Shown piece by piece: positions 1-64,000 of a stretch of DNA of 64,000 bases (within the stretch, counting starts at the first letter, position 1; every line of letters starts with the position of its first letter). Under the pieces are notes generated by a model. The model searched no databases, had not been told where the DNA came from, and saw only the letters and a list, made by a program, of their open reading frames with translations. Made by a program: the position numbers and the translations under genes. The stretch is from an uncultured Acidimicrobiales bacterium. GTDB lineage: Bacteria > Actinomycetota > Acidimicrobiia > Acidimicrobiales > SZUA-35. The stretch lies in contig CAVOQQ010000003.1 in the NCBI GenBank assembly GCA_963698395.1, positions 713,267 to 777,266 of the forward strand, given 5' to 3'.

Positions 1-1693
1 CGGGCCGGTGAGCGATGACGATGGTGGTGCGTCCGCCCATCACTTCGGCCATGGCGTCGCGGATCTCGTGTTCCTTGGTCGGATCGACCGCCGAGGTGGC
101 GTCGTCCAGGATCAGGACCCGCGGATCGGCAACGATCGCCCGGGCGATCGAGAGCCGCTGCCGCTGCCCACCTGACAGCGAGAACCCTCGCTCACCGAGC
201 GGTGTGTCGTAGCCATCGGGGAGCTGTTCGATGAAGTCGGCTGCACCGGCCAGGGCAGCGGCATGACGCACCACGGCATCGCTGGCCGACGGATCGGCGA
301 ACGCCAGATTGTCTCGGATCGAACCGCTGAACAGGAAGGTCTCCTCGAAGACGAGCGACACGGCCTTGCGAAGCTCCTGGCGACGCAAGGCTCGAAGGTC
401 GATGCCGTCGAGCAGGACCGCACCGCTGTCGACGTCGTAGAACCGCGGCAGCAACCGAGCAACGGTCGACTTGCCGCAGCCCGTCATGCCGACGAGCGCA
501 ACCGATTCTCCCGACTCGATGCGCAGGTTGAAGTCGTGGAGCACGGGGACGTCGCCGCCGTGGTAGCCGAACTCGACGTCGCGAAACTCCACCGCTCCCC
601 CACGACCCCTCGGTGGCAGCGGCGTCGGATGGGGAGGGTCGACGATGAGCGGCGCGGTGGCCAGCACCTCGGCGATGCGATCGCCGGCGGACGCAGCTCG
701 CTGACCCTGGGCGACCACCTGCCCGAGCATGCGAAGGGGCTGAATCAGCATGAGCACGTAGAGGTTGAACCCAACGAGCTCACCAACGGTCAACTGATCG
801 TTGATCACCAGGTGACCGCCGTAGGCGAGGACCATGACCAGGCCGAGATTGGGGAGCAGTTCGATGGCGGGAAGGTAGGTGGCCCGCACTCGAGCCGAAT
901 GCATCGACGCATCGAAGACGTCGTCGGCCTCGACGTCGAGTTTTCCGGCCTGGAGCCCCTCGGCCCCGAAGCCCTTGACGACACGGATTCCCGACACGGT
1001 TTGTTCGACGACACCGGCAAGCTGGGCCGACTCCTGCTGCACTGCCAGCACGGCCGGGTGGAGATTCTGCGAGAATCGTCGACCCAACACGTTGATGATC
1101 GGCAGGCCCACCAGCGCAAGCAACGCCAAGGTCGGTTGCAGAACGACCATGATCACGACCGCCGACACCACGATCAAGAAGTTGCCGGTGGTGATCGGTA
1201 CCTGCGTGACCACGTTCTGGAACTGCTGCAGATCGGTATTGGCCCGGCTCATGAGCTCGCCGGTTGCGGTGACGTCGTGGTAGGCGATGTGGAGCCGCTG
1301 GATGTGGGCGAAGAGGCGATCGCGGTACCGAGCCTCGACGATCCGAGCGTTGCGGAAGGCGGTGTAGCGCCGGGCGCCGAGCGACACCCCCGACAGCAGT
1401 CCTGCAGCGGCGACCGCCAATGACCATGGCAGCAGGGGATCGTCGCCCTCGATACCGCGATCGATCGACAGCTGTATCAGGCGCGGCACCGCGACGCGCC
1501 CTGCGGTCCAGCAGAGCGCGGCCAGCATGCCGATGAACAGCCCCATTCGCTGCTCCCGCAATGCCTGCCGCAGAAGCGCCCAACCGGTCGTCGGCGTCGA
1601 CGCGTGTGCTGACGCCTCAGGTTCGCTCGTAGCGCCACCCCTCAGGATGCAGCGCCATGCGATGACGAGGCCCGGGGTCGTCGGCGCCGCCAC
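1..1693 (-). CDS. ABC exporter, fused permease/ATP-binding protein (3' end runs off the window)
   Basis: My own minus-strand translation; this frame is absent from the ORF track because it leaves the window. It shows a TM region, Walker A GMTGCGKST, ABC signature LSGGQRQRLSIARA and Walker B VLILDDATSAVD. The start is not fixed: the first in-frame GTG is near 1693 and would overlap the NUDIX gene end. Confidence 0.85.
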   Translation of the reverse strand, partial: MAAPTTPGLVIAWRCILRGGATSEPEASAHASTPTTGWALLRQALREQRMGLFIGMLAALCWTAGRVAVPRLIQLSIDRGIEGDDPLLPWSLAVAAAGLLSGVSLGARRYTAFRNARIVEARYRDRLFAHIQRLHIAYHDVTATGELMSRANTDLQQFQNVVTQVPITTGNFLIVVSAVVIMVVLQPTLALLALVGLPIINVLGRRFSQNLHPAVLAVQQESAQLAGVVEQTVSGIRVVKGFGAEGLQAGKLDVEADDVFDASMHSARVRATYLPAIELLPNLGLVMVLAYGGHLVINDQLTVGELVGFNLYVLMLIQPLRMLGQVVAQGQRAASAGDRIAEVLATAPLIVDPPHPTPLPPRGRGGAVEFRDVEFGYHGGDVPVLHDFNLRIESGESVALVGMTGCGKSTVARLLPRFYDVDSGAVLLDGIDLRALRRQELRKAVSLVFEETFLFSGSIRDNLAFADPSASDAVVRHAAALAGAADFIEQLPDGYDTPLGERGFSLSGGQRQRLSIARAIVADPRVLILDDATSAVDPTKEHEIRDAMAEVMGGRTTIVIAHRP

Positions 1694-2300
1694 CGGCGTG
1701 GAAGACATCGGGCTCCCAGGTCAAGGTGGGCACGTCGGCCGGGAGATGCTTGGTGTGGAACCGCAACGGGGTCTGTTCCGACGCCCACTTGATGGCCGAG
1801 GCCGAGTTGGGATGTTCGCCGAGCTGCAGAAGCGTGACCCACGTCGGCGGCACCAGTTCGATCTGCCCCGACCGATGGAGTTCCATGGCGTTCGACGGTG
1901 TGAGCCAGCGATGCTCGTGGATCTCTCCGTCGTCGATGACGACGTCGCCTGAAGGGGCGATCGTGGCGAAAAACCAGGTGCTGAAGCGCCGACGAGGACC
2001 CCGTGTGGTGGCCATTACCGACGCCACCGGCGGCTGCCAATGCGACCAGGTGACGAGTTTGTCGGCCGAGATGGTGAGCCCGGCCTCTTCCTGACATTCC
2101 CGAGCCGCGGCTCGCCGAGCCGTTGCCAGCTCGTCGTCGTGGTCTCGCTCGTGCTCATCGACACGGCCCCCGGGGAAGACCCATGCACCGCCGAAGGCGA
2201 TCGTGGAATTGCGACGCAGCATCAACACTTCGGGACCTTCGGTGGTGTCTCGAAGCAGCAAGACGGTTGCTGCGGAGATCAGTTCGAGGTCGTCGGTCAT
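1617..2300 (-). CDS. NUDIX hydrolase
   Basis: ORF 1617..2405 contains the Nudix box GGRVDEHERDHDDELATARRAAARECQEEAGL. The internal ATG (MTDDLEL..., about 2300) is preferred over the TTG at 2405. Confidence 0.85.
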   Translation of the reverse strand: MTDDLELISAATVLLLRDTTEGPEVLMLRRNSTIAFGGAWVFPGGRVDEHERDHDDELATARRAAARECQEEAGLTISADKLVTWSHWQPPVASVMATTRGPRRRFSTWFFATIAPSGDVVIDDGEIHEHRWLTPSNAMELHRSGQIELVPPTWVTLLQLGEHPNSASAIKWASEQTPLRFHTKHLPADVPTLTWEPDVFHAGGGADDPGPRHRMALHPEGWRYERT

Positions 2301-2359
2301 CGTTTCCAACCTAGCCACGGAGTCGGAAACACACGAAATGAGCCCGGGGCTGGCGTAAC

Positions 2360-3097
2360 GTGGGCCAGATGCATCGGGACGGCATCGAGGTGGCAGTGGC
2401 AGCAACCGTCGGTGCAGTCATTGCGCTCGTGGTCTGGGCGCTGATGCAGAACCCCGATGACATCACCGACTCCGATTTCCAGCGGCAGGCGTCATCGGAA
2501 TCGGTCGATACCGCGGAGGGATCGACCAGCGAGGCGGGTTCTGCGGCAACGACCCAACCGCTGCGTGAACAGGCCGACATCAACGAGTTCCTTGCTGCGT
2601 TCCGCACCAGCCGAACCGGTACCTACAAGGTGGACGGTCGGGTGCAGGTTGCCCAGGCAGGCACCGACGACACCAACCAGATCCTCTTCACCATCGTGCG
2701 CCGCGGCGCCGAGACGATCGAGGTGGCCGGAACCACCCTGTTGGTTTCTCTCGACGGGCAGACACAGACCTGCGAGCGAGTGTTCGGCGAAGACCTCGTG
2801 TGCGGCGAGGTGATCCCCACTCCCGACGTCGACGCCGAAGTTGCGAGCCTCGAAGTCCTCTTCGGCGGGACGGACCCCGAGTATCTGCTGTACGCCGATC
2901 AACCGGGATGCTGGCAGCTCGTGGCGACGACCAATCCGGCGCCTGCACAGTGGGGGCAATCGACCACGATCTGCTTCGATGAACAGACCGGTGCCATCGC
3001 TCGACAGACCACGAGCAGCATGCAAGGCACACGGACGTACGTTGCCGAAACGATCGACCCCGACGTCACCGACGCCGACCTGCTGCCCCCGTCGTAA
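2360..3097 (+). CDS. hypothetical membrane-anchored/secreted protein
   Basis: 245-aa ORF with an N-terminal hydrophobic helix (VAVAATVGAVIALVVWAL) and coding-like third-position GC. No recognisable catalytic motif. Confidence 0.55.
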   Translation: MGQMHRDGIEVAVAATVGAVIALVVWALMQNPDDITDSDFQRQASSESVDTAEGSTSEAGSAATTQPLREQADINEFLAAFRTSRTGTYKVDGRVQVAQAGTDDTNQILFTIVRRGAETIEVAGTTLLVSLDGQTQTCERVFGEDLVCGEVIPTPDVDAEVASLEVLFGGTDPEYLLYADQPGCWQLVATTNPAPAQWGQSTTICFDEQTGAIARQTTSSMQGTRTYVAETIDPDVTDADLLPPS

Positions 3098-3343
3098 GAC
3101 TCGACGAGCGGTGCGGTGGGGGTGCGGCATCTTTGCCGCTTCGCTCCTCACGACGAGGATGGGGATGGGACGAGCGAAGGCCACCGGTGCGTTGCCGACC
3201 CGAAGGCCGACGCTGCGATGCGTGTGGAGGGAGTGGTGACCCCCGCTCGTATCCCGAAACCGGTGTGGGCGATGACCACCGGTGTGCTCATATCATCGGT
3301 TGGCCCTCCCCCCGACTTGAGGGCTGATTCGAGAACTTTTGCG

Positions 3344-3568
3344 ATGATCATTGCCCAAGACCCCAATCTGCTCGGAGACAACCTTCTGGCGTGGCTGGTG
3401 CTGGCCATCGGCGGCGCCCTGTTTGCCGGTACCGCCATGGCGGTGTTTCGCCCGCCGGAGGAAACCAAAGAGGGCCAGTTGGCCCGGGCACCGCTCGGCC
3501 GAAGCATCGTCCAGATGCTGATCGGCTTCGTGGCCAGCGCTTGGGCACTCGCCACACTGCTCGCCTGA
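3344..3568 (+). CDS. small two-helix membrane protein (hypothetical)
   Basis: Internal Met of ORF 3116..3568 (MIIAQDPNLLGDNLLAWLVLAIGGALFAG...IGFVASAWALATLLA). The upstream part of the ORF does not look protein-like. Confidence 0.45.
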   Translation: MIIAQDPNLLGDNLLAWLVLAIGGALFAGTAMAVFRPPEETKEGQLARAPLGRSIVQMLIGFVASAWALATLLA

Positions 3569-3718
3569 CACCGCTCCCCTGGCTCTCTTCGTTTCCGAGA
3601 CCACCGTGCGGTCTCGAACAACGACTACGTGGTGAACAACGGGTAGGTGGTATCACCTCGGTTCCTCAAGCCCGTGGCGAACCCGGCCGATAGGAACCGT
3701 GATGAAAGGGCTGTCACT

Positions 3719-4021
3719 GTGAGCACCATCGCCGAACAAACCATGCAAGCGATTCACGCCGCCGGCCGGTCGACCTCGACACCGTCGCCGACACGCCGGC
3801 GTGTGACCACGGCGACCGGGCCGACGCATCCCGTGCTCACTCTTCCCGACGATCGAGCGTCGAGGATCACCGCACTCGTCTTTCAATCGGTGTTGTTCTG
3901 TGCGATGTGCCTCTCGTTGCTCGCCGTCATCCAGCAGGCGACCCATTCCTCACCATCCGACGCCGTCGTCGGCACCGGCGTCGACGACGCTCCCCCGGCT
4001 GTCTTCGTCAACGCCGACTGA
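3719..4021 (+). CDS. hypothetical small membrane protein
   Basis: In-frame GTG within ORF 3647..4021, preceded by GAAAGGG 8 nt upstream. One hydrophobic helix (ITALVFQSVLFCAMCLSLLAVI). Weak call. Confidence 0.3.
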   Translation: MSTIAEQTMQAIHAAGRSTSTPSPTRRRVTTATGPTHPVLTLPDDRASRITALVFQSVLFCAMCLSLLAVIQQATHSSPSDAVVGTGVDDAPPAVFVNAD

Positions 4022-4041
4022 GCGACCCGCTGGTCGACCGC

Positions 4042-5424
4042 TCAGAACTCTGACCGCGAGTCGTCGCGACTGCGAGCCATGTTCTCGAACCTGGTGTAGT
4101 GCCCGAGGAAGGCCAGCTTCACGTTGGCGGTCGGACCGTTTCGGTGCTTGGCCACGATGACTTCGGCGATGCCCTTCTGATCGGTCTGGGGGTCGTAGAC
4201 CTCGTCTCGGTACAGGAACATCACGCAATCGGCATCTTGCTCCAACGCACCGGACTCACGGAGGTCACTCAGCATGGGGCGCTTGTCTTGACGCTGTTCC
4301 AGACCGCGGTTGAGCTGGGCCAATGCCACGACCGGCGCTTCGAGCTCGCGAGCGAGGATCTTCAGGTTTCGAGAGATCTCCGACACTTCGACCTGGCGGG
4401 ACTCGGCGTTGGACCGGCCCTGCATCAGCTGGATGTAGTCGACCACCACCATGCCGAGTGACCCGACACGGCTCTGGAGGCGTCGGGCCTTGGCCCGAAT
4501 CTCCATGACCGAGGTGTGCGGATTGTCGTCGATGTAGATCGGCGCTTCGGCCAGGCGACCGACCGAGTGACTGATGCGGTTCCAATCGGATTCGTCGAGA
4601 CGACCGGTCTTGACCCGGGTGGCGTCGACCCTTGCGTCGGAGCAGAGGATGCGCTGCGACAGCTCGACCTGGCCCATCTCCAACGAGAAGAACAGGACCG
4701 GCTTCCCGGTCTTCATGGCGGCGTTGGTGCACATTCCGAGAGCGAATGCGGTCTTGCCCATGGCGGGTCGAGCGCCGACGACGTAGAACGCATTCGGCTG
4801 CAACCCGGAGAGCAGCTCATCGAGGTCGGCGTAGCCCGTCTCGACGCCGGTGATGGTGTCGCCACGTTCGTAGAGCTGCTCGAGCCGGTCGAGGTTGGTG
4901 GCCAGCAGATCCTTGATGGGCACGGTGGTGTTGGCCACACGACGCTGGGCCACATCGAACATCCGAGCCTCGGCGTCGTCGACGGCCTTGATGACATCGT
5001 CGGGAATGCCGTAGGCCATCTCGGCGATCTCGTTGCTCACGCTGATCATCCGCCGCAGGAGCGCATGCTCCTCGACGATCCGTGCGTAGTGGGCGGCGTT
5101 GCCGATGGCGGGAGTACCCGCCTGGAGGTCGATCAACAGGGACGGACCGCCGATGGCCTCGAGCAGATTCGCTCGCCGCAGCTCTTCGGCCACCGTGACC
5201 GCATCGATCGGTTCGCCGGCGGAGTAGAGGCTGAGAATGGCCTCGTAGACATGGCCGTGCGCCGGACGATAGAAGTGTTCCGATTCGAGAACCTCGACCG
5301 CATCGGCAATCGCCTCACGACTCAGCAGCATCGCTCCGAGCACCGCAGCCTCGGCTGCGGTGTTGTTCGGGGGGAGGCGCGGCGTTGGCGACGGAGGGGG
5401 ACCATCGTCGTACATAGAGACCAT
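4042..5424 (-). CDS. dnaB: replicative DNA helicase DnaB
   Basis: 460 aa with a DnaB N-domain (PPNNTAAEAAVLGAMLL), Walker A GARPAMGKTAF and VVVDYIQLM...SRNLKILARELEAPVVALAQLNR. There is no intein insertion. Confidence 0.97.
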   Translation of the reverse strand: MVSMYDDGPPPSPTPRLPPNNTAAEAAVLGAMLLSREAIADAVEVLESEHFYRPAHGHVYEAILSLYSAGEPIDAVTVAEELRRANLLEAIGGPSLLIDLQAGTPAIGNAAHYARIVEEHALLRRMISVSNEIAEMAYGIPDDVIKAVDDAEARMFDVAQRRVANTTVPIKDLLATNLDRLEQLYERGDTITGVETGYADLDELLSGLQPNAFYVVGARPAMGKTAFALGMCTNAAMKTGKPVLFFSLEMGQVELSQRILCSDARVDATRVKTGRLDESDWNRISHSVGRLAEAPIYIDDNPHTSVMEIRAKARRLQSRVGSLGMVVVDYIQLMQGRSNAESRQVEVSEISRNLKILARELEAPVVALAQLNRGLEQRQDKRPMLSDLRESGALEQDADCVMFLYRDEVYDPQTDQKGIAEVIVAKHRNGPTANVKLAFLGHYTRFENMARSRDDSRSEF

Positions 5425-5549
5425 CCTCGCTCAAACGAACTGTGGATCACCAGGCGCGCAGCCTGTGGACAACCGTTTCGTGTCGGTGGATTACCGGTGG
5501 ATATCGCCGTCGCCTGGGGACAAGGCTGGGGATTTCGAGGCGCGACTGT

Positions 5550-5582
5550 GGAGGAGGACCCCGACCGGCGGGGCCCTCCTCC
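5550..5582 (-). terminator. GC-rich stem-loop just downstream of rplI (terminator-like)
   Basis: GGAGGAGGACCCCG-ACCGG-CGGGGCCCTCCTCC, a 13/14-bp stem lying 13 nt past the rplI stop. There is no clear U-tract. Confidence 0.5.
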
Positions 5583-5594
5583 ACGATCGGGCGA

Positions 5595-6047
5595 TCAGAG
5601 TGCGACGACCTCGACGGTCACCGGGAACTGCACCTCGGGGTGCGGGTGCACGGTGACGCTGTGGGCGCCAAGACTACGAATACCGTGACCGTCATCGAGT
5701 TCGATCAGCTTGCGATCGAGGTCGACCCCGGCTTGTTCACGGATGGCATCGGCGATGTCGGAGGACGTCACCGAGCCAAACAGCTTGCCCTCGCCGCCGG
5801 CACGCATCGCAATGGTGATCGGCTTCGAGACGAGCGCCTTGGCAACCTCTTCGGCCGCCTCCCGCTCGCGAGTGTTGCGGACAGCCCAAGCCTTCTTCAT
5901 GGCCTGCGCTTCGACCTCGACCCCAGCAGAAGCCTGGCGAGCCAAACCCTTCGGGATCAAGTAGTTACGGGCGTAGCCGTCGGCGACCTCGACGAGATCG
6001 CCTCGGTTTCCGAGACCGGAAACCTGGTTGTGCAGGACGATACGCAT
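5595..6047 (-). CDS. rplI: 50S ribosomal protein L9
   Basis: [36 protein letters not shown] is a typical L9 N-terminus. Its start overlaps the rpsR stop by 1 nt. Confidence 0.97.
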   Translation of the reverse strand: MRIVLHNQVSGLGNRGDLVEVADGYARNYLIPKGLARQASAGVEVEAQAMKKAWAVRNTREREAAEEVAKALVSKPITIAMRAGGEGKLFGSVTSSDIADAIREQAGVDLDRKLIELDDGHGIRSLGAHSVTVHPHPEVQFPVTVEVVAL

Positions 6048-6463
6048 CAGTCCTCCTCGGTGGTTTCGGCGTCGGACGTTTCGACCACGTTCTCGGTGGT
6101 TGGCTCTTCGGACTCATTCGACGGACGGCGATCCGGACGATCGCCACGATCCGGACGATCGCCGCGATCAGGACGATCCGAGCGGGTCCGGCGCTGGGTG
6201 GTCACCCGGCTGGTGTAAGGAAGCAAGCCCATCTCACGGGCGTTCTTCACGGCCGTGTTGATGACTCGCTGCTGCTGGGAATCGTTGCCGGTGATGCGGC
6301 GACCGCGGATCTTGGCCCGGTCAGAAACGAATCGACGCAGCAGATCGGTGTCTTTGTAGTCGACGTACTCGATCTTCTCGGTCAGCAGCGGGCTGATCTT
6401 CTTCTTGCCGCGGCGACCTGAGTCTTTGGGCTTGGCCCGGCGTGTGCTCTTCGTCTTTGCCAT
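6047..6463 (-). CDS. rpsR: 30S ribosomal protein S18 with a long repeat-containing acidic C-terminal extension
   Basis: S18 core ([51 protein letters not shown]) followed by about 55 extra residues that include DRPDRG x3. Confidence 0.95.
6130..6183. repeat. 3 x 18-bp tandem repeat inside the rpsR 3' extension
   Basis: gatccggacgatcgccac / gatccggacgatcgccgc / gatcaggacgatccgagc, encoding the DRPDRG hexapeptide repeats. Confidence 0.8.
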
Positions 6464-6939
6464 CAGAAAGGCTCCTCATCGGGCTGGTAGGCAGGGGGTT
6501 GTTGTTGGTTCTGTGGCGTGCCGAACGACCGGCCGCCTCCGGCGCCACCCGTCGGTGCGCCTTCGCCGCCATCGCGGCGCTCGTTCCTCGTTGCGCTGGC
6601 CGTGGCCCACCGCAAGCTGATGGCGACATCGTCGGCGACGATCTCGACCTTCGAACGCTTGTCGCCTTCGGGGGTCTCCCACGAACGCTGATCGAGTCGT
6701 CCGGTCACCGTGACTCGGGTACCACGACCCACCGATTCGGCGACGTTCTCTGCGAGCTGTCCCCAACAGGTGACGTCGATCCAGGACGTCGCCTCTTCCC
6801 ATTCCTGGGTTTGGCGATTCTGCCAACGACGCGAAACCGCGACACCGAAGTTGGCGACCGGTTGTCCGCTGGGCGTGAACCGCAATTCGGGTTCGCGCCC
6901 AGCGTTGCCGGTGATGGTTGCTGTGTTGTCTGTGGCCAT
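6463..6939 (-). CDS. ssb: single-stranded DNA-binding protein
   Basis: OB-fold N-terminus ([27 protein letters not shown]), a Gly-rich linker and the acidic tip DEEPF. Confidence 0.97.
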
Positions 6940-6953
6940 GGAGAAACTCCCCG

Positions 6954-7277
6954 TTAGACCGTTGCTGCTGCGAGGCCTCGGCGATGGGCTTCGGGAAGCG
7001 GCAAGCGGATGAACTTGTGGCGGAGCACTTCGTCCGCGAGGCGCAACGTGCGATCGATCTCGGTCAGCGCGTTCGGGGCAAGGAATTCGAGAACGAGATA
7101 GAAGCCCTCGTTGCGGTGCTTCATCTCATAGGCGAAGCGGCGAACGCCCCACTTGTCGATCTTCTCGAGGCTGCCACCCGCCTCTTCGGCCAATTTGCCG
7201 AGGTTGTTGGCGGTGGTCTGCACGGCGGACTCTTCGGTCTCGGCCGTGAAGATGATCATGAGTTCATAGGCTCGCAT
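6954..7277 (-). CDS. rpsF: 30S ribosomal protein S6
   Basis: Internal Met MRAYELMIIF... of ORF 6954..7394. The 5' 39 codons of that ORF are not S6-like. Confidence 0.93.
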   Translation of the reverse strand: MRAYELMIIFTAETEESAVQTTANNLGKLAEEAGGSLEKIDKWGVRRFAYEMKHRNEGFYLVLEFLAPNALTEIDRTLRLADEVLRHKFIRLPLPEAHRRGLAAATV

Positions 7278-7447
7278 GGCAAGCATCGATCTCCCTGTGG
7301 ACCCGGGTTCTGGCCGGGGCCCCGGCTTTCGGGGCAGGGTCTGTGGTCGTGGGACGGATCCCTCGACGGATGACCACGTGATGCTAGCGGGCATGACGTG
7401 AACCTACACCGGGGGTGTGACAGCCGGGCCAGCCCGGGTCCACCACT

Positions 7448-9841
7448 TCAGTCGCCGGAGGGTTCGGTCGTGGTCGTGGCGGGGTCGGCAGTCGTCGGTG
7501 GGATGGTGGTTTCGGTGGGAGCAGCGGTCGTCGTGGTCGTCGTGACCCCAGTCGGCGCCGTGGTCGAACCGGGATCGTCTTCGATCGTGGTGGTGGTCGC
7601 CTCCGGTGGGGGCGGCTCACAGGGCTCGGTGCTGGGCGTGACTTGCGTTTCGGGGTTCGCTGGATCGCCTTCCCCGGGATCCGGAAGCGGAGCGCACACC
7701 GGCAGCGTGGTAGTGGTCGACAACTCCGAGTTGAGCAACTGGCCCGAGAAGTTCCGCTCCACCGGCAACTCACAAGGCGGGGCCGATTCCGTCGCCCGAC
7801 GCATGAAGGCCGACCAGATCTCGGCCGGGAAATCGCCACCGTGGACCTCGATGCCTCGCACGTCGTCCATCGGCCGAACCGGCTCCCCTGGACCGCCGGT
7901 GTAGCCCATCCACACCGCAGCGGTGAGATCGCACGTGTAGCCGACGAACCACGCATCTCGGGCATCTTGGGTCGTCCCCGTCTTGCCGGCAGCGTCACGG
8001 CCGAAGTCGGCGGCTCGCCCCGTTCCGGAGGAGATGACCTGACTCATGGCGTAGGTGACCTGGCGCGCGATCGAGCCATCGACCGCGCCGACGACGTCAG
8101 GCCCACGCTCGGGACCCTCACCGCAGCGGCCGTCGTGGGGGAACCAACACACCGAGCCGTCGGGTGCTTCGATCCGCTCGATCAACACGGGGTCGAATTG
8201 ATCACCCTGATCGGCCAGCGTCGAGTAGGCGGCCGCCATGTCGAGCACCGACACCTCGCCGGAACCGAGTACCAGAGCGTTGACCGGCTCGAGTTCGGCG
8301 CTGACGCCCAGTCGTTCGGCCATGTCGACGACCGCGGTCGGACCGAGCTGCACCATCAACTGTGCATAGACCACGTTGGACGACACCCGCAGTGCGTCGG
8401 CGAGTGATCGGTACCCGTCGCTGCTGCCACCACCGCTCACCACCCAGTCGGCGCCGTTGTTCGCCCCCTCGAGCGAGATGGTGGACGGAGCAGCGAAGTA
8501 CGAGTCGGCCGAGATGCCGGCCTCGATCGCCGCGGCCAGGGCAAAGGGCTTGAAGGACGATCCCGGTTGGCGACCAGAGCCACCACCGTCTCGACCGGTG
8601 GCCAGGTTCAGCTGCGACGCAGAGAAGTCGAACCCGCCCATCATGGCGACGACCCGGCCGACCTGGTCGATCGCGACGAGCGACGCCGACGGGTCATCGG
8701 GGTTGACCCGTGGATCGACGACCTCGGTCACGCTGGTGAACGCGGCTTGCTGGAGTGCGGGATCGAGGGTCGTGTAGACCCGGAGTCCCTTGGTGTAGAG
8801 ACCGCCGTCGGGATAGAGATCGGCCAGCTCCTGGCGCACCGCCTCGACGAAGTACTCGCTGCCATCGGCACCACCCACCGACACCGGACCCGAACGATCG
8901 CTCGCTGCGATCGTGATCGCCGCCAGATCGGTCGTCGCCGCCTGGGCCGCAGCCTCAGGGGTGATGTAGCCGCCGTCGGCCATCAGTGTCAGCGTCACGT
9001 TCATGCGCCGTTCGGCCTCGACGAGGTCCTTCTTCGGATCGGCCGAGTTCGGCGAACGAATCAGTCCGGCCAGAAACGCAGCTTCGGGCAACGTGATCTG
9101 CTCGACGTTCTTGCCGAAGTAGTTCTGCGCTGCCGCTTGGACGCCGTAGGCACCGCGACCGAAGTAGATCCGGTTGAGGTAACGACGCAGGATCTCCTGC
9201 TTCGCCCCGATGCCGTCGTACTGGTTGGCCAGCTCGCGCTCCAGCTTGATCGCGAGCGTTGCCTCACGCACCTTGCGAACGACCGACGCCTCATTCCCGA
9301 CGTAGGTCAGCTTCACGTACTGCTGGGTGATGGTCGAGCCCCCCTGGGCTGCCGATCGCTCGCGGACGTCTTGATAGAGCGCTCGAGCGATGCCGAGGGG
9401 GTCGACACCCTCATGGGCGAAGAAGTCCTTGTCTTCGGTGCTGACCACGGCATCGATCAGGACCTGGGGAATCTGTTCGTAGGTGACGACCTGACGATCT
9501 TCGCCGGCAGAGAACTGGGCGATGGCGACGTCGTTGTTGCACTCCGCACCCGCGGTTCGGGTGATCTCGGCCGTGCACACGAACGTGGTTTGCGCGAGCG
9601 ACGCGAAGTCGTCGTCTTCGAGTTCGATGCGCGACAGCACGGCGATCGCCGTGAACAGACCACCGAGGCAGAACAGCCCGAACAAGAACACGACGCGGCG
9701 GAGCCGCCACAAGAGGTGTCGCTCTCGACGTGGCGTCGGGCCCGGACCACCCAGGACTCCACGATGGCTGGTTGCGCCTCCTTGCGGGCGCGCCGTCGAC
9801 GCGGCACCAGAGTTGGTTGGACGCTTGGAAGATGGCGACAA
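7448..9841 (-). CDS. ponA: class A penicillin-binding protein (glycosyltransferase + transpeptidase)
   Basis: GT51 motifs EDKDFFAHEGVD and GGSTITQQYVK, transpeptidase SSFKPF (SxxK), an N-terminal TM helix and a Thr/Pro-rich C-terminal tail. Confidence 0.95.
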   Translation of the reverse strand: MSPSSKRPTNSGAASTARPQGGATSHRGVLGGPGPTPRRERHLLWRLRRVVFLFGLFCLGGLFTAIAVLSRIELEDDDFASLAQTTFVCTAEITRTAGAECNNDVAIAQFSAGEDRQVVTYEQIPQVLIDAVVSTEDKDFFAHEGVDPLGIARALYQDVRERSAAQGGSTITQQYVKLTYVGNEASVVRKVREATLAIKLERELANQYDGIGAKQEILRRYLNRIYFGRGAYGVQAAAQNYFGKNVEQITLPEAAFLAGLIRSPNSADPKKDLVEAERRMNVTLTLMADGGYITPEAAAQAATTDLAAITIAASDRSGPVSVGGADGSEYFVEAVRQELADLYPDGGLYTKGLRVYTTLDPALQQAAFTSVTEVVDPRVNPDDPSASLVAIDQVGRVVAMMGGFDFSASQLNLATGRDGGGSGRQPGSSFKPFALAAAIEAGISADSYFAAPSTISLEGANNGADWVVSGGGSSDGYRSLADALRVSSNVVYAQLMVQLGPTAVVDMAERLGVSAELEPVNALVLGSGEVSVLDMAAAYSTLADQGDQFDPVLIERIEAPDGSVCWFPHDGRCGEGPERGPDVVGAVDGSIARQVTYAMSQVISSGTGRAADFGRDAAGKTGTTQDARDAWFVGYTCDLTAAVWMGYTGGPGEPVRPMDDVRGIEVHGGDFPAEIWSAFMRRATESAPPCELPVERNFSGQLLNSELSTTTTLPVCAPLPDPGEGDPANPETQVTPSTEPCEPPPPEATTTTIEDDPGSTTAPTGVTTTTTTAAPTETTIPPTTADPATTTTEPSGD

Positions 9842-9864
9842 GGCGGGTTCCTGCGATGAACGAG

Positions 9865-10272
9865 TCAGTTGGCTGACGAGGAGACGTCTTGGCCGCTGAG
9901 GGCGTAGGACTCACGGAGGTGGTTCCACCAACAGCTTCGACAGATCTCGAGCGAGTAGCAGGTGGACGGCTTGCCGCGATGCCGCAGCCGGGTCATCTCT
10001 CGGAGGTCGGCAACGAGTCGCCCACCCTTGGGCAATCCGGCGCCGAAGGCGAAGGTGACCGTCACGAGTTCGTCGGCGTCGCAGATCGGGCACGGCTCGT
10101 CGAGGGGGGCCGCGTGATGGTGGGCCACCCGGCGGAGTTCGGGTTGGGCATCACACACCTCGGTTGCGGTGCGACGACCTTCGTGGAAGGCAGTGACCGT
10201 GCGCTGGCGCGCCAACCGATAGCTCACGACGCCATCGTTCTCGGAGGCTTGCCATCGGGGCATGGCGCTCAA
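9865..10272 (-). CDS. conserved hypothetical protein with CxxC...CxxC(W) motif (positional equivalent of mycobacterial Rv0049 / DUF5318-like)
   Basis: 135-aa ORF containing CPICD and CRSCWW, lying immediately upstream of the PBP as in other actinobacteria. The family name is inferred from position, not from a search. Confidence 0.7.
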   Translation of the reverse strand: MSAMPRWQASENDGVVSYRLARQRTVTAFHEGRRTATEVCDAQPELRRVAHHHAAPLDEPCPICDADELVTVTFAFGAGLPKGGRLVADLREMTRLRHRGKPSTCYSLEICRSCWWNHLRESYALSGQDVSSSAN

Positions 10273-10289
10273 GGGTAGCGACCGGCGAC

Positions 10290-11570
10290 CTATGAGTTCA
10301 GGCGGGGTGCCAGCTGACCCCAGGCACGCAGTTCGTCGACGGCTTCGTCGGGGGTCATCGGGCCCCGCTCGATGCGACGTTGCTCCAGGTATGCAACGGC
10401 CTTGCCGACCGCTGGACCGGGCACGAGATCGAAGGTCGACATGATGGTGGCGCCGTCGAGTGGCGGCCCGATCGGCACCAGCGACTCGGTGGACGCAAGG
10501 TCGTCGAGCGCCGTACGAAGCTCGTCTGCTCGCACCCTGGTCGTCTCGATCTGTCGACCGATGGCCAGCGCGTCATCGACCACGGTCAGGTCGTGACGAG
10601 CATCGGCGATGAGTCGGCGGACCCCGGCAGGTGTTGCGGTCCGCTCGTCGAGACCGTCGAGCAACGCCATCGTGCGCAGCGTGCGGCGTCGATCCTCGGT
10701 CGAGTACCGAAGCCTGGTGAGAAACGCTTCGGCCCGGTCCTGCCCATGCGGCAGCAACAAGCCGACGCGCCGGCGGGCCGGGTCGGGATCGGCGTCGACG
10801 AGCCGAAAGGATTCGCCAACGGCCCTTGGTGAGGGACCGAATCCCAGCACCCGTTCGAGTAGATCGACGTCGGCCAGAAACTCGAGTCCGCGCCGAGGAC
10901 GGGCGACCTGGAGCAAACGCTCGAGCTCGTCGTGCACTCGCTCGCGGGAAACGATGTCGAGTCGGGCGGCCAACGCTCGAGCCGCCGCCAGAAGCCCGGC
11001 GTCGGCCTTGAGGTCGAAGCGGGGAAGGAAGCGAGCAGCACGCAGCATGCGCAGCGGATCGTCGGAGAACGACACCAGCGGATCGAGCGGCGTCCGAAGT
11101 CGCCGCGCCGACAGGTCGTCGCAACCGCCGAAGGGGTCGTGGAGTCGACCGTCGACCAGCGAGACGGCCATGGCGTTGATCGTGAAATCACGGCGCGCCA
11201 GGTCGGTGCGGAGCTCGTCGCCGAACGCCACCTCGGGCTTGCGGCTCTGCGGGTCGTAGTCCTCGGCTCGGTACGTGGTGATTTCGACGTCGTAGGGCCC
11301 GACCTTGGCCCCGATCGTGCCGAACCGCTCCCCCTGCGTCCACAACGCCGACGCAAAGGGCCCGAGGAGATCCTTGATCACGCCAGGACGAGCCGACGTC
11401 GTGGCGTCGATGTCGGCCGAGCGTTCGTCGACGCCGAGCAGAGTGTCGCGCACGATTCCTCCGACGAGGAAGAGCTCGTGACCGGCGGCGGCAAACGCCT
11501 CGCCGACGCCGCGCATTGCTTCGATGGTCGGCCCGAAATCCGCCTGGTGGTCGCCGTACCTCTCCGGCAT
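10290..11570 (-). CDS. cca: CCA-adding tRNA nucleotidyltransferase / poly(A) polymerase family
   Basis: Pol-beta head motif LFLVGGIVRDTLLG...DIDATT, then RDFTINAMA. Its start overlaps the stop of the upstream deacetylase gene by 1 nt. Confidence 0.9.
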   Translation of the reverse strand: MPERYGDHQADFGPTIEAMRGVGEAFAAAGHELFLVGGIVRDTLLGVDERSADIDATTSARPGVIKDLLGPFASALWTQGERFGTIGAKVGPYDVEITTYRAEDYDPQSRKPEVAFGDELRTDLARRDFTINAMAVSLVDGRLHDPFGGCDDLSARRLRTPLDPLVSFSDDPLRMLRAARFLPRFDLKADAGLLAAARALAARLDIVSRERVHDELERLLQVARPRRGLEFLADVDLLERVLGFGPSPRAVGESFRLVDADPDPARRRVGLLLPHGQDRAEAFLTRLRYSTEDRRRTLRTMALLDGLDERTATPAGVRRLIADARHDLTVVDDALAIGRQIETTRVRADELRTALDDLASTESLVPIGPPLDGATIMSTFDLVPGPAVGKAVAYLEQRRIERGPMTPDEAVDELRAWGQLAPRLNS

Positions 11571-12574
11571 CAGTAACGAAAGTGCAAGCTGCGAACCATG
11601 TCGACGATCTCGATGCCCGGACCACCCGAGGTTGCCGACTCGCGATCGACCGCAACGCCAACCGCAGCGCCGGCCACCGAAGCCGTGCAGTCATAGAGCG
11701 CTTGGAGGTCGTAGCCACCTTCGAGGAACAGCAGCCGCTGCGAGGCGGGAACGAGCGGGAGCATGTTGGCGACGATGTCGGCGTAATCGCCGGCGCTGAG
11801 GCCGAGATCGGTGAGCGGATCGGTCTTGTGTCCGTCGAATCCGGCGGAAATCAGCAACCACGTGGCCTTGTGTCGCTCGATTGCCGGCGCGATCACGGTG
11901 TTGAAGGCGTGGCGGAGAACGTCGCCGGTGGCGAACGCCGGCAGTGGAATGTTGATCGTGGTTCCCTCACCCGCGCCGGTACCGACCTCGTCGACGCGTC
12001 CGGTGTAGGGGTACCACGGGAACTGATGGGCGCTGATGAACAGCACATCTGGGTCGTCGTAGAAGATGGCCTGGGTGCCATTGCCATGGTGGGCGTCGAT
12101 GTCGACGATGGCGACTCGCTCGCCTCGGTCCGCCAACAAGCGTGCGGTCACGGCGATGTTGTTGATGAGACAGAAGCCCATCTGGGTGTCGGCAAGGGCG
12201 TGATGACCGGGCGGTCGCACCACCGACCAACCGACGTCGGCCTCGCCGCGGTCGAGCGCGGCAACGAGATCGAGCCCGGCGCCGGCCGCTCGCAGGGCAG
12301 CCCGATAGGAGTCTTTCGATACGAAGGTGTCGCCATCGATCCCTCCCCCACCCGCATCGCACAACGCTTCCAGCGAATCGAGCAAGGCGCCAGGGTGCAC
12401 CCGTTCGACCAGCGAACGCGGCGCCTCGGAGGCCTCGATCCACTCGAGCGCGTCGTTGATGCCAGCGCCCTCGAAACCCTTGAGGACGGCGGTGAGGCGG
12501 TCAGGCCGTTCAGGATGATCGGCACCCGGATCATGCATCCGGCACAGATCGTGCGTGGCGAGCAACATCGACAT
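11570..12574 (-). CDS. histone-deacetylase-family (AcuC/HDAC-like) deacetylase
   Basis: RPPGHHA, DIDAHHGNGTQAIFYDDPDVLFISAH and GGYDL motifs. Confidence 0.9.
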   Translation of the reverse strand: MSMLLATHDLCRMHDPGADHPERPDRLTAVLKGFEGAGINDALEWIEASEAPRSLVERVHPGALLDSLEALCDAGGGGIDGDTFVSKDSYRAALRAAGAGLDLVAALDRGEADVGWSVVRPPGHHALADTQMGFCLINNIAVTARLLADRGERVAIVDIDAHHGNGTQAIFYDDPDVLFISAHQFPWYPYTGRVDEVGTGAGEGTTINIPLPAFATGDVLRHAFNTVIAPAIERHKATWLLISAGFDGHKTDPLTDLGLSAGDYADIVANMLPLVPASQRLLFLEGGYDLQALYDCTASVAGAAVGVAVDRESATSGGPGIEIVDMVRSLHFRY

Positions 12575-12784
12575 GACTCCACGCTAGGTGGTCACAGCCG
12601 TTCTGTCCCAGTCCTTTGGTCACCAACTGTGTGACGCAGAGGCCAGACCGGCGCCCGACTCGTGATCCTGGAACCGCTCGGTCGTTGGCCCACCCACCAC
12701 TCCGAGGACCTAGCCTGACGGTCGGTGGATCACTTGCACCCGCACTCGCACCGCACCGGGCTACACCGGAGTTGGACCAATCCC

Positions 12785-13465
12785 GTGTCGTTCGTCGGGC
12801 TACGGGTCGTTCCTTGGCGCGGCGACGCCCACGTTGCCCTCGTCGGACCCCGGCGTGACGGCCGACGACCCAGCTCGTTCGACATCATCCATTGCCTCGA
12901 AGACCTCGCTCGGCGTGGCGTCGTCCAAGCCATCACCCCGGCGCTCGGCCAACTCGACGCCCAACCGTTCCTCGATGCCGGCTTCCGGCTCCACGAGAAC
13001 CTGCACCTCTTGGCCAATCGCCTCGACGAGCATCTCCCGGCACCCGCCCATCGGCTCAAGCCCGGGCGACCCTGGCATCGGTCGGCCGTTCTCGCCGTCG
13101 ACACCCAGGCCTTCGAGCCGTTCTGGCAGTTCGACCGCCTGTCGCTACGGGAGGCTCGCCATGCAACACCCGCCAGTCGGTTCCGGGTGGCCACCGTCGA
13201 CGGTGCCGTCGTCGGTTACGCCGTCACCGGTCGGGCCGGTGATCGCGGCTACCTTCAGCGCCTTGCCGTCGCACCGGCTGCGGCCGGTCGAGGACTCGGC
13301 ACCGCTCTGGTCCTCGATGGTTTCCACTGGCTCAAGAAGCGCGGCGTCCACACCGTCATGGTCAACACTCAGGAACACAACGAGCGTGCCCTCGACCTCT
13401 ACGAGCACCTGGGTTTCGAGCGCCAACACCCCGGCCTCGTCGTGCTTCGCTGGGACGCCGCGTGA
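12785..13465 (+). CDS. GNAT family N-acetyltransferase
   Basis: Acetyl-CoA motif LAVAPAAAGRGLGTALV...NERALDLYEHLGF. The in-frame GTG at 12785 is preferred; the ORF track starts at 12725. Confidence 0.8.
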   Translation: MSFVGLRVVPWRGDAHVALVGPRRDGRRPSSFDIIHCLEDLARRGVVQAITPALGQLDAQPFLDAGFRLHENLHLLANRLDEHLPAPAHRLKPGRPWHRSAVLAVDTQAFEPFWQFDRLSLREARHATPASRFRVATVDGAVVGYAVTGRAGDRGYLQRLAVAPAAAGRGLGTALVLDGFHWLKKRGVHTVMVNTQEHNERALDLYEHLGFERQHPGLVVLRWDAA

Positions 13466-15477
13466 TCCTCACACTCGCCGACCTCGTCGCCAGGATCGGT
13501 GGCCGGCGCCGATCCTGGCGCACCCCCACACTCGCTGCCTTCATGATGGTTGCCTTCATGATGGTTGCCGTCCTGGTGATGCCGAGCCGTGCGAGCAGTC
13601 AAGACGACACGACGACCGACCAGGCCACCGAGGTCGGCGGAACCGATGAGGCCGATGAGCCCCCCGTGAGCACCGACCCCTTGACCGCCGGCTCCCTCAC
13701 GCTGCTCGGGCAGTCGCACTACGTCGCGGCCGATGGCGATTTCGTCGTGCGCTTGGGGTGGGATGGGCCGGTCGATGCCGATCTGGTGGTGGCCACGACC
13801 ATCCGAGGCAAGATCAACAGCGAGTCACAGTTGGGTGCCGACACCTCGGTCTTGAATCGACCACCGATCGTCCCGCTGGTCACGGTTCGTGAACCGGATG
13901 GTTCGCTGCTGATCGAGGTCCCGATCCGAAGCTTTCCCCAGTCGGTCGGCGATCCCCCCGATCGCATCCTCATCCCCGACCCGGGCGTCTACCCGGTGAT
14001 CATCGAGATCCGAGACTCGTTCGGCACCGTGGCCTCGCTGCGGACCTACCTGATTCGACTCCCCACCGAGACCGCCGAGATCGATCTGCAGGCAATGGCG
14101 GTCATCTTGCCAGTGAGTTCGGCCGACGGATTGACGATCGAGGACGTGATCACCCTCCTCGATCGGCACCCCACGCTTCCCGCCACCGTCCACCTCGAGA
14201 CCGGAGTGGTGTCGGAACTGATCGAAGACCCCGCCTCGGCCCTGGCCCTGAACATCGCCCTGCGCGACCGGACACTCATCGTCGGGTCGTCGCTCGATCT
14301 CGATCCTTCGGCGCTGGCCGAGATCGGTCAAGGTCACCTGTACGGCCAAGCGATCGAGTCCTCTCGTGCCGTCCTGGTCGACCTCGGTTTGGATCCGTCC
14401 ACCTCGACCCTTCCCATCGAACCTGCGCTGACGGTCGAAGGTGCCGAGCTGCTGAGAGACCTGGGCGTGTCGACGGTCTTCGATGCCGAAACCGGCCTCA
14501 GCGGGATCGTCATGACTCCATCGGGGCCCCTCCGAGTCACCGGCGTCGACGAGGAACTCACCTCGCTCCTGACGTCGGGGTCTGACGCCGTTGCGGCCGC
14601 TCACCGGCTGATCGCCCTGCTCGCCCTCCGGGCCGAGACCGATACCACGCCGATTCTCATCGGCGGGCCGACGCTCCGCCAGGCCTCGCTCGATGCGATC
14701 GACGTGATCATGACGGCTCAGGAGATGGTCGGTCTCCTCGAACCGGTGTCACTGGAGGAGTTCAGCGAGCTGAGTCCGCCCTTGACGCTCCGCACGGTCG
14801 AAAACCCAACCCAGGATCTGGTGCCGGTCTCCGATCTCATCTCCGAGAGTCTCGGACTCATCGAGAGCTACCGCAGCTTCCACGCATCAGGGGACCCCAG
14901 TCCGCAGACCTTCGAGAACGGGCTCTACGCCGCACTCGGTCGAGACCGCAATCCCGGTGATCGCCGCCGGGCGATCGAACAAGTCGATGCCCAGATACGC
15001 GATGCATTCGGAGTGGTCACCATCCGCGACGGACAGTCGATGACACTGACCGCCCGAGAATTGCTCGTGCCACTGAGCGTGGAGAGTTCGGCCTCCGGTG
15101 ATCGAATGATCGAGCTCCGGTTCACCGGCGACAAGGTGGCGGTGAAGGAAGACGGTCAGGTCTTCGTGATCCCGCCAGGACAGACCACCCTCGACATCAC
15201 CGTCGAGGCAAGAGCCCTCGGCTTGTCACCCCTCGATGTCCAGGCGTTCTCACCTGATGGACAGCAGGTCCTGTCGAGTACTCGCCTCCAGATCCGTTCG
15301 ACGGCCGTCCCGGGCCTCGGCCTTCTCCTGTCGGGAGCCGCCCTCGCCTTCCTGATCAGTTGGTGGATCGTGTCGATCGGGCGGACTCGGGCGCAGAGGC
15401 ACACGGCTGCGCTCGACGCCGACGCGGCGGCGGTTGGCGTTAACGTCGACGCCGACGGCCCCACCCGAACGATTTGA
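13462..15477 (+). CDS. large secreted/membrane-anchored protein of unknown function (positional equivalent of Rv3909 / DUF6049-like)
   Basis: 671 aa with an N-terminal signal/anchor and a C-terminal TM helix (GLGLLLSGAALAFLISWWIV). The GTGA overlap with the GNAT stop suggests translational coupling. Confidence 0.7.
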   Translation: MILTLADLVARIGGRRRSWRTPTLAAFMMVAFMMVAVLVMPSRASSQDDTTTDQATEVGGTDEADEPPVSTDPLTAGSLTLLGQSHYVAADGDFVVRLGWDGPVDADLVVATTIRGKINSESQLGADTSVLNRPPIVPLVTVREPDGSLLIEVPIRSFPQSVGDPPDRILIPDPGVYPVIIEIRDSFGTVASLRTYLIRLPTETAEIDLQAMAVILPVSSADGLTIEDVITLLDRHPTLPATVHLETGVVSELIEDPASALALNIALRDRTLIVGSSLDLDPSALAEIGQGHLYGQAIESSRAVLVDLGLDPSTSTLPIEPALTVEGAELLRDLGVSTVFDAETGLSGIVMTPSGPLRVTGVDEELTSLLTSGSDAVAAAHRLIALLALRAETDTTPILIGGPTLRQASLDAIDVIMTAQEMVGLLEPVSLEEFSELSPPLTLRTVENPTQDLVPVSDLISESLGLIESYRSFHASGDPSPQTFENGLYAALGRDRNPGDRRRAIEQVDAQIRDAFGVVTIRDGQSMTLTARELLVPLSVESSASGDRMIELRFTGDKVAVKEDGQVFVIPPGQTTLDITVEARALGLSPLDVQAFSPDGQQVLSSTRLQIRSTAVPGLGLLLSGAALAFLISWWIVSIGRTRAQRHTAALDADAAAVGVNVDADGPTRTI

Positions 15478-17099
15478 TCACCATGGACTCTGAGCGTGCG
15501 CTCGGCGCGCAATTGACAACCGGCTCGATGCTGGCTCGGCGCTACCGACTCCTCGCGCCCATCGCCACCGGTGGCATGGCCCAGGTATGGCGAGCCGAAG
15601 ACACCGTGCTCGGTCGCCAGGTCGCGGCCAAGGTCCTGCATCCCCATCTGGCGACCGATCAAGCCTTCCTCCTCCGGTTCCAGCGCGAAGCGATCGCCGC
15701 AGCCCGGCTGTCGCATCGCTCGATCGTCGGCATCTTCGACACCGTCTCCGATGACGGTGTCGAAGCCATCATCATGGAACTCGTCGAAGGACGCACGATG
15801 CGGGACGTCCTCGATGAGACCGGACCGATGCCGGTCGCCGACGTGCTCGATATCGGGGTGCAGGTGGCCGAGGCGCTGGGCGAGGCACACCGAGGTGGCG
15901 TGGTCCACCGCGACATCAAGCCGTCGAACATCTTGCTGTGCCCGGACCGCCGGGTCATGGTGACCGACTTCGGCATTGCCAAAGCCGGTGAAGACACCGA
16001 CCTCACCGTGACGGGCACACTGCTCGGCACGGCGAAGTACCTCTCCCCCGAACAGGTGCTCGGCGATGACGTCGACCCGCGCTCGGACCTCTACTCCCTC
16101 GGCGTCGTGCTCTACGAGGCCATTGCCGGTCGAGCGCCGTTCCGGGCGGAAACCGACGCCGCAACGGCGCTGGCCCGACTCCACCAGCAACCGCGACCAC
16201 TGAGGGAGTACCGCGGCGATCTGCCCCCCGAACTCATCGCCATCGTCGATCGACTTCTTGCCCGTGATCCCGAACAACGATGGTCTCGAGCCATCGACGT
16301 CCGTACCGCGCTGGCCGCGCTGACCAGGCCGGACCACCCGACAGCGAGCGACGCACACGACCCCACCCGAGCGCTCGACGCGCCGATCGCCCTGTCAGCG
16401 ACCGAAACCGAACCGCCGGCCGACGACGAATTCGATCACGGCGACGAAAACGAGCCGTTTCTCCGGTCCGAGCGTGGTTGGGTGGTGCCCACGCTGATCG
16501 TGCTCGTGCTGGCCGGCGCGCTCGTGCTCGCCGGCGTCCTGTTCACCAACGGCGGTGGGGTCGCCGACATCGCCTCACCCGGCGAAGGAGAGTTGACCGA
16601 CTCGACGATCCCGCTCACACCATTCAACGAACTGGTCGAACCCTCCGTCGCCGGACTCTCGACGATCGACCGCCCCAGCGAGGGCGGCGATGGCGAGGAA
16701 AACGACGCCTTGCTCGGCCTGGCGTTCGATGGCGACACCGACACCGTCTGGCGAAGCGACCTCTACCGGGGGCCGGGATTCGCCGGACTCAAGCCCGGTG
16801 TGGGCCTCCTGGTCGACCTCGGTGGTACCGCACGCGTGCAGCAACTCGATCTCGAAACCAACACCGATGGCTGGGCTGTCAGCATCTTCATCGGCTCGGA
16901 CTTCTCGGGCCCGATCGACAGCTGGGGGGAACCGATCGGCAGTGGCGCCGACCTCGATGGCCGAGAGAGCTTCGAATTCGACGACGCTCGAGGGAGCCAG
17001 CTCCTCGTGTGGATCACCGAGCCCGGTGTCTCGCCCGATCGAAATGGCGATGGGAACGACGACTTCCGCTTCGAGCTGGAGGAGATCTCGGTCGAATGA
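15474..17099 (+). CDS. Ser/Thr protein kinase with TM helix and extracellular discoidin/CBM-like domain
   Basis: VAAKVL (Lys), HRDIKPSNILL, DFGIAK and GTAKYLSPE motifs. TM helix VVPTLIVLVLAGALVLAGVLF. C-terminal AFDGDTDTVWRSD...LLVWI. An alternative ATG start lies at 15483. Confidence 0.93.
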   Translation: MITMDSERALGAQLTTGSMLARRYRLLAPIATGGMAQVWRAEDTVLGRQVAAKVLHPHLATDQAFLLRFQREAIAAARLSHRSIVGIFDTVSDDGVEAIIMELVEGRTMRDVLDETGPMPVADVLDIGVQVAEALGEAHRGGVVHRDIKPSNILLCPDRRVMVTDFGIAKAGEDTDLTVTGTLLGTAKYLSPEQVLGDDVDPRSDLYSLGVVLYEAIAGRAPFRAETDAATALARLHQQPRPLREYRGDLPPELIAIVDRLLARDPEQRWSRAIDVRTALAALTRPDHPTASDAHDPTRALDAPIALSATETEPPADDEFDHGDENEPFLRSERGWVVPTLIVLVLAGALVLAGVLFTNGGGVADIASPGEGELTDSTIPLTPFNELVEPSVAGLSTIDRPSEGGDGEENDALLGLAFDGDTDTVWRSDLYRGPGFAGLKPGVGLLVDLGGTARVQQLDLETNTDGWAVSIFIGSDFSGPIDSWGEPIGSGADLDGRESFEFDDARGSQLLVWITEPGVSPDRNGDGNDDFRFELEEISVE

Positions 17100-17225
17100 T
17101 CGGCCGGGTCCCCACGCCTTCGACAAATCATCGATGATCGGTTCAGGGCTTGGCAATAGGATCGGCCAATCGAACGGACCGACACAGATCTCGTACGAGC
17201 AGCCCAGTCAGGGGACCGCTCCGCC

Positions 17226-17720
17226 ATGGAGGCTCTGCTGTCGCGCCACTACGACCGGGTCTACGCGGTGTGCCGGCGCCTGGCCGGCAATGACGCCGAC
17301 GCCGCCGACGCCTGCCAGGAAGCGGTGATGGCCATCGTTCGTGGACTCGATCGATTCGACGGCCGATCGAGCTTCCGTACCTGGAGCTATCGAGTCGCCA
17401 CCAATGCCTGCCTCGACGAGCTGCGCCGCCGCTCCCGACGACCCCTCGCCCTGGTCGAAGGTCATGAGCCCGCCTCCGACGAGCCCGGACTCGATCAGCA
17501 GGTGGCGGACCGGGTCACCCTCGACGAACTCTGGATGCGCATCCCCGAAGAGTTCCGTGCGGCCGTGGTCATGCGCGATGTGGCGGGAATGGACTACGCC
17601 GAGATCGCCGAGGCCCTCGATCTGCCGCCGGGCACCGTGCGGTCTCGGATCGCTCGGGGCCGCCGCCACCTTGCGAAACATCTCGGGAACCAGACCATGA
17701 CCGACGAACGTCAGAGCTGA
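17226..17720 (+). CDS. ECF (SigM-like) RNA polymerase sigma factor
   Basis: Region 2 (FRTWSYRVATNACLDELRRR) and region 4 (MDYAEIAEALDLPPGTVRSRIARGR). A conserved-looking N-terminus continues upstream of the ATG (see findings). Confidence 0.9.
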   Translation: MEALLSRHYDRVYAVCRRLAGNDADAADACQEAVMAIVRGLDRFDGRSSFRTWSYRVATNACLDELRRRSRRPLALVEGHEPASDEPGLDQQVADRVTLDELWMRIPEEFRAAVVMRDVAGMDYAEIAEALDLPPGTVRSRIARGRRHLAKHLGNQTMTDERQS

Positions 17721-17724
17721 TGCC

Positions 17725-18703
17725 ATGAGTCAGCATTGGGACGAAATCGCCTCCGCCTATCTGGATGGAGAAGCATCGCCGTCAGAGATCGCCCGTCTCG
17801 AAGCCGATGCCGAGGGACAGGCCGCCCTCGCCGAACTGCGTCGTGTCGCCGAGGCCAACGCAGTGGTCCCTCTGCCGCCTCCGGGCCTCGCCGACCTTCA
17901 TCTCGGCGCCGCCCTCGATCTGTTCGACGAACGCAACGACCCATCGTCGTTGCAGACCCGCGAGCACTCGACCGCTCCGGCCACTGGCGTCTCTACCGGC
18001 AGCACCTCCCGTACGAGCGCAAGGCCGCCGGGTAACACCGGGTCGAACAACGTCGTGCCGCTGCGACGGCGCCGGGCAGGCGCCTGGCTCGCCACGGCGG
18101 CCGCCGGTCTCGTCGTCGTGGCCGGGGTGGGAATCGGGATCTCCCGGCTTGGTGACTCGTCCGACGACGTCGGCGGCGAAACCGCGTCGGCCTCCTCTTC
18201 GGCGGCGAGTGCCGAGCGGTTGGCAGCCGAAGGCGAGAGCGAAACCACGCTCGGAGCGTCGGCCCTGGCGGCCGACGGCCGACGCCGCCGGATCGATGGC
18301 CGACGATCAGGGATCCGCGGCGGCCGACGCCGAGGAGGCAGCAACGGCCACCGACGAGGCCGAGTCGATGGTGACATCAGTCACACCGACGACCATCGAT
18401 GCCGCCGATGGAACCGATCCCCCGGTGGCCGAGTTGACCGCCGACGACGACCTGTTCGCCGTTGCCGAGGCCCTGATGACCGAGGGTCTGATGTCCGACG
18501 AGCCCGGCACCGACATCGAACAGGTGCTCGAAACGTTGCAGGCCCGCTGCCCGGATGCCTTCGCCGGCTTCGACCAACCGGTTGGGGCACCCGTCCTCTT
18601 CGATGGTGCGTCGGCCACGCTCGTGATCAGTACCTCACCGACGAATCAGGCCATGGTGATCACCCGAGCGTGCTCGGTTCTGGCCGCCGATCAGCGACCC
18701 TGA
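17725..18703 (+). pseudogene. anti-sigma factor (cytosolic N-domain + TM + extracytoplasmic domain), apparently frameshifted near 18270
   Basis: The frame of 17725 gives ASAYLDGEASPSE, a TM helix AWLATAAAGLVVVAGVGIGI and an acidic linker, then turns into Arg-rich nonsense. The frame of ORF 17765..18703 becomes coding-like from about 18280 (…MADDQGSAAADAEE…LFDGASATLVISTSPTNQAMVITRACSVL). Confidence 0.7.
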
Positions 18704-18763
18704 TCGACCCCGCAGCGACGGGAACCCGGCATTTGCGGTGCTGACTGACTAGGATCGGCGCCG

Positions 18764-19117
18764 ATGTCCGACGCAGATGCCCTCACCAACGCCACCCCCG
18801 CCGCCCCAGCATCATCGGGCAACGACGATTGGCCCACCACCCTCACGGCAACCCTGGTGGGCTACGTCGACACGGTCAAAGGTGCCACCACCGGCAAGGC
18901 GCTCGTTGCGTCACGCATGGGGGTCTACTTCTTCCCCATTGCGCTCATCGCCATGGTGCTGGCCATTCTGGTCCTCATCATGCTGGTCCGACTGCTCGTC
19001 GTCGTCACCGGCTATCTGCCGTTCGTGGACGAAGGAAACCCGTGGATGGCCTATCTCATCCTCGGCTCATTGTTCACCGCGGTCGGCGCTCTGCTGTGGC
19101 GGAAGAAGGACGCCTAG
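18764..19117 (+). CDS. small two-TM membrane protein (hypothetical)
   Basis: 117 aa with helices VYFFPIALIAMVLAILVLIMLV and WMAYLILGSLFTAVGALLW, and good codon bias. Confidence 0.6.
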   Translation: MSDADALTNATPAAPASSGNDDWPTTLTATLVGYVDTVKGATTGKALVASRMGVYFFPIALIAMVLAILVLIMLVRLLVVVTGYLPFVDEGNPWMAYLILGSLFTAVGALLWRKKDA

Positions 19118-19185
19118 TCTGCGGTTGAAGTAGTGAGTGGGCTGCGCCAACATCACCCCAACCCCTGGCCCCACCCGGAGTACCA

Positions 19186-20160
19186 ATGTCCGATAGCAAG
19201 ATCCACGACGTCCTCATCCTCGGAAGCGGACCGGCTGGCCTGACCGCTGCCATCTACACTGCTCGAGCCAGCCTCGAGCCGCTCGTGATCGAAGGCGAAC
19301 CCTCCTCGACCGGTGATCAGCCCGGCGGGCAGCTGATGCTCACCACCGAGGTCGAGAACTTCCCGGGCTTCCCCAACGGCATCATGGGACCCGAACTCAT
19401 GATCGGTTTTCGCGAGCAGGCCATCCGCTTCGGTGCCGACGTGCGAACCGAGAAGGCCACGCGGGTCGACTTCACCACCCGACCCTTCAAGGTTTGGGTC
19501 GGCGATCCCAACGCCGACGAACCCACCTATCTGGCGCAGTCGGTCATCGTTTCCACCGGCGCCACCGCTCTCATGCTCGACTTGCCGAACGAGCAGCGAC
19601 TCCTCGGGCACGGCGTCTCGACCTGCGCGACATGCGACGGATTCTTCTTCCGCGATCACGACATCGCCGTGGTCGGAGGCGGTGACTCCGCACTCGAGGA
19701 GGCCACCTTCCTCACCAAGTTCGCTCGCTCGGTCACCATCGTGGTTCGTCGAGATGAGCTGCGTGCCTCGAAGATCATGCAGGATCGCGCCCTCGCCAAC
19801 CCCAAGATCACCATGCTGTGGAACACCGTCATCACCGATGTGATCGGCGATCAATCGGTCGAGAAGCTCATCACCAAGAACACCCAGAGCGGCGACGTCG
19901 GCGAGTTGGCAGCAACCGGCCTCTTCGTTGCGATCGGCCATCGCCCCAACACGTCATTGTTCGAGGGTCAGTTGGCCCTCAAGGACAACGGCTACCTGAT
20001 CACCGACGCCCCGAGCACGCGCACCAGTGTCGAGGGCGTCTTCGCCTGCGGCGACGTCCAAGACGACACCTACCGTCAGGCCATCACGGCGGCCGGCTCG
20101 GGCTGTGCGGCCGCGATCGATGCCGAGCGTTGGCTCGAAGCCAATCACGCTTCGGAATAG
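19186..20160 (+). CDS. trxB: thioredoxin-disulfide reductase
   Basis: GSGPAG FAD motif, redox-active CATCDG and a second dinucleotide fold GGGDSA. Confidence 0.97.
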   Translation: MSDSKIHDVLILGSGPAGLTAAIYTARASLEPLVIEGEPSSTGDQPGGQLMLTTEVENFPGFPNGIMGPELMIGFREQAIRFGADVRTEKATRVDFTTRPFKVWVGDPNADEPTYLAQSVIVSTGATALMLDLPNEQRLLGHGVSTCATCDGFFFRDHDIAVVGGGDSALEEATFLTKFARSVTIVVRRDELRASKIMQDRALANPKITMLWNTVITDVIGDQSVEKLITKNTQSGDVGELAATGLFVAIGHRPNTSLFEGQLALKDNGYLITDAPSTRTSVEGVFACGDVQDDTYRQAITAAGSGCAAAIDAERWLEANHASE

Positions 20161-20258
20161 AACGACCCCAGGGGCGTGTTGTCCCTAGTTGTCCGCCGAT
20201 GCCTCGCGCACGGCCTCGTCTCGATGGAATTTCCCACCCCAGCCCGGAAGGCACCGAT

Positions 20259-20579
20259 ATGTCAGACAACATCACCAACCTCACCGAAGCCACCTTCGAT
20301 GAGGTCATCAATGCAGCCGCCGAGCCCGTCGTGGTCGACTTCTGGGCCGAATGGTGTGGTCCCTGCAAGATGATCGCACCGGTCCTCGAGGAGATCGCGG
20401 ACGAGCAAGGCGGCGCCGTGAAGATCACCAAGCTGAATGTCGACGAAAACCCGGCCATCGCCCAGCGGTACGGCGTCATGAGCATTCCGACCATGCTGGT
20501 CTTCCGCAACGGCGAGGTCGACCGCAAGGTGGTCGGAGCCAAGGGCAAGGCGCAACTGATCGAAGAATTCGGACTCTGA
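20259..20579 (+). CDS. trxA: thioredoxin
   Basis: Internal Met of ORF 19818..20579, with FWAEWCGPCK and 106 aa. Confidence 0.97.
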   Translation: MSDNITNLTEATFDEVINAAAEPVVVDFWAEWCGPCKMIAPVLEEIADEQGGAVKITKLNVDENPAIAQRYGVMSIPTMLVFRNGEVDRKVVGAKGKAQLIEEFGL

Positions 20580-20623
20580 TCCGCAGCGGCCACCGACCAG
20601 CCGCCTCGACGACGCCAACGGCA

Positions 20624-20653
20624 AAGGGCCAACCCCTGCAAGGGTTGGCCCTT
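20624..20653 (+). terminator. stem-loop downstream of trxA
   Basis: AAGGGCCAACCC-CTGCAA-GGGTTGGCCCTT, a perfect 12-bp stem with no U-tract. Confidence 0.6.
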
Positions 20654-20932
20654 GTCGCGTCACGAGCAACGACCATCGGGAATCGACGACAGCACCTGAG
20701 GCCGCTCGCCTCGAACGGCTCTTCAAACCGCGTTCGGATCAGACGTTCCCGGAAGCGATCCTCAACCGCAGACGATCGGAGTCGTTGCGATGACGCCGAG
20801 GCCACACTCCCCCCACTCCACGGCCATCTCATGCAAGCCACGAAGGCCCGGCAGCACGCCGACGATCGGCACCGACCATCCCAGTACTCGCACCCCGGCC
20901 CGGTCACTCCATCGCGACCCCGGCGGCCAACA

Positions 20933-20948
20933 TGTTCCACGGGAAACA
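20933..20948. promoter_or_regulatory. degenerate parS-like site (14/16)
   Basis: TGTTCCACGGGAAACA compared with consensus TGTTTCACGTGAAACA. It lies downstream of the parB 3' end. Confidence 0.35.
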
Positions 20949-21019
20949 TCGCTGACCGAACGAACACGCTGACCAGCCTACTCTCGATCGCTCATCGAGA
21001 GTAAGGGTTACGCACACCC

Positions 21020-21028
21020 TTGTCCACA
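21020..21028 (+). promoter_or_regulatory. DnaA box (TTGTCCACA) in the loop of an inverted repeat
   Basis: Exact match to the actinobacterial DnaA-box consensus, flanked by GGGTTAC(GC)ACAC...GTGTGTAACCC (21005..21043). Confidence 0.5.
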
Positions 21029-21089
21029 ACCTGTGTGTAACCCTGAACCTCAGAACTCTCGACCACAACGTCGTCGAGAACTTCTTTCG

Positions 21090-21992
21090 TCAATCGTCTT
21101 CGGGTGCCGGCCCGGCGCCCATGAGCACCTGATAGATCCGTTCGAGGTCTTCGAGATCGGCAAACTCGATGGTGACCTTGCCTTTCGACTTGCCCATGGC
21201 GACACCCACCCGGGTGTCGAGGCGCGAACCCAGCAGCTCCTCGAGCTCCAGGAGCGCCGCCGGTTTGGTTTGGCCAACCGACGGGCTCGGGGGCTCCGAC
21301 TTCTTCTCTTCGGGTTCATCGTCGTGGGACAGCGACTGGCGAACCAGTTCTTCGATCTGACGGACGTTGAGGCCGTCGCGGACACACCGACTAGCCATCT
21401 CTTGTTGGAAGGCGCGATCAGGACTGGCTAGCAGCGCCCGAGCATGACCGGCAGAGATTTCGCCGCTCGCCACCAGCTTCTGCACCGACGTCGGTAGCTG
21501 GAACAGTCGAAGCGTATTGGCGACGGCGGAACGACTCTTCCCCACCCGCTTCGACACCTCCTCCTGCGTAAGCGAGAAGTCATCAATCAACTGCTGGTAG
21601 GCAGCCGCCTCTTCCAAGGCGTTGAGATCCTCGCGATGCAGGTTCTCGACCAACGCATGCTCGAGCGAAGTCTTGTCATCGGCGTCACGTACGACCGCCG
21701 GCACAACTGCCAAACCCGCACGCCGAGCAGCACGCCAACGCCGCTCCCCCGCGATCAGCTCATAGCGATCAGTTCCGGACCGCCGTACCAGAATCGGTTG
21801 CAGTACCCCGAGCTCCCGAATCGACTCGGTCAGCGAGACCAACGCCTCCTCGTCGAAACGACTGCGCGGCTGGAACTCATTGGCTGCAATCGCCGAGATC
21901 GGTACTTCGATGAACATCTCATTTGTTTCCTTCACCTTCTCGGTGGGAATCAATGAGTCCAAGCCACGTCCAAGCCCACTACGTCGGTTCAC
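21090..21992 (-). CDS. parB: chromosome partitioning protein ParB
   Basis: GLGRGLDSLIP, the ParB box LQPILVR...YELIAGERRWRAA and an HTH (LTQEEVSKRVGKSRSAVANTLRL). The GTG start at 21992 overlaps the parA stop; the ORF track starts at 22034. Confidence 0.95.
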   Translation of the reverse strand: MNRRSGLGRGLDSLIPTEKVKETNEMFIEVPISAIAANEFQPRSRFDEEALVSLTESIRELGVLQPILVRRSGTDRYELIAGERRWRAARRAGLAVVPAVVRDADDKTSLEHALVENLHREDLNALEEAAAYQQLIDDFSLTQEEVSKRVGKSRSAVANTLRLFQLPTSVQKLVASGEISAGHARALLASPDRAFQQEMASRCVRDGLNVRQIEELVRQSLSHDDEPEEKKSEPPSPSVGQTKPAALLELEELLGSRLDTRVGVAMGKSKGKVTIEFADLEDLERIYQVLMGAGPAPEDD

Positions 21993-23628
21993 CGACAACC
22001 TCCATTGCCAGATCCCGGTACGCCAAGGCGCCACGAGATGTCGGATCGAACACCGTGATCGGCTGTCCGAAGCTCGGTGCCTCCGAAAGCCGAACCGTCC
22101 GCGGGATCACCGACCGGCAGACCTTCGAGCCGAAGTGTTCGCGAACTTCCGACGCCACCTGCGCCGCAAGGTTCGTGCGGGCGTCGTACATCACCAACAC
22201 GATCGCCGACAGCTCGAGCGACGCGTTGAGGTTCCGCTTCACCAGGTCGACATTTCGAAGCAGTTGTCCCAGACCCTCCAGCGCGTAGTACTCACACTGA
22301 ATCGGTACCAATACCTCGGTCGCCGCAGCAAAGGCATTCACCGTCAACAGACCTAGCGACGGCGGACAATCGATCAAAACCAGGTCGAAGTCATCGGCCA
22401 CCGAGTTGATGGCGTTCTTGAGCCGCATCTCACGGCTGAACGCCGGAACCAGCTCGATTTCTGCACCCGCCAGATCCAGGTTCGCCGGAGCAACGAAGAG
22501 ATTGCGGACGGCTGCCGCCTCGATCGCGTCATCGAGTGGAACATCATGGAGCAGCACGTCGTACATCGACGCATCGAGACTCCGAGGATTGATCCCCAAC
22601 CCAGTGCTGGCATTTCCCTGGGGGTCGAGATCGACGATGAGCACCCGATGTCCCAGTTCCGCAACCGCAGCGCCGAGATTGACGGTGGTCGTGGTCTTGC
22701 CCACGCCACCCTTTTGATTCGCCACCGCCATGATCCGAGGGCCAACCCGGTCGAGCGGTCGTGACGCCGGAGCAGGCGTTGCCGATGGATCGGGTCGACT
22801 CCCCCACCCGCGATCCACTCGGGCTGGATCACTCGCTGCCTCCGCCGAGGACGCTGCAGCCGACGATGGCGCTGCGGTTGGCGGCGCTGCGGAGCCGGCC
22901 GGACGGAAGGCCATCGAACCGCCAGGCGCCGGAGTTGCCACGCTCGCATCGTCCGCCTTGGGACGACGGTCTTGGGGCGGTGCTGGCTCGAGCGCTTCCT
23001 TCCAACTCGACAGCGATTCCCGAGTCGAGACCGGCGCGTGTCCGGTTCCGCCTTCACGCTCTGCGGGCAACGCCGGCGCCTCAGTCGACGGCGTCACGGA
23101 CGGCCCGGCAGCGTGTGCTGGCGAGTCCGGCCCCACATCGTACGCCGACGGGGAAGGGGCGGCGCCCAGCGATGGGGCCATGGGCTCCGGTGTGGTTGGG
23201 GTCTCTCCGCCGGTCGGCCTCGACGGCGACACTGGCGGACGGTCGATCGACACCGAGTGCGCCGACCGCGGATCACCGCCATCGACTGGCATGCCGGTTG
23301 ATGGCGGTGATGCCGGATCAGCGCCCGCGTTCACTTGGACACCGCCCACCTCCCCAGAAGGGAAGGCCGTCGGCGATGGCGAAGCGGCCGGTCCTGAGGA
23401 AAGGCCTTGGCTCGCTGGCGGCTGGTCCGATGGCTCGCCAGATGCAGCCGAGAATGCTTCGGTCGTGGCCGGTGACGATGGCTCGGTGAACGCCGGGCCC
23501 GTTGCCACACTGTCGTGACCCGCCGACTCGTCGCCCGAATCCGAGGTATCCGAGGGAGCACTCTCTGTCGACTCCTCGACCTGATCGGACCGCTCTTTCG
23601 TTCGTCTCCAGGGGATGAAATCAGACAC
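21979..23628 (-). CDS. parA: ParA/Soj partition ATPase with a ~290-aa low-complexity N-terminal extension
   Basis: Deviant Walker A AVANQKGGVGKTTT plus DLDPQGNAS. The frame stays open upstream through Pro/Ser/Ala-rich sequence to a GTG (23628) preceded by GGAGGAGG; a TTG at 23643 is also possible. Confidence 0.88.
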   Translation of the reverse strand: MSDFIPWRRTKERSDQVEESTESAPSDTSDSGDESAGHDSVATGPAFTEPSSPATTEAFSAASGEPSDQPPASQGLSSGPAASPSPTAFPSGEVGGVQVNAGADPASPPSTGMPVDGGDPRSAHSVSIDRPPVSPSRPTGGETPTTPEPMAPSLGAAPSPSAYDVGPDSPAHAAGPSVTPSTEAPALPAEREGGTGHAPVSTRESLSSWKEALEPAPPQDRRPKADDASVATPAPGGSMAFRPAGSAAPPTAAPSSAAASSAEAASDPARVDRGWGSRPDPSATPAPASRPLDRVGPRIMAVANQKGGVGKTTTTVNLGAAVAELGHRVLIVDLDPQGNASTGLGINPRSLDASMYDVLLHDVPLDDAIEAAAVRNLFVAPANLDLAGAEIELVPAFSREMRLKNAINSVADDFDLVLIDCPPSLGLLTVNAFAAATEVLVPIQCEYYALEGLGQLLRNVDLVKRNLNASLELSAIVLVMYDARTNLAAQVASEVREHFGSKVCRSVIPRTVRLSEAPSFGQPITVFDPTSRGALAYRDLAMEVVGEPT

Positions 23629-23680
23629 TGTTGCCTCCTCCAAGTAGCAGCCACCGCTCGGTCAGGGGGCGGTGCCCCCG

Positions 23681-23696
23681 TGTTTCACGTGAAACA
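23681..23696. promoter_or_regulatory. parS centromere site (perfect 16-bp palindrome)
   Basis: TGTTTCACGTGAAACA, about 50 nt upstream of the parA start. Confidence 0.9.
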
Positions 23697-24092
23697 ATGA
23701 CCGGCTGCCGAACCGGCCTTCACGCTAGCCGCAGGTGACCCTGCATGCGCCCGCAGTGAGCGAGGAAGGCAACCGTTTGCCAGCGCTCCGGCCCGCAACG
23801 GGAGTCCGGACCCGACTGCGACCTTCCGCGGCAGAATAGGGCGTCGCACGGCGTCGGGCCGGACGCGGCAGGTGCACTCGCTCGGCCGACCTCCTCGTAC
23901 GGCACACGCTCGCACATCACGTCCGTCCGCATCCGCAACGGTTCCGGCGATGGCCCGATGGCCCACGACCGCTGCAGCCTACGGACTACTCGGCTCTTCG
24001 ACCAAGGTCGGCGACCGACTTCGACGAGCTCGTCGCGTGCTCCATAGCAGGGCTCGTGATCGACCGGACCATCGATCAGGTCTTGGACTGCT

Positions 24093-24264
24093 GGGAGGCG
24101 AGGAGGATGGGAGGCGAGGAGGGTGCAGAGCGAGGTGGATGCAGAGCGAGCTCGGCAGAAGATGGGTCGTGACCGGTCGTGACCGACCGACCGAACGGAC
24201 CACACCAGGGGTGCATCAGCAGTGTGGGGGCTGTGCAGTGCGGGGGAGTCAGAACAGTGTGGGG
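24093..24264. repeat. cluster of short tandem duplications and a thrice-repeated G-rich motif in an ORF-poor region
   Basis: GGGAGGCGAGGAGG(A/G)T x2, GCAGAGCGAG x2, GGTCGTGACC x2, GACC x3 and CAGTG(T/C)GGGG x3 (24220, 24236, 24255). Confidence 0.7.
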
Positions 24265-25086
24265 TCCGCACAGCCAGCGCCCCGAGGGCGACACCGGAAC
24301 CGTCGGCTCGTCGTCATGACGGGCAGGGGAAACCGGAGTCCAACCCCATCCCCTCCACAGCCGCACGCGCCGCTGCAACCATCCTCTGACCTCTCCCAAC
24401 ACGTTCAGACGCGTCGGATGGCGTTGAAGCGGGTGCCTCCGAAAGGTCGGACACCCCGGCCGAGGGCAACACCGAAGAACGAGCCCCGTCGCCCCCGCTT
24501 GGTTTCGTCGTCTTCGCGTGTCGACCGAGGCGGCTCGAGTATGAGGGGGAGTCTATGAGTTTCTGCGAGGTGAACCCGGCGTCGGCCAGCACACCCACGA
24601 CGGCGCCGCCGGCGCAGGTGCGAGAGGCATCGTCCGATCATCTTCGCCCGCTCGCCGGCGGGACCGATGTGACGACCCCAAGGCAGATGACGGAACCGAC
24701 CGCGCCACTCACCGACTCGTGGCCTGGGGCCACCTCGGTGGGCACCTCGGCCGTGCACCTCTTTCTTCACCGAGCCAGGCGAAATCACCCGGTGAGCGGC
24801 GCTGGGGCGTGGATGACGGGTCCGGGAACCCCGATGGCGGCCAACAAGACCGGCTCGCCCCACAGGCTGAAGTCCCGGCCTCCGGCTCGAGGGGCGGCGG
24901 TGCCACCCGATGGTGGCACCGGGGTCGCCTCCCCCAAAGTCAGCGGCAGTCGAAACACGTCCGGTCGAGCGATGCAGGACGAACGACTCGTTCGGTTCGC
25001 TCTCCACCGCCCTGAGCACCTCGCCCGACGCGAGGGTGAAATTGATTGCCTGGGCGCCACGACCTCGAAGTCGCCCGGCCCAGCGC

Positions 25087-25680
25087 TCAGAACAGGGGGG
25101 ACCGTTGCTGCTGTTTGTGGGGGCGGGGAATATCGGCCGGAGCATCCCCGATCGCACGAAAGACGGCGACCTCCGAGGGCGCATCGACCTCTTCGAACGC
25201 CAGGCGCTCGAGCGCCGAGGACGGCCAGCGACGGCCACCAGGCGGTTCGCTGATGATCGACAGGCCACCGGGCAACAGGTAGGCCCGTGCATTCTCGAGG
25301 GTTGCTGCCGGAGGCCCGAACCCGCGTGAAACCATCACGTCGAACTGTTGCCGGTACGCCGGGTCATGAGCCAACACTTCGGCGCGACCGACTGCCACGG
25401 TGACTCGATCGGTCAGGTCGAGTTCGGTCAATGCCCAGGTGAGAAAGGCGCCGCGCTTCGTGGCTGCGTCGAGAAGTACCCCCGAAAGGGTCGGTCGGGC
25501 TTGCAGAATCGCCAAGCCGGGAACGCCGCCACCCGAGCCAAGATCGATCATGCGCTTCGCGTTCGGCGGAATGGCCGCGAGATAGCGATCGGCGTGTTCG
25601 ATATGGGCGCGAATCGGGCCCGGTCCGAGGAAACCCACGGACCGGGCCCGATCGAGCACGGCATCAAGTGTCGAGGTCAT
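25087..25680 (-). CDS. rsmG: 16S rRNA (guanine527-N7)-methyltransferase RsmG/GidB
   Basis: SAM motif MIDLGSGGGVPGL, 197 aa, in the conserved position between parA and jag. Confidence 0.93.
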   Translation of the reverse strand: MTSTLDAVLDRARSVGFLGPGPIRAHIEHADRYLAAIPPNAKRMIDLGSGGGVPGLAILQARPTLSGVLLDAATKRGAFLTWALTELDLTDRVTVAVGRAEVLAHDPAYRQQFDVMVSRGFGPPAATLENARAYLLPGGLSIISEPPGGRRWPSSALERLAFEEVDAPSEVAVFRAIGDAPADIPRPHKQQQRSPLF

Positions 25681-25715
25681 GGTGCAACGCCACCTTCGCC
25701 AGACGGCGAAGCGGT

Positions 25716-26645
25716 CTACTCTTCTTCGTCGGTCTTCTTGGCGTTGTCGGCGGGGCCGACCACCACGCGACGACGGGGTTCGGTGCCCGCCGACCGGGTG
25801 ACCGCGCCATCGATCTCGTTGATGGCATCATGCACAGTCTTGCGATCGGCCGCATTCATCGGCTCGAGAACGACCTCGACACCCTCGTCGATGGCACGCT
25901 CGGCTGCCGTCTTGGCGAAACCGATGAGCGCCTCTCGCCGAGCCTCGCGGTAGCCACCGACATCGACCTTGATGCGCATCGAGGAGGGGGCTCCTCGCTG
26001 GGCGGTCACTCGAGTCAATTCTTGGATGGCATCGAGCGTATGGGCCTTCGGCCCCAGCAGCAGTCCGTGCTTGCCCTCGATCGACGCCATCAGATGGTCG
26101 TCCTCGACGACGATCGTGACCGGCGCATCGATGCCGAAGGCTGCGGTCAGCCCGGTCAAGAAACTCTCGACGGTACTGGTGACTTCTTCCACTGAGCTGT
26201 CCTCCTGCTTGGGACGGTTGCTTCCGCCGCTCGATCGTTGTTGGCGTTTGCCGCCGTTGTCGCGCCCGCCTCGGCCACCACGGGTCGCCGGCTTGTCCTC
26301 GAGAACGACATCGTTGTCATTCGTCGCGGCTGGTTCGGTCGACTCCGCTGCCTTCGGCTCGCGCTTGGGCTTGGCTGCCTTGGGTTCGGGCTTGGGTTCG
26401 GACTTGGTCCCTGACGACTCGGCCTTCTTCGGCCGACGGCGACGCTTGGCGTCTTCCTTTGCGCGCGGCAGCTTCGGAGCAATGCGGGCACGAACACGAG
26501 CTTCGCCACGCACCCGGCCGAACAGGCCCTGACGAGGCTCCTCGAGGACCTCGAACTCGGCCTCGGTCTCATCGACGCCGAGCTTGTCGAGCGCCAGATC
26601 CTTGGCTTCCTCGAGTGACTTCGCTGCTGTTTCGATCCATTCCAC
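25716..26645 (-). CDS. jag: Jag/KhpB-type RNA-binding protein (Jag_N + KH + R3H)
   Basis: GTG start gives MEWIETAAKSLEEAKDLALDKLGV (Jag N-domain), a basic linker, KH-like IEGKHGLLLGPKAHTLDAIQ and R3H MNAADRKTVHDAI. Confidence 0.9.
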   Translation of the reverse strand: MEWIETAAKSLEEAKDLALDKLGVDETEAEFEVLEEPRQGLFGRVRGEARVRARIAPKLPRAKEDAKRRRRPKKAESSGTKSEPKPEPKAAKPKREPKAAESTEPAATNDNDVVLEDKPATRGGRGGRDNGGKRQQRSSGGSNRPKQEDSSVEEVTSTVESFLTGLTAAFGIDAPVTIVVEDDHLMASIEGKHGLLLGPKAHTLDAIQELTRVTAQRGAPSSMRIKVDVGGYREARREALIGFAKTAAERAIDEGVEVVLEPMNAADRKTVHDAINEIDGAVTRSAGTEPRRRVVVGPADNAKKTDEEE

Positions 26646-26650
26646 GATCG

Positions 26651-27787
26651 CTACCTCTTCCGGTTCTTCTTGTTTTTCGCACGCTGATCCTGCGGTTTCG
26701 TGCCCTTGGGCGTGATCCGATCGGATTTCGTGGCTGATGATTTCTTGATTTGGGCCTTCGCAGCACGACGCCGTTCCCATTCCTCGTTGCGTCTGCTCGC
26801 CTTCGAGGACGTGGTTCCGTTGGCGGCCGAGGCGTCATCGGTGTCCACAGCCTTGGCTGCGGTCTTGTCGTTGCTGGTCGTCTTGGTCGACGACGTGGTG
26901 TCATCGGCGGTACGAGCGGCCGGCTTCTTCGGGGGAGCGGCGAGCTTGCCCCCGTCGACCATCTCCTTGCCGTAGATCTGGTGGGTGATGTAGGACTGCT
27001 GTCCGATACGGAACACATTCGAGGTCGCCCAGTAGAGGACCAGACCGGCGGGGAAGAAGAACGACCAGATGCCCGACATCAACGGGAGGAACTTGAGCAA
27101 CATCTGCTGTTGCTGGTTCATGGGGGAGGGGTCACCGTCCTTGCGACGGGCGGACACCTGTTTTTGCTGGTAAAAGCTGGTGCCAACGACGAAGACGATC
27201 AAGACGATGTAGGGGAGACCCTTCACGAAGTTGTTCTGGATGACATCGCCCGCCTGCGCGGCCAGATCGAGCGGTCCGAAACCCATCTCGGTCGACCTGC
27301 TGAGGTCGCTGAACATCTTGGTGCTGTGATCGATGTGTGCGGGGCTGATGGTCTCACCTAGATCGGGGGCCAGCCCTTGAGCGGCTCGAACATCGTTCAT
27401 CACCGAGAAGAACGGTGCATCGGCGGTGTGCCGGGTGATGCCACTCAGCACCCGGAACAGGATCAGGAAGACCGGCAACTGAGCGAACATGGGCACGCAA
27501 CCGCCAACGGGATTGATGCCGTTCTCCTGATAGAGCGCCATCATCTCGGCGTTCATCGTCTCTCGGTCGCCCTTGTGCTCCTTTTGGAGTCGACGCAGCT
27601 CGGGCTGTACGGCCTGCATCTTGATCGTGCTGCGAGTCGCCTTGAGCGTCAGCGGCATCAAGACGACCATCACACCACCGGTGAGCATGATGATGGCGAG
27701 TCCATAATTGCCGCCGACAACCGGCAACGAATAGAGACCTGCGAGTAGTCCTGCGACAAAGTCGATCAGGTTGTTGAAGATCGCCAT
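26651..27787 (-). CDS. yidC: membrane protein insertase YidC
   Basis: Multi-TM protein with MQAVQPELRRLQKEHKGDRETMNAEMMALYQENGINPVGGCVPMFAQLPVF and a basic C-terminal tail. Confidence 0.95.
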   Translation of the reverse strand: MAIFNNLIDFVAGLLAGLYSLPVVGGNYGLAIIMLTGGVMVVLMPLTLKATRSTIKMQAVQPELRRLQKEHKGDRETMNAEMMALYQENGINPVGGCVPMFAQLPVFLILFRVLSGITRHTADAPFFSVMNDVRAAQGLAPDLGETISPAHIDHSTKMFSDLSRSTEMGFGPLDLAAQAGDVIQNNFVKGLPYIVLIVFVVGTSFYQQKQVSARRKDGDPSPMNQQQQMLLKFLPLMSGIWSFFFPAGLVLYWATSNVFRIGQQSYITHQIYGKEMVDGGKLAAPPKKPAARTADDTTSSTKTTSNDKTAAKAVDTDDASAANGTTSSKASRRNEEWERRRAAKAQIKKSSATKSDRITPKGTKPQDQRAKNKKNRKR

Positions 27788-28009
27788 TTACCTCTCCGGA
27801 TCGGGAACCGGGTCATAACCGTGGGAGCCAAACGGATGGCATCGAGCCAGTCGTTTGATCGCCAGCCAGGAGCCGGCGACGGAGCCATGGAGTTCGATGG
27901 CTTCGGCTGCATACTGCGAACACGTGGGGACGTATCGGCAACGAGCTCGGCGGACCGATGACGTTGCCTGGTACATCGAAATCAACCAGAGGAGCAATCG
28001 CTTCACCAC
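27788..28009 (-). CDS. yidD: membrane protein insertion efficiency factor YidD
   Basis: CRYVPTCSQYAAEAIELHG...RCHPF. Confidence 0.93.
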   Translation of the reverse strand: MVKRLLLWLISMYQATSSVRRARCRYVPTCSQYAAEAIELHGSVAGSWLAIKRLARCHPFGSHGYDPVPDPER

Positions 28010-28021
28010 CGGTCGGGCACC

Positions 28022-28354
28022 TCAGACGCTCGCCGGGGCGAGTTGAGCAAGACAACGTTCGAGCGACGCAGTCAACCGTGTGTACTCGGTGTCGAGCACG
28101 GCGCGAGAGCAGCTGACTTGGTAGGCGCCGGCCGGGAGTTCCTGGATTGCCGCCACGTCGTTGAAGGCCGCTCGCAACCGACGACGGGCGCGATTGCGCT
28201 CGACCGCGGTTCCGAACTTCTTCCCGATCGCAAAGGCAAGGCGGGCATCGGGCTCGACCGCGGCAAAGATCACACTCACTGGGCCCGAACGGACCCGTCG
28301 CCCATCACGCCGGAGTGCGGCGAATGAGGAGTGTCGTGTCACCGACGGAATCAC
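28022..28354 (-). CDS. rnpA: ribonuclease P protein component
   Basis: GTG start overlapping the rpmH stop (GTGA). Contains [17 protein letters not shown], 110 aa. The upstream part of ORF 28022..28633 is an out-of-frame read through rpmH. Confidence 0.88.
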
Positions 28355-28485
28355 GCACTCAGCTTGCGGCGTCCCTTTGCCCGACGAGCTCGAAGGACAG
28401 CGCGGCCGCCACGGGTGGACATCCGAGCACGGAAGCCGTGCTTGCGAGCTCGCTTGGTGTTGTTGGGCTGGAAGGTGCGCTTCAC
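28351..28485 (-). CDS. rpmH: 50S ribosomal protein L34
   Basis: My own translation: (GTG)[44 protein letters not shown], with AAGGAGA upstream. Too short for the ORF track. Confidence 0.95.
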
Positions 28486-28788
28486 CGCAGTCTCCTTGAG
28501 AGAGGGACGACCTCCGAGAAGGCCGAGCAAGACACGTGCGGACCAGGGTGGCCGCCCGCTTGAGCCGGTGACCGCCGCAGCGATCGAATCGACTTCTCGG
28601 ACGACATCGCACTGATGGCAAATCGCTTGCCATCGGTGTCGTCCGACGAGTGCATTGTCGGTCAGTCAGGATCGACCAGAGCCATGGTGGCGGCGATCAG
28701 GGGACTGCCCGCCCCGCTGAAGCATCACAAAGGACGCCCAACCGAGCCAGATCAGGCTATGCCTCCTCGGCACGAGGGACAACCAACC

Positions 28789-28942
28789 TTTTCCACAGGT
28801 CCGTGTGCACCTGGCAGAGCGCCCTGCTACCGTCCGCTGACCCACCTTCGGGCCTCGATCCCCTCTACTTCAGCCTCCGAAGGGGCGGATGCCCACGTGA
28901 CCGAACCGACGTGGGTCATTCTGTGGAAAAGGCTGTGGAAGA
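28789..28942. promoter_or_regulatory. DnaA-box-like sites in the rpmH-dnaA intergenic region
   Basis: TTTTCCACA (28789), TGTGGAAAA (28922) and TGTGGAAGA (28934), each 1-2 mismatches from TT(A/G)TCCACA. Confidence 0.55.
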
Positions 28943-28967
28943 TGGGGAGAACGGCTGGTGTGAGACA

Positions 28968-30428
28968 GTGATCGCGGCGGACCGAGTCTGGAACACAGCG
29001 GCAGACCGTCTACGAGAGATGGTCGCCGACGGCGTGTGGCAATCAACGTTTTCCCAGGTCCAAGCCATCGATCTCGATAACGACACCATCATCTTGGCCG
29101 TCCCCAACAGCATCATTCGCGAGAAACTCGAAGGAACCTACCGAGGCCTCGTCGAAGATGCGATCGATCAAGCGTCCGACACCGCACTCGTGGTCCAGTT
29201 CGACCTTCGCCCGCCGACCCTGTTCGACTCACTCCCTCCCGACCCGACGAATGCCGTGCGCTCTGGTCGGCCGACGAGTAACGATGGCCTGGTCATCGAT
29301 GTCACCACCAACCGCTCGACTTCGACGCCTCCCGTCGATCGATCGACACCGTCAGCCTCGGTCGATCACAACGCGCCGTACCGCCCGGCACCATCACTCG
29401 ACGGCGCCAACCGCTACACCTTCGAAGGTTTCGTCATCGGCCCGTCGAACCGATTCGCCCACGCGGCGGCGTTGTCGGTCGCCGAGCGACCGGGGGAGTC
29501 CTACAACCCGCTCTTCATCTACGGATCCGCCGGCTTGGGCAAGACCCACCTGCTCCGGGCGATCGAGCACTACGTCAACGACGTCTACCCCGACCTGCGA
29601 GTGCTCTACATCTCCACCGAACAGTTTCTCAACGAGTTCGTCGACGCCATCCGCAACTCGTCGAACAATGAGTTCAAGCGCCGCTATCGCCAGATCGACG
29701 TGCTGTTGGTCGACGACATCCAGTTCATTGCGGGCAAGGACGGCCTGCAGGAAGAGTTCTTCCACACCTTCAACGAGTTGTACGGCTCCGGTCGCCAGAT
29801 CGTGCTGTCCTCGGACCGGCCACCCGACGCCATTCCCACCCTCGAAGATCGACTCCGCAGCCGCTTCATGATGGGCCTGCTCACCGACATCCAACCGCCC
29901 GATGTCGAGACCCGTATGGCCATTCTCCACAAGAAGGCCGATCGAGACGGGTACTTCATTCCCACCGAGGTGTCGGAGTTCATCGCCACCAACATCACGA
30001 GCAACATTCGCGAGCTCGAAGGTGCCCTCACCAAGGTCACGGCCTATGCCAACCTCAACCGGCAACCGATGACCCGCGAGCTGGCCGAGCAGACCTTGCG
30101 CGACTTCATCGCCGATCGACAGCCGCGCCCCATCACGGTCGACATGATCCTCGAAGCCACCTCCGAGCAGTTCAGCTTCGATCTCACCGAACTCATCGGC
30201 AAGTCACGTCGACGACCGCTCGTGGAAGCTCGCCAGATCGCCATGTACGTCACGAGGGAGCTCACCGACCTCAGCTTCCCCCTGATCGCCAGCGCCTTCG
30301 GCGGCCGTGATCACACCACGGTCATGCATGCCTGCGAGAAGATCGGCAAACAGATGACCGAGCGATCGCAGATCTTCGAGAAGGTCGGGGCACTGGAACG
30401 CTTGGTTCGCACCCGAGCCGCCGACTGA
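28968..30428 (+). CDS. dnaA: chromosomal replication initiator DnaA
   Basis: AAA+ GSAGLGKTHLL, LLVDDIQF, box VII/VIII and the C-terminal DNA-binding RQIAMYVTRELTDLSFPLIASAFGGRDHTTVMHA. The GTG at 28968 is preferred; the ORF track starts at 28650. Confidence 0.96.
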   Translation: MIAADRVWNTAADRLREMVADGVWQSTFSQVQAIDLDNDTIILAVPNSIIREKLEGTYRGLVEDAIDQASDTALVVQFDLRPPTLFDSLPPDPTNAVRSGRPTSNDGLVIDVTTNRSTSTPPVDRSTPSASVDHNAPYRPAPSLDGANRYTFEGFVIGPSNRFAHAAALSVAERPGESYNPLFIYGSAGLGKTHLLRAIEHYVNDVYPDLRVLYISTEQFLNEFVDAIRNSSNNEFKRRYRQIDVLLVDDIQFIAGKDGLQEEFFHTFNELYGSGRQIVLSSDRPPDAIPTLEDRLRSRFMMGLLTDIQPPDVETRMAILHKKADRDGYFIPTEVSEFIATNITSNIRELEGALTKVTAYANLNRQPMTRELAEQTLRDFIADRQPRPITVDMILEATSEQFSFDLTELIGKSRRRPLVEARQIAMYVTRELTDLSFPLIASAFGGRDHTTVMHACEKIGKQMTERSQIFEKVGALERLVRTRAAD

Positions 30429-30853
30429 CATGCCCTCCACGACACCGCGCTCCACCACACCGCCCGCCAGGGCGGCCATCACCATGGCACCCACACCCAC
30501 CCAGCGGGCTCACGCTCCGCGGTGCAACATGCGCCCATGGTCACCGCCGGCCACGGCGGCTGGGGACAACCCTGCGGATGACCTCGGAATCACCGGGGGA
30601 TCAGCCGTGGACGATCGAGGGTCCGTCGGTGGACAACGTACGTGTCATCCCCAGGGCTACCGTGCATCCGTGCTCAACTTGGGGACGACGCACACCACCC
30701 TCTGGACAACCAGTGGTGGTCTGACCAGGGGATCTCGGTGTTCGTCCACAATCCACAGGACCTATCACCACCTCTATCTGAGCAAAGCACAATCGGTAAG
30801 TAGTTGGGGAAACTCCGCATGAGGACACCCAACTGGACAAAGGGAGCACAACG
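30429..30853. other. candidate oriC (dnaA-dnaN intergenic DnaA-box cluster plus lower-GC segment)
   Basis: Boxes with at most 1 mismatch to TTGTCCACA or its complement: TGGGGACAA 30561, GGTGGACAA 30628, TCTGGACAA 30701 and TCGTCCACA 30742. Weaker boxes lie at 30606 and 30832. A lower-GC stretch spans about 30760-30830. Confidence 0.7.
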
Positions 30854-31945
30854 GTGAAGTTCCGTTGCGAACGAGACGTATTGGTTGAAGCGCTGGCCAC
30901 CGCAGGCCGGGCCGTGAGCGGCCGAGGCACGTTGCCTGGACTTTCGGGTGTACGAGCTCAGCTCACTGGTGATCAGCTCCGGCTGACCGGTAGCGACCTC
31001 GATCTCACCATCACCATCGCGGTGCTGGTGTCGGGCGAGGCCGACGGTGTCGCGGTGATCCCGGCTCGGCTGGCCTCCGACATCGTGCGCGCCCTCGAGC
31101 CCGGAGCGGTCTCGGTTGCCGCCGATGGTGACGAGCTCCTCATCAGTGCCGGCCGAAGCCAGTTCTCGATCCGTCTCATCGCCGGTGACGAGTTCCCGCA
31201 GATCGAACAGATCGACAGCGAGCCGGTCGAGCTCGCCTCGGCTCAGTTGGCCGAGGCGCTCAAACAGGTGGTCCCGGCGGCCAGCAACGACGATTCGCGC
31301 CCGCCGCTCACGGGGGTGTTGTTTGCCTCGGAGAACGGTGGCTTGCGACTCGTTGCAACCGACTCGTATCGACTGGCAATGCGTGACGTTCCCGGAATCT
31401 CGGTGCTCGAAGAGGGCCAGAGTGTCTTGATCCCCTCTCGTGCGCTGTCGGAACTCAATCGCATCCTCGGGCAGGGCGAGAAGGTCGAGCTTCGTCTCGG
31501 CGAGCGCGAAGCCTCGTTCCATGTCGGTTCGGTCGACCTCATCACCCGCCTGATCGAGGCGGACTTCCCCAACTATCGCGGCCTCATCCCGGAGTCGCAT
31601 CCCAATGCCTTGACGGTCTCGCGAGAGGAACTCCTCGACGCCTTGCGACGGGTCAAGCTCCTTGCCCGTGAGGCAACGCCGGTTCGTCTCGAGATGTCGG
31701 CGGATGGGCTCGAGCTCGCCGCCGTCACCCAAGATGTCGGCACGGCGCGCGAGCAGCTCGAGGGCACCTACGACGGAAGCCCGCTGACGGTGGCCTTCAA
31801 CCCGCAATATCTGCTCGAGGGCATCGAGGTCTCCACGAGCGACGAGATCGTGCTCTCCACCATCGACGAACTCCGGCCGGCTGTGGTTCGCATGCCGGGC
31901 ACCAACGACTTCCTGTATCTGTTGATGCCCGTGCGGGTGTCGTGA
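30854..31945 (+). CDS. dnaN: DNA polymerase III beta sliding clamp
   Basis: 363 aa starting MKFRCERDVLVEALATAGRAV, with three-domain clamp length and position. Confidence 0.97.
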   Translation: MKFRCERDVLVEALATAGRAVSGRGTLPGLSGVRAQLTGDQLRLTGSDLDLTITIAVLVSGEADGVAVIPARLASDIVRALEPGAVSVAADGDELLISAGRSQFSIRLIAGDEFPQIEQIDSEPVELASAQLAEALKQVVPAASNDDSRPPLTGVLFASENGGLRLVATDSYRLAMRDVPGISVLEEGQSVLIPSRALSELNRILGQGEKVELRLGEREASFHVGSVDLITRLIEADFPNYRGLIPESHPNALTVSREELLDALRRVKLLAREATPVRLEMSADGLELAAVTQDVGTAREQLEGTYDGSPLTVAFNPQYLLEGIEVSTSDEIVLSTIDELRPAVVRMPGTNDFLYLLMPVRVS

Positions 31946-31980
31946 CCACTCGTTGTTGAGTACACCCGGCGGACGGCCGA

Positions 31981-33081
31981 ATGCGACTTGACCGGGTCTG
32001 GCTGACCGATTTCCGCAGCTACGAGTATTTCGAGATCGAACTCGATGATGGTCTGACGGCCGTCGTCGGAGCGAACGGCATCGGCAAGACCAACCTGCTC
32101 GAAGCCATCGGCTTGCTCGCCACGTTGAAGTCGTTTCGGGGTGCGCCGACCGAGAGTCTGATCCGCCAAGGGGCCCAGCGGGCCCTGATTCGGGCCGAGG
32201 GTGAGCGAGAGGGCCGCCCCGTGCTGATCGAACTGGAGTTGGCCCCCGGAAAGAGTCGGGCGCAGGTCAATCGACAGAAGTTGCAGCGCACCCGTGATCT
32301 GCTCGGTGCACTACGGGTCACGGTGTTCGCCCCGGATGATCTGACGCTGGTGAAGGACGGACCAGCCGTCCGGCGTGAGTACGTCGACGACCTCGCTGTC
32401 GCTCTCGACCCCAAACTCGACCGAACGCTGAGTGACTTCGATCGAGCGCTCCGGCAGCGGAATGCGTTGCTGCGCACGGCCGGTGGCCGCCTCGACGAAT
32501 CGGCGGCGATGACCCTCGACGTCTGGGATGCCCAACTCGCCCAGCTCGGCTCACTCGTGTTGGAGCGTCGCTACGACGTACTGGAGCAGCTCGTCCCTCT
32601 GGCTGCCGAGTGCTACCAAACCTTGGCGGCCGACAGCACCGAGGTCACGGCCGACTATGTCACCTCGTGGAACGAAGCCTCCCTGGCCGAAGCCTTCGAA
32701 GTGAGCCGGACCAATGACGTTCGTCGTGGCCTGTCGACGGTCGGGCCGCATCGTGACGAGATCGCCTTCGCGATCAATGGGTTCGGCAGTCGAACACAGT
32801 CGTCGCAAGGGGAACAACGCACGCTGGCGCTGGCGCTGCGGCTCGCCGGGCATCGCCTCATCACGCAACGCATCGGCGAACCGCCGCTGTTGCTCCTCGA
32901 CGACGTGTTGTCCGAGCTCGACCCTGATCGGGCCTACGCCTTGTTGTCGACCCTGCCACCGGGCCAGACGGTGATCACCAGTGCGTCGGCGCTCCCAGCG
33001 GCCACCGAGCCGGATACGCTCTTGGTCTACGACGCCGGCGCCGAGAGCCCCGGTGGGTTTGTCCGGCAACGGACCGAGTAG
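31981..33081 (+). CDS. recF: DNA replication/repair protein RecF
   Basis: Walker A GANGIGKTNLLEAI, signature SQGEQRTLALALRLA and Walker B LLLLDDV. Confidence 0.95.
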   Translation: MRLDRVWLTDFRSYEYFEIELDDGLTAVVGANGIGKTNLLEAIGLLATLKSFRGAPTESLIRQGAQRALIRAEGEREGRPVLIELELAPGKSRAQVNRQKLQRTRDLLGALRVTVFAPDDLTLVKDGPAVRREYVDDLAVALDPKLDRTLSDFDRALRQRNALLRTAGGRLDESAAMTLDVWDAQLAQLGSLVLERRYDVLEQLVPLAAECYQTLAADSTEVTADYVTSWNEASLAEAFEVSRTNDVRRGLSTVGPHRDEIAFAINGFGSRTQSSQGEQRTLALALRLAGHRLITQRIGEPPLLLLDDVLSELDPDRAYALLSTLPPGQTVITSASALPAATEPDTLLVYDAGAESPGGFVRQRTE

Positions 33082-33114
33082 GCGGAAACCAACAGCAGTT
33101 GCACCGAGCGGGGA

Positions 33115-33414
33115 GTGAGCATGTCTGAACCCCAACGCCTTGGGTTTGCCCTGGAGCGGCTTTTCGGGCACCTTGGGGCACCAGCCGTTCGTACCGTGTC
33201 GGACCTGGGCGATCGCTGGGACTCGATCGTCGGACCGGGCCTCGCGGACCACAGCACGCCCGCCGGCCTCATCGATGGCGTGCTCACGATCCACTGCGAT
33301 GATGCCGCCTGGGCCTCACAGATCAAGTGGATGGACGCCCAGATCAAAGAGCGTTTCGCCTCACACTTTCCCGATACCGAGTTGCGCACCATCCGAGCCT
33401 CCGTCGGCGCCTGA
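33115..33414 (+). CDS. dciA: DUF721/DciA-like protein (recF-gyrB position, as Rv0004)
   Basis: 99 aa with ...WDSIVGPGLADHSTPAGLIDGVLTIHCDDAAWASQIKWM. The assignment rests on this motif pattern and conserved synteny. Confidence 0.75.
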   Translation: MSMSEPQRLGFALERLFGHLGAPAVRTVSDLGDRWDSIVGPGLADHSTPAGLIDGVLTIHCDDAAWASQIKWMDAQIKERFASHFPDTELRTIRASVGA

Positions 33415-33471
33415 CTTCCCCCTGTTCAGTGCCCAAAACTGCTACGCTGCACCAGCTTGAAAAGCGATTGA

Positions 33472-35511
<2,040 letters not shown>

Positions 35512-35582
35512 CTGAAAGCGATCTCAACGACGTCTGCAGCTGCAGACCGTCGACGAGTTCTGACGCAAGAAGAGTTGACTGC

Positions 35583-38198
35583 ATGAGCGATCTACCACCA
35601 GACGACACCGCCACCGACGACGGTGACACGCACGACAACATCGAGCCCATCGAGATCCAGGCGGAGATGGAACAGTCGTTCCTCGAGTACGCCATGTCGG
35701 TCATCATCTCGCGTGCGCTCCCCGACGCACGCGACGGATTGAAGCCGGTGCACCGCCGCATCCTGTGGTCGATGTTCGACGCCGGTCACCGGCCCGATCG
35801 CAGCCATGTGAAGTGCGCAACCGTGGTCGGCGACGTCATCGGCAAATACCACCCCCATGGTGACCAGGCCATCTACGACTCGCTCGTGCGCATGGGCCAG
35901 AGCTTCTCGCTGCGCAATCCGCTCATCGATCCCCACGGCAACTTCGGCTCGCCCGACGATCCACCGGCCGCCTACCGCTACACCGAGTGTCGGTTGCGAC
36001 CACTGGCCATGGAACTGCTGGCCGACATCGACCAAGACACCGTCGACTTCCGCGACAACTTCGACGGCAAGCACCGTGAACCCACCGTGTTGCCGTCACG
36101 CTTCCCCAACCTGCTGGTCAACGGCAGTCAGGGCATCGCCGTCGGCATGGCCACGAACATCCCCCCGCACAACCTCGAAGAGGTCATCGACGCCGTCGTG
36201 CATCTGATCGACAACGACGAAGCCACCGTCGACGATCTCATGGAGTTCGTCAAAGGTCCGGACTTTCCCACCGGTGCCCAGGTGCTCGGTCGGGTCGGTA
36301 TCCGCGATGCGTACCGCACCGGTCGCGGTTCGATTCGCATGCGTGCCGTCGCCGAGATCGTCGAAGGCAAGACCCACGATTCGATCATCGTCACCGAGGT
36401 CCCGTACCAGACCTCGGTCGACCAGATCGCACGCAAGACCGCCGAACTGGTCGAGCGGGGTGATCTCGCCGGTATTCGTGAGATCCGTAACGAATCGGCC
36501 AAGGGCCAGCTCCGCTTGGTCTTCGACCTCAAGCGCGACGCCAGTGGCCTCGTCGTTTTGAACAACCTCTACAAGTACACGCCGATGCAGACCTCGTTCG
36601 GCGTCAACATGGTGGCGCTGGTCGACGAGGTGCCGCGCACGCTGAACCTGCGCGATGCACTGGTCAGTTATGTGGGGCATCAGCGTGACGTCGTCACCCG
36701 CCGTACCCAGTACCGACTCGAGGCCGCTCGCAAGCGCGAGCACATCCTCGAGGGTCTCATCAAGGCGCTCGACGTCATCGACGAGATCATCGCCACGATC
36801 CGTGCCTCAGACGACCGCCCCGACGCACGCTCGCGCCTCATGGCCGAGCCGTTCGAGTTCTCCGAGATCCAGGCCAACTTCATCCTCGACATGAACCTGG
36901 GCCGTCTGACGCGCCTGGCCCGCATCGAGATCGACACCGAGCTCACCGAGCAGCGAGACGCCATTGCGGGTTTCGAGGCGATTCTCGCCGACCGGCTCGT
37001 ACTCGATCAGGTCATCAAAGACGAGCTCGCAGAGATTCGTTCCACCTTCGGCAGCGAGCGCCGCACGGCGCTGGTGAACGATCCGGGTGAACTCGACATC
37101 GAAGATCTGATCGACGACGAAGCCTTGGTGGTCACCTTGTCCACCACCGGCTACATCAAGTCGGTCTCGATCGACGAGTTCCGCACCCAGGCACGCGGCG
37201 GTCGGGGCGTGAGCGCGGCAAAGCTGAAGGGCGACGACGACGACATCATCGCCCACCTGCTCCAGACCTCGGCTCACGCCTACCTGCTCTTCTTCTCCAA
37301 TCGCGGTCGGGTGTACCGGATCAAGACACACGAGATCCCCGTCACCAGTCGGTCGTCGCGGGGAATGGCGCTGGTCAACCTGCTGCAGCTCCAGCCCGAC
37401 GAGAAGATCCAGGCGATCATCGACACCCGCGACTACGAGACCAATCGGTTCCTGTTCTTCGCAACTCGCCAGGGCCGGGTCAAGAAGACACTCTTCAATG
37501 CCTATGACTCCTCGCTGCGCGCCGGTTTGATCGCCATCAACCTCAACGAAGGCGACGAACTCGTGTCCGTCGTGGCCACCAACGGCGTCCACGACATCTT
37601 CATGGTGTCGCGCCAAGGCCAAGCCCTGCGATTCCCCGAGGACCAGGTTCGTCCCATGGGTCGCACCGCGGCCGGGGTTCGCGGCATGAAGTTCCGAGCC
37701 GGTGACGAGCTGGTGTCGATGGATGTCATGCAACCCGACACCGAACTGCTCGTCGTCACGAGCGAAGGCTTCGGAAAGCGGACGGACCCCGAGCTCTTCA
37801 CGGCGAAGGGTCGCGCCGGTCTTGGTGTGCGCTGCGTGAAGGTCAACGAACGCAAGGGTCGTGTGGTCGGCGCCATGTTCGTGGGGCCAGATGACGAGAT
37901 CCTGCTGATCTCCTCCAATGGCGTGATCATCCGGACCACCGTCGGCGCCGTATCCCAGCAGGGTCGAGATGCCACTGGCGTCTCGGTCATGAACCTGGGA
38001 TCCGGCGATGCCGTCTCTGCCGTGGCTCGAGTACTCGTCCCCGATGCTCCCGAGATCGACCCCGGGGCCGATGGCGACGAGGGCGCAGTCGAGGCCGTCG
38101 ATGGCAACGATGCGCACCTCGAGGCAACGTCGGTCGACGACGACCACGCTGACGACATCACCGACGAGGGTGACGAGCCGGACGACACCGAGGACTGA
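35583..38198 (+). CDS. gyrA: DNA gyrase subunit A
   Basis: YAMSVIISRALPDARDGLKPVHRR, the active-site region AAYRYTE, a beta-pinwheel CTD and an acidic tail. Confidence 0.98.
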   Translation: MSDLPPDDTATDDGDTHDNIEPIEIQAEMEQSFLEYAMSVIISRALPDARDGLKPVHRRILWSMFDAGHRPDRSHVKCATVVGDVIGKYHPHGDQAIYDSLVRMGQSFSLRNPLIDPHGNFGSPDDPPAAYRYTECRLRPLAMELLADIDQDTVDFRDNFDGKHREPTVLPSRFPNLLVNGSQGIAVGMATNIPPHNLEEVIDAVVHLIDNDEATVDDLMEFVKGPDFPTGAQVLGRVGIRDAYRTGRGSIRMRAVAEIVEGKTHDSIIVTEVPYQTSVDQIARKTAELVERGDLAGIREIRNESAKGQLRLVFDLKRDASGLVVLNNLYKYTPMQTSFGVNMVALVDEVPRTLNLRDALVSYVGHQRDVVTRRTQYRLEAARKREHILEGLIKALDVIDEIIATIRASDDRPDARSRLMAEPFEFSEIQANFILDMNLGRLTRLARIEIDTELTEQRDAIAGFEAILADRLVLDQVIKDELAEIRSTFGSERRTALVNDPGELDIEDLIDDEALVVTLSTTGYIKSVSIDEFRTQARGGRGVSAAKLKGDDDDIIAHLLQTSAHAYLLFFSNRGRVYRIKTHEIPVTSRSSRGMALVNLLQLQPDEKIQAIIDTRDYETNRFLFFATRQGRVKKTLFNAYDSSLRAGLIAINLNEGDELVSVVATNGVHDIFMVSRQGQALRFPEDQVRPMGRTAAGVRGMKFRAGDELVSMDVMQPDTELLVVTSEGFGKRTDPELFTAKGRAGLGVRCVKVNERKGRVVGAMFVGPDDEILLISSNGVIIRTTVGAVSQQGRDATGVSVMNLGSGDAVSAVARVLVPDAPEIDPGADGDEGAVEAVDGNDAHLEATSVDDDHADDITDEGDEPDDTED

Positions 38199-38285
38199 GT
38201 CCTTTCGCTCGACCACTTCCCCCAAGACCTCGACCACTTCCCCGAGAACAACGAGCCCGAAGCGGGCAATGGAGGAAGCACGATC

Positions 38286-38687
38286 GTGTCCAAGCGACGG
38301 ACGATGTCTCGCCCAGGTTCGGTTTTTCGCCGATGGTCGGGTTCGTGGCGAAGAGCGGTGGACCGAAGAGCGGCGGACGACCGTGAGTGCGGGGGAGCGC
38401 TGGTGATGTTCGCGCTGACCGGTGTGTTCGTCGTCGTCGCCATCTTGTTGCTGGCCGGGCTCACGCAGCGCGTGGTCGATCGAAGTCGGGCGCAGGCGGC
38501 CGCTGATGCCGCTGCGCTGGCCGGTGTCGTCGACGGGCGCGCCGGGGCAGAGGCTCTTGCGGCGGCAAACGACGCCGTGGTGGTTCGCTTCGTAGACCGA
38601 GGCACCACCGTCACGGTCGACGTTGCGACCTCCGACGGTACTGCCGCCTCCGCAAGCGCCGAGCGACGGTTGGTGATCGACGGCTAG
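38286..38687 (+). CDS. TadE/Rv3654c-like membrane protein
   Basis: A TM helix followed by RSRAQAAADAAALAG, the pattern typical of TadE/TadG-like pseudopilin-associated proteins. GGAGGA lies 9 nt upstream of the GTG. Confidence 0.6.
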   Translation: MSKRRTMSRPGSVFRRWSGSWRRAVDRRAADDRECGGALVMFALTGVFVVVAILLLAGLTQRVVDRSRAQAAADAAALAGVVDGRAGAEALAAANDAVVVRFVDRGTTVTVDVATSDGTAASASAERRLVIDG

Positions 38688-38790
38688 GAGGGCCGGTCGA
38701 GGCACCGGGTGACCGTCGGCGGGGTCGCCGAGGACCTTTGATCGAGGGTGATCGCTCTTGGGCGAATTGTGACCGTAGACTGCGACGAGT

Positions 38791-40344
38791 ATGTCTATTG
38801 ACGATCCCTCGGCGAAGGACTCAGTGGTTCTTGGTGCCGACCTAGTCGCAGCGCTCGGCTTTGAGCCGGTGTCTGTCGAGCCCGATGACGTCGATGACAT
38901 CGAGCTCGCGGCGGAGTCAAATGGCGACATCGTCGTCGATGACGTGTCGAGCCGTGATGCTTCGAGCACCGCCTGGTCGAACAGCGGCGCGGCGAGCAAT
39001 GGGCACCATGCATCGGTGACCCTTGACGACGAGGCGAGCACCGACGCCGGCACCGTCGACGAGCAGGTCGCGGCCGCGGGCGATGGCGACGCTGATCCTT
39101 CCGATCGAACCACCAACGACCATGCGTCATTCGACGCTCAGGAACCGAGCATGGCGACAGAGACACCCAGCATGGCCACAGAAGCCGAGTCCGAAACCGA
39201 AGTCAGTGACGACATCCAGGTCAGTGACGACATCGAAGTGATCGACGACGCCGTCGCTGCTGAAGCGGTCGACGCCGCCCCAGCAACCGGTCGCAAACGC
39301 TTCGGTGTCCGTGGCCTGTTCAGCCGTCAGGCCGAATCGGTCATCGACGCCGAACCCGGATCAACTCGAGATCTGTTCGCCAACGAATCCCGACTGGCCG
39401 ATACCTCGGGTGTCGAGGAGGTTCTCGATGTCAACGCCGACGCCCTGGACCAGGCTGACGCTGTCGCAGTCTCTGACGCGACCTCTGACGCGACCTCTGA
39501 CGCGACCTCTGACGCGGTTTCTGACGCGAGCTCCAATGTCCTCTACGACCACGAGGCCGACGGCGAGGTCGCGACCGAGGCCGACGCAGCGACCCCGGAA
39601 TCGTCCGACGCTCCGAGCTCAACTGACGGTCGGCTTGCTGGCGGTCTGGCCGATGACGAGGATCCAGCAGTGAACGATGCGGCGCTTGCCGATGATCCCT
39701 TGGTCGACCCGGCGATGTTCGCCGCCGCCGCCGAGCCCACCGCGTCGCTGGATCTCACCGACCCGCACGCTCGCACCGGCACCATCGATCTCGATCAACA
39801 CGAGCGTGATCAGCTCGAACTCGATCGGAGCTTTGCGCCCGATCTCATGCCAGGCGAGGCATCGCCGACGGCCCCCGCGGCCGAGACGGGTCTGGCCGGT
39901 GCGGCCGCCACCTCGGTGGTTTCGGCGTCGAGGGTCGGATCGTCCTCCCGATCGACCAAGAAACTCCGGGCTCGTAAGTCACGGCGGGTGATTCGTCACA
40001 TCGATCCCTGGTCGGTTCTCACCTTCTCGATCCTGTTCCACCTGGCGTTCTTCTCGGCGATGCTGTTGGCCGGCGTGCTGGTGTGGAACGCGGCCATCGC
40101 TGCGGGCACCGTGGAGAGCATCGAGAACTTCATCCGAGAACTGGGCGACTACGAGACGTTCGAGATCAATTCGAACCAGGTCTTCCGAGCAGCGGTGATC
40201 ATCGCCGGCATGTTGACCCTGGCCTCTTCGGTCTTGGTCGTGCTGCTCACCGTGGTGTTCAATCTGATCTCGGATCTGGTTGGCGGTATCCGGATCACGG
40301 TCATCGAGGAAGAAACCGTTCGGGTCCCCGCCGATCAGAAGTAG
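38791..40344 (+). CDS. DUF3566-type membrane protein (Rv0007-like) with a long acidic repeat-rich N-terminal region
   Basis: The C-terminal ~120 aa (IDPWSVLTFSILFHLAFFSAMLL...VVFNLISDLVGGIRITV) sits in the post-gyrA position. The N-terminal ~390 aa is Asp/Ala/Ser-rich. Confidence 0.8.
   Translation: MSIDDPSAKDSVVLGADLVAALGFEPVSVEPDDVDDIELAAESNGDIVVDDVSSRDASSTAWSNSGAASNGHHASVTLDDEASTDAGTVDEQVAAAGDGDADPSDRTTNDHASFDAQEPSMATETPSMATEAESETEVSDDIQVSDDIEVIDDAVAAEAVDAAPATGRKRFGVRGLFSRQAESVIDAEPGSTRDLFANESRLADTSGVEEVLDVNADALDQADAVAVSDATSDATSDATSDAVSDASSNVLYDHEADGEVATEADAATPESSDAPSSTDGRLAGGLADDEDPAVNDAALADDPLVDPAMFAAAAEPTASLDLTDPHARTGTIDLDQHERDQLELDRSFAPDLMPGEASPTAPAAETGLAGAAATSVVSASRVGSSSRSTKKLRARKSRRVIRHIDPWSVLTFSILFHLAFFSAMLLAGVLVWNAAIAAGTVESIENFIRELGDYETFEINSNQVFRAAVIIAGMLTLASSVLVVLLTVVFNLISDLVGGIRITVIEEETVRVPADQK
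39472..39531. repeat. 5 x 12-bp tandem repeat (tctgacgcgacc) encoding SDAT repeats
   Basis: Read directly from the sequence; lies within the DUF3566 gene. Confidence 0.85.
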
Positions 40345-40383
40345 TTGGTTCCCGCAGCGAGCGGTATCGTAACCGTTCGCCTC

Positions 40384-40457
<74 letters not shown>

Positions 40458-40466
40458 CGAAGCGTT

Positions 40467-40507
40467 CAGAGATGCCACCCCACCCGGGGTGGCATCTCTG
40501 CTTTTGG
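40467..40507 (+). terminator. intrinsic terminator after tRNA-Ile
   Basis: CAGAGATGCCACCCC-ACCC-GGGGTGGCATCTCTG, a 15-bp stem followed by CTTTTGG. Confidence 0.8.
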
Positions 40508-40604
40508 GTCATCGTCGGTTTGGGTCATCGTCGGTTTGGGTCGGTGCTCGCCGATGACATCGGCTGGCGACGGCTCCTCCGAGGGCCACTGCTACGGTGA
40601 CGTC

Positions 40605-40745
40605 ATGATCACCCTGGTGCGGAGAGTCGCTGCGGCCATCTCGATGGCTGGTCTGGTCGCCACGTTCTTCCGATTGCGTGGCACGGGCGGTACGCCGCCC
40701 CGCAGCGGAGGCTGGCGCGAGGTCACCGACGACGACCTCACCTGA
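40605..40745 (+). CDS. possible 46-aa membrane peptide coupled to the downstream oxidoreductase
   Basis: MITLVRRVAAAISMAGLVATFFRLRG.... Its stop overlaps the next ATG (TGATG). Confidence 0.35.
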   Translation: MITLVRRVAAAISMAGLVATFFRLRGTGGTPPRSGGWREVTDDDLT

Positions 40746-41725
40746 TGCGGCTGGCTGTCGTTGGTCTCGGCGCGGCCGGTACCCATGCCGCTCGGCGATT
40801 GCAGAGTCATCACCCCGACACGTTGTCACTCTTCGACATCGACGAACGGCGTGTGCTTGCGGCACTCGAGCACCATGATCTGGCCGAGTGTCGCCCGGGG
40901 ACAGCACTTGGCGTCGGGGCCGACGTGGTGATTCTGGCGACGCCCGCTGGTACCCATGCGTCGTTGGCTCGCGCCATCGTTCGCGAGGGGCGCCACGTCG
41001 TCTCGATCAGCGATCACCCCGGCGACGTCACGGCGCTTCTCGAACTCGGTCCCGAAGCCGCAGGGCGTGACTGCAGCGTCATCGTCGGCGCGGGGTTCGC
41101 TCCGGGATTGAGCTGCCTGCTCGCCCGCCAGGCCGCCGACCTGCTCGATGTGGTCGACCTCGTCTCGGTCGCCAAGAGCGGTACGGGCGGCCCCGCTTGT
41201 GCCCGAGAGCACCATCGGGCGATGAAGCACTCGGGTCAGGAGTTCCATCACGGTGACTGGGTGGTGCGCTCGGGCGGCTCCGGCCGGGAACTGGTGTGGT
41301 TCCCCGACCCCATCGGGGCCAGGGACTGCTACCGGGCCGATCTGCCGAGTCCGGTGCTCCTCCAGCGGGTCTTTCGTGACGCCAATCGTTTGACATCGAG
41401 GGTGTCGGCCACCCGCCGTGACCGATTCACCTCCCGGTTGCCCATGCTGCGCCCGCCGCACGCCGACGGTGGGCCCGGTGCGATTCGGGTCGAGGTTCGC
41501 GGTCGACGAGGCCCGAGCGTGGAGACGATCGTCTACGGCGTTGCCGATCATCCCTCGTTGGCTGCAGGCACCGTGGCGGCGGTCTGCGCGGTCGATCGTG
41601 CGACCTCCGATCGGCCAGCGGGGGCCTTTGGATTGGCGGAACATCCGGCGCGAGTCGACCTGCTTCGTGCACTCCGAGCCCACGGCATGCGAGTCGAGAC
41701 CTATGAGGGTGCGGGCCTTGCCTAG
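40745..41725 (+). CDS. NAD(P)-binding oxidoreductase, saccharopine-dehydrogenase-like
   Basis: N-terminal Rossmann motif RLAVVGLGAAGTHAARRL, 326 aa. Confidence 0.7.
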   Translation: MRLAVVGLGAAGTHAARRLQSHHPDTLSLFDIDERRVLAALEHHDLAECRPGTALGVGADVVILATPAGTHASLARAIVREGRHVVSISDHPGDVTALLELGPEAAGRDCSVIVGAGFAPGLSCLLARQAADLLDVVDLVSVAKSGTGGPACAREHHRAMKHSGQEFHHGDWVVRSGGSGRELVWFPDPIGARDCYRADLPSPVLLQRVFRDANRLTSRVSATRRDRFTSRLPMLRPPHADGGPGAIRVEVRGRRGPSVETIVYGVADHPSLAAGTVAAVCAVDRATSDRPAGAFGLAEHPARVDLLRALRAHGMRVETYEGAGLA

Positions 41726-41881
41726 CTCTTTTCGACCCGAATCTCACATAAGGCGCGAGAATCTTCTCAAGAAATCACGGAGAGTGGTCGAATAGATCGA
41801 TAGGGAAAAAACTTCGGATTTCTCCTCAAGTTGTGCCTCCGCCGTGCCGAGAACCTTTGGCGTATGGAGGACAACAAGAGG

Positions 41882-42769
41882 ATGAAGACGATGGGCGAGA
41901 TGACGAAGGCCGAAATCAACGGACGGATCGAGGCGAATCTGCCGCTCGTGAAGCACGTGGTGTTCCAGGTGGCGGTGCACTTTCCCCGCCACGTCGACCG
42001 GGAGGATCTGGCTCGTGCCGGTGCCCTCGGTCTGGTCGAGGCTTCGCGGCGATTCGATCACAGCCGGGGCGTTCCGTTCGAACGCTTCGCTGCGCAGCGC
42101 ATCCGGGGGGCGATCCTGGACTCGGTGCGAGCGGCCGACTGGGCACCCCGCTCGGTACGTCTGCTGGCTCGCCGCCTCGAAGCCACCGAACAGCAGTTGG
42201 CGTCGGAGCTCGGGCGAGTTCCTTCCCTACCGGAGATGGCCAACGAGCTCGGTGTGTCGATCGATGAACTCACCAAGTTGCAGGATCGGCTGTTCCGCTC
42301 GGTCGTCTTGGCGCTTGACCACGAGACCAGCGATGAAGGTGATGAAGAGCTGACCCTCGTCGACGTACTCGAAGACCGCAATTCGGTCGAACCGCTCGAG
42401 GAGCTCGAGACTCGCGAGCTGCACGCATACCTGCGCGATGCCGTTGGCCTCCTGCCCGAGCGTCAGCGCTTCGTGGTCGTTGGCTACTTCCTCGAAGGTC
42501 GTACCTCAGAAGAGCTCGCTCGTTTCCTCGGTGTGACCGAATCCCGGGTGAGTCAGCTTCGATCCGAGGCGCTCCGCAACCTCAAGCTCGGCATCGAAGC
42601 TCAGTACGACGACGAAACACCCGACGAGCCATCAGGTCGTGTCGCCAAGCGTCAGGCGGCCTACGCCGAGGCCGTGTGCGAGGAGTCGAACTGGAAGAAC
42701 CGGCTCGGACGCTGGGACGGTGAGTACGACGTTCCCGAGGAACCGCTGCTCCCGGTCATTGCGGTCTGA
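41882..42769 (+). CDS. FliA/WhiG-type (group 3) sigma-70 family sigma factor with a C-terminal extension
   Basis: Regions 2-4 are present (DREDLARAGALGLVEASRRFD, FERFAAQRIRGAILD, TSEELARFLGVTESRVSQLRSEAL). The ATG at 41882 has GGAGGA 10 nt upstream; the ORF track starts at 41831. Confidence 0.88.
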   Translation: MKTMGEMTKAEINGRIEANLPLVKHVVFQVAVHFPRHVDREDLARAGALGLVEASRRFDHSRGVPFERFAAQRIRGAILDSVRAADWAPRSVRLLARRLEATEQQLASELGRVPSLPEMANELGVSIDELTKLQDRLFRSVVLALDHETSDEGDEELTLVDVLEDRNSVEPLEELETRELHAYLRDAVGLLPERQRFVVVGYFLEGRTSEELARFLGVTESRVSQLRSEALRNLKLGIEAQYDDETPDEPSGRVAKRQAAYAEAVCEESNWKNRLGRWDGEYDVPEEPLLPVIAV

Positions 42770-42786
42770 ACGAGGATGCTGCCAGG

Positions 42787-43527
42787 CTAGAAGGTGGTCG
42801 CTGCCTGCCAGCGGTCGAACAGGCTGGCATCACCGAAGAGCTCGAGGCGACTCGGTGGAATACGACTCCACAGCGCCAGGAGCAGATCGGACACCGGGCC
42901 TCGAGCAGCGACGTCGCCCTTGGCGTGACCGGTGGTCCAGGTGATCTCGGTTGGTCCCAACGTGATCAACCATTCGCCGTCGTCGATGTCGGTTGCGTGC
43001 AGGTGGATGACCTCACCACTCCCTGCGAGCGAATCGAAGCTCAGACGAGTAGGAGCGAACGTCTCGAACACCTCATCGATGCCGTCGCGCGCCTGGGCGG
43101 CGTCGATGGGCTGCGGTGAGCGGATGGCCGACTCGGCGTCCCACCGGTGCATGGCGGTCTCGTGTGCGAGTCGGCGAAGCCACCAGCGAGCAGGCTGGGG
43201 ACCGGTGAACGTGGGGACGATCTGATCGAGATCCACCGTGTCGAGCTTGGACATGAGCCCTTCGGTGGACTTGGCGAACCAGTCGAGCACGGCCTCGCCC
43301 AGTGGCGGCTCCGGGATGTCAGCACGCCGCGGTGGTTGCTCGGGCGTTGCGCCAAGGGCCAGCGTCACATAGCGAAAGACCCAGCCGGTGTGGCCGATGA
43401 CGGCGCCAACGGTCCAACCCTCGATATGCGGCAGGTCGATGTCGAGATGGTCGACCGAGATCGACTGCAGCCGTGCCGCTTCCTCAGTGAGGAGGCGCCG
43501 GTATTCGGAACTGGGCAGCTGAGGCAT
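42787..43527 (-). CDS. DinB/MDMPI-fold (maleylpyruvate isomerase family, mycothiol-dependent type) protein
   Basis: Internal Met of ORF 42787..43842 (MPQLPSSEYRRLLTEEAARL...WTVGAVIGHTGWV...HETAMHRWDAE). Confidence 0.8.
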   Translation of the reverse strand: MPQLPSSEYRRLLTEEAARLQSISVDHLDIDLPHIEGWTVGAVIGHTGWVFRYVTLALGATPEQPPRRADIPEPPLGEAVLDWFAKSTEGLMSKLDTVDLDQIVPTFTGPQPARWWLRRLAHETAMHRWDAESAIRSPQPIDAAQARDGIDEVFETFAPTRLSFDSLAGSGEVIHLHATDIDDGEWLITLGPTEITWTTGHAKGDVAARGPVSDLLLALWSRIPPSRLELFGDASLFDRWQAATTF

Positions 43528-43669
43528 GCCTAGAGTCTGGCACCTCGGTGCCGAGCATCGGCGGACATCGCCGCAGAGTTCCGGTGAACGCGGCGTGGCG
43601 GATCTCGTCGAGGCTGCGTGAGCAGGGGATCGATATCCGGGAGCGACCGTGCCGAACGGCGAGCGGACG

Positions 43670-44647
43670 TCAGACCCGCCGGTGTTCGCTGACCCAGGCG
43701 TCGAGCTGGCGCCACTGGTCGTTGAGCCACGCCACCTGCTCGGCGGGCTCGGTGGGAACGGTCGATCGGTCGATCTCCCACCAGCGCACGAGCACCCGAT
43801 GTCGAAGCGGCAGCTGGCGTCGCAGCCCCTGCAGTTCGGCAACGCCTTCGAGGCCGGTGTGCGCCAGGATGACGATCGGGGAGTCGGGGCAGTGGGCGAG
43901 GAGCGCCAGGGTGCCCGCCGGTTTCGGCGGCAGCAGATGCACCAACTCGTCGTTGAGTCGTTTGGCGGTGTCGTCGCCCCGCCGGTTCAGCGAGGTCCCG
44001 ATGCGTTGCTTCGCCGATGGCGTGGCGTACGTGCCTTCGGGGAAGATCACGATGCCGGCATCGGGGTGGGCGTGGTCGGCGAGGCGGGCGATCTGAGCGA
44101 TCTCGGCATCGGTGTCGCCGTTGCGGTCGACGAAGTGGTCGCCGAGTCGATGACCGTAGATGTCGATATTCGGGAGGTTCTGGAGTTCCTTCTTCATCAC
44201 ATACTGGACCGGTCGGCTGAACATCATGGAGAAGAGGTGTGCGGGGATGACGGCATCGACCATGCTCGCGTGCCGGCTGAGCACGATGACCTTGCCCGGC
44301 GGCATCGGATCGGTGCCGGTGTCGAGGTGGACATCGAGCAGGCGACCGGCCCACTGCAACAGCGAGGTCGACCACCAGCCCTGCATCGAAACGTGAGCCG
44401 CGTAGTCGAGGCGTCGACCGAACCCGCCGGTGATCCACAGGTAGAAGGCGTAGGTGACCCCGATCCATTCGTGGATGCAGAACACCAGAACGAAACACCA
44501 GAGTCGCAGCAAGGGCAGGTCGAACTGACCGGTGACGAGGTCGTAGAGCACCAAGGCCGGGCCGATCACGGGGAACAGCACGAGCCACAGGGGAACGGCG
44601 ATGATCAGCGCCGGAATGGTCTTGCATCGCCGCTTCATCGTCTCCAC
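43670..44647 (-). CDS. lysophospholipid (1-acyl-sn-glycerol-3-phosphate) acyltransferase family protein with N-terminal TM helices
   Basis: HxxxxD block SRHASMVDA and FPEGT block. Confidence 0.85.
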   Translation of the reverse strand: METMKRRCKTIPALIIAVPLWLVLFPVIGPALVLYDLVTGQFDLPLLRLWCFVLVFCIHEWIGVTYAFYLWITGGFGRRLDYAAHVSMQGWWSTSLLQWAGRLLDVHLDTGTDPMPPGKVIVLSRHASMVDAVIPAHLFSMMFSRPVQYVMKKELQNLPNIDIYGHRLGDHFVDRNGDTDAEIAQIARLADHAHPDAGIVIFPEGTYATPSAKQRIGTSLNRRGDDTAKRLNDELVHLLPPKPAGTLALLAHCPDSPIVILAHTGLEGVAELQGLRRQLPLRHRVLVRWWEIDRSTVPTEPAEQVAWLNDQWRQLDAWVSEHRRV

Positions 44648-44717
44648 CGGTCAAAAGCTAGTGGCTTGGTTTGCCGCTCGTTGACAACACTGCCGTCGAC
44701 GACACGGCCAACGACGC

Positions 44718-44747
44718 GAAACAGCGCACCCGAAGGTGCGCCGTTTC
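44718..44747 (-). terminator. stem-loop downstream of rpmG
   Basis: On the minus strand: GAAACGGCGCACC-UUCG-GGUGCGCUGUUUC followed by a U-containing tail. Confidence 0.55.
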
Positions 44748-44795
44748 GAAGGTCTGGTGTCACTCACCCGCAGGAGAGGGGGGCGAGGAAGGCGC

Positions 44796-44963
44796 TCAGC
44801 GCTCTTCCTTGAAGATCACGTGGCGGCGAACCACGGGATCGTACTTGCGAAGCTCGATGCGCTCGCGAGTGTTCGTCTTGTTCTTGCGGGTCGTGTAGGT
44901 GAACCCGGTGCCCTCGGTGGAGCGGAGCTTGATGACGGGGCGCTTGTCGCCTGACTTGGCCAT
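44796..44963 (-). CDS. rpmG: 50S ribosomal protein L33 (Cys-less form)
   Basis: [55 protein letters not shown]. The ATG overlaps the rpmB stop (TAATG). Confidence 0.95.
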
Positions 44964-45199
44964 TAGAACTTCACTCCTCGGCGGCGCATGTCGGCCGCAA
45001 CGCTTTCGATGCCCTTCTTGTTGATGGTCTTGATGCCCTTGGCACTGACCGTCAACTTGACCCACCGCTTTTCGCTGGGGAGCCAGAAACGCTGGGTTTG
45101 GATGTTCGGATCCCAACGACGCTTGGTGACGCGGTGTGAGTGGGAAATGCTATTACCGAAGCTCGGCTTGCGACCGGTGACTTGGCAGACCATCGACAT
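44963..45199 (-). CDS. rpmB: 50S ribosomal protein L28
   Basis: [34 protein letters not shown]..., 78 aa. Confidence 0.95.
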
Positions 45200-45520
45200 G
45201 GCGGTGACCTCTTCAGACGTTCGACTGGCAGTCGTTCTCACGGCAGGGACCGAGTGGTCACAACCGACCGCCAAATGGTAGCGGCCCAACCACTCGCCTC
45301 CACCCGCAGGCATCGGCAACGGTGCGCGTGTGAACCCGGCGCCATGAGGCGCTCCACCCGATGTGCCCGGCCGAGGGTAGTGATGCCCACGGGTCGCCGC
45401 GTGGATGGTTCGAATGACCTATGCGCAACACGGGCAATTATGTCGATACGGTGACGAAACCCGTTCAAGGCGAAAGGTCGAACCACTCGATGGCCGACCA
45501 CGTCTGTGAAGGAGATCCCC

Positions 45521-46738
45521 TTGCTGAAGAAACGCGTTACCGGCGTGGCTGTCGCTCTCAGCGCACTCGCCTCCGCCGTCGTGGTGGTGCCCGTCTCGCC
45601 CGCAGGAGCCGAGGTCGTGGTGCACGACATCGTGCTTCCGGTCGATGCCGGCTCGCTCGATCAGGTCTACTGGACCGACACCTGGGGTGCGCCGCGCAGT
45701 GGCGGTCGCGCGCACGAAGGCGTCGACATGATGGGTCCCAAGGGCACGCCGCTGCTGGCGGCGGCCGACGGTGTCATCACGTGGTTCCGCCACGACGACG
45801 TGCGGGGCAACTACCTCGAGCTCACGGGCGACGACGGCTGGGTGTACCACTACTCCCACATGAACAACGACACGCCCGGTACCGACGACGGTGCCAACCC
45901 GTTCGAGTACGCCTATGCCCCTGGCATGGAACGCGGTGTGCGGGTCAGTGCCGGTCAGCTGATCGCCTACATGGGCGACTCGGGCAATGCCGAGAACGCG
46001 GGCTCGCACCTGCACTTCGAGATCGAGACACCAGACGGTCAGGCCATCAACCCGACGCCCAGCGTCGACGCGGCGAGGACCCGGGTGGGCATGCCGTCGA
46101 TCCCGGCCAGTCTGCTCGGTCCATTCGATTCGGCGCTCGCCCTCAGCACCGAGGTCTTCACCACCTTCACCGGCCGCGAGCCGACGTCGGCCGAGGTATC
46201 GTTGCTCGCCCATGCAGTCGTCGATGGCGGATTGGCCAACGCCATCGTCCCCTACGTCGACAGTGCGTCGTCGGTTGCACAAATCGACCGCCTGTACGTG
46301 GCGTACTTCCTTCGTCGGCCCGACTTCGGTGGACTGCAGTACTGGCTCGGCATCCGTGGTTCGGGCACCAGCGTCACCCAGATTGCCGATTCGTTCGCTG
46401 ACGGCGACGAGTTCAAGGCCCGCTACGGCAGCCTGACCTTCGGCGACTTCGTCGATCAGCTCTATCGCGACGTGTTGTCTCGCGAGCCGGATGAGGCAGG
46501 GAAGGCGTACTGGCTGGCCGAACTGGCTGCCGGGCGGGTCACACGCGGCAACATCGTCGTGCAGTTCACCGAGGGTGCCGAGCTGATCGGTCTCACGAGC
46601 AAGCGCAGCGAGGTCGTCGGCCTCATGGCGTTGTTCGGCGATACCGCACCGACCGATGCCGAGATCGAGGCATGGATTGCCGACCGGGCAACGATGTCGC
46701 TCCCCGACGCGGCCCAGGCATGGTTCCTCACGGACTGA
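45521..46738 (+). CDS. secreted M23 metallopeptidase with C-terminal DUF4214-type repeats
   Basis: Signal peptide, HEGVDM (HxxxD), SHLHFE (HxH) and two DUF4214-like repeats (…YFLRRPDFGGLQYW…, …LYRDVLSREPDEAGKAYW…). The TTG at 45521 follows GAAGGAGA; the ORF track has a GTG at 45506. Confidence 0.88.
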   Translation: MLKKRVTGVAVALSALASAVVVVPVSPAGAEVVVHDIVLPVDAGSLDQVYWTDTWGAPRSGGRAHEGVDMMGPKGTPLLAAADGVITWFRHDDVRGNYLELTGDDGWVYHYSHMNNDTPGTDDGANPFEYAYAPGMERGVRVSAGQLIAYMGDSGNAENAGSHLHFEIETPDGQAINPTPSVDAARTRVGMPSIPASLLGPFDSALALSTEVFTTFTGREPTSAEVSLLAHAVVDGGLANAIVPYVDSASSVAQIDRLYVAYFLRRPDFGGLQYWLGIRGSGTSVTQIADSFADGDEFKARYGSLTFGDFVDQLYRDVLSREPDEAGKAYWLAELAAGRVTRGNIVVQFTEGAELIGLTSKRSEVVGLMALFGDTAPTDAEIEAWIADRATMSLPDAAQAWFLTD

Positions 46739-48041
46739 GCGAGTCACACCAATCGGCGGCCGCTTCGCAGAAGCGATCGAGCTGCGCGTCGGTGACCGGG
46801 ATCGAGAGTGCGATGAACCCCCGTCTCGCCAGGTAGAAGCCGGCATCGAGCATGTCGAAGAAGAACAGCTCTCGGTAACGCTCGTCGCTCGCGGTGAGGT
46901 CAGAAGGCGACCGAACCGGGCCGGGCACGGCGTGCACGTTCATCAACGAGCCAAGCCCCGACACACTCATCGGCAGGCCGGATCGTGCGAAGATCGCCGC
47001 CAGGTCGGCGCGTAGACGCTCACCCTTGTCGTTGAGCGCACCGATGGCGTCGGCGGTGGCGACCTGCTCGAGCGTTGCCACGCCGGCGGCCATCGTGAGC
47101 ACGTTGTTGTTGAAGGTTCCGGCATGGCCGAGGGACTCGAGACCTGCGTAGGGCCCATCGGTCGACGATCGGCCGGTGTCGAAGACCGACAGGATGTCGG
47201 CTCGCCCACCGAAGGCGCCGAAACTCATGCCGCCGGCGAGGTATTTGCCAAACGTGGTGAGGTCAGGCATCACGCCATAGCGCTGCTGCGCACCCCCAGG
47301 CGACAGGCGAGAGGTCATCACTTCGTCGAAGATCAGCAGACTTCCGTGCCGATCGCAGAGCGAGCGAAGCCCCTCGAGGAACGAGGGTTCACCGGGGATA
47401 CAACCGCCGGAGCCGAGCATGGGTTCCACCACGATCGCCGCGATCTCCTCGCCGCGACGTTCGAGGACGGAGGCCACCGAGTCGAGGTCGTTGAACGTCG
47501 CCACCTCGGTGTCGAACGGCACGTTGATCGCCCGACCGCCGGCGCCGTAGGTCAGGACACCGCCGTGGTAGCCACCGTCGAAGACGATGATGGTCGACCG
47601 ACCGGTGACGTGCCGAGCAGTGGCAATTGCCATCAGATTCGCTTCGGTGCCCGAATTCGTGAAGCGCACCCGTTCGAGCGACGGGAATCGGTCGACCATG
47701 AGCTCGGCGAAACGAATCTCGTTGGGATGGGTGGCGCCGAGTGCCCAGCCCGACGTCATGGCAGCAGCGACGGCATCGGCCACCGGCGTGGGGGAGTGGC
47801 CGGCCAACCCGGCGGTGTAGTTTCCGAGCAGATCGACCATGCGGTGACCGTCGACGTCGGTGAGCGTTGCCCCGTCGGCCTCCGCCACCCGGAAGGGAAA
47901 GGGATCGAAATGCAGAACGGTACGGGTGTGACCGCCGGGCAGGTAGCGAGCGGCCTCGTCGGCCAAGGCAGCGGATCTCGGCCGTTTGGCAACATAGGTT
48001 TCCCGAGCCGCATCGAGTCGTTCGTCGAGGGTCGTCGTCAC
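46728..48041 (-). CDS. class III aminotransferase (glutamate-1-semialdehyde aminomutase-like)
   Basis: GNYTAGLAGHSP, FTNSGTEANL, LIFDEVMTSR and TFGKYLAGG (PLP Lys). Confidence 0.9.
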   Translation of the reverse strand: MTTTLDERLDAARETYVAKRPRSAALADEAARYLPGGHTRTVLHFDPFPFRVAEADGATLTDVDGHRMVDLLGNYTAGLAGHSPTPVADAVAAAMTSGWALGATHPNEIRFAELMVDRFPSLERVRFTNSGTEANLMAIATARHVTGRSTIIVFDGGYHGGVLTYGAGGRAINVPFDTEVATFNDLDSVASVLERRGEEIAAIVVEPMLGSGGCIPGEPSFLEGLRSLCDRHGSLLIFDEVMTSRLSPGGAQQRYGVMPDLTTFGKYLAGGMSFGAFGGRADILSVFDTGRSSTDGPYAGLESLGHAGTFNNNVLTMAAGVATLEQVATADAIGALNDKGERLRADLAAIFARSGLPMSVSGLGSLMNVHAVPGPVRSPSDLTASDERYRELFFFDMLDAGFYLARRGFIALSIPVTDAQLDRFCEAAADWCDSLSP

Positions 48042-48341
48042 GCTCGCGACGGTACTGGTCCGACGTTCGGATCGTCGAGGTCACGAGCTCGGGCGAATGC
48101 CATGCCTCGGGGCCTCGAGTGCGTCGACCTCGATCGCCGTCAGTGGTCGGTATCGATCTCGTATGGAGGACGGGCCCCTCTGCGGTGCGCGTGTGGAGTG
48201 TTGCGCTCGATGCGCTCGGAGTGGTCAGTTGACCACTTTCTCGCGAGCCGCGCGTGGATCACCGCTGTTCGCGCGAGAATGACAGCGATGGTGTTTCAGG
48301 GGAAAACGTGGTCAGAAGCCCGGATACTCAACCTTTTGTGC

Positions 48342-48371
48342 TGTGGATAACTCTGTGGGGTTTGTGGACAG
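48342..48371. promoter_or_regulatory. pair of DnaA boxes in the 0.6-kb intergenic region upstream of the DUF2786 gene
   Basis: TGTGGATAA (48342, exact complement of TTATCCACA) and TGTGGACAG (48363, 1 mismatch to TGTGGACAA), both in the same orientation. Confidence 0.5.
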
Positions 48372-48652
48372 TAGTCGAGTGTCACCACCGGTCATGGAGG
48401 CTCGGATGACCGTCGCCACCACACTGGGTGACATCCAGATGAACACGGTGCGTCGTGTCCAGCACTGCCTCACGCTGGCGCCTTGCCGCCCGCATCGGGC
48501 GGTGTCGGCCGCTCGCACCGGCGACGGTCATATCGGCGACCTTAGATGTCATACCGGCGACGTAGCCTTCGGGTCACTCGCCCGGTGTGTCGCTCCGGTG
48601 CCGCCTCGCCGATGTGCATCGGCCATCGACGCAACAACGAACGAGACACCGC

Positions 48653-50020
48653 ATGTCACCCTCCTCACCTACGAACGCCGCACCTACGAACGCCGCACCG
48701 CCACCACGAACAACGCCGTCGCCGTCGACCGCAGACTCGTCCGATGCAACGGGTGCCGATTGGCACCGGCTCGAGACCCGCCTGCTCGATCTGGTCACCG
48801 AGGCCTACGACCAGGGTTGGCAGCCGGCCGAGCTGCTACGCCAGGCGCGACGCCAGGCCACACGCCCGGCGTTCGCTCTTGCCATGCTGGCGATCGCAGC
48901 CGATCATCGATCACGCCCGAGCAGCGCCTACCACCCGCTCTGGCTCGAACAGATCGAGGGGCTCGACCTGCCGATCGACGACGCCACCGGCGGTTGGCTC
49001 CGTCGTGCGCTCGACGACCCGACGCCTCCGAGCCCCTCTCCTGTCGCCGACGGGGCGGTTGCCGGCTCGCCACGCGGCGATGCTTCACCGGGTGATCGCC
49101 GGGGCGCTCGTGCCGGTGCCGACGCGATCGCCGACGCGATCGCCGACGACGCCTGGTCGCTCTTCCTTGCCTGGGCAACGCCACCGGAGCTGCCATGCCT
49201 GCTTCCACCACCGGTGGGTGTCAGGGCGCGATTGATCGTCGACCTTGCCGGCTCGACCGCACCCAACCCCATCCTCGACAAGGTGCGGGCGCTGCTTGCC
49301 AAGGCCGAAGCCACCACGTTCGAGGCCGAGGCCGAGGCGTTCACCGTCAAGGCGCACGAGCTGATGGCGAGGCACCTGATCGACGATGCCGTTCTGGCGG
49401 CCGGCCGCCGCAGCACCGGACGCACCACGGCCCGGCCGATCACCATTCGTCTCCCGATCGACGCGCCCTACGCCGCCCCGAAAGCCACCCTCATCGCCGT
49501 GGTCGCCGATGCCGGCGGGTGCCGCGCCGTGCACCACCAGTCATTGGGTCTCACCTCGGTGGTCGGTCACGCCGCCGATGTGGCCGCCGTCGAACTGCTC
49601 TTCACCTCACTCCTGGTCCAGGCGCAGAGCGCCATGCATGAACAGGCTCGACTGGGTGAGGCGCACCGTCGCCGCGGGTTTCGATCGGCGTTTCTGACAG
49701 CGTTCGCGTACCGAGTGGGGGAGCGGCTGCGAGAAGGCAACGATGCGGTCCGTCGCTCGGTCGAGGAGGCAACCGGTCAGAGCCTCGTGCCGGTGCTCGC
49801 CGAGCGGACGGCTGCGGTCCAAGACGCCTTCGACGAGATCTTCACCGATGTCGTCACCCGACGACCCCCACGCCGGTGGGACCACCGTGGGGCAGCTTCG
49901 GGCCGCAACGCCGCCAACCGAGCCCAGCTCGACACCCCTGCGATACCCGGCGCCGGCGGTGACACGTCGCCAACCGGCCGACGGCGTCTGGCCGGTCCGA
50001 AAGACAACGGCTCCAGTTGA
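48653..50020 (+). CDS. DUF2786 domain-containing protein
   Basis: ILDKVRALLAKAEATTFEAEAEAFTVKAHELMARHLID matches the DUF2786 hallmark. The ATG at 48653 was chosen; the ORF track starts at 48587. A 15-bp tandem duplication (PTNAA x2) lies at 48666-48697. Confidence 0.75.
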   Translation: MSPSSPTNAAPTNAAPPPRTTPSPSTADSSDATGADWHRLETRLLDLVTEAYDQGWQPAELLRQARRQATRPAFALAMLAIAADHRSRPSSAYHPLWLEQIEGLDLPIDDATGGWLRRALDDPTPPSPSPVADGAVAGSPRGDASPGDRRGARAGADAIADAIADDAWSLFLAWATPPELPCLLPPPVGVRARLIVDLAGSTAPNPILDKVRALLAKAEATTFEAEAEAFTVKAHELMARHLIDDAVLAAGRRSTGRTTARPITIRLPIDAPYAAPKATLIAVVADAGGCRAVHHQSLGLTSVVGHAADVAAVELLFTSLLVQAQSAMHEQARLGEAHRRRGFRSAFLTAFAYRVGERLREGNDAVRRSVEEATGQSLVPVLAERTAAVQDAFDEIFTDVVTRRPPRRWDHRGAASGRNAANRAQLDTPAIPGAGGDTSPTGRRRLAGPKDNGSS

Positions 50021-50050
50021 CCGAGCCTTGATCTCGGCTGTTCGGATCCA

Positions 50051-50698
50051 TTGACTATGCTCTCGCCAGTCATGAGCATCCTGTCCGGTCCCTTCTCGAC
50101 GCTGCTGGCTGCACTGCTGCTCTCGGGTGCCGACAAGCTCCTGCGGCCGGACGCCGCCGCTCGAGCTCTTGCCACCGCCGGCTTGATTCCAGGACCCTCA
50201 TCCCGCCAACTCCGGACCGGACGAGCGATTGCAAGGGTCTTGGGCGTCGTCGAGGTGGCCGCCGGTGTCGGCGCCGCCTACTCCCTGCTCGTTCTCGAGG
50301 CCACCGATGCTCGGCTCGTGTCGGCGGTCGTCGGGGTGGCGCTCGTCTACCTGGGTTTCGCCTGGTTCCTCCGTCGTATCGAGGCAGTCAGTCCCGGTGC
50401 CTCGTGTGGCTGTTTCGGCAGTGGATCGGCCAGCGGCGCCCTCCACATCATCGCCAACCTCGCTGCCGCTGCGCTCGCCGTCGCCACGGCGGTCACCATC
50501 GTGGTGGCCCCGAGCGATCAATCGCTTCGCCAGTTGCTCGGCAGCGACCTCACCGTCGTTCCGTTGGTCGCCGCCGCGTTCACCGGTGGACTGATGTTGC
50601 TCCTCACACCATCACTGGTCGCCGATGTCCGGCGAGCGCGAACTGGCTCGACCTCGTCGGTGCCCCTTTTCACGGTCTCGAGGTCGATCAGTCCATGA
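50051..50698 (+). CDS. MauE/DoxX-family redox-associated membrane protein
   Basis: Four or five TM helices and the CGCFG motif characteristic of MauE-type proteins. Alternative ATG starts at 50057 and 50072. Its stop overlaps the next start (ATGA). Confidence 0.8.
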   Translation: MTMLSPVMSILSGPFSTLLAALLLSGADKLLRPDAAARALATAGLIPGPSSRQLRTGRAIARVLGVVEVAAGVGAAYSLLVLEATDARLVSAVVGVALVYLGFAWFLRRIEAVSPGASCGCFGSGSASGALHIIANLAAAALAVATAVTIVVAPSDQSLRQLLGSDLTVVPLVAAAFTGGLMLLLTPSLVADVRRARTGSTSSVPLFTVSRSISP

Positions 50699-51963
50699 CC
50701 TTCTCCACCACGCTCACCGATCACCTCGCGTCGGTTCTCGACCGGCGGACGAGCCGTCGCGGGTTCGTCGGCCGTACCGCGCTCGTCGGCAGTGCCGTGG
50801 CGGTGAGCGGCACCGACTACCTACTTCGCCCGGGTACCGCCTATGCAGCCATCTGTCGGTGTCCGCGCCAAGCGATCAACGGCAGCGAACGGCAATGCGG
50901 CTGCGGGGATCTCTGCTGTGATGGGTACACCGAGTTCTGCTGTCAGATCTACGGCGAGAACTCCTGCCCGACCGACACGGTCCTCGCCGGATGGTGGAAG
51001 GTCGACAACTCGACGTTCTGCGATGGCGCAGCCCGCTACTACATGGACTGCAACCAGACGAGCCCGAACTGCACCTGTGGTGCTCGAGGGGTGTGCCGCC
51101 CTGCCGACAACTCCTGCAGCTGTCGGTCCTGTGACAGTCGCGCCGACGGCTGCACCACGTTCCGCTACGGCAACTGCAACAACGACATTGCGTGTGTCGG
51201 ACCCATCATGTGTCGAGTCGTCACCTGTACCAAGCCGTGGGAGATCGACCCTGGCTGCTCGACAGTGGCCCGCACCGATCCGGCCACGGCCTTTCATCAC
51301 CGCCCCTGCCTCGAGGCACCGATCGAGCCGACCGCCGAAGCGCTGGCCTTCGCCTCGGCCCTCTTCATCGACTACCTCGAACGGCCACCGACCGAGAGCG
51401 AACATCTCGAATACGCCACCCGGTTCACCAGTGGTGAGAACCGCAGCCGGATCTCGTCCTCGCTGGCAACGAGCTCGGTCTATGTGGGGTTCTTCGTCGA
51501 TTCGATCTATCAATCGGTGTTCGGTCGAGCGGCAGACCCCGCCGGGCGTGACTACTGGACCGAGCGAATCGTCGGCGGCGTCACACCGGCCGAGGTGGCC
51601 ATACTCTTCTACGGCTCCGAGGAGTTCTACTCGAGTTCCGGCGGTGTGGCGGCCTACGTCACCCGGCTCTATCAAGAGATCCTCGGCCGCGAACCCGAGC
51701 CCGACGGTTTCGAATTCTGGGTCGATCAGGTCGAGGTCAACGACGATCGTCTCGGCATTGCCGACTCGTTCTACTCCTCGATCGAATCTCGCCGCCGCCG
51801 GGTTGCCGATCTGTACCGACGGTTCCTCGATCGAGAGCCCGACGACGCAGGCCTCGAGTATTGGGCCGAGCAGCTGCTCGTCGAAGACGATCTGGAGCTG
51901 GCGGCGTTCCTGTCGGGCAGTGAGGAATATCTCAACCGGGCCCTCGCCAGGTTCGCGCCATGA
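50695..51963 (+). CDS. Tat-exported cysteine-dense protein (MauA-light-chain-like region) fused to DUF4214-type repeats
   Basis: Twin-arginine signal TSRRGFVGRTALVGSAVAV, then about 24 Cys in roughly 165 aa (CRC, CGC, CC, CC, CTC, CSC...), then three DUF4214-like repeats (…YQSVFGRAADPAGRDYW…, …YQEILGREPEPDGFEFW…, …YRRFLDREPDDAGLEYW…). Confidence 0.8.
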   Translation: MTFSTTLTDHLASVLDRRTSRRGFVGRTALVGSAVAVSGTDYLLRPGTAYAAICRCPRQAINGSERQCGCGDLCCDGYTEFCCQIYGENSCPTDTVLAGWWKVDNSTFCDGAARYYMDCNQTSPNCTCGARGVCRPADNSCSCRSCDSRADGCTTFRYGNCNNDIACVGPIMCRVVTCTKPWEIDPGCSTVARTDPATAFHHRPCLEAPIEPTAEALAFASALFIDYLERPPTESEHLEYATRFTSGENRSRISSSLATSSVYVGFFVDSIYQSVFGRAADPAGRDYWTERIVGGVTPAEVAILFYGSEEFYSSSGGVAAYVTRLYQEILGREPEPDGFEFWVDQVEVNDDRLGIADSFYSSIESRRRRVADLYRRFLDREPDDAGLEYWAEQLLVEDDLELAAFLSGSEEYLNRALARFAP

Positions 51964-52006
51964 CCTGCCACGGAAGGGCCGTGAACCACCCCCGAAGGAC
52001 CGCATC

Positions 52007-52792
52007 GTGACCATCGTCGTTTGGCTTCTCGTCGCCATCGTCAGCCTGCTGTGTCTCCTCGTGGTGGGCCTCCTCCGTAGTCACGCAGTGATTCTTCGAG
52101 CACTGCACGACGCCGGTATCGACCTCGACCCCGATCGCCATGCTGCTGCTCCACCCGCCAACCGCCTTCGCCCCTCGGTCGAGTTCACTTCCGATACCGA
52201 GCCAACGATTCGCACCATCGACGGCGTCCCGGGTCCGGCGAACGTCACCGGCATGCGGGTGCCCGATCTCGTTGGTGTCACTCCCACAGGTGGAGCCCGC
52301 ACGGTCGCGGTCAACGATCGCGGCGCCACCCTCCTCGCCTTTCTCACCACTGGATGCGCAACGTGCGCCACCTTCTGGTCGGAGTTCGCCAACGGCGTGC
52401 ACCTGCCGGCCAACACTCGACTCGTCATCGTGACGAAGGGCGGCAACGACGAAAGCCCGGCCGACATCGCCGCCATGGCACCGGCGGGGGTGGTCACAAT
52501 CGCTTCGAGCGAAGCGTGGGACGACTACCGCATTCCCGTTGCTCCCTATTTCGTGCTCGTCGACGGCCGTCGCGGTGTGGTCGCCGGCGAAGGCGCAGCA
52601 CACAGCTGGGCGTTGGTCTCACAGCTGCTCGATCGTGCGCTCGCCGATGCCGGCTACGCCGAGGGCGAGCTGCGTCGGCGAGACATTCTGCTCGGACGTC
52701 GCCGCCACGAGCGAGTCGATCTCGACCTGCGAGACGCCGGCATCGTGCCCGGAGACCCGCGCCTCTACCACGGTCGTATCGAACCCGAATGA
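52007..52792 (+). CDS. membrane-anchored thioredoxin-fold protein (TlpA/MauD-like), CATC active site
   Basis: GTG start with GAAGGA 8 nt upstream, an N-terminal TM helix IVVWLLVAIVSLLCLLVVGLL and LLAFLTTGCATCATFW. Confidence 0.8.
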   Translation: MTIVVWLLVAIVSLLCLLVVGLLRSHAVILRALHDAGIDLDPDRHAAAPPANRLRPSVEFTSDTEPTIRTIDGVPGPANVTGMRVPDLVGVTPTGGARTVAVNDRGATLLAFLTTGCATCATFWSEFANGVHLPANTRLVIVTKGGNDESPADIAAMAPAGVVTIASSEAWDDYRIPVAPYFVLVDGRRGVVAGEGAAHSWALVSQLLDRALADAGYAEGELRRRDILLGRRRHERVDLDLRDAGIVPGDPRLYHGRIEPE

Positions 52793-52872
52793 GCAGCTCC
52801 GTCCTCGTCATCGGCATGGTGGCAGCGGTTCTCGGTGCCATTCGATCGACCTGGTCACCCTGAGGTGAGTCG

Positions 52873-53472
52873 ATGCTGTCCAGCATCCACCCCCTCGGTG
52901 AGCGGGGTCGACGAAACAACTTCGCGACGACCGCCGGAGCGTTCGTCATCGGCAGCCTGTTCGGTGGCGCGCTGACCGGATTCGTGTTCGGCGCTGCCGG
53001 CGAAGCCCTCGATCGAGTCATCGGGCCCATCGGCGAGCGTCAGCGCCTCGTCGTGCTCCTGTTCGTCGGTGTTGTTGCGCTCGGTTTCGATCTGAGTGGC
53101 CGGTCGCTGCCCTCGATCGAGCGACAGGTCAACGAGAACTGGCTCGGTGAGTTCCGGGGCTGGGTCTACGGGCTCGGTTTTGGCGTGCAGTTGGGCGCCG
53201 GAATCGCCACCTACATCACCGCTTCCGTCGTGCTGCTCTGGTTGATGGCCATGCTCGTCGTCGGATCGGTCGCTGCCGCCGTGCTCATCGGCGCGACCTT
53301 TGGCTTGATCCGTGGGTCCTCCATCGTCTTCGCTCGGTCGATCACGAGTCCCGAACGTCTGGTTGCGCTCCATCGCCGGCTGCATCAGTCGGTCGGTCGT
53401 GTGCGGGTGCTCACTCGCGCCGCCCTCGCGGCCTTGACCGTCGCCACGGCCGTGGTTGCCGTCGGCGCATGA
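52873..53472 (+). CDS. polytopic membrane protein; the ORF continues in frame upstream across a TGA to an ATG at 52789
   Basis: 199-aa ORF with at least 5 hydrophobic helices. The 24-codon ORF 52789..52863 (MSSSVLVIGMVAAVLGAIRSTWSP) is in the same frame and separated only by TGA plus 3 codons (see findings). Confidence 0.75.
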   Translation: MLSSIHPLGERGRRNNFATTAGAFVIGSLFGGALTGFVFGAAGEALDRVIGPIGERQRLVVLLFVGVVALGFDLSGRSLPSIERQVNENWLGEFRGWVYGLGFGVQLGAGIATYITASVVLLWLMAMLVVGSVAAAVLIGATFGLIRGSSIVFARSITSPERLVALHRRLHQSVGRVRVLTRAALAALTVATAVVAVGA

Positions 53473-53485
53473 AAGGACATCGAGC

Positions 53486-53971
53486 GTGAATCAGCGCAAC
53501 GACGACTCCTCGCTCACCATGATGCGCACCGCTGCGATGCGACTCGGCCTGCCGCCGGGGTGGGAAGCCGAGATCGATGCGGGCTCGGGCGAGGCCGAGG
53601 CCGCCGGCCCCTCGGTGTCCACGCCCCGTGTGCATGTCGCCAACTTCGCACTGCCGGCCGAGCGAGGCGACTTCGGCAGCGGTGCCGTCGAGCGAATGCA
53701 GTCAGGCAACGTACTGATCTGCTTGCTCGAGGAAGACCGGTCCGTGATCGGCACCCGTTTGTTCGATCACGAGGGGCTGCCGGTTCTCACGGTCGACGAC
53801 TTCTCGCCGACGGGCATGCAACGTCCGATCCGTGGGCAGTCGGGAGCCCAGAAGTTCTTCCATGCCAACGGACGTGCCTTTGCGCTCTATGTCGTCGTCG
53901 GCAGCCACCTCTCCCGAGCGTCGTTCATCGACGAGATCAACCGGGTCATTGCCGCCATCGAGATCGTCTGA
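53486..53971 (+). CDS. hypothetical protein
   Basis: In-frame GTG with GAAAGGA 9 nt upstream, 161 aa, coding-like codon usage, no recognised motif. Confidence 0.55.
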   Translation: MNQRNDDSSLTMMRTAAMRLGLPPGWEAEIDAGSGEAEAAGPSVSTPRVHVANFALPAERGDFGSGAVERMQSGNVLICLLEEDRSVIGTRLFDHEGLPVLTVDDFSPTGMQRPIRGQSGAQKFFHANGRAFALYVVVGSHLSRASFIDEINRVIAAIEIV

Positions 53972-53981
53972 AGCCGGCCAG

Positions 53982-53999
53982 GGGAGTTCTTCGACTCCC
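53982..53999. terminator. short stem-loop between convergent genes
   Basis: GGGAGT-TCTTCG-ACTCCC, a 6-bp stem. Weak. Confidence 0.3.
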
Positions 54000-54004
54000 T
54001 TCGG

Positions 54005-54301
54005 TCAGTCGATCACGACGGTCAAGGACACCTCCACCGTCTCGCCGACGTCAACGCCGATCCGCTTGCGAATGTCCTTCTTCACCGGGAGCACGTAGGG
54101 CCCGGCGTTCTTCTGCGGAAAGACCGATGTCTTCCACTCGGTTCGGCCGATGCTCACGCGGACTCGGACGGAGCCGAAGCCACCGACGTCGGGGGCCAGG
54201 TCCCGAATGATCTCGCTCTCGTCTTCAGGGACGGTGAGGAAGACCCAGGAGCCATTCGAGTGCAACCACAGCGGCGCGTCGAAGTCGAAGGTCGGCTCCA
54301 T
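54005..54301 (-). CDS. DUF1905 family protein
   Basis: WVFLTVPEDESEIIRDL...GFGSVRVRVSIGRTEWKTSVFPQKNAGPYVLPVKKDIRK. The Met at 54301 avoids overlap with the upstream cupin gene. Confidence 0.8.
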   Translation of the reverse strand: MEPTFDFDAPLWLHSNGSWVFLTVPEDESEIIRDLAPDVGGFGSVRVRVSIGRTEWKTSVFPQKNAGPYVLPVKKDIRKRIGVDVGETVEVSLTVVID

Positions 54302-54308
54302 CGGTGCC

Positions 54309-54848
54309 TCAGCTGATTCCGCTGTGGTTGGCACCCACCAACACCACCACCATCAGGCAGGTCTCGTCGAAGGGATTGCGCCATGCGTGCCGAGTGCCGT
54401 TCTGGATCACCGTGTCGCCGGCGCTCAGCTCACGAGTCTCGCCGTCGTCGAGCTCGAGCACGACCCGGCCCGAGACCACGAACTCGTAGTCGACGCTTGC
54501 AGTGGTGTGCATCCCCGGCGCGTCGGGCTCCATGTGGGCGGCCATGCCCGGAAGCACGGTTTCCATCTCGGCAATCGCCGCTTCGATGTCGAGGTCGTCG
54601 AAATCGATCTCCCCATCGGGCGGGACGCTGAAGAGTCCGAATCGGAAGCCGCCGACTGGCGGAAAGTACTGCACTGCGGGTGGAGCCGAACCGTCGTCGG
54701 GAAAGCTCACGGTGTCGTCGGCGCCCCAGAGCCGGAAGAAGTCCATGCCGGGAAGCAGCCCAATGTTGATCGGCTCGATGACCTCATCGCTTGCGAACAC
54801 TGCCTTGCCGGACTCGTCATGACCGGTCACCACTCGTCTGATTCCCAT
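54309..54848 (-). CDS. cupin domain protein
   Basis: Internal Met MGIRRVVTGHDESGKAVF.... C-terminal cupin strands (MHTTASVDYEFVVSGRVVLELDDGETRELSAGDTVIQNGTRHAWRN). Confidence 0.8.
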   Translation of the reverse strand: MGIRRVVTGHDESGKAVFASDEVIEPINIGLLPGMDFFRLWGADDTVSFPDDGSAPPAVQYFPPVGGFRFGLFSVPPDGEIDFDDLDIEAAIAEMETVLPGMAAHMEPDAPGMHTTASVDYEFVVSGRVVLELDDGETRELSAGDTVIQNGTRHAWRNPFDETCLMVVVLVGANHSGIS

Positions 54849-54943
54849 GAGGCATCTTGTCACGGTCACCTCGGCCGAGCTCGTGGACCACGAGATCGCC
54901 GACGGACACGAGCGCCCCCGCGGGGTCATAGGGTGGGTGGCAG

Positions 54944-55288
54944 ATGCTTTGGCTGATGGGCCCCCTCGCTCTCGTTTCCGGCTCGTCGTTTCTCTTCTAC
55001 GGCTACGAGACCCTGTTCAAACAACCCCCTCGGGGTGAATTCGAGCGCTACGGCATGCCTCGGGTTCGACGCTTCGTCGGTGCGACGCAGCTGCTCGGGG
55101 GCGTCGGCGTACTGATCGGACTTCTCATCGCGCCCCTTGGCGCAGCAGCCGCGCTTGGGCTGGCACTGATGATGGCCCTGGGGTTGGTGGTTCGATACCG
55201 AATCCACGATGCCCCACGCTTGATGGTGCCGGCAGCCACGCTCGGTCTGATCAATGCAGTGCTGGTGGTGCTCTTCTCGATGCAGTAA
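54944..55288 (+). CDS. DoxX-like small membrane protein
   Basis: 114 aa with four hydrophobic helices, beginning LFYGYETLFKQPPRGEFERYGMP. Confidence 0.7.
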   Translation: MLWLMGPLALVSGSSFLFYGYETLFKQPPRGEFERYGMPRVRRFVGATQLLGGVGVLIGLLIAPLGAAAALGLALMMALGLVVRYRIHDAPRLMVPAATLGLINAVLVVLFSMQ

Positions 55289-55293
55289 CCGAG

Positions 55294-55669
55294 TCAGTCC
55301 CGTCGACCGAGGAGTGCCGCTGCTGTCGACAGGGAGAAGACGCTGATGGCGGGGAGCGATCGCTTGATCGGATCCTTCACCTTGACGTGCATGCCGATCG
55401 CACCGAGCATCATCGTGGCGAGCCCGGCGGACAGCGGGGCGAGCGAGCTTTGGCACGAACAGACCGACGAGCATGGTGCCGGCCAGGCCGACCTTCGTTG
55501 CGCCGACGGCGTACATCGTCTTCTCTGACATGCCGTATTCGGCGAATTCCTCTTTCATGTTCTTGGCGTCACCACCGCGATAGCCGGTGTCTTTGTCGAA
55601 CCGAAGAAACCAGACGTTCAGGATCCACAACGCGGCGGTTGCTTGGGCGATTCTTGCGATGACGTTCAT
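55294..55669 (-). pseudogene. DoxX-like membrane protein, apparent 1-nt frameshift near 55445
   Basis: The frame from ATG 55669 (GGGAGA RBS) gives MNVIARIAQATAALWILNVWFLRFDKD...GLFVPKLA and then nonsense. The +1 frame continues LAPLSAGLATMMLGAIGMHVKVKDPIKRSLPAISVFSLSTAAALLGRRD-stop at 55294. Confidence 0.65.
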
Positions 55670-55869
55670 GAGGGTCTCCCTTTTGTTGCATGACGAAGCT
55701 CGGCCTGCGATGGCACAGCTTGCCCCGGATCGGTCCGAATGAAACATCGCGAGCAGAGCGTCCGGGGACTTCGGTCCCTGTTCGGCTCTCGGGTCGGGTC
55801 GTACCCTGCAGAAGTTGGCCGCCGCCGCAAAGCGAAGGGGCCGGCCCGGCTTGGAGGAAGGGGATTCTC

Positions 55870-56685
55870 TTGCATGAGCCGAACGGGGGGGTGCTGTCTG
55901 TTCAGAACCTCGAAGTGGTGTACAGCGACGTGATTCTCGCCCTCAGGGGTGTGAGCCTCGACGTCCCGAGTGGATCGATCGTTGCGCTCTTGGGGGCGAA
56001 CGGCGCAGGCAAGACCACGGTGCTTCGAGCCATCAGTGGGCTTCTCGGTTCACACCGAGCGCGCATCACCAAGGGATCGATTTCGCTCGATGGCATCGAC
56101 ATCACGAGTCGCTCGACGGCAAGTGTCGTCGGCCACGGTCTGGCCCAAGTGATGGAGGGCCGTCGGATCTTCGCCGACCTGACCGTTCAGGAAAACCTCC
56201 GGGCGGGTGCGCTCGTTCGGAGGCCGGGACGCGAGGAACTCGATGCCGCCTACGACGTCGTCCTCGATCTGTTCCCGGTCCTGAAAGACCGCTGGGACAG
56301 TTCAGCCGGCTACCTCTCCGGTGGCGAGCAGCAGATGCTCGCCATTGGCCAAGCGCTGATGTCGAGGCCGCGGATGCTCCTCCTCGATGAGCCGTCGCTC
56401 GGTCTCGCACCTCGAGTCATCGAGCAGATCCGCGACGTGATTCGCAATATCAACCGAGAGGGCACGGGCGTGCTGCTGATCGAACAGAACGCCCAGATGG
56501 CGCTGTCGATCGCTGATCACGCGTACATCCTCGAGAACGGCAAGGTCGCAAAGGCGGGTGCCGCCGACGAACTCCGAGAGGACAAGGACATCCAGGAGTT
56601 CTATCTCGGCGTGGGAGAGGGTGGCGGCCGTACCCGCCTCGACCAGGTGAAGAGCTATCGGCGGCATCGAAGTTGGAGCTCGTGA
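55870..56685 (+). CDS. branched-chain-amino-acid-type ABC transporter ATP-binding protein (LivF-like)
   Basis: GANGAGKTT, LSGGEQQMLAIGQAL and LLLDEPSLGLAP. A TTG start follows GGAGGA; an alternative GTG lies at 55891. Confidence 0.9.
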   Translation: MHEPNGGVLSVQNLEVVYSDVILALRGVSLDVPSGSIVALLGANGAGKTTVLRAISGLLGSHRARITKGSISLDGIDITSRSTASVVGHGLAQVMEGRRIFADLTVQENLRAGALVRRPGREELDAAYDVVLDLFPVLKDRWDSSAGYLSGGEQQMLAIGQALMSRPRMLLLDEPSLGLAPRVIEQIRDVIRNINREGTGVLLIEQNAQMALSIADHAYILENGKVAKAGAADELREDKDIQEFYLGVGEGGGRTRLDQVKSYRRHRSWSS

Positions 56686-57476
56686 TGACGACCGAGACCG
56701 ACAGCAAGGGGATCCTGCTCGACGTGGCCGACGTGTCGCTCTCCTTTGGAGGCGTGCACGCACTGACCGATGTCAGCTACCAGGTGGGCAACGGCGAGCT
56801 GTTCGCCGTCATCGGGCCGAACGGCGCAGGCAAGACCTCGATCTTCAATTGCCTCAACGCGGTCTACCGCCCCCAGCGGGGCATCGCACGACTCGACGGT
56901 GTCGATCTCCTCGAGCTTCGTCCCGTCGACACCGCCGAACTCGGCGTGGCGCGTACCTTCCAGAATCTGGCGCTGTTCACCAATCTGTCGGTGATCGACA
57001 ACCTGATGTTGGGTCGACACCATCTGCTCCGAGCCGGCCCGATCTCGGGGCCATTGTGGTGGGGAAAGGCTCGACGCGAGGAACGGATCCAACGGCAGCG
57101 GTGTGCCGAGATCGCCGATCTCCTCGAACTGGGCGACTACGGCAGCATGCCCGTCGGAGCCCTGCCGTACGGGGTGCAGAAGCGCATCGAGCTCGGCCGT
57201 GCCCTGGCGATGGAGCCGAGACTGCTCCTCCTCGACGAGCCGGTTGCCGGTATGAACCAAGAAGAGACCGAAGACACCGCTCGCTACATCCTCCAGATCC
57301 GTCGCGAGCTCGGGATCGCCACGATCCTCGTCGAGCACCAAATGGATCTCGTCATGGATCTGGCCGATCGAGTCATGGTCCTCAACTTCGGTTCGGTTGT
57401 CGCCATCGGCACACCGGCGGAGATCCAGCAGAACCCGAAGGTGCACGAGGTCTACCTCGGAAGTGAGGAGTCATGA
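56685..57476 (+). CDS. branched-chain-amino-acid-type ABC transporter ATP-binding protein (LivG-like)
   Basis: GPNGAGKTS, ARTFQNLALF, LPYGVQKRIELGRAL and LLLDEP. The ATG overlaps the upstream stop (TGATG). Confidence 0.9.
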   Translation: MTTETDSKGILLDVADVSLSFGGVHALTDVSYQVGNGELFAVIGPNGAGKTSIFNCLNAVYRPQRGIARLDGVDLLELRPVDTAELGVARTFQNLALFTNLSVIDNLMLGRHHLLRAGPISGPLWWGKARREERIQRQRCAEIADLLELGDYGSMPVGALPYGVQKRIELGRALAMEPRLLLLDEPVAGMNQEETEDTARYILQIRRELGIATILVEHQMDLVMDLADRVMVLNFGSVVAIGTPAEIQQNPKVHEVYLGSEES

Positions 57477-59299
57477 GCGCAACCACCGTCGAGGCAGCGA
57501 CCGTGTCCAGCGAGCCGACCTCGTTGGCAGCGATGCTCGTTGCCCGGGCCGGCGACATGGCCGACGGGACCGCATTGCGCCACCATCATCTCGGCGTCTG
57601 GGTGTCGCACACCTGGAGCGAGTACGCCGCCAGGGCCGCTCGTGTCGGCATGGCGCTCCACGAACTCGGTGTCGGCGTTGGCGATCGCATCGCGATCCAC
57701 AGTCAGAACCGGCCCGAGTGGCTGTTCGTCGACATCGGTGGTCAGGGCGTCGGCGCAGTACCGGTGGGTATCTACCCGACGTCGCCGGCATCGGAAGTCG
57801 AGTACCTCCTCGGGCACAGCGAGGCCTCGGTGCTCATCGTCGAAGACGAGGAGCAGCTCGACAAGGTCCTCGAGGTCCGAGATCGGCTGCCACTGCTGAA
57901 GCGCATCGTCGTCATCGATGACCGAACGACCATGCAACACCTCGACGACCCGCAGATCATGACGTTCACCGAGCTCGAGGCCCTGGGCGCCGGACTCGAG
58001 GGGCGGTGGATCGAGCACGTCAACAGGATCGATCCGGATCAGGTGGCGCTCATCGTCTACACCTCGGGCACGACGGGCCCGCCAAAGGGAGCGATGCTCA
58101 GCCATCGCAATCTCACCGCTGCGGCGACCACGTTCAACGCGGCATTCGAGTCGAGCAGCAGCGACGAGGTGCTGTCGTACCTCCCGCTGTGTCATATCGC
58201 CGAGCGGCTGAGCTCGGCCATCAATGCGTTGCGTGTCGGCTATGTCGTGAACTTCGGTCGCGGTGGCGAGTTCTTCGCCAAGGATCTTCGCGACGTGCAA
58301 CCAACCATCTTCCTCGGTGTTCCTCGTGTCTGGGAGAAGATGGCGGCAACCGTCGAGATCAGGATGAACGACGCCTCGCGACTCAAGCGCAGTCTGTACC
58401 ACGCTGCGGTGCGTCGAGGTCGTGTGCAGGCCCGCGATCAGATGGACGGCCGATCGAGTCTCGGTGGCCGATTCGTCGCGTGGCTGCTGTGGATCGGAGT
58501 GTTTCGAGCGTTGCGAGACAAGCTCGGCCTGCGGCGAGTGCGAGTTGCCTTGTCGGGTGCAGCACCGATCGCGCCGCAGCTTCTGGAGTACTTCTGGGCC
58601 ATCGGTGTGCATGTTCGAGAGGGCTATGGGCAGACCGAGAACACTGCGGTTGCCACCTATACGCCCGAAGACGACGTTCGGTTGGGCAAGGTCGGCAAGG
58701 CATTGCCAGGCGTCGAGATCCGCATTGACGACACGGGCGAGATCCTCACCCGTTCCGCGTGCAACTTCGTCGGGTACCTGAAGAACCCCGAGGCAACAGC
58801 CGAGACGGTCGATGCCGAGGGATGGCTCCGCACTGGCGATGTCGGCGAGCTGGATGCCGCCGGGTTCCTGACCATCACCGACCGCGTGAAGGATCTGATC
58901 ATCACCGCCGGCGGGAAGAACATCTCGCCGAGTGAGATCGAGAACCAGCTCAAGGTGTCGCCCTACGTTCGCGAGGCGATCGTCATCGGCGATCAACGCA
59001 AGTACCTCGTTGCCTTGATCGGCATCGAACTCGACACCGTCGGGGACTGGGCAGCTCGCCGGGGGCTTCCCTACACCACCTATGCCGATCTGACATCGAA
59101 GCACGAGGTGGGCGAGCTGATCAGTGAAGTGGTCGACCACACCAATCGTGACTTGGCGCGAGTCGAGCAGATCAAGGCGTTTCGACTGCTCGCTCGTGAA
59201 CTCGACCACGAAGGGGGCGAGTTGACGGCGACGCAGAAGGTCAAGCGTCGGTCGATCGCCACGGAGTTCGGCGACCTCATCGAGGAGATGTACCGATGA
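57473..59299 (+). CDS. AMP-dependent acyl-CoA synthetase/ligase (long-chain fatty-acid-CoA ligase-like)
   Basis: YTSGTTGPPKGAMLSHRN, GYGQTE, TGDVG and GGKNISP motifs. It overlaps both neighbouring genes by 4 nt. Confidence 0.92.
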   Translation: MSATTVEAATVSSEPTSLAAMLVARAGDMADGTALRHHHLGVWVSHTWSEYAARAARVGMALHELGVGVGDRIAIHSQNRPEWLFVDIGGQGVGAVPVGIYPTSPASEVEYLLGHSEASVLIVEDEEQLDKVLEVRDRLPLLKRIVVIDDRTTMQHLDDPQIMTFTELEALGAGLEGRWIEHVNRIDPDQVALIVYTSGTTGPPKGAMLSHRNLTAAATTFNAAFESSSSDEVLSYLPLCHIAERLSSAINALRVGYVVNFGRGGEFFAKDLRDVQPTIFLGVPRVWEKMAATVEIRMNDASRLKRSLYHAAVRRGRVQARDQMDGRSSLGGRFVAWLLWIGVFRALRDKLGLRRVRVALSGAAPIAPQLLEYFWAIGVHVREGYGQTENTAVATYTPEDDVRLGKVGKALPGVEIRIDDTGEILTRSACNFVGYLKNPEATAETVDAEGWLRTGDVGELDAAGFLTITDRVKDLIITAGGKNISPSEIENQLKVSPYVREAIVIGDQRKYLVALIGIELDTVGDWAARRGLPYTTYADLTSKHEVGELISEVVDHTNRDLARVEQIKAFRLLARELDHEGGELTATQKVKRRSIATEFGDLIEEMYR

Positions 59300-60192
59300 C
59301 CGACTTCCTCCAGCTCTGCTTTGCCGGCATCGCCCTCGGCGCCCGCTACGCCCTGGTGGCACTCGGGTTCGTGGTGGTCCACCGAGCCACCGGCGTCATC
59401 AACTTCGCACAGGGCTCGATCGTTGCCCTCGGTGCATACCTGACGTTCAACGCTCACCAGACGTGGGGCCTTCCGTTCCTTCCTGCTGCCATGCTCGGCA
59501 TCGCGGCGACGGCTGCGGTCGGGCTGATCGTGGAGCGAGTGCTGCTTCGTCGAATGTCGGGCCAACCGGTGTTCTCCGTCATCATGATCACCATCGGGCT
59601 CCTGTTCGTCATCGACCAGGTGATCACGATGATCTGGGGTCAAGACGCGCAGAATCTCGGCGACCCTTGGGGGATCGACACCGTCGTGGTCGGTGACATC
59701 GTCATGGCGGTCGTCGACCTCTGGGCCATCGCCCTTGCGTTCGTCGTCGTGCTCCTGTTCTTCATCTTCTTCCGCTACAGCGGGACAGGGCTCGCCATGC
59801 GGGCGGTTGCCATCGACGAGGAAGCAGCGATGGCGCGTGGCATCTCGGTTCGTCGGGTGGTGGCAACGGCCTGGGCCATCTCCGGAGCGGTTGCTGCTGT
59901 TGCCGGCATCACGCTCGCCTCCGGCCCCGCTGCCCTCCGACCCTCGGTCGGCCTCATTGCCCTGGCGGCCTTCCCAGCAATGATCCTCGGGGGCCTCGAT
60001 TCGCCGCTCGGGGCAATCCTTGGTGGGTTCATCATCGGTCTCACCCAGACGTTGACGGCGGGCTATCAGCCGACACATGCAAGCTGGCTCGGCCAGGACT
60101 TCCAATCGGTCACGCCCTATGTGGTGATGATCCTGATCTTGATGGTCCGCCCGTACGGGCTCTTCGGAACGAAAGAGGTGGAACGGCTGTGA
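59296..60192 (+). CDS. branched-chain-amino-acid-type ABC permease (LivH-like)
   Basis: 298 aa polytopic protein, MTDFLQLCFAGIALGARYALVALGFVVVHRATGVINFAQG. Confidence 0.92.
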   Translation: MTDFLQLCFAGIALGARYALVALGFVVVHRATGVINFAQGSIVALGAYLTFNAHQTWGLPFLPAAMLGIAATAAVGLIVERVLLRRMSGQPVFSVIMITIGLLFVIDQVITMIWGQDAQNLGDPWGIDTVVVGDIVMAVVDLWAIALAFVVVLLFFIFFRYSGTGLAMRAVAIDEEAAMARGISVRRVVATAWAISGAVAAVAGITLASGPAALRPSVGLIALAAFPAMILGGLDSPLGAILGGFIIGLTQTLTAGYQPTHASWLGQDFQSVTPYVVMILILMVRPYGLFGTKEVERL

Positions 60193-61302
60193 CTGCCATC
60201 GCTCGGCGCCGCGATTCGGCGAACTCTGGAATGCTCCAGGGCCAACTCGACAGTGTGGCGCTGTGGCGCTCCGGCTGGCGTCGGGCGGCCTTGGTGGTCG
60301 GCCTGGCCATCTACGTGTTCGCACCCATGGTGCTCTCCGACTTCCAGCTGTCGGTGATCGACTACGCAGGGATCGCCGCCATCGGCGCACTCGGACTGAA
60401 CGTGCTCACCGGCTACACCGGTCAGATCTCGCTCGGCCATGGCTTCTTCCTCGGCGCCGGCGCCTACACCGCTGCCTACGTCGGCAGCGAGCTCGATCTC
60501 CCCATGCCGGTGTGGCTCCTGGCCGCGGCGGCGATCGGCGCCGCAGTCGGACTCCTGATCGGGCCGTTCGCGCTTCGGCTGCGAGGCAGCTACCTGGCCA
60601 TCATCACCCTCGGGACGGTGTTCATCGGGCAACACATCTTCGAGAACTGGGACAGCGTGACCGGTGGACTGAACGGCATCAACGTCTCGGCTCCGGTGGC
60701 GCTGGGGCCGATCAGATTTTGCCGCCTTGAGTATCGGCGGACGCGAGTTCAGTCGCGAGGGTGGCTACTTCTACCTCATCTGGGCCTCGGTCGCCGTGGT
60801 CGCCCTGCTCGTGAAGAATCTGATGCGGACCAGGCTGGGGCGCGCCTTCCAGGCGGTTCGCGACCGAGATGCGGCCGCCGAGGTGATCGGGGTCCGCCTG
60901 GCTCGGACCAAGGTCATGTCGTTCATGATCTCGAGCTCACTTGCTGCACTCGCCGGGGCGCTCTACGGCTCGTTCCAACGCTTCGTCAACCCCGAGGAGT
61001 TCGGGCTCTTCCTCTCGATCGAGTACGTCGCCATGATCGTCATCGGCGGAGCGGCAACGGTCTACGGCCCGATCCTCGGCGCGCTCTTCATCACCACGGT
61101 TCCCTTCCTGATCGAGGAGTGGAGCGACCGCATCCCCGGCGTCGCCACCGAGGCCGGGGAATCGGGCATCACGGTCTTCGCACTCAACCAGGCACTGTTC
61201 GGCTTGTTGATCATCGGGTTCCTGATCATCGAGCCGCGTGGCTTGGCCGCCCTGTGGATGCGGATTCGTGTCTACTTCGCTGCTTGGCCGTTCTCCTACT
61301 GA
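60189..61302 (+). pseudogene. branched-chain-amino-acid-type ABC permease (LivM-like), apparent 1-nt frameshift near 60714
   Basis: Frame 0 reads ...GQISLGHGFFLGAGAY...TGGLNGINVSAPVALGPI and then nonsense. ORF 60727..61302 (+1 frame) carries the rest (…FYLIWASV…LGRAFQAVRDRDAAAEVIGV…). Deleting one A in ATCAGATTTT restores PIDFAALSIGG. Confidence 0.85.
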
Positions 61303-61326
61303 TTCCTCGAAGCAAAGGACAATGAC

Positions 61327-62718
61327 ATGAGACGACAACCGAACGATCCCGTGCGGCGGTTCGCCGCCATCCTCTTCGCCCTGGGCCTGCTGGCCGCCTC
61401 CTGCGGAGGCAGTAGCGATGCGTCCTCAGGCGATGACGCCGGCGATGACACCACCAGCGCGGCGGGAAGCGACGATGCCGGCAGCGATGACGGTGACGAC
61501 ACAGGCAGCGATGATGGAGACAGCAATGGTGGTGACAGCGGCGGTGGCGAACTCACCGCCGGTCCCGGCTTCGATGGCACGACGATCAAGGTCGGCGTGA
61601 TGTCGGCATTGAGCGGGCCGACCGCAGTCATCGGGACCCAACTGGCCGCGGGCCAGCAGGTCTACTTCGACTATCTGAATGCCGAAGAGGGCGGCGTCGC
61701 CGGGATGTACCCGATCGAGATCGTCCTCGAAGACCACCAGTACGACACGGCAGCAACGGTGCAGAAGTACGGCAAGATCAAAGACGACGTCGTGATGTTC
61801 TCCCAGATCATGGGAACGCCCTCGGTGTTCGCCGCCCTGCCGCTGTTGGCCGAGGACAACATCGTTGCCTCGCCGGCGAGCCAAGATGCCTTCTGGGTTC
61901 GCGAGCAGTACCTGATGCCGGTCATCGAGCCCTACCAGGTCGACGTGATCAACGCGATCGCGTACTACCTGGGTGATGGTGGCGGATCGACCGACGACAC
62001 GATCTGTGCCGTGATCCAGAACGACCTGTACGGCGAGGCAGGCCTCGAGGGCCTCGAGTTCGCTGCGGCCGAGTTCGGCTTCGAGATCGCCGCGGTGACC
62101 CGTTACGGCGCAGGCGATCAGGCCTTCACTGCTCAGGTCACCGAGCTCGTCAACGCCGAGTGCGACATGGTCTGGGCCACGGCCCTGCCGACGGAGTTCG
62201 GCGGCATCCTCGGCACCGCAGCGCAGTCGGGTTTCACGCCTCGCTGGATCGCTCAGTCGCCATCGTGGATCGATGCGCTGGCGGCGACGCCGCTGGCCGA
62301 CTACCTCGAGGCCTATGTCTGGGTCGCGGCGCTCGGTAGGGAGTGGGGCGACCCCGATTCCGCCGACATGACCGCCATGGTCGAGCGTGTCGCCAAGTAC
62401 AAGCCGGACCAGGATCCGAGCTACTACTTCACGTTTGGCTACATCCAGGCGTGGGCGACCCATCAGGTGCTCGAGGCAGCCGTTGCCAACGGCGACTTGA
62501 GCAGGGATGGAATCCTCGCCGCCATGAACGGGCTCGATGAGCTGAACTTCGGCGACCTCGGGCCGGCCTATGGATTCGGTTCGCCTGAGGACCGCAACCC
62601 GCCGAGGTTCACCACGATGTTCGAGGTCGACGTCGAAAAGCCGTTCGCCCTTGGGGCCATTGCCACCGACGTCACGTCGCCGGCGACCGAGGCTTTCGAG
62701 TTCGTCGCTGCCGGCTGA
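61327..62718 (+). CDS. ABC transporter substrate-binding lipoprotein (Leu/Ile/Val-binding-protein family fold)
   Basis: Lipobox LLAASCGG, an acidic Ser/Asp/Gly linker, then IKVGVMSALSGPTAVIG... Confidence 0.9.
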   Translation: MRRQPNDPVRRFAAILFALGLLAASCGGSSDASSGDDAGDDTTSAAGSDDAGSDDGDDTGSDDGDSNGGDSGGGELTAGPGFDGTTIKVGVMSALSGPTAVIGTQLAAGQQVYFDYLNAEEGGVAGMYPIEIVLEDHQYDTAATVQKYGKIKDDVVMFSQIMGTPSVFAALPLLAEDNIVASPASQDAFWVREQYLMPVIEPYQVDVINAIAYYLGDGGGSTDDTICAVIQNDLYGEAGLEGLEFAAAEFGFEIAAVTRYGAGDQAFTAQVTELVNAECDMVWATALPTEFGGILGTAAQSGFTPRWIAQSPSWIDALAATPLADYLEAYVWVAALGREWGDPDSADMTAMVERVAKYKPDQDPSYYFTFGYIQAWATHQVLEAAVANGDLSRDGILAAMNGLDELNFGDLGPAYGFGSPEDRNPPRFTTMFEVDVEKPFALGAIATDVTSPATEAFEFVAAG

Positions 62719-62799
62719 GCAGCAGCTCCGCCAGCTCGGTACGACTTCGACGCTGGATCAGCGAGAGCCTGGATTGGGCGACCGCTCGTCGAGAACACG

Positions 62800-62850
62800 T
62801 TGACCTTGACCTTCTTGACCTCTATCCTCGAGGGTCAAGGAGGTCAAGGC
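62800..62850. promoter_or_regulatory. imperfect palindrome of TTGACC/GGTCAA repeats overlapping the antitoxin RBS (candidate operator/promoter)
   Basis: TTGACC at 62800, 62806 and 62815, facing GGTCAA at 62833 and 62842. The arms CCTTGACCTTCTTGACCTC and GAGGGTCAAGGAGGTCAAGG are near reverse complements. Confidence 0.5.
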
Positions 62851-63351
62851 ATGAGTGCCACCGGATGGATCGATGACGCAGCTGCGGCGTTCGAGTCTGC
62901 GCTCACTGAGCTGCTCGGTGAGCGCCGCCCCCACCTCGACGCCGCCGAGGCCGGCCGAAGGGCTGCCCTGAAGGCCGTGGCCGGCGGCATGTGGACCGAC
63001 GCCGTCGGTCCGTTCTACGACACCGTGGGGGTCATGACCCTGCTGGGAGGGGTGTCCAAGCAGGCGGTCAACGATCGAGTTCGCCGTCATCGGCTCCTGG
63101 CGTTGCGCACCGGGTCGGGTCGCCTGGTCTATCCCGTCGCCCAGTTCGACGGTGAACGGGTGGTCGACGGGCTCAGCGATGTCCTCGACGTGCTCGTTCC
63201 CGATGACACCGAGGCCTGGATGGTGGCGTCGTGGTTGACCACGCCCGATCCCGAACTCGCTGGGCACACCCCACTCGAGGCTTTGCGCTCGGGTGAGCGA
63301 ACCGAGGTGGTCCGCGCCGCACGCGAGCTCTCGAGCGCACTGAGGGGCTGA
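62851..63351 (+). CDS. Xre/MbcA/ParS-type antitoxin (DUF2384-like C-terminal domain)
   Basis: The ATG follows AAGGAGG. HTH-like LLGGVSKQAVNDRVRRHRL. C-terminal WLTTPDPELAGHTPLEALRSGERTEVVRAAREL. Confidence 0.72.
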   Translation: MSATGWIDDAAAAFESALTELLGERRPHLDAAEAGRRAALKAVAGGMWTDAVGPFYDTVGVMTLLGGVSKQAVNDRVRRHRLLALRTGSGRLVYPVAQFDGERVVDGLSDVLDVLVPDDTEAWMVASWLTTPDPELAGHTPLEALRSGERTEVVRAARELSSALRG

Positions 63352-63354
63352 CCC

Positions 63355-63993
63355 GTGATCGACCTCGATCTGGCTGAGCCCCCCGACGACCCGCAGGTGC
63401 TTGCTCGCTTCCCGACTCGGACGCTCAGAACGGGCACGGCGATCCATCGCATCCATCACGACGAACTCGGGCCCTTCTGGTTCGGCTCGTCGGCAGTCGA
63501 CGCCGAGGGCGCCAGCCGCTTCGACCTCGCCACGCCGCGGGGTTCGTCCTACTGGGCGTTGCAGCCCGAAGCGGCGTTCCTCGAACGCCTGGCCCGACGA
63601 CCGGCGGCGATGCTGCCGCTCGAGCTGCTCGATCGCTTCCATCTGTCCACGGTCGATCTCCCCGATGACTTGACGGTTGCCAACAGCCCGGTGAAACGGG
63701 CTCGAGGTTTCGGCCTCACGGCGGAGTTCCACACCACGAGCCACTACCCGATCACCCGCCGCTGGGCCACTGCCCTTGCGTCGTCGGGCCATCGCGGCCT
63801 CCTTGCGATCCCCCGTCACGACGTGACGGCGCGGCTTCGCACCCTCACGCTGTTCGGCCGCGGTGGTGAGCATCGGCCGCGTGGATGGAACGCGGTCACC
63901 GGTCCGCTGCCTACTTCGCTGCTCGATTCGATGCGCCAGTGGGGTATTCGTTGCCTGCCGATTCCCTTCGACGTGGAGACCGTTGCGCCGTAG
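63355..63993 (+). CDS. RES domain-containing toxin candidate
   Basis: 212 aa lying 3 nt after the antitoxin stop. GASRFDLATPRGSSYWALQPEAAFLE carries the Arg and Glu of the RES signature. The third (Ser) position is not obvious (…LLAIPRHD…). Confidence 0.7.
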   Translation: MIDLDLAEPPDDPQVLARFPTRTLRTGTAIHRIHHDELGPFWFGSSAVDAEGASRFDLATPRGSSYWALQPEAAFLERLARRPAAMLPLELLDRFHLSTVDLPDDLTVANSPVKRARGFGLTAEFHTTSHYPITRRWATALASSGHRGLLAIPRHDVTARLRTLTLFGRGGEHRPRGWNAVTGPLPTSLLDSMRQWGIRCLPIPFDVETVAP

Positions 63994-64000
63994 CCGAGCT

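Follow-up and report, generated by a model that had tools for sequence, protein, structure and literature searches.

A probable MauFED-type maturation module for a multi-disulfide surface protein in Acidimicrobiia, with a selenocysteine-containing MauF homologue

The 64-kb window analyzed here (the whole stretch of DNA under study) contains a five-gene module, found across Acidimicrobiia, that is probably a dedicated MauFED-type thiol/selenol-disulfide relay maturing a multi-disulfide surface protein. Its plan is that of the mauF-mauE-mauD-mauA part of methylamine-dehydrogenase (MADH) clusters, and three of its genes, g1, g3, and g4, are homologous to MauE, MauD, and MauF, respectively. A preliminary description had recognized four coupled genes at 50051-53472 (+), all of whose stated features were found present, and had proposed a dedicated maturation system for a disulfide-rich exported protein without a heavy chain. 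That proposal fits both the strict synteny and the lack of any MauB, MauG, or amicyanin gene, and it is now stronger than before because g4 is a MauF homologue, so that all three MADH light-chain helpers have counterparts. The MauF homology of g4, its conserved Sec codon, and the fifth gene, g5, are newly recognized here. The module offers a new route to the roles of the poorly understood helpers MauE, MauD, and MauF. Its features are as follows.

50051..50698 (+): g1, MauE-family membrane protein with a CGCFG motif (Pfam PF07291, E 5.4e-11)
50695-51963 (+): g2, whole gene, 422 aa, comprising a Tat leader, a Cys-rich domain, and DUF4214 repeats
50695..50850 (+): g2 leader, with a long n-region, TSRRGF, an h-region, and a conserved RPGTAYA↓A site (TIGR01409, hhalign)
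50851..51330 (+): g2 Cys-rich domain, 24 Cys, without a Pfam family (alignments A1 and A2)
51331..51963 (+): g2 C-terminal tail, three DUF4214 repeats, the part that varies across the family (Pfam PF13946, E 5.8e-32, three stretches)
52007..52792 (+): g3, membrane-anchored thioredoxin-like protein with CATC, MauD-like (TIGR02661, hhalign, family HMM)
52789..53472 (+): g4, MauF-homologous polytopic membrane selenoprotein, 227 aa (blastp, HMM, and hhalign against MauF)
52861..52863 (+): in-frame UGA of g4, read as Sec (conservation, MauF alignment, sel genes)
52872..52905 (+): SECIS-like element starting 9 nt after the UGA, with hairpin 1 at 52872-52887 and hairpin 2 at 52891-52905 (covariation)
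about 53486..53971 (+): g5, conserved soluble protein of about 150-160 aa (60/62 loci)

Gene order, helper proteins, and synteny

The translational coupling described earlier is present: the TGA of g1 overlaps the ATG of g2 at 50695 (ATGA), the TGA of g3 likewise overlaps the ATG of g4 at 52789, and the 43-nt gap at 51964-52006 holds an AAGGA motif ahead of the GTG of g3 at 52007. TGA is the normal stop codon of all four genes. The start of g1 is TTG 50051 or ATG 50057, and that of g5 is GTG 53486 or ATG 53519.

The assignment of g1 as a MauE-type membrane protein with CGCFG agrees with its Pfam match, and the profile of its family aligns with canonical MauE (hhalign 91%, P 1.2e-6). Loops 1 and 3 of g1 are rich in Lys and Arg, and the CGC motif sits in loop 3 and is therefore predicted to face the cytoplasm. 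g3 has the N-terminal hydrophobic anchor and thioredoxin fold with CATC ascribed to it, and its sole NCBIfam match is MauD (TIGR02661, E 0.002, 17.6 bits against a curated cut-off of 188.6; E 2.7e-4 for the orthologue at locus L001). The g3 family HMM scores MauD at 33 and 26 bits, and hhalign places the family on MauD over 114 columns (93%, P 3.1e-7). Being far below the MauD cut-off, g3 could be a generic TlpA/ResA-like protein. g5 contains no signal peptide, gave no match in Pfam, NCBIfam, or PDB sequences, and has no similarity to MauJ or MauL.

A survey of the neighborhoods of homologues, suggested in the preliminary description, found the gene set in nearly every related locus examined, which argues for more than chance. 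Across more than 60 Acidimicrobiia genomes, about 60 of the 62 loci that are informative keep the module in synteny, with g3 and g5 each present in 60/62 and g4 in 50/62 (g4 is absent from the locus in about 12, e.g., Actinospongicola halichondriae). In 69/76 loci the gene immediately upstream of the Cys-rich gene is MauE-like, and in four more a MauE-like gene is located elsewhere in the locus; no other gene family recurred near the Cys-rich gene in more than 14/84 loci. The earlier proposal had been staked on either MauA similarity or co-occurrence of the genes; it is not refuted, because the co-occurrence is strong. A tblastn search with the proteins of two canonical mau clusters gave no match to MauB, MauG, MauC, MauA, or MauJ in the window, as had been claimed for MauB, MauG, and amicyanin, and these three were likewise not found in 1.2 Mb of related loci. 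None of the syntenic loci carries mauB, mauG, or an amicyanin gene within 10 kb, and over 83 loci the same distance contains no conserved gene for MauG, a heavy chain, amicyanin, a flavoprotein, or a radical-SAM protein. At a distance of 1 kb downstream there is a separate DoxX_2 gene. CopC and a P-type ATPase occur near the module in two loci but are not conserved neighbors.

We considered whether these helpers constitute a general envelope thiol-redox system, similar to CcdA-ResA/TlpA or DsbB-DsbA, with the Cys-rich protein as a frequent neighbor rather than a specific client. MauE-family proteins are widespread outside mau clusters, g3 is only weakly MauD-like, g4 has distant DsbD_2 matches, and the DoxX_2 gene is close by, all of which speak for such a system. 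However, the helpers flank the Cys-rich gene in about 97% of informative loci (this gene having been the search bait), helper genes are often translationally coupled, their order persists at identities as low as about 40%, and a dedicated pairing is also favored by the parallel with the adjacent genes mauE, mauD, and mauA. We therefore regard a general system as unlikely.

The Cys-rich client and its relation to MauA

Profile matches (TIGR01409, PF13946) and the Cys count bear out the earlier account of g2 as a protein with a Tat signal and some 24 Cys within roughly 165 residues, followed by three DUF4214 stretches; the TIGR01409 score is 17.5 bits against a cut-off of 16.7. The Cys-rich domain, with 628 family representatives among the sequences searched, has exactly 24 Cys per 165 residues (family range 20-26 conserved Cys) and the invariant motifs CCDGYTEFCC, CP..T..GWW, RYYMDCN, and FRYG.CN. 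The Cys number is even in 63 of 67 members, and these 67 members share no conserved His. The AF2 model of the domain (pLDDT 85, pTM 0.81) is β-rich and confident without a cofactor or ligand. We infer that the domain of g2 carries about 12 disulfides (10-13 across the family). The DUF4214 tail is confined to the closest loci (9/62), and elsewhere in the family the tail is of the SLH, CWB2, ricin, or Ig-like type.

The preliminary description had drawn a loose parallel between a segment of the Cys-rich domain and MauA, and this likeness proved not to be significant at the sequence level. Profile searches matched no member of the Cys-rich family to Pfam PF02975 and found no light chain among PDB sequences with the Cys-rich domain. 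Alignment of the mature cores with MauA by hhalign was limited to 'G.N.CPxGT', with a score reached by 3/120 column shuffles; shuffles reached the hhalign score in 3/120 and 14/120 trials. A relaxed hhalign run placed CP..T..GWW...RYYMDC of g2 on CPPGT..W57...YRD76C77 of MauA, and a forced alignment put Ala at the position of the second TTQ Trp (MauA W108). W100, W101, D118, and C119 are invariant in the family, and W182 is present in 88% of members. Among 350,542 PDB chains, the top Foldseek match of the domain was an AADH light chain, but with an E value of 2.4 and TM-scores of 0.25/0.31; the predicted structure no more than hints at a light-chain-like fold. In contrast to the core, the g2 leader aligns with the MauA family leader (hhalign 97%), and its n-region taken alone, which on sequence grounds resembles that of MauA, scores 21.0, a value reached by 0/100 shuffles.

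These comparisons bear on a second explanation, namely that the Cys-rich domain is a divergent amine-dehydrogenase light chain with a TTQ- or CTQ-like cofactor on W100 or W101, acting as a stand-alone or tail-anchored surface quinoprotein for which MauE, MauD, and MauF would serve classically and the cofactor would form without MauG. The invariant Trp, Asp, and Cys residues within the segment aligned by relaxed hhalign, the AADH light chain as top fold match, the MauA-like leader n-region, and the adjacent homologues of all three helpers are as this explanation would have it. Against it stand the nonsignificant core similarity and fold match, the Ala at the W108 position, the incomplete conservation of W182, and the absence of conserved MauG, heavy-chain, amicyanin, flavoprotein, or radical-SAM neighbors; the SLH, CWB2, and similar tails point instead to a structural or binding surface protein. 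We consider a quinoprotein unlikely.

Less likely still is a metal- or cluster-binding Tat cargo, metallothionein- or Fe-S-like, whose thiols the helpers would keep reduced or to which they would deliver metal. Loading in the cytoplasm would explain the Tat signal, and the extreme Cys density of g2, the predicted proximity of the g1 CGC and the g4 Sec region to the cytoplasmic face, and the CopC and P-type ATPase genes of two loci are compatible with it. However, the prevailing even Cys count, the lack of a conserved His, the absence of ferredoxin-type CxxCxxC...CP spacing, the confident ligand-free β-rich model, and the nonconservation of the CopC and ATPase neighbors make a metal cargo very improbable.

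A selenocysteine-containing MauF homologue

The earlier assignment of g4 as a polytopic membrane protein is confirmed and extended, as g4 is, judged from its sequence, a MauF homologue (blastp E 1.3e-12; family HMM 92 and 80 bits; hhalign 99.1%, P 1.5e-18). NCBIfam models gave no match to g4, a few of its relatives weakly match DsbD_2 (5/76 members) or DsbD_TM, and no Foldseek match was significant, CcdA (PDB ID: 5vkv) having the best TM-score and identity among the PDB matches.

g4 reaches 53472 only if the in-frame TGA is decoded. g4 and MauF share the motif STWSP[C/U]G, in the alignment of which the TGA takes the place of the MauF Cys. The resulting Sec, at residue 25, is accompanied by no other Cys in g4. 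Among 58 orthologues, the codon at this position is TGA in 45 and TGC or TGT in 13, and the coding sequence is kept in frame on either side of the TGA, including the 24 upstream codons. The SECIS-like hairpins are paired in 98.7% of cells; helix 1 shows no variation, not even at synonymous sites, and helix 2 has two covarying pairs (15 cells), which 0/500 shuffles reached. This structure is limited to UGA forms of g4 (alifold -12.8 kcal/mol, versus -0.6 kcal/mol for Cys forms). No Sec machinery (sel genes, tRNA-Sec) was seen within the window, and selD-selA-selB-tRNA(Sec) adjoins the operon in four related loci (L058, L067, L071, and L076). We conclude that g4 is a selenoprotein in which UGA replaces the Cys of STWSPCG.

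That the TGA is instead a sequencing error or inactivating mutation, the real gene being a 199-aa ORF from ATG 52873, would agree with the shortened ORFs annotated by public gene callers (P0202 and relatives of about 195-208 aa) and with a window lacking sel genes and tRNA-Sec, but is effectively refuted by the same TGA in 45 independent genomes with its conserved upstream frame, the Cys of orthologues and MauF, the TGA-specific covarying hairpins, and the adjoining sel operons.

Proposed relay and comparison with known systems

In the reading that we favor, g1, g3, and g4 would act together on g2 as a dedicated thiol/selenol-disulfide relay. Within it, the membrane-anchored g3 (CxxC) would make or shuffle the Cys-rich domain's 10-13 disulfides, g1 (CxC; of the MauE family, which is named together with DoxX) would couple g3 to the membrane redox pool, and g4, distantly DsbD/CcdA-like, would pass redox equivalents via its single Sec, which may exchange faster than Cys. 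Matured g2 would then be shown on, or released from, the cell surface via its variable C-terminal tail, and g5 may be a cytoplasmic accessory protein. We somewhat favor oxidation of g2 after export. This sits badly with the Tat signal, because Tat normally exports folded proteins; the alternative, to which the charge-based g1 topology points, is that g2 is oxidized at the cytoplasmic face ahead of its export by Tat.

The closest parallel is with the mau clusters of Methylobacterium, Paracoccus, and Hyphomicrobium (canonical order mauF-B-E-D-A-C-J-G), where mauF, mauE, and mauD mutants of Methylobacterium extorquens and Paracoccus denitrificans are reported to be specifically defective in accumulating the MADH light chain. 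In both settings, the three helper families (MauE by Pfam, MauD-like by hhalign at 93%, MauF at 99.1%) adjoin a small protein, rich in Cys and with a long Tat leader, in co-directional, tightly packed genes, and the MauE CGCF and MauF STWSP(C/U)G motifs are common to both. In contrast to the mau clusters of Proteobacteria, the Acidimicrobiia module lacks the MauB heavy chain, MauG, amicyanin, MauJ, MauL, MauM, and MauN and has the extra conserved gene g5. Its client is a different domain from MauA (about 160 aa, 20-26 Cys, not detectably PF02975) fused to variable tails, and in its MauF homologue Sec is used and the second MauF Cys (CGYSSLC) is missing.

The module also resembles the reducing pathway from CcdA/DsbD to ResA/TlpA/CcmG, in which a polytopic membrane protein is likewise paired with an anchored thioredoxin-fold CxxC protein and has a conserved Pro-Cys at the helix break after TM1. 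However, CcdA and DsbD use two Cys, and a CcdA-type relay with g4 would need a partner thiol since g4 has one redox residue (Sec); the module further lacks a cytochrome c maturation context and has a MauE partner. Known membrane selenoproteins (the MerT-like, YeeE/YedE, and SO_0444 families) share with g4 a single Sec in a polytopic protein and Cys orthologues, but g4 belongs to a different family, and no MauF, methylamine, CcdA, or transmembrane-family entry was found in term searches of the 2026 prokaryotic selenoproteome review (PMC13188914). Finally, as in the pathway from DsbB/VKOR to DsbA, the membrane protein g1, through its Cys pair (CxC), and a CxxC thioredoxin-fold protein could together oxidize a secreted multi-disulfide protein. 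However, MauE has no detected relation to DsbB or VKOR, the CxC of g1 is predicted in a cytoplasmic loop whereas the Cys pairs of DsbB/VKOR face outward, and the Acidimicrobiia module looks client-specific rather than general.

Operon layout and counterparts of the light-chain helpers

The module comprises five genes on one strand of the window, which were placed as follows.

50051-50698, + strand: g1, MauE family; stop codon overlapping the start of g2 at 50695 (ATGA)
50695-51963, + strand: g2, Tat signal, Cys-rich domain and three DUF4214 stretches
from 52007 (GTG start), + strand: g3, MauD-like thioredoxin, preceded by a 43-nt spacer with an AAGGA motif; its stop overlaps the g4 ATG at 52789
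52789 (ATG) to 53472, + strand: g4, 227 aa at full length, which requires read-through of an in-frame TGA at 52861-52863
about 53486-53971, + strand: g5, an ORF left out of the preliminary description

The coupled layout claimed for the first four genes in the preliminary description was confirmed, with the overlaps at 50695 and 52789 and the 43-nt gap in place. Its reading of g1 as a MauE-type protein with a CGCFG motif was upheld by Pfam (PF07291, E 5.4e-11, 43.3 bits against a cut-off of 27), and its account of g2 proved correct in all three respects: the protein passes TIGR01409 for the Tat signal, carries 24 Cys in a 165-residue domain and contains three DUF4214 stretches. For g3, which had been given the architecture of MauD, the membrane anchor and the CATC motif stood and the gene is syntenic with MauE, but the score of 17.6 bits lies far below the TIGR02661 equivalog cut-off of 188.6.

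At the family level, hhalign aligned g1 with MauE at 91% and g3 with MauD at 93% over 114 columns. MauD (TIGR02661) is the sole NCBIfam match of g3 (E 0.002), and the g3 N-terminal anchor, ...GLLRSH, resembles the MauD anchor, ...GLLRQV. At the Cys motifs, g3 has CATC where MauD has CPVC, and g1 has CGCFG where canonical MauE has DCGCF. The g5 protein lacks a signal peptide; Pfam, NCBIfam and PDB sequences yielded no hit for it, and it showed no similarity to MauJ or MauL. Scanning 49800-54400 for promoters and terminators gave no hits. The DUF2786 gene upstream (48587-50020) was considered as a member of the module and rejected because it is not conserved in other loci. Some 1 kb downstream of g5 lies a separate gene for a small DoxX_2-family membrane protein (54944-55288, + strand; PF13564, E 1.1e-10); MauE and DoxX proteins are named together by NCBI as one redox-associated membrane-protein group.

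The fourth gene was compared with the MauF proteins of two canonical mau clusters, which have the order mauF-B-E-D-A-C-J-G. Neither Pfam nor NCBIfam has a model for MauF, and g4 matches none of the NCBIfam models. By pairwise blastp, g4 and MauF share 31% identity across 177 aa (E 1.3e-12); a profile built from 56 g4 orthologues scored 92 and 80 bits on the two MauF proteins, and hhalign of the g4 family against MauF returned 99.1% (P 1.5e-18) over 169 columns. MauF reads ...GGLLSTWSPCGYSSLC... in the region where g4 reads ...GAIRSTWSP*GESMLSS..., so that the MauF motif STWSPCG following TM1 is kept in g4, with U replacing C. These comparisons identify g4 as a MauF homologue. As g1, g3 and g4 match MauE, MauD and MauF, respectively, all three light-chain helpers have counterparts in the module.

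A relation of g4 to DsbD or CcdA (Pfam PF13386, PF02683) is more distant. DsbD_2 was matched by only 5 of 76 g4 relatives (best E 1.9e-6) and DsbD_TM by a few, and the window's g4 gave no DsbD_2 match. DsbD and CcdA are recognized by two conserved membrane-embedded Cys, whereas g4 has a single Sec/Cys. For a Cys-form relative, a confident AF2 model (pLDDT 93.7) shows the Cys at the beginning of a short helix that immediately follows TM1. A Foldseek search with the g4-family model returned nothing significant; among the matches listed, CcdA had the best TM-score (0.27/0.30, E 2.0) and the highest identity.

The preliminary description had proposed a gene-neighbourhood survey of homologues, and co-occurrence was found. 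In tblastn searches of 83 related loci with the proteins of the window, 62 of these loci having enough downstream sequence for presence counts, we detected g3 in 60/62, g5 in 60/62 and g4 in 50/62, most commonly in the order Cys-rich gene, g3, g4, g5. Carriers with complete genomes include NZ_CP133888, OY970387 and CP171622. An iterated profile located a MauE-like gene directly upstream of the Cys-rich gene in 69/76 loci and elsewhere in the locus in 4 more. All-against-all ORF clustering revealed no other family recurring in more than 14 of 84 loci, and among these 84 loci the module has no flavoprotein, haem protein or radical-SAM enzyme as a conserved neighbour. The reported lack of MauB, MauG and amicyanin genes in the window was borne out by tblastn, which found no match to MauB, MauG, MauC, MauA or MauJ either there or in the 83 loci with their 10-kb flanks.

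Two groups of loci depart from the general picture. In Actinospongicola-like loci, which are without g4, an FG-GAP repeat protein of ∼380 aa (PF13517, E 1.6e-24) is translationally coupled upstream of MauE (L001:6320-7468, L002:6338-7471, and also L014), and this protein may serve as another client or partner, whether additional or alternative. Four module loci (L053, L059, L068 and L072) carry the labels of Verrucomicrobiales, Acidobacteriota or Gemmatimonadaceae MAGs; their genes share 50-54% identity with those of the window, in the same order and with the same UGA, and they are probably mis-binned Acidimicrobiia contigs and not cases of lateral transfer.

The in-frame TGA of g4

The region around the in-frame codon was readable in 58 g4 genes (57 loci plus the window). 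The codon is TGA in 45/58 and TGC or TGT in 13/58, MauF has Cys at this position, and in-frame coding conservation continues on both sides, with the flanks RSTWSP and GESMLSSIHPLGER. One UGA form, at locus L011, comes from a cultured carrier, Salinilacustrithrix flava EGI L10123. A sequencing error or pseudogene was rejected, the same codon recurring in 45 genes and Cys occupying its place in 13 orthologues. TGA also serves as the ordinary stop codon of g1, g2, g3 and g4, so that the recoding is local and not due to a variant genetic code.

Downstream of the codon, 9 to 45 nt past the UGA, two hairpins are common to the UGA forms.

52872-52887, + strand: hairpin 1
52891-52905, + strand: hairpin 2

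In the alignment of these hairpins, pairing extends to 98.7% of cells. Even synonymous sites do not vary in helix 1, whose Ser codon is always AGC in UGA forms and TCN or ACC in Cys forms. Compensatory changes in helix 2, from C-G to U-A and from G-C to C-G, give 2 covarying pairs, and the hairpin covariation was reached by 0/500 shuffles. Cys forms are without the hairpins (-0.6 versus -12.8 kcal/mol in UGA forms). When folded alone, the window's RNA downstream of the UGA gave z = -0.59, a value that is uninformative at this G+C content, and the case for a SECIS therefore rests on the comparative data, which describe a SECIS-like element.

No sel genes occur in the 64-kb window, and neither tRNA-Sec nor a SECIS family was detected there with Rfam and ARAGORN. 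Among the 83 loci, ARAGORN detected tRNA-Sec (anticodon UCA) in four, L058, L067, L071 and L076, making it the commonest tRNA (4/13). It is accompanied by selenocysteine machinery in two arrangements around the module.

L067:5636-9747, with the same layout in L076; module's strand: selD-selA-selB-tRNA(Sec), immediately upstream of the module
L058:13772-18520, and likewise L071; opposite strand: selD-selA-selB-tRNA(Sec), just downstream of the module

Taken as a whole, the comparative evidence points firmly to the g4 TGA as a selenocysteine codon and to g4 as a putative selenoprotein. The presence of a sel operon beside the module in some genomes suggests that the MauF-like protein may be a principal reason for keeping the Sec machinery.

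Public annotation obscures this feature. Sec forms are systematically called as ORFs of 195-208 aa from a Met after the UGA, the window's product (52873-53472) being recorded as 199 aa, and P0202 to P0240 and similar database proteins are named 'hypothetical protein' or 'MFS family permease'. TM1 and the active-site residue are missing from the records. Our literature search on Acidimicrobiia selenoproteins found only a 2026 preprint on Actinomarina, which reports Sec machinery in another order of the class, and a search for MauF, MauE or CcdA together with selenoproteins found no paper making the link. Among the entries that a term search reached in the family table of the 2026 review of prokaryotic selenoproteins (PMC13188914), none was MauF-like.

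The Cys-rich domain and its possible likeness to light chains

The domain encoded by g2 belongs to a large, unnamed family without a Pfam model. A word-indexed search recovered 81 relatives, nearly all from Acidimicrobiales; an exhaustive profile search raised this to 628 cluster representatives at E <= 1e-3 (303 at E <= 1e-30), and a scan of species genomes located at least 570 stretches encoding the domain. Invariant motifs include CCDGYTEFCC, CP..T..GWW, RYYMDCN and FRYG.CN. Twenty Cys are conserved, and 63/67 members have an even count of 20-26 Cys, with no conserved His in the same set; 10-13 disulfides therefore fit better than metal binding. Among PDB sequences, the sole match of g2, to Tsp1 (E 0.84), is due to chance, and the family profile picked up nothing beyond a Tat-signal similarity to NosZ, with no light chain.

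The DUF4214 tail following the domain is limited to the closest relatives. Other members end in ricin, Ig-like, SLH or CWB2 cell-wall-binding repeats, or in unassigned sequence of up to about 500 residues, and from their architecture the family members look like cell-surface proteins sharing one N-terminal head. The window also encodes, 4 kb upstream, a secreted M23 peptidase (45506-46738, + strand) with two DUF4214 repeats that are 27% identical to the g2 tail; its occurrence in both proteins suggests that this organism reuses DUF4214 as a surface or cell-wall module. In one related locus, a 47-aa ORF right after the Cys-rich gene (L003:8896-9039) is a near-exact repeat of the last ∼40 residues of that gene's product (TSLEDGTF.HVWGTVNNV.YHWWQF.PGKGTNPA.NWFVE.LP), a local duplication of the C-terminal tail. 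Some database proteins (among them P0072, P0080, P0347, P0355 and P0398) have a MauE domain joined to the Cys-rich domain in one ORF, or the Cys-rich domain ∼180 residues in; these may be true fusions or else gene calls with a frameshift at the ATGA overlap.

The preliminary description had likened the domain to the MADH light chain, MauA. We compared it with a MauA family alignment built after confirming the MauA sequence against PDB entry 1mg2_B. By profile the likeness was not sustained, with 0/67 members matching PF02975 at E <= 10. The mature cores were aligned by hhalign with default, global and relaxed-gap settings. One alignment covered only 'G.N.CPxGT' (12 columns, P 0.015), and the relaxed-gap setting gave a 48-column collinear alignment of CDG..CC, CPxxT, W101 on W57, YMDC on YRDC, and CxC. 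The motifs collinear between the cores read DG..C.C, CPPGT, W, Y.DC, C.C and (F/Y)R..N.DI..C.G. Column-shuffled controls reached the core scores in 3/120 (for the 12-column alignment) and 14/120 trials, and the core similarity is thus not significant once Cys-richness is allowed for; we claim no core homology. W100 and W101 are invariant and alignable to W57, the first TTQ Trp of MauA, but in this non-significant alignment only; Ala stands opposite W108, the second TTQ Trp, and only 88% of members have W182.

Structure prediction, which had been suggested for the same comparison, gave a mixed outcome. The best match of the AF2 model of the domain (pLDDT 85) among 350,542 PDB chains was indeed a light chain, that of AADH (2agw_H), but with E 2.4, TM 0.25/0.31 and rmsd 7.8 Å. 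The leaders are more alike. With full alignments, the leaders of the g2 family and MauA align at 97% (hhalign), and the g2 n-region alone, without the RR motif, scored 21.0 against 6.3 +/- 1.4 for shuffles (0/100 reaching the score), so that the likeness goes beyond a generic Tat consensus. We judge the case for a remote common ancestry of the g2 and MauA precursors to be about evenly balanced, and we do not file the Cys-rich domain as a light-chain family member.

Proposed relay and comparison with the Mau system

Since the 1990s it has been known that the MADH light chain depends on MauF, MauE and MauD, and mutant studies in M. extorquens and P. denitrificans reportedly tie the three proteins to it; to our knowledge, their chemistry has never been defined. 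We propose that g1, g3 and g4 form a relay dedicated to g2. The g3 protein, with its CxxC, would form or isomerise the disulfides of the g2 client, and g1, with its CxC, would couple the relay to the membrane redox pool. The g4 protein, with Sec and a distant likeness to DsbD and CcdA, may pass redox equivalents faster than the Cys form does. The natural Sec/Cys pair at STWSPCG marks this residue as redox-catalytic.

The side of the membrane on which such a relay would act bears on the sequence of folding and export. Mean K+R in 81 MauE-like proteins is 4.1 and 2.2 in loops 1 and 3, and 0.05 and 0.25 in loops 2 and 4. In the g1 family alignment and in the canonical MauE proteins of L084 and L085, the conserved CGCF motif occupies a loop bordered by Arg and Lys, RGRTAIDCGCFRNGMK being an example from canonical MauE. 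The positive-inside rule, applied to the K+R content of loop 3, predicts a cytoplasmic CGC motif, a surprising location for what is presumed to be a periplasmic disulfide factor. In g4, too, the Sec segment borders a positively charged loop. The usual assumption is that folding follows export, whereas Tat usually carries folded proteins, and a Tat substrate with a dozen disulfides poses a mechanistic puzzle of folding. The predicted position of the CGC motif, the charged loop beside Sec, a g5 protein without a signal peptide and a Tat client together make oxidation at the cytoplasmic face before export a serious alternative.

A further-reaching proposal holds that the Cys-rich domain is a diverged light chain bearing a Trp-derived quinone or other cross-link made without MauG, and that it is oxidised at the cytoplasmic face, before Tat export, by the MauFED machinery with Sec in MauF. 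We consider this improbable. If true, the domain would represent a new class of stand-alone surface quinoprotein, and the roles of MauF, MauE and MauD in MADH biogenesis would be redefined.

The operon described at the outset is thus genuine and of greater interest than its first description suggested. The MauFED machinery appears not to be tied to amine dehydrogenases, and in Acidimicrobiia it is associated with a second, large client family, exported and with a predicted 10-13 disulfides. The module represents a MauFED variant that has a new putative client and a predicted, previously unlisted selenoprotein, widespread in one bacterial class.

Follow-up and report, generated by a model that had tools for sequence, protein, structure and literature searches.

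The in-frame TGA at 52861-63 of the window (the whole 64-kb stretch of DNA analysed) very probably specifies selenocysteine (Sec) in a membrane protein of 227 residues, as judged from comparison with related sequences. The interval 52789..53472 of the forward strand is a single open frame in which this TGA is the sole interruption; it reads MSSSVLVIGMVAAVLGAIRSTWSP-TGA(52861-63)-GES-M(52873)LSSIHP... and is terminated by the TGA at 53470-72. The first-pass annotation had described one frame split by a TGA, which is borne out, and had proposed selenocysteine, a nonsense mutation or a base error as explanations. The selenocysteine option is supported by the conservation of the in-frame TGA and its alignment with cysteine (Cys) codons in homologues, by flanks that are conserved as protein both before and after the TGA, by a conserved, covarying stem-loop region located just 3′ of the TGA and missing from the Cys forms, and by the physical linkage of the gene to selA, selB, selD and tRNA-Sec in relatives. 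The features of the region are as follows.

50695..51963, forward strand: gene A, whose product has a Tat signal, some 150 residues of cysteine-rich domain and DUF4214 repeats, three in number (TIGR01409 and PF13946 matches).
52007..52792, forward strand: gene B, encoding an N-terminal transmembrane (TM) anchor and a thioredoxin-like domain with the motif CATC; its stop overlaps the start of the selenoprotein gene (ATGA).
52789..53472, forward strand: putative selenoprotein gene, encoding a DsbD_2-like polytopic membrane protein; 227 codons counting Sec, with its own stop, TGA, at 53470-72.
52861..52863, forward strand: probable Sec codon (UGA) for residue 25, flanked as in WSP-U-GESM; TGA in 73 of 80 related loci, TGC/TGT in 7.
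52872..52887, forward strand: hairpin 1, GAUGCU/GUCC/AGCAUC, beginning at a distance of 11 nt from the U of the UGA and containing the AUG chosen as start by gene callers.
52889..52908, forward strand: hairpin 2, ACCCCCUC/GGU/GAG(C)GGGGU, with a loop starting 33 nt after the UGA.
53486..53971, forward strand: gene D, encoding a conserved soluble protein of 161 aa, directly 3′ of the selenoprotein gene.

The comparison set consisted of 80 species-representative genomes (loci) with a relative of the gene, the window being additional to the count of 73 TGA codons. The aligned sequence is RSTWSP-TGA-GESMLSSIHP in these 73 loci and WSPCG, with TGC or TGT, in the other seven; TAA or TAG was found at this codon in none of the 80 loci nor in the window. 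The carriers of the same TGA and context are 73 species belonging to several actinobacterial classes. The 24 codons preceding the TGA had been read at first sight as a genuine first TM helix, and indeed they are kept and evolve as protein in all 80 related genomes: conservation reaches 100% at W, S and P, 99% at A-12 and 96% at R-6, with third positions free to vary. Alignment of the orthologues, which had been suggested as a check, thus revealed both the extra N-terminal helix and either TGA or TGC/TGT at the critical codon. On the 3′ side, G and S-M-L are invariant, and Met29 is the same in Sec and Cys forms. In each of nine loci examined for it, one of them the window, the start lies 24 codons 5′ of the Sec codon, and its overlap with the stop of the upstream gene is common among loci. 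In the window, as noted earlier, the ATG at 52789 is coupled to the upstream thioredoxin-like gene through overlap with the TGA stop of the latter (52790-92). The family occurs widely among Acidimicrobiia and related Actinomycetota, with 588 or more relatives in genomes. Clustering at 50% identity gives at least 538 clusters, of which about 90% are Sec forms (a Sec to Cys ratio of approximately 10:1). Cultured carriers include Actinospongicola halichondriae Hal317, Salinilacustrithrix flava EGI L10123 and Kineococcus sp. NPDC059986. Six full-length Cys homologues, likewise with WSPCG, were found in the protein database.

Hairpin 1 had been predicted from the window alone, and the GAUGCU-GUCC-AGCAUC structure at 52872-52887 is confirmed. 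The window has a single occurrence of the pattern, where chance would give 0.00, and every Sec locus likewise has one, whereas the Cys loci have none. Among 72 distinct sequences of the Sec form it does not vary, synonymous sites included (TCG 72/72, AGC 72/72, ATC/ATT 69/3); pairing is 100% and the sole change converts a G-C to a G-U pair. Its 11-nt spacing from the UGA is, we presume, that of the minimal fdhF SECIS of E. coli. Two further suggestions concerning this hairpin did not hold. The GU proposed to open its loop is not conserved, the first base being any and the second U, G or A. Nor does its geometry agree with the bacterial SECIS (bSECIS) model of PMC13188914, which calls for an apical loop of 3-9 nt, a stem of 4-16 bp, a G in the first two loop positions, a distance of 16-37 nt from the UGA and an MFE of -7.5 kcal/mol or lower: hairpin 1 lies 14 nt after the UGA, just short of the range, and its MFE is -6.9 kcal/mol.

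A second hairpin, at 52889-52908, had escaped the first-pass annotation and fits the bSECIS model. The family consensus is a 7-bp stem capped by a GGN loop; the window version carries one bulged C, as does its closest relative (L001). The GGN loop, 7-bp stem, 33-nt spacing and MFE of -10.5 kcal/mol in the window all fall within the limits of PMC13188914. Covariation is seen at three pairs, 42-58 (CG 42, UA 21, UG 7), 45-55 (GC 67, CG 4) and 46-54 (CG 56, UA 14). Stem codons are frozen (CCG 66/72, CTC 56/57, CGG 66/68) and loop codons are free. In the Sec forms generally, codon entropy is collapsed at stem positions and normal in loops and flanks, 98.6% of alignment cells are paired, and two-sided changes affect 39 cells versus 11.9 ± 2.3 in shuffled alignments, a value reached by 0 of 500 shuffles. 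Both hairpins are missing from the Cys forms, in which the region folds differently. From these data we infer that hairpin 2 is the best candidate for the apex of a SECIS bound by SelB. A search of the region against Rfam returned no SECIS model, only chance matches, as is expected for bacterial SECIS elements.

The MFE fold of the window sequence also suggested a long fdhF-like stem, in which the UGA flanks pair with the 5′ arm of hairpin 2. This candidate was set aside for want of convincing covariation: the stem is compatible with the sequences (91% of cells paired), but its pair 9-51 forms in 48 of 72 sequences and its pair 17-45 is broken in 66 of 72. It and the covarying hairpin 2 are mutually exclusive, and it would at most represent a possible alternative conformer.

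None of selA, selB, selD and tRNA-Sec is present in the 64-kb window, in agreement with the initial inspection. In 4 of the 80 loci (L038, L052, L056 and L079), the gene cluster directly adjoins sel genes, with tRNA-Sec in three of them. At L079 the neighbours are SelD (363 bits), SelA (457 bits) and SelB (315 bits), each above its curated cutoff, together with tRNA-Sec; at L038 and L052 they are selA, selB and tRNA-Sec, and at L056, selD and selA. The selA gene of L056, a locus from a long-read MAG, is frameshifted.

With the UGA at 52861-63 very probably read as Sec, 52789..53472 would encode one membrane selenoprotein. SelB carrying Sec-tRNA(Sec) would be recruited by RNA structure in the coding sequence just 3′ of the UGA, and this structure would be made up of the two neighbouring hairpins, which span +11..+26 and +28..+47 relative to the UGA. 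Other readings of the same codon were weighed against these observations. That the gene is a pseudogene, by nonsense mutation or by a base-call error in the assembly, might be suspected from the frameshifts that the first-pass annotation reported in other genes of the window and from the damaged selA of L056; however, the recurrence of an identical TGA in an identical context in 73 species of several classes excludes mutation or error, and the window retains the N-terminal helix, an unchanged hairpin 1 and, one bulged C apart, hairpin 2. The probability left to this explanation is practically nil. Reading through the UGA without Sec, by genome-wide reassignment or by a near-cognate Cys or Trp tRNA, has a precedent in one family of Actinomycetota, the Eggerthellaceae, for which UGA-to-Trp reassignment is reported (PMC13462651). 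Yet gene B, the selenoprotein gene and gene D of the window all end with TGA, and across the loci so do 67 of 76 genes of the family and an equal share (67 of 76) of the B genes; the residue aligned in homologues is Cys, not Trp, and a dedicated RNA structure with sel genes nearby favours Sec. Such readthrough appears extremely improbable.

The UGA could also be a true stop, with release of a 24-residue TM peptide, re-initiation at the AUG at 52873 and assembly of two polypeptides in the membrane. The AUG is conserved and preceded at 3 nt by GGNGAG (the weak GGTGAG pointed out earlier in the window is present at that distance), and a product of 194-205 aa is what gene callers and RefSeq annotate. 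The pattern of stops speaks against this arrangement: TGA occupies the position in 73 of 73 Sec-form loci, whereas the ordinary stops of the same genes include 12% TAG (TGA 67, TAG 9). Termination here would deprive the family of its only Cys or Sec despite invariant flanks, initiation would be hindered because the AUG sits within the invariant stem of hairpin 1, and neither the covariation of hairpin 2 nor the linkage to sel genes would have a role. We consider a split gene very improbable and retain selenocysteine as the meaning of the codon.

The A-B-Sec-D cluster is kept in at least 62 loci, and the same four genes are linked, in another order, in three Cys-form loci. Gene B adjoins 67 of the 72 Sec-form genes, gene D is present at 67 of these 72 loci and a gene A homologue belongs to the cluster at 62 of them. 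The pattern AFL[ST]xGCxxCxxFW is found in 72 of 72 loci holding a B homologue, and no replacement of Cys by Sec was found in the CxxC of gene B. Similarity of gene B to MauD (TIGR02661) is weak (E 0.002; 17.6 bits versus a cutoff of 188.6). The gene D product has no Pfam or NCBIfam match and no conserved Cys. Homologues of gene A are named ‘twin-arginine translocation signal domain-containing protein’. Foldseek comparison of a gene A model (pLDDT 73.5) matched only the C-terminal Ig/FN3-like domain. Identification of gene A as the methylamine dehydrogenase light chain (MauA), considered on the strength of a CPxGT...W...C...Y..DC pattern, found no support in Pfam, in a PDB profile search or in Foldseek.

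The protein itself is a distant DsbD_2/CcdA-like membrane protein with a single Sec/Cys. Hydropathy and charge predict six TM segments with the N-terminus outside. Profile PF13386 (DsbD_2) matches 33 of 120 family members (E up to 0.1, best 1e-6) and DsbD_TM matches 2 of 120. Searches of Pfam, NCBIfam and PDB sequences with the window protein, in which C stood for Sec, returned nothing informative, and neither it nor the Cys-form homologue P0053 matched Pfam. In an AF2 model of a Cys-form homologue (pLDDT 93.6) the Sec/Cys follows a Pro at a helix break after TM1, which we take to be the context of the TM1 Cys of CcdA/DsbD. In the latter proteins two conserved Cys, in TM1 and TM4, form a transferable disulfide. 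The window protein contains no Cys, and the Sec/Cys is the only conserved redox residue of the family, with no second conserved Cys; the family therefore cannot work like the two-Cys CcdA. The CcdA/DsbD context originally invoked is partly borne out. Foldseek of the Cys-form model against PDB yielded nothing significant (best E 0.85, TM-scores ≤0.31), and CcdA was not among the 50 matches listed.

The selenol may plausibly, if with somewhat less than even likelihood, serve as a redox relay within the membrane. Its partner in exchanging selenosulfide and disulfide bonds would be the CxxC of the thioredoxin-like protein B, which is co-translated and anchored in the membrane, and the relay would serve the formation, isomerisation or reduction of disulfides in the Tat-exported cysteine-rich protein A, by a logic analogous to that of MauE/MauD or CcdA/ResA. 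Alternatively, the Sec might serve as a soft-metal or chalcogen ligand in a transporter instead of a redox relay, with Sec25 and Met29 (U-x3-M) on one helix face and the polar residues of RQVNExW, in the second half of the protein, binding the cargo for passage across the membrane; this might be Cu(I), Hg or a similar ion, or a sulfur or selenium species, and would perhaps be loaded onto the cysteine-rich exported protein. Such a role would suit a single Sec/Cys devoid of a second conserved Cys, and a Met29 that never varies in either form. Some sources name some family members ‘sulfite exporter TauE/SafE’, and a 2026 catalogue contains Sec forms of membrane proteins that transport metals, namely a putative MerT and the SO_0444 Cu/Zn efflux transporter. 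Nevertheless, NCBIfam and Pfam matches to those transporter families are absent, Pfam detects no relatives other than DsbD_2 and DsbD_TM, and a thioredoxin-like protein with CxxC is the obligatory partner, being present at 67 of 72 loci of the Sec form. We regard a transporter as unlikely. For the redox relay, a broader proposal can be put forward tentatively, and its sum is possible rather than probable: an unrecognised and very widespread family of CcdA-like proteins, with one Sec in place of the canonical Cys pair, would operate a one-selenol transmembrane relay together with a MauD-like thioredoxin, by which a cysteine-rich protein exported through Tat is matured, and would largely explain the retention of the Sec machinery by aerobic Acidimicrobiia and some Thermoleophilia, as one of the main reasons for it.

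Gene callers truncate the family at the Met following the TGA. Every match of about 200 aa whose sequence was read starts at this Met, almost all matches are of that length, and 135 of the best 150 cluster representatives align to the profile from their own residue 1. Databases list the family as truncated ‘hypothetical proteins’; hundreds of entries, including RefSeq WP_436794400.1, WP_432428633.1 and WP_366175295.1, are without the first TM helix and the predicted only catalytic residue, and could be corrected by means of a family model that has U as residue 25. To our knowledge, the selenoproteomes of aerobic soil and marine Actinomycetota are barely described. The family would add to selenium biology a membrane-embedded, mostly Sec-form group in these organisms and is a concrete candidate for sustaining their Sec trait; its two-hairpin element, one invariant and one covarying, offers a natural test bed for SelB recognition in actinobacteria. 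Should the proposed function be true, envelope redox chemistry would gain a thiol-disulfide relay using a single chalcogen. The family is not among the NCBIfam r20 models nor in the 2026 catalogue of about 119 prokaryotic selenoprotein families (PMC13188914), and we found no description in the literature of a Sec-containing DsbD/CcdA/MauE-like family in Actinomycetota. A preprint on Actinomarina reports a selenoprotein group, predicted by deep-Sep, that matches K07090 (TSUP transporter).

Compared with CcdA/DsbD (PF02683, PF13386), the family shows weak but recurrent profile matches, the predicted six-TM, N-out layout and a membrane-anchored thioredoxin-like partner; it differs in having one Cys/Sec and RQVNExW in the region of the second CcdA Cys. 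The gene logic resembles that of MauE/MauD, in that a membrane protein accompanies a MauD-like thioredoxin and a Tat-exported cysteine-rich substrate. Unlike MauE, reported to be a DsbB-like oxidase (bioRxiv 10.64898/2026.03.05.709764), the selenoprotein has no CXC motif, and PF07291 (MauE) matches neither the window protein nor any of 120 family members; methylamine dehydrogenase genes are absent. In two database proteins, P0203 and P0211, a MauE (PF07291) part is joined to a gene-A-like part; the Arg/Pro/Ala/Gly-rich stretch between them points either to true fusions or to adjacent genes read through in the wrong frame. The catalogued membrane selenoproteins, namely SO_0444 Cu/Zn efflux (NF033936, UxC), the rhodanese/DsbD-fusion TsoB (NF045694, UxxxxU), putative MerT (PF02411) and YeeE/YedE (PF04143), likewise hold Sec in an integral membrane protein and some are DsbD-related, but the present family has the motif WSPUGESM, another operon and other taxa, and matches none of these four models in NCBIfam/Pfam searches at E up to 1. 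With selenoprotein genes having an in-ORF SECIS (fdhF/FdhA, SelD) it shares the in-frame UGA aligned with Cys homologues, a stem-loop directly 3′ whose small apical loop opens with G-G at 33 nt from the UGA, and clustering with selA/B/C/D in some genomes. It differs from them in carrying two conserved hairpins after the UGA instead of one, in placing the Sec within the membrane-embedded part of a polytopic protein and in the roughly tenfold excess of Sec over Cys forms.

The frame 52789..53472 translates as MSSSVLVIGMVAAVLGAIRSTWSP*GESMLSSIHPLGERGRR..., 227 codons ending at a TGA at 53470-72, and its sole break is the TGA at 52861-63. Translation thus confirmed the claim of the first-pass annotation that an in-frame TGA splits a single membrane-protein frame. 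The accompanying details were also present as described: the ATG at 52789 shares an ATGA overlap with the preceding gene's TGA stop, the ATG at 52873 is preceded at 3 nt by GGTGAG, and a palindrome, GAUGCU-GUCC-AGCAUC, occupies 52872-52887, a pattern with a single occurrence in the window and a chance expectation of 0.00. The frame belongs to a cluster of four genes:

50695-51963: gene A; Tat signal, cysteine-rich domain of ~150 residues, three DUF4214 repeats
52007-52792: gene B; TM anchor and thioredoxin-like domain, weak MauD similarity
52789-53472: predicted selenoprotein gene (Sec)
53486-53971: gene D; soluble, no known family, no conserved Cys

Used as a protein query, the read-through translation returned 358 relatives, almost all 190-210 aa long, and every ~200-aa relative whose sequence was read starts at the Met (MLSSIHP...) downstream of the TGA. 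Six relatives of 258-273 aa have an N-terminal hydrophobic helix followed by AAVRSTWSPCG[LQ]SMLS, thus aligning a Cys with the TGA. For comparison at the DNA level, one genome per GTDB species was scanned, giving 588 relatives, and the best 80 loci were kept. Inspection of the DNA upstream of the called starts revealed an in-frame TGA at the exact aligned codon in 73 of the 80 (Sec forms), in the context RSTWSP-TGA-GESMLSSIHP and with a conserved helix on the 5′ side in every one; TGC or TGT occupies this codon in the other seven (Cys forms). The alignment of orthologues, proposed earlier as a check on the N-terminal helix, therefore shows the helix to be conserved. The start 24 codons before the Sec codon is kept in 9/9 loci inspected, and its overlap with the upstream stop is frequent. 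When 1.84 billion cluster representatives were searched with a profile, 538 clusters were obtained at E up to 1e-30. Of the 150 top-ranked representatives, 135 align to the profile starting at residue 1, which is what truncation at the Met after the TGA would give, and 15 have 24-37 extra N-terminal residues, equal in length to the Cys forms' leading helix and WSPCG motif combined.

Among the best 80 loci, carriers are mostly Acidimicrobiia, with Thermoleophilia (Solirubrobacterales, Gaiellaceae) and Kineococcus also represented; they include the isolates Actinospongicola halichondriae and Salinilacustrithrix flava. Four MAGs labelled Verrucomicrobiales, Gammaproteobacteria, Boseongicola and Acidobacteria (L017, L049, L050, L053) bear an Acidimicrobiia-type cluster, and two of them (L049, L050) show no difference in a 78-base comparison around the TGA. 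Mis-binning is the probable explanation for these contigs. The Cys forms L029, L064 and L065 (also L048, L067, L074 and L075) make a distinct subgroup with WSPCG[LV]S, ~260-270 aa long, whose C-terminal extension is helical and hydrophobic in the AlphaFold2 model of one member, P0053. Glu+2 (of GES; codons are counted from the Sec codon) is present in 93% of Sec forms, with Leu or Val in most Cys forms, a difference that may reflect RNA context, avoidance of termination or chemistry beside the selenol; in L075, a Cys form, GES is retained and the palindrome has been lost.

Selection acts on both sides of the TGA. In 72 Sec-form sequences, W-3, S-2 and P-1 are conserved at 100%, A-12 at 99% and R-6 at 96%, while the third positions of these codons are free (codon entropy 1.3-2.1 bits). 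Hence, same-frame translation covers the 24 upstream codons, and purifying selection acts on them. Over codons +3 to +14, usage is frozen and the pattern is accounted for by RNA pairing alone, positions falling in loops (third base of Leu+5, codon +6, third base of Gly+12) being variable.

Codon choice downstream of the TGA in Sec forms, with comparison positions
Ser+3: TCG 72/72; Ser-2 uses four codons
Ser+7: AGC 72/72; AGC 2/61 at Ser-5
Ile+8: ATC 69, ATT 3
Pro+10: CCG 66, CCC 6; Pro-1 uses four codons
Leu+11: CTC 56/57
Arg+14: CGG 66/68; Arg-6 and Arg+16 use six codons

Two hairpins 3′ of the TGA are built from the frozen bases, and RNAfold, run from the UGA, predicts exactly these two in the window and in two other Sec loci. 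Hairpin 1, the palindrome at 52872-87 (G-AUG-CU / NNNN / AGC-AUC), is invariant and 100% paired; the sole change is G-C to G-U. One Gaiellaceae variant has GUG for AUG, with pairing kept as G-U. Hairpin 2 (52889-908; consensus C-CCGCUC / GGN / GAGCGG-G, with one bulged C in the window) shows compensatory changes at three pairs, counted per sequence and not per evolutionary event:

Pair 42-58: C-G 42, U-A 21, U-G 7; synonymous His codon coupled to the next-but-five amino acid
Pair 45-55: G-C 67, C-G 4
Pair 46-54: C-G 56, U-A 14; Leu-to-Phe coupled to synonymous GAG-to-GAA

Taking both hairpins jointly, 98.6% of cells are paired, a figure that drops to 34-47% when partners are slid; cells with double changes, again counted per sequence, number 39 versus 11.9 +/- 2.3 in shuffles (0/500). 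Cys forms use other codons at the hairpin positions and fold differently. The sequence GGUGAG occurs twice, at 52864-52869 directly after the UGA and at 52897-52902, where it spans the loop of hairpin 2 and its 3′ arm.

The bSECIS consensus comprises an apical loop of 3-9 nt with a G in its first two positions, a stem of 4-16 bp, a UGA-loop distance of 16-37 nt and an MFE of -7.5 kcal/mol or lower (PMC13188914, a 2026 review). Hairpin 2 agrees on all four counts, having a G-G-N loop with an invariant first G, a 7-bp stem, a spacing of 33 nt and, in the window, an MFE of -10.5 kcal/mol. Hairpin 1, which the first-pass annotation had put forward as compatible with SECIS geometry, does not fit: it lies 14 nt from the UGA, its loop has no conserved G and its MFE is -6.9 kcal/mol. 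Counted from the U of the UGA, it starts at 11 nt, a distance that the minimal Escherichia coli fdhF element requires, and its absolute invariance suggests that it may be recognised, or needed as a spacer. A long fdhF-like stem including the UGA, predicted for the window alone, was kept at most as a possible alternative conformer: no convincing covariation backs it, and it and hairpin 2 are mutually exclusive.

The window itself contains no selA, selB, selD or tRNA-Sec gene. In four related genomes the four-gene cluster immediately adjoins sel genes:

L079: selD, tRNA-Sec, selA, selB directly downstream
L038 and L052: selA, selB, tRNA-Sec directly upstream
L056: selD, selA directly upstream

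In L079, the matches to TIGR00476, TIGR00474 and TIGR00475 score 363, 457 and 315 bits, all above the curated cutoffs, and the tRNA-Sec scores 63 bits against RF01852. The selA ORF of L056 (2092-3498, long-read MAG) is sensible for about its first 300 residues and then enters an Arg/Pro-rich frame, likely an assembly frameshift; this bears on the earlier worry over indel errors in such assemblies. A 195-aa family member (P0039) and a SelA (P0382) are each listed with a longest contig of 698,898 bp, which suggests a further genome whose family gene and Sec machinery may share a contig.

Together, the TGA with its aligned Cys forms, the covarying hairpin and the adjoining sel genes support the selenocysteine reading, and from this comparison we predict that the UGA at 52861-63 is very probably decoded as selenocysteine. 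A nonsense mutation or a base error, both raised in the first-pass annotation, is excluded by the recurrence of the same TGA in 73 species. Genome-wide reassignment of UGA is likewise excluded, since TGA terminates neighbouring genes and the selenoprotein gene itself. A split gene re-initiating at the AUG at 52873-52875, the start that gene callers assign to a 199-aa ORF, is very unlikely: the interrupting codon is TGA in 73/73 Sec-form loci, whereas the ordinary stops of the same genes include TAG (TGA 67, TAG 9); the AUG lies within the invariant stem of hairpin 1, which argues against an initiation codon; the family's only Cys/Sec would have been deleted while its flanks remain invariant; and no role would be left for the covarying hairpin or for the sel linkage.

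The order A-B-Sec-D is conserved (A in 62/72, B in 67/72 and D in 67/72 Sec-form loci), the missing genes falling mostly at contig ends, and three Cys-form loci link the same genes as B-D-A-gene. Gene A encodes ~28 cysteines; AFL[ST]xGCxxCxxFW is present in 72/72 loci with gene B. In the Actinospongicola clade (L005, L014, L025) the Sec-form gene is not beside A, B or D, and a tRNA-Arg is nearby; an A homologue (P0137) lies on the same 4,081,608-bp chromosome as the L014 gene, outside its 12.6-kb segment, so the clade no longer has an intact cluster. A second DUF4214 protein, with an M23 peptidase domain preceding the repeats, is encoded at 45455-46735, about 4 kb on the upstream side of the window's cluster; a class-III aminotransferase (46728-48041, minus strand) and a DUF2786/DUF7168 protein (48587-50020) lie between.

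We tentatively propose, from weak homology and gene context, that the predicted selenoprotein may be a selenol-based membrane redox relay. Its selenol would exchange selenosulfide/disulfide bonds with protein B, thereby forming, shuffling or reducing disulfides in the exported protein A. The main functional rival, a soft-metal or chalcogen transporter acting through a U-x3-M pair, appears rather unlikely. Two database proteins (P0203, P0211) join a MauE part (PF07291) to a gene-A-like part; since an Arg/Pro/Ala/Gly-rich stretch separates the two, they represent true fusions or, alternatively, neighbouring genes translated across in the wrong frame. A recent report describes MauE as a disulfide oxidase of the DsbB type (bioRxiv 10.64898/2026.03.05.709764). 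A possible likeness of gene A to the methylamine dehydrogenase light chain found no support in Pfam, a PDB profile search or Foldseek.

We rate the predicted selenoprotein as belonging to a new selenoprotein family. RefSeq entries of the isolates' genes are truncated "hypothetical protein" of 194, 195 and 205 aa, and NCBIfam release 20 holds no matching model. Nothing like the family is among the 119 prokaryotic selenoprotein families tabulated in a May 2026 review (PMC13188914), whose nearest entries are the SO_0444 transporter, TsoB, MerT-like and YeeE/YedE; models of these four do not match the window protein. The family goes unmentioned in the deep-Sep and BSepDB papers, and full-text literature searches found no description of it. 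In Actinomarina (Acidimicrobiia), according to a 2026 preprint, the Sec machinery is universal and there are predicted selenoproteins that are uncharacterised; one group of these matches K07090/TSUP, and no link from that group to the present family was found.

From its hydropathy and charge, the protein is predicted to cross the membrane six times, with an external N-terminus and internal GERGRR and 177-204 loops. The P0053 model (pLDDT 93.6, pTM 0.87) is all-helical, with TM1 broken at S-P-C into helices 2-18 and 21-29; Foldseek found it no significant match in the PDB. The second half of the family protein contains an invariant P...RQVNExW...R..Y..G.G.Q.G. The DsbD/CcdA context invoked in the first-pass annotation held in part. 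PF13386 (DsbD_2) matches 33/120 family members (best E 1e-6) and PF02683 (DsbD_TM) two of the 120, which suggests a distant DsbD/CcdA-like protein; the window protein itself matched nothing in Pfam, NCBIfam or the PDB sequences and contains no Cys at all. Moreover, CcdA/DsbD proteins are defined by two cysteines, whereas this family conserves exactly one Sec/Cys, and the window protein is therefore not to be filed as a CcdA/DsbD member.
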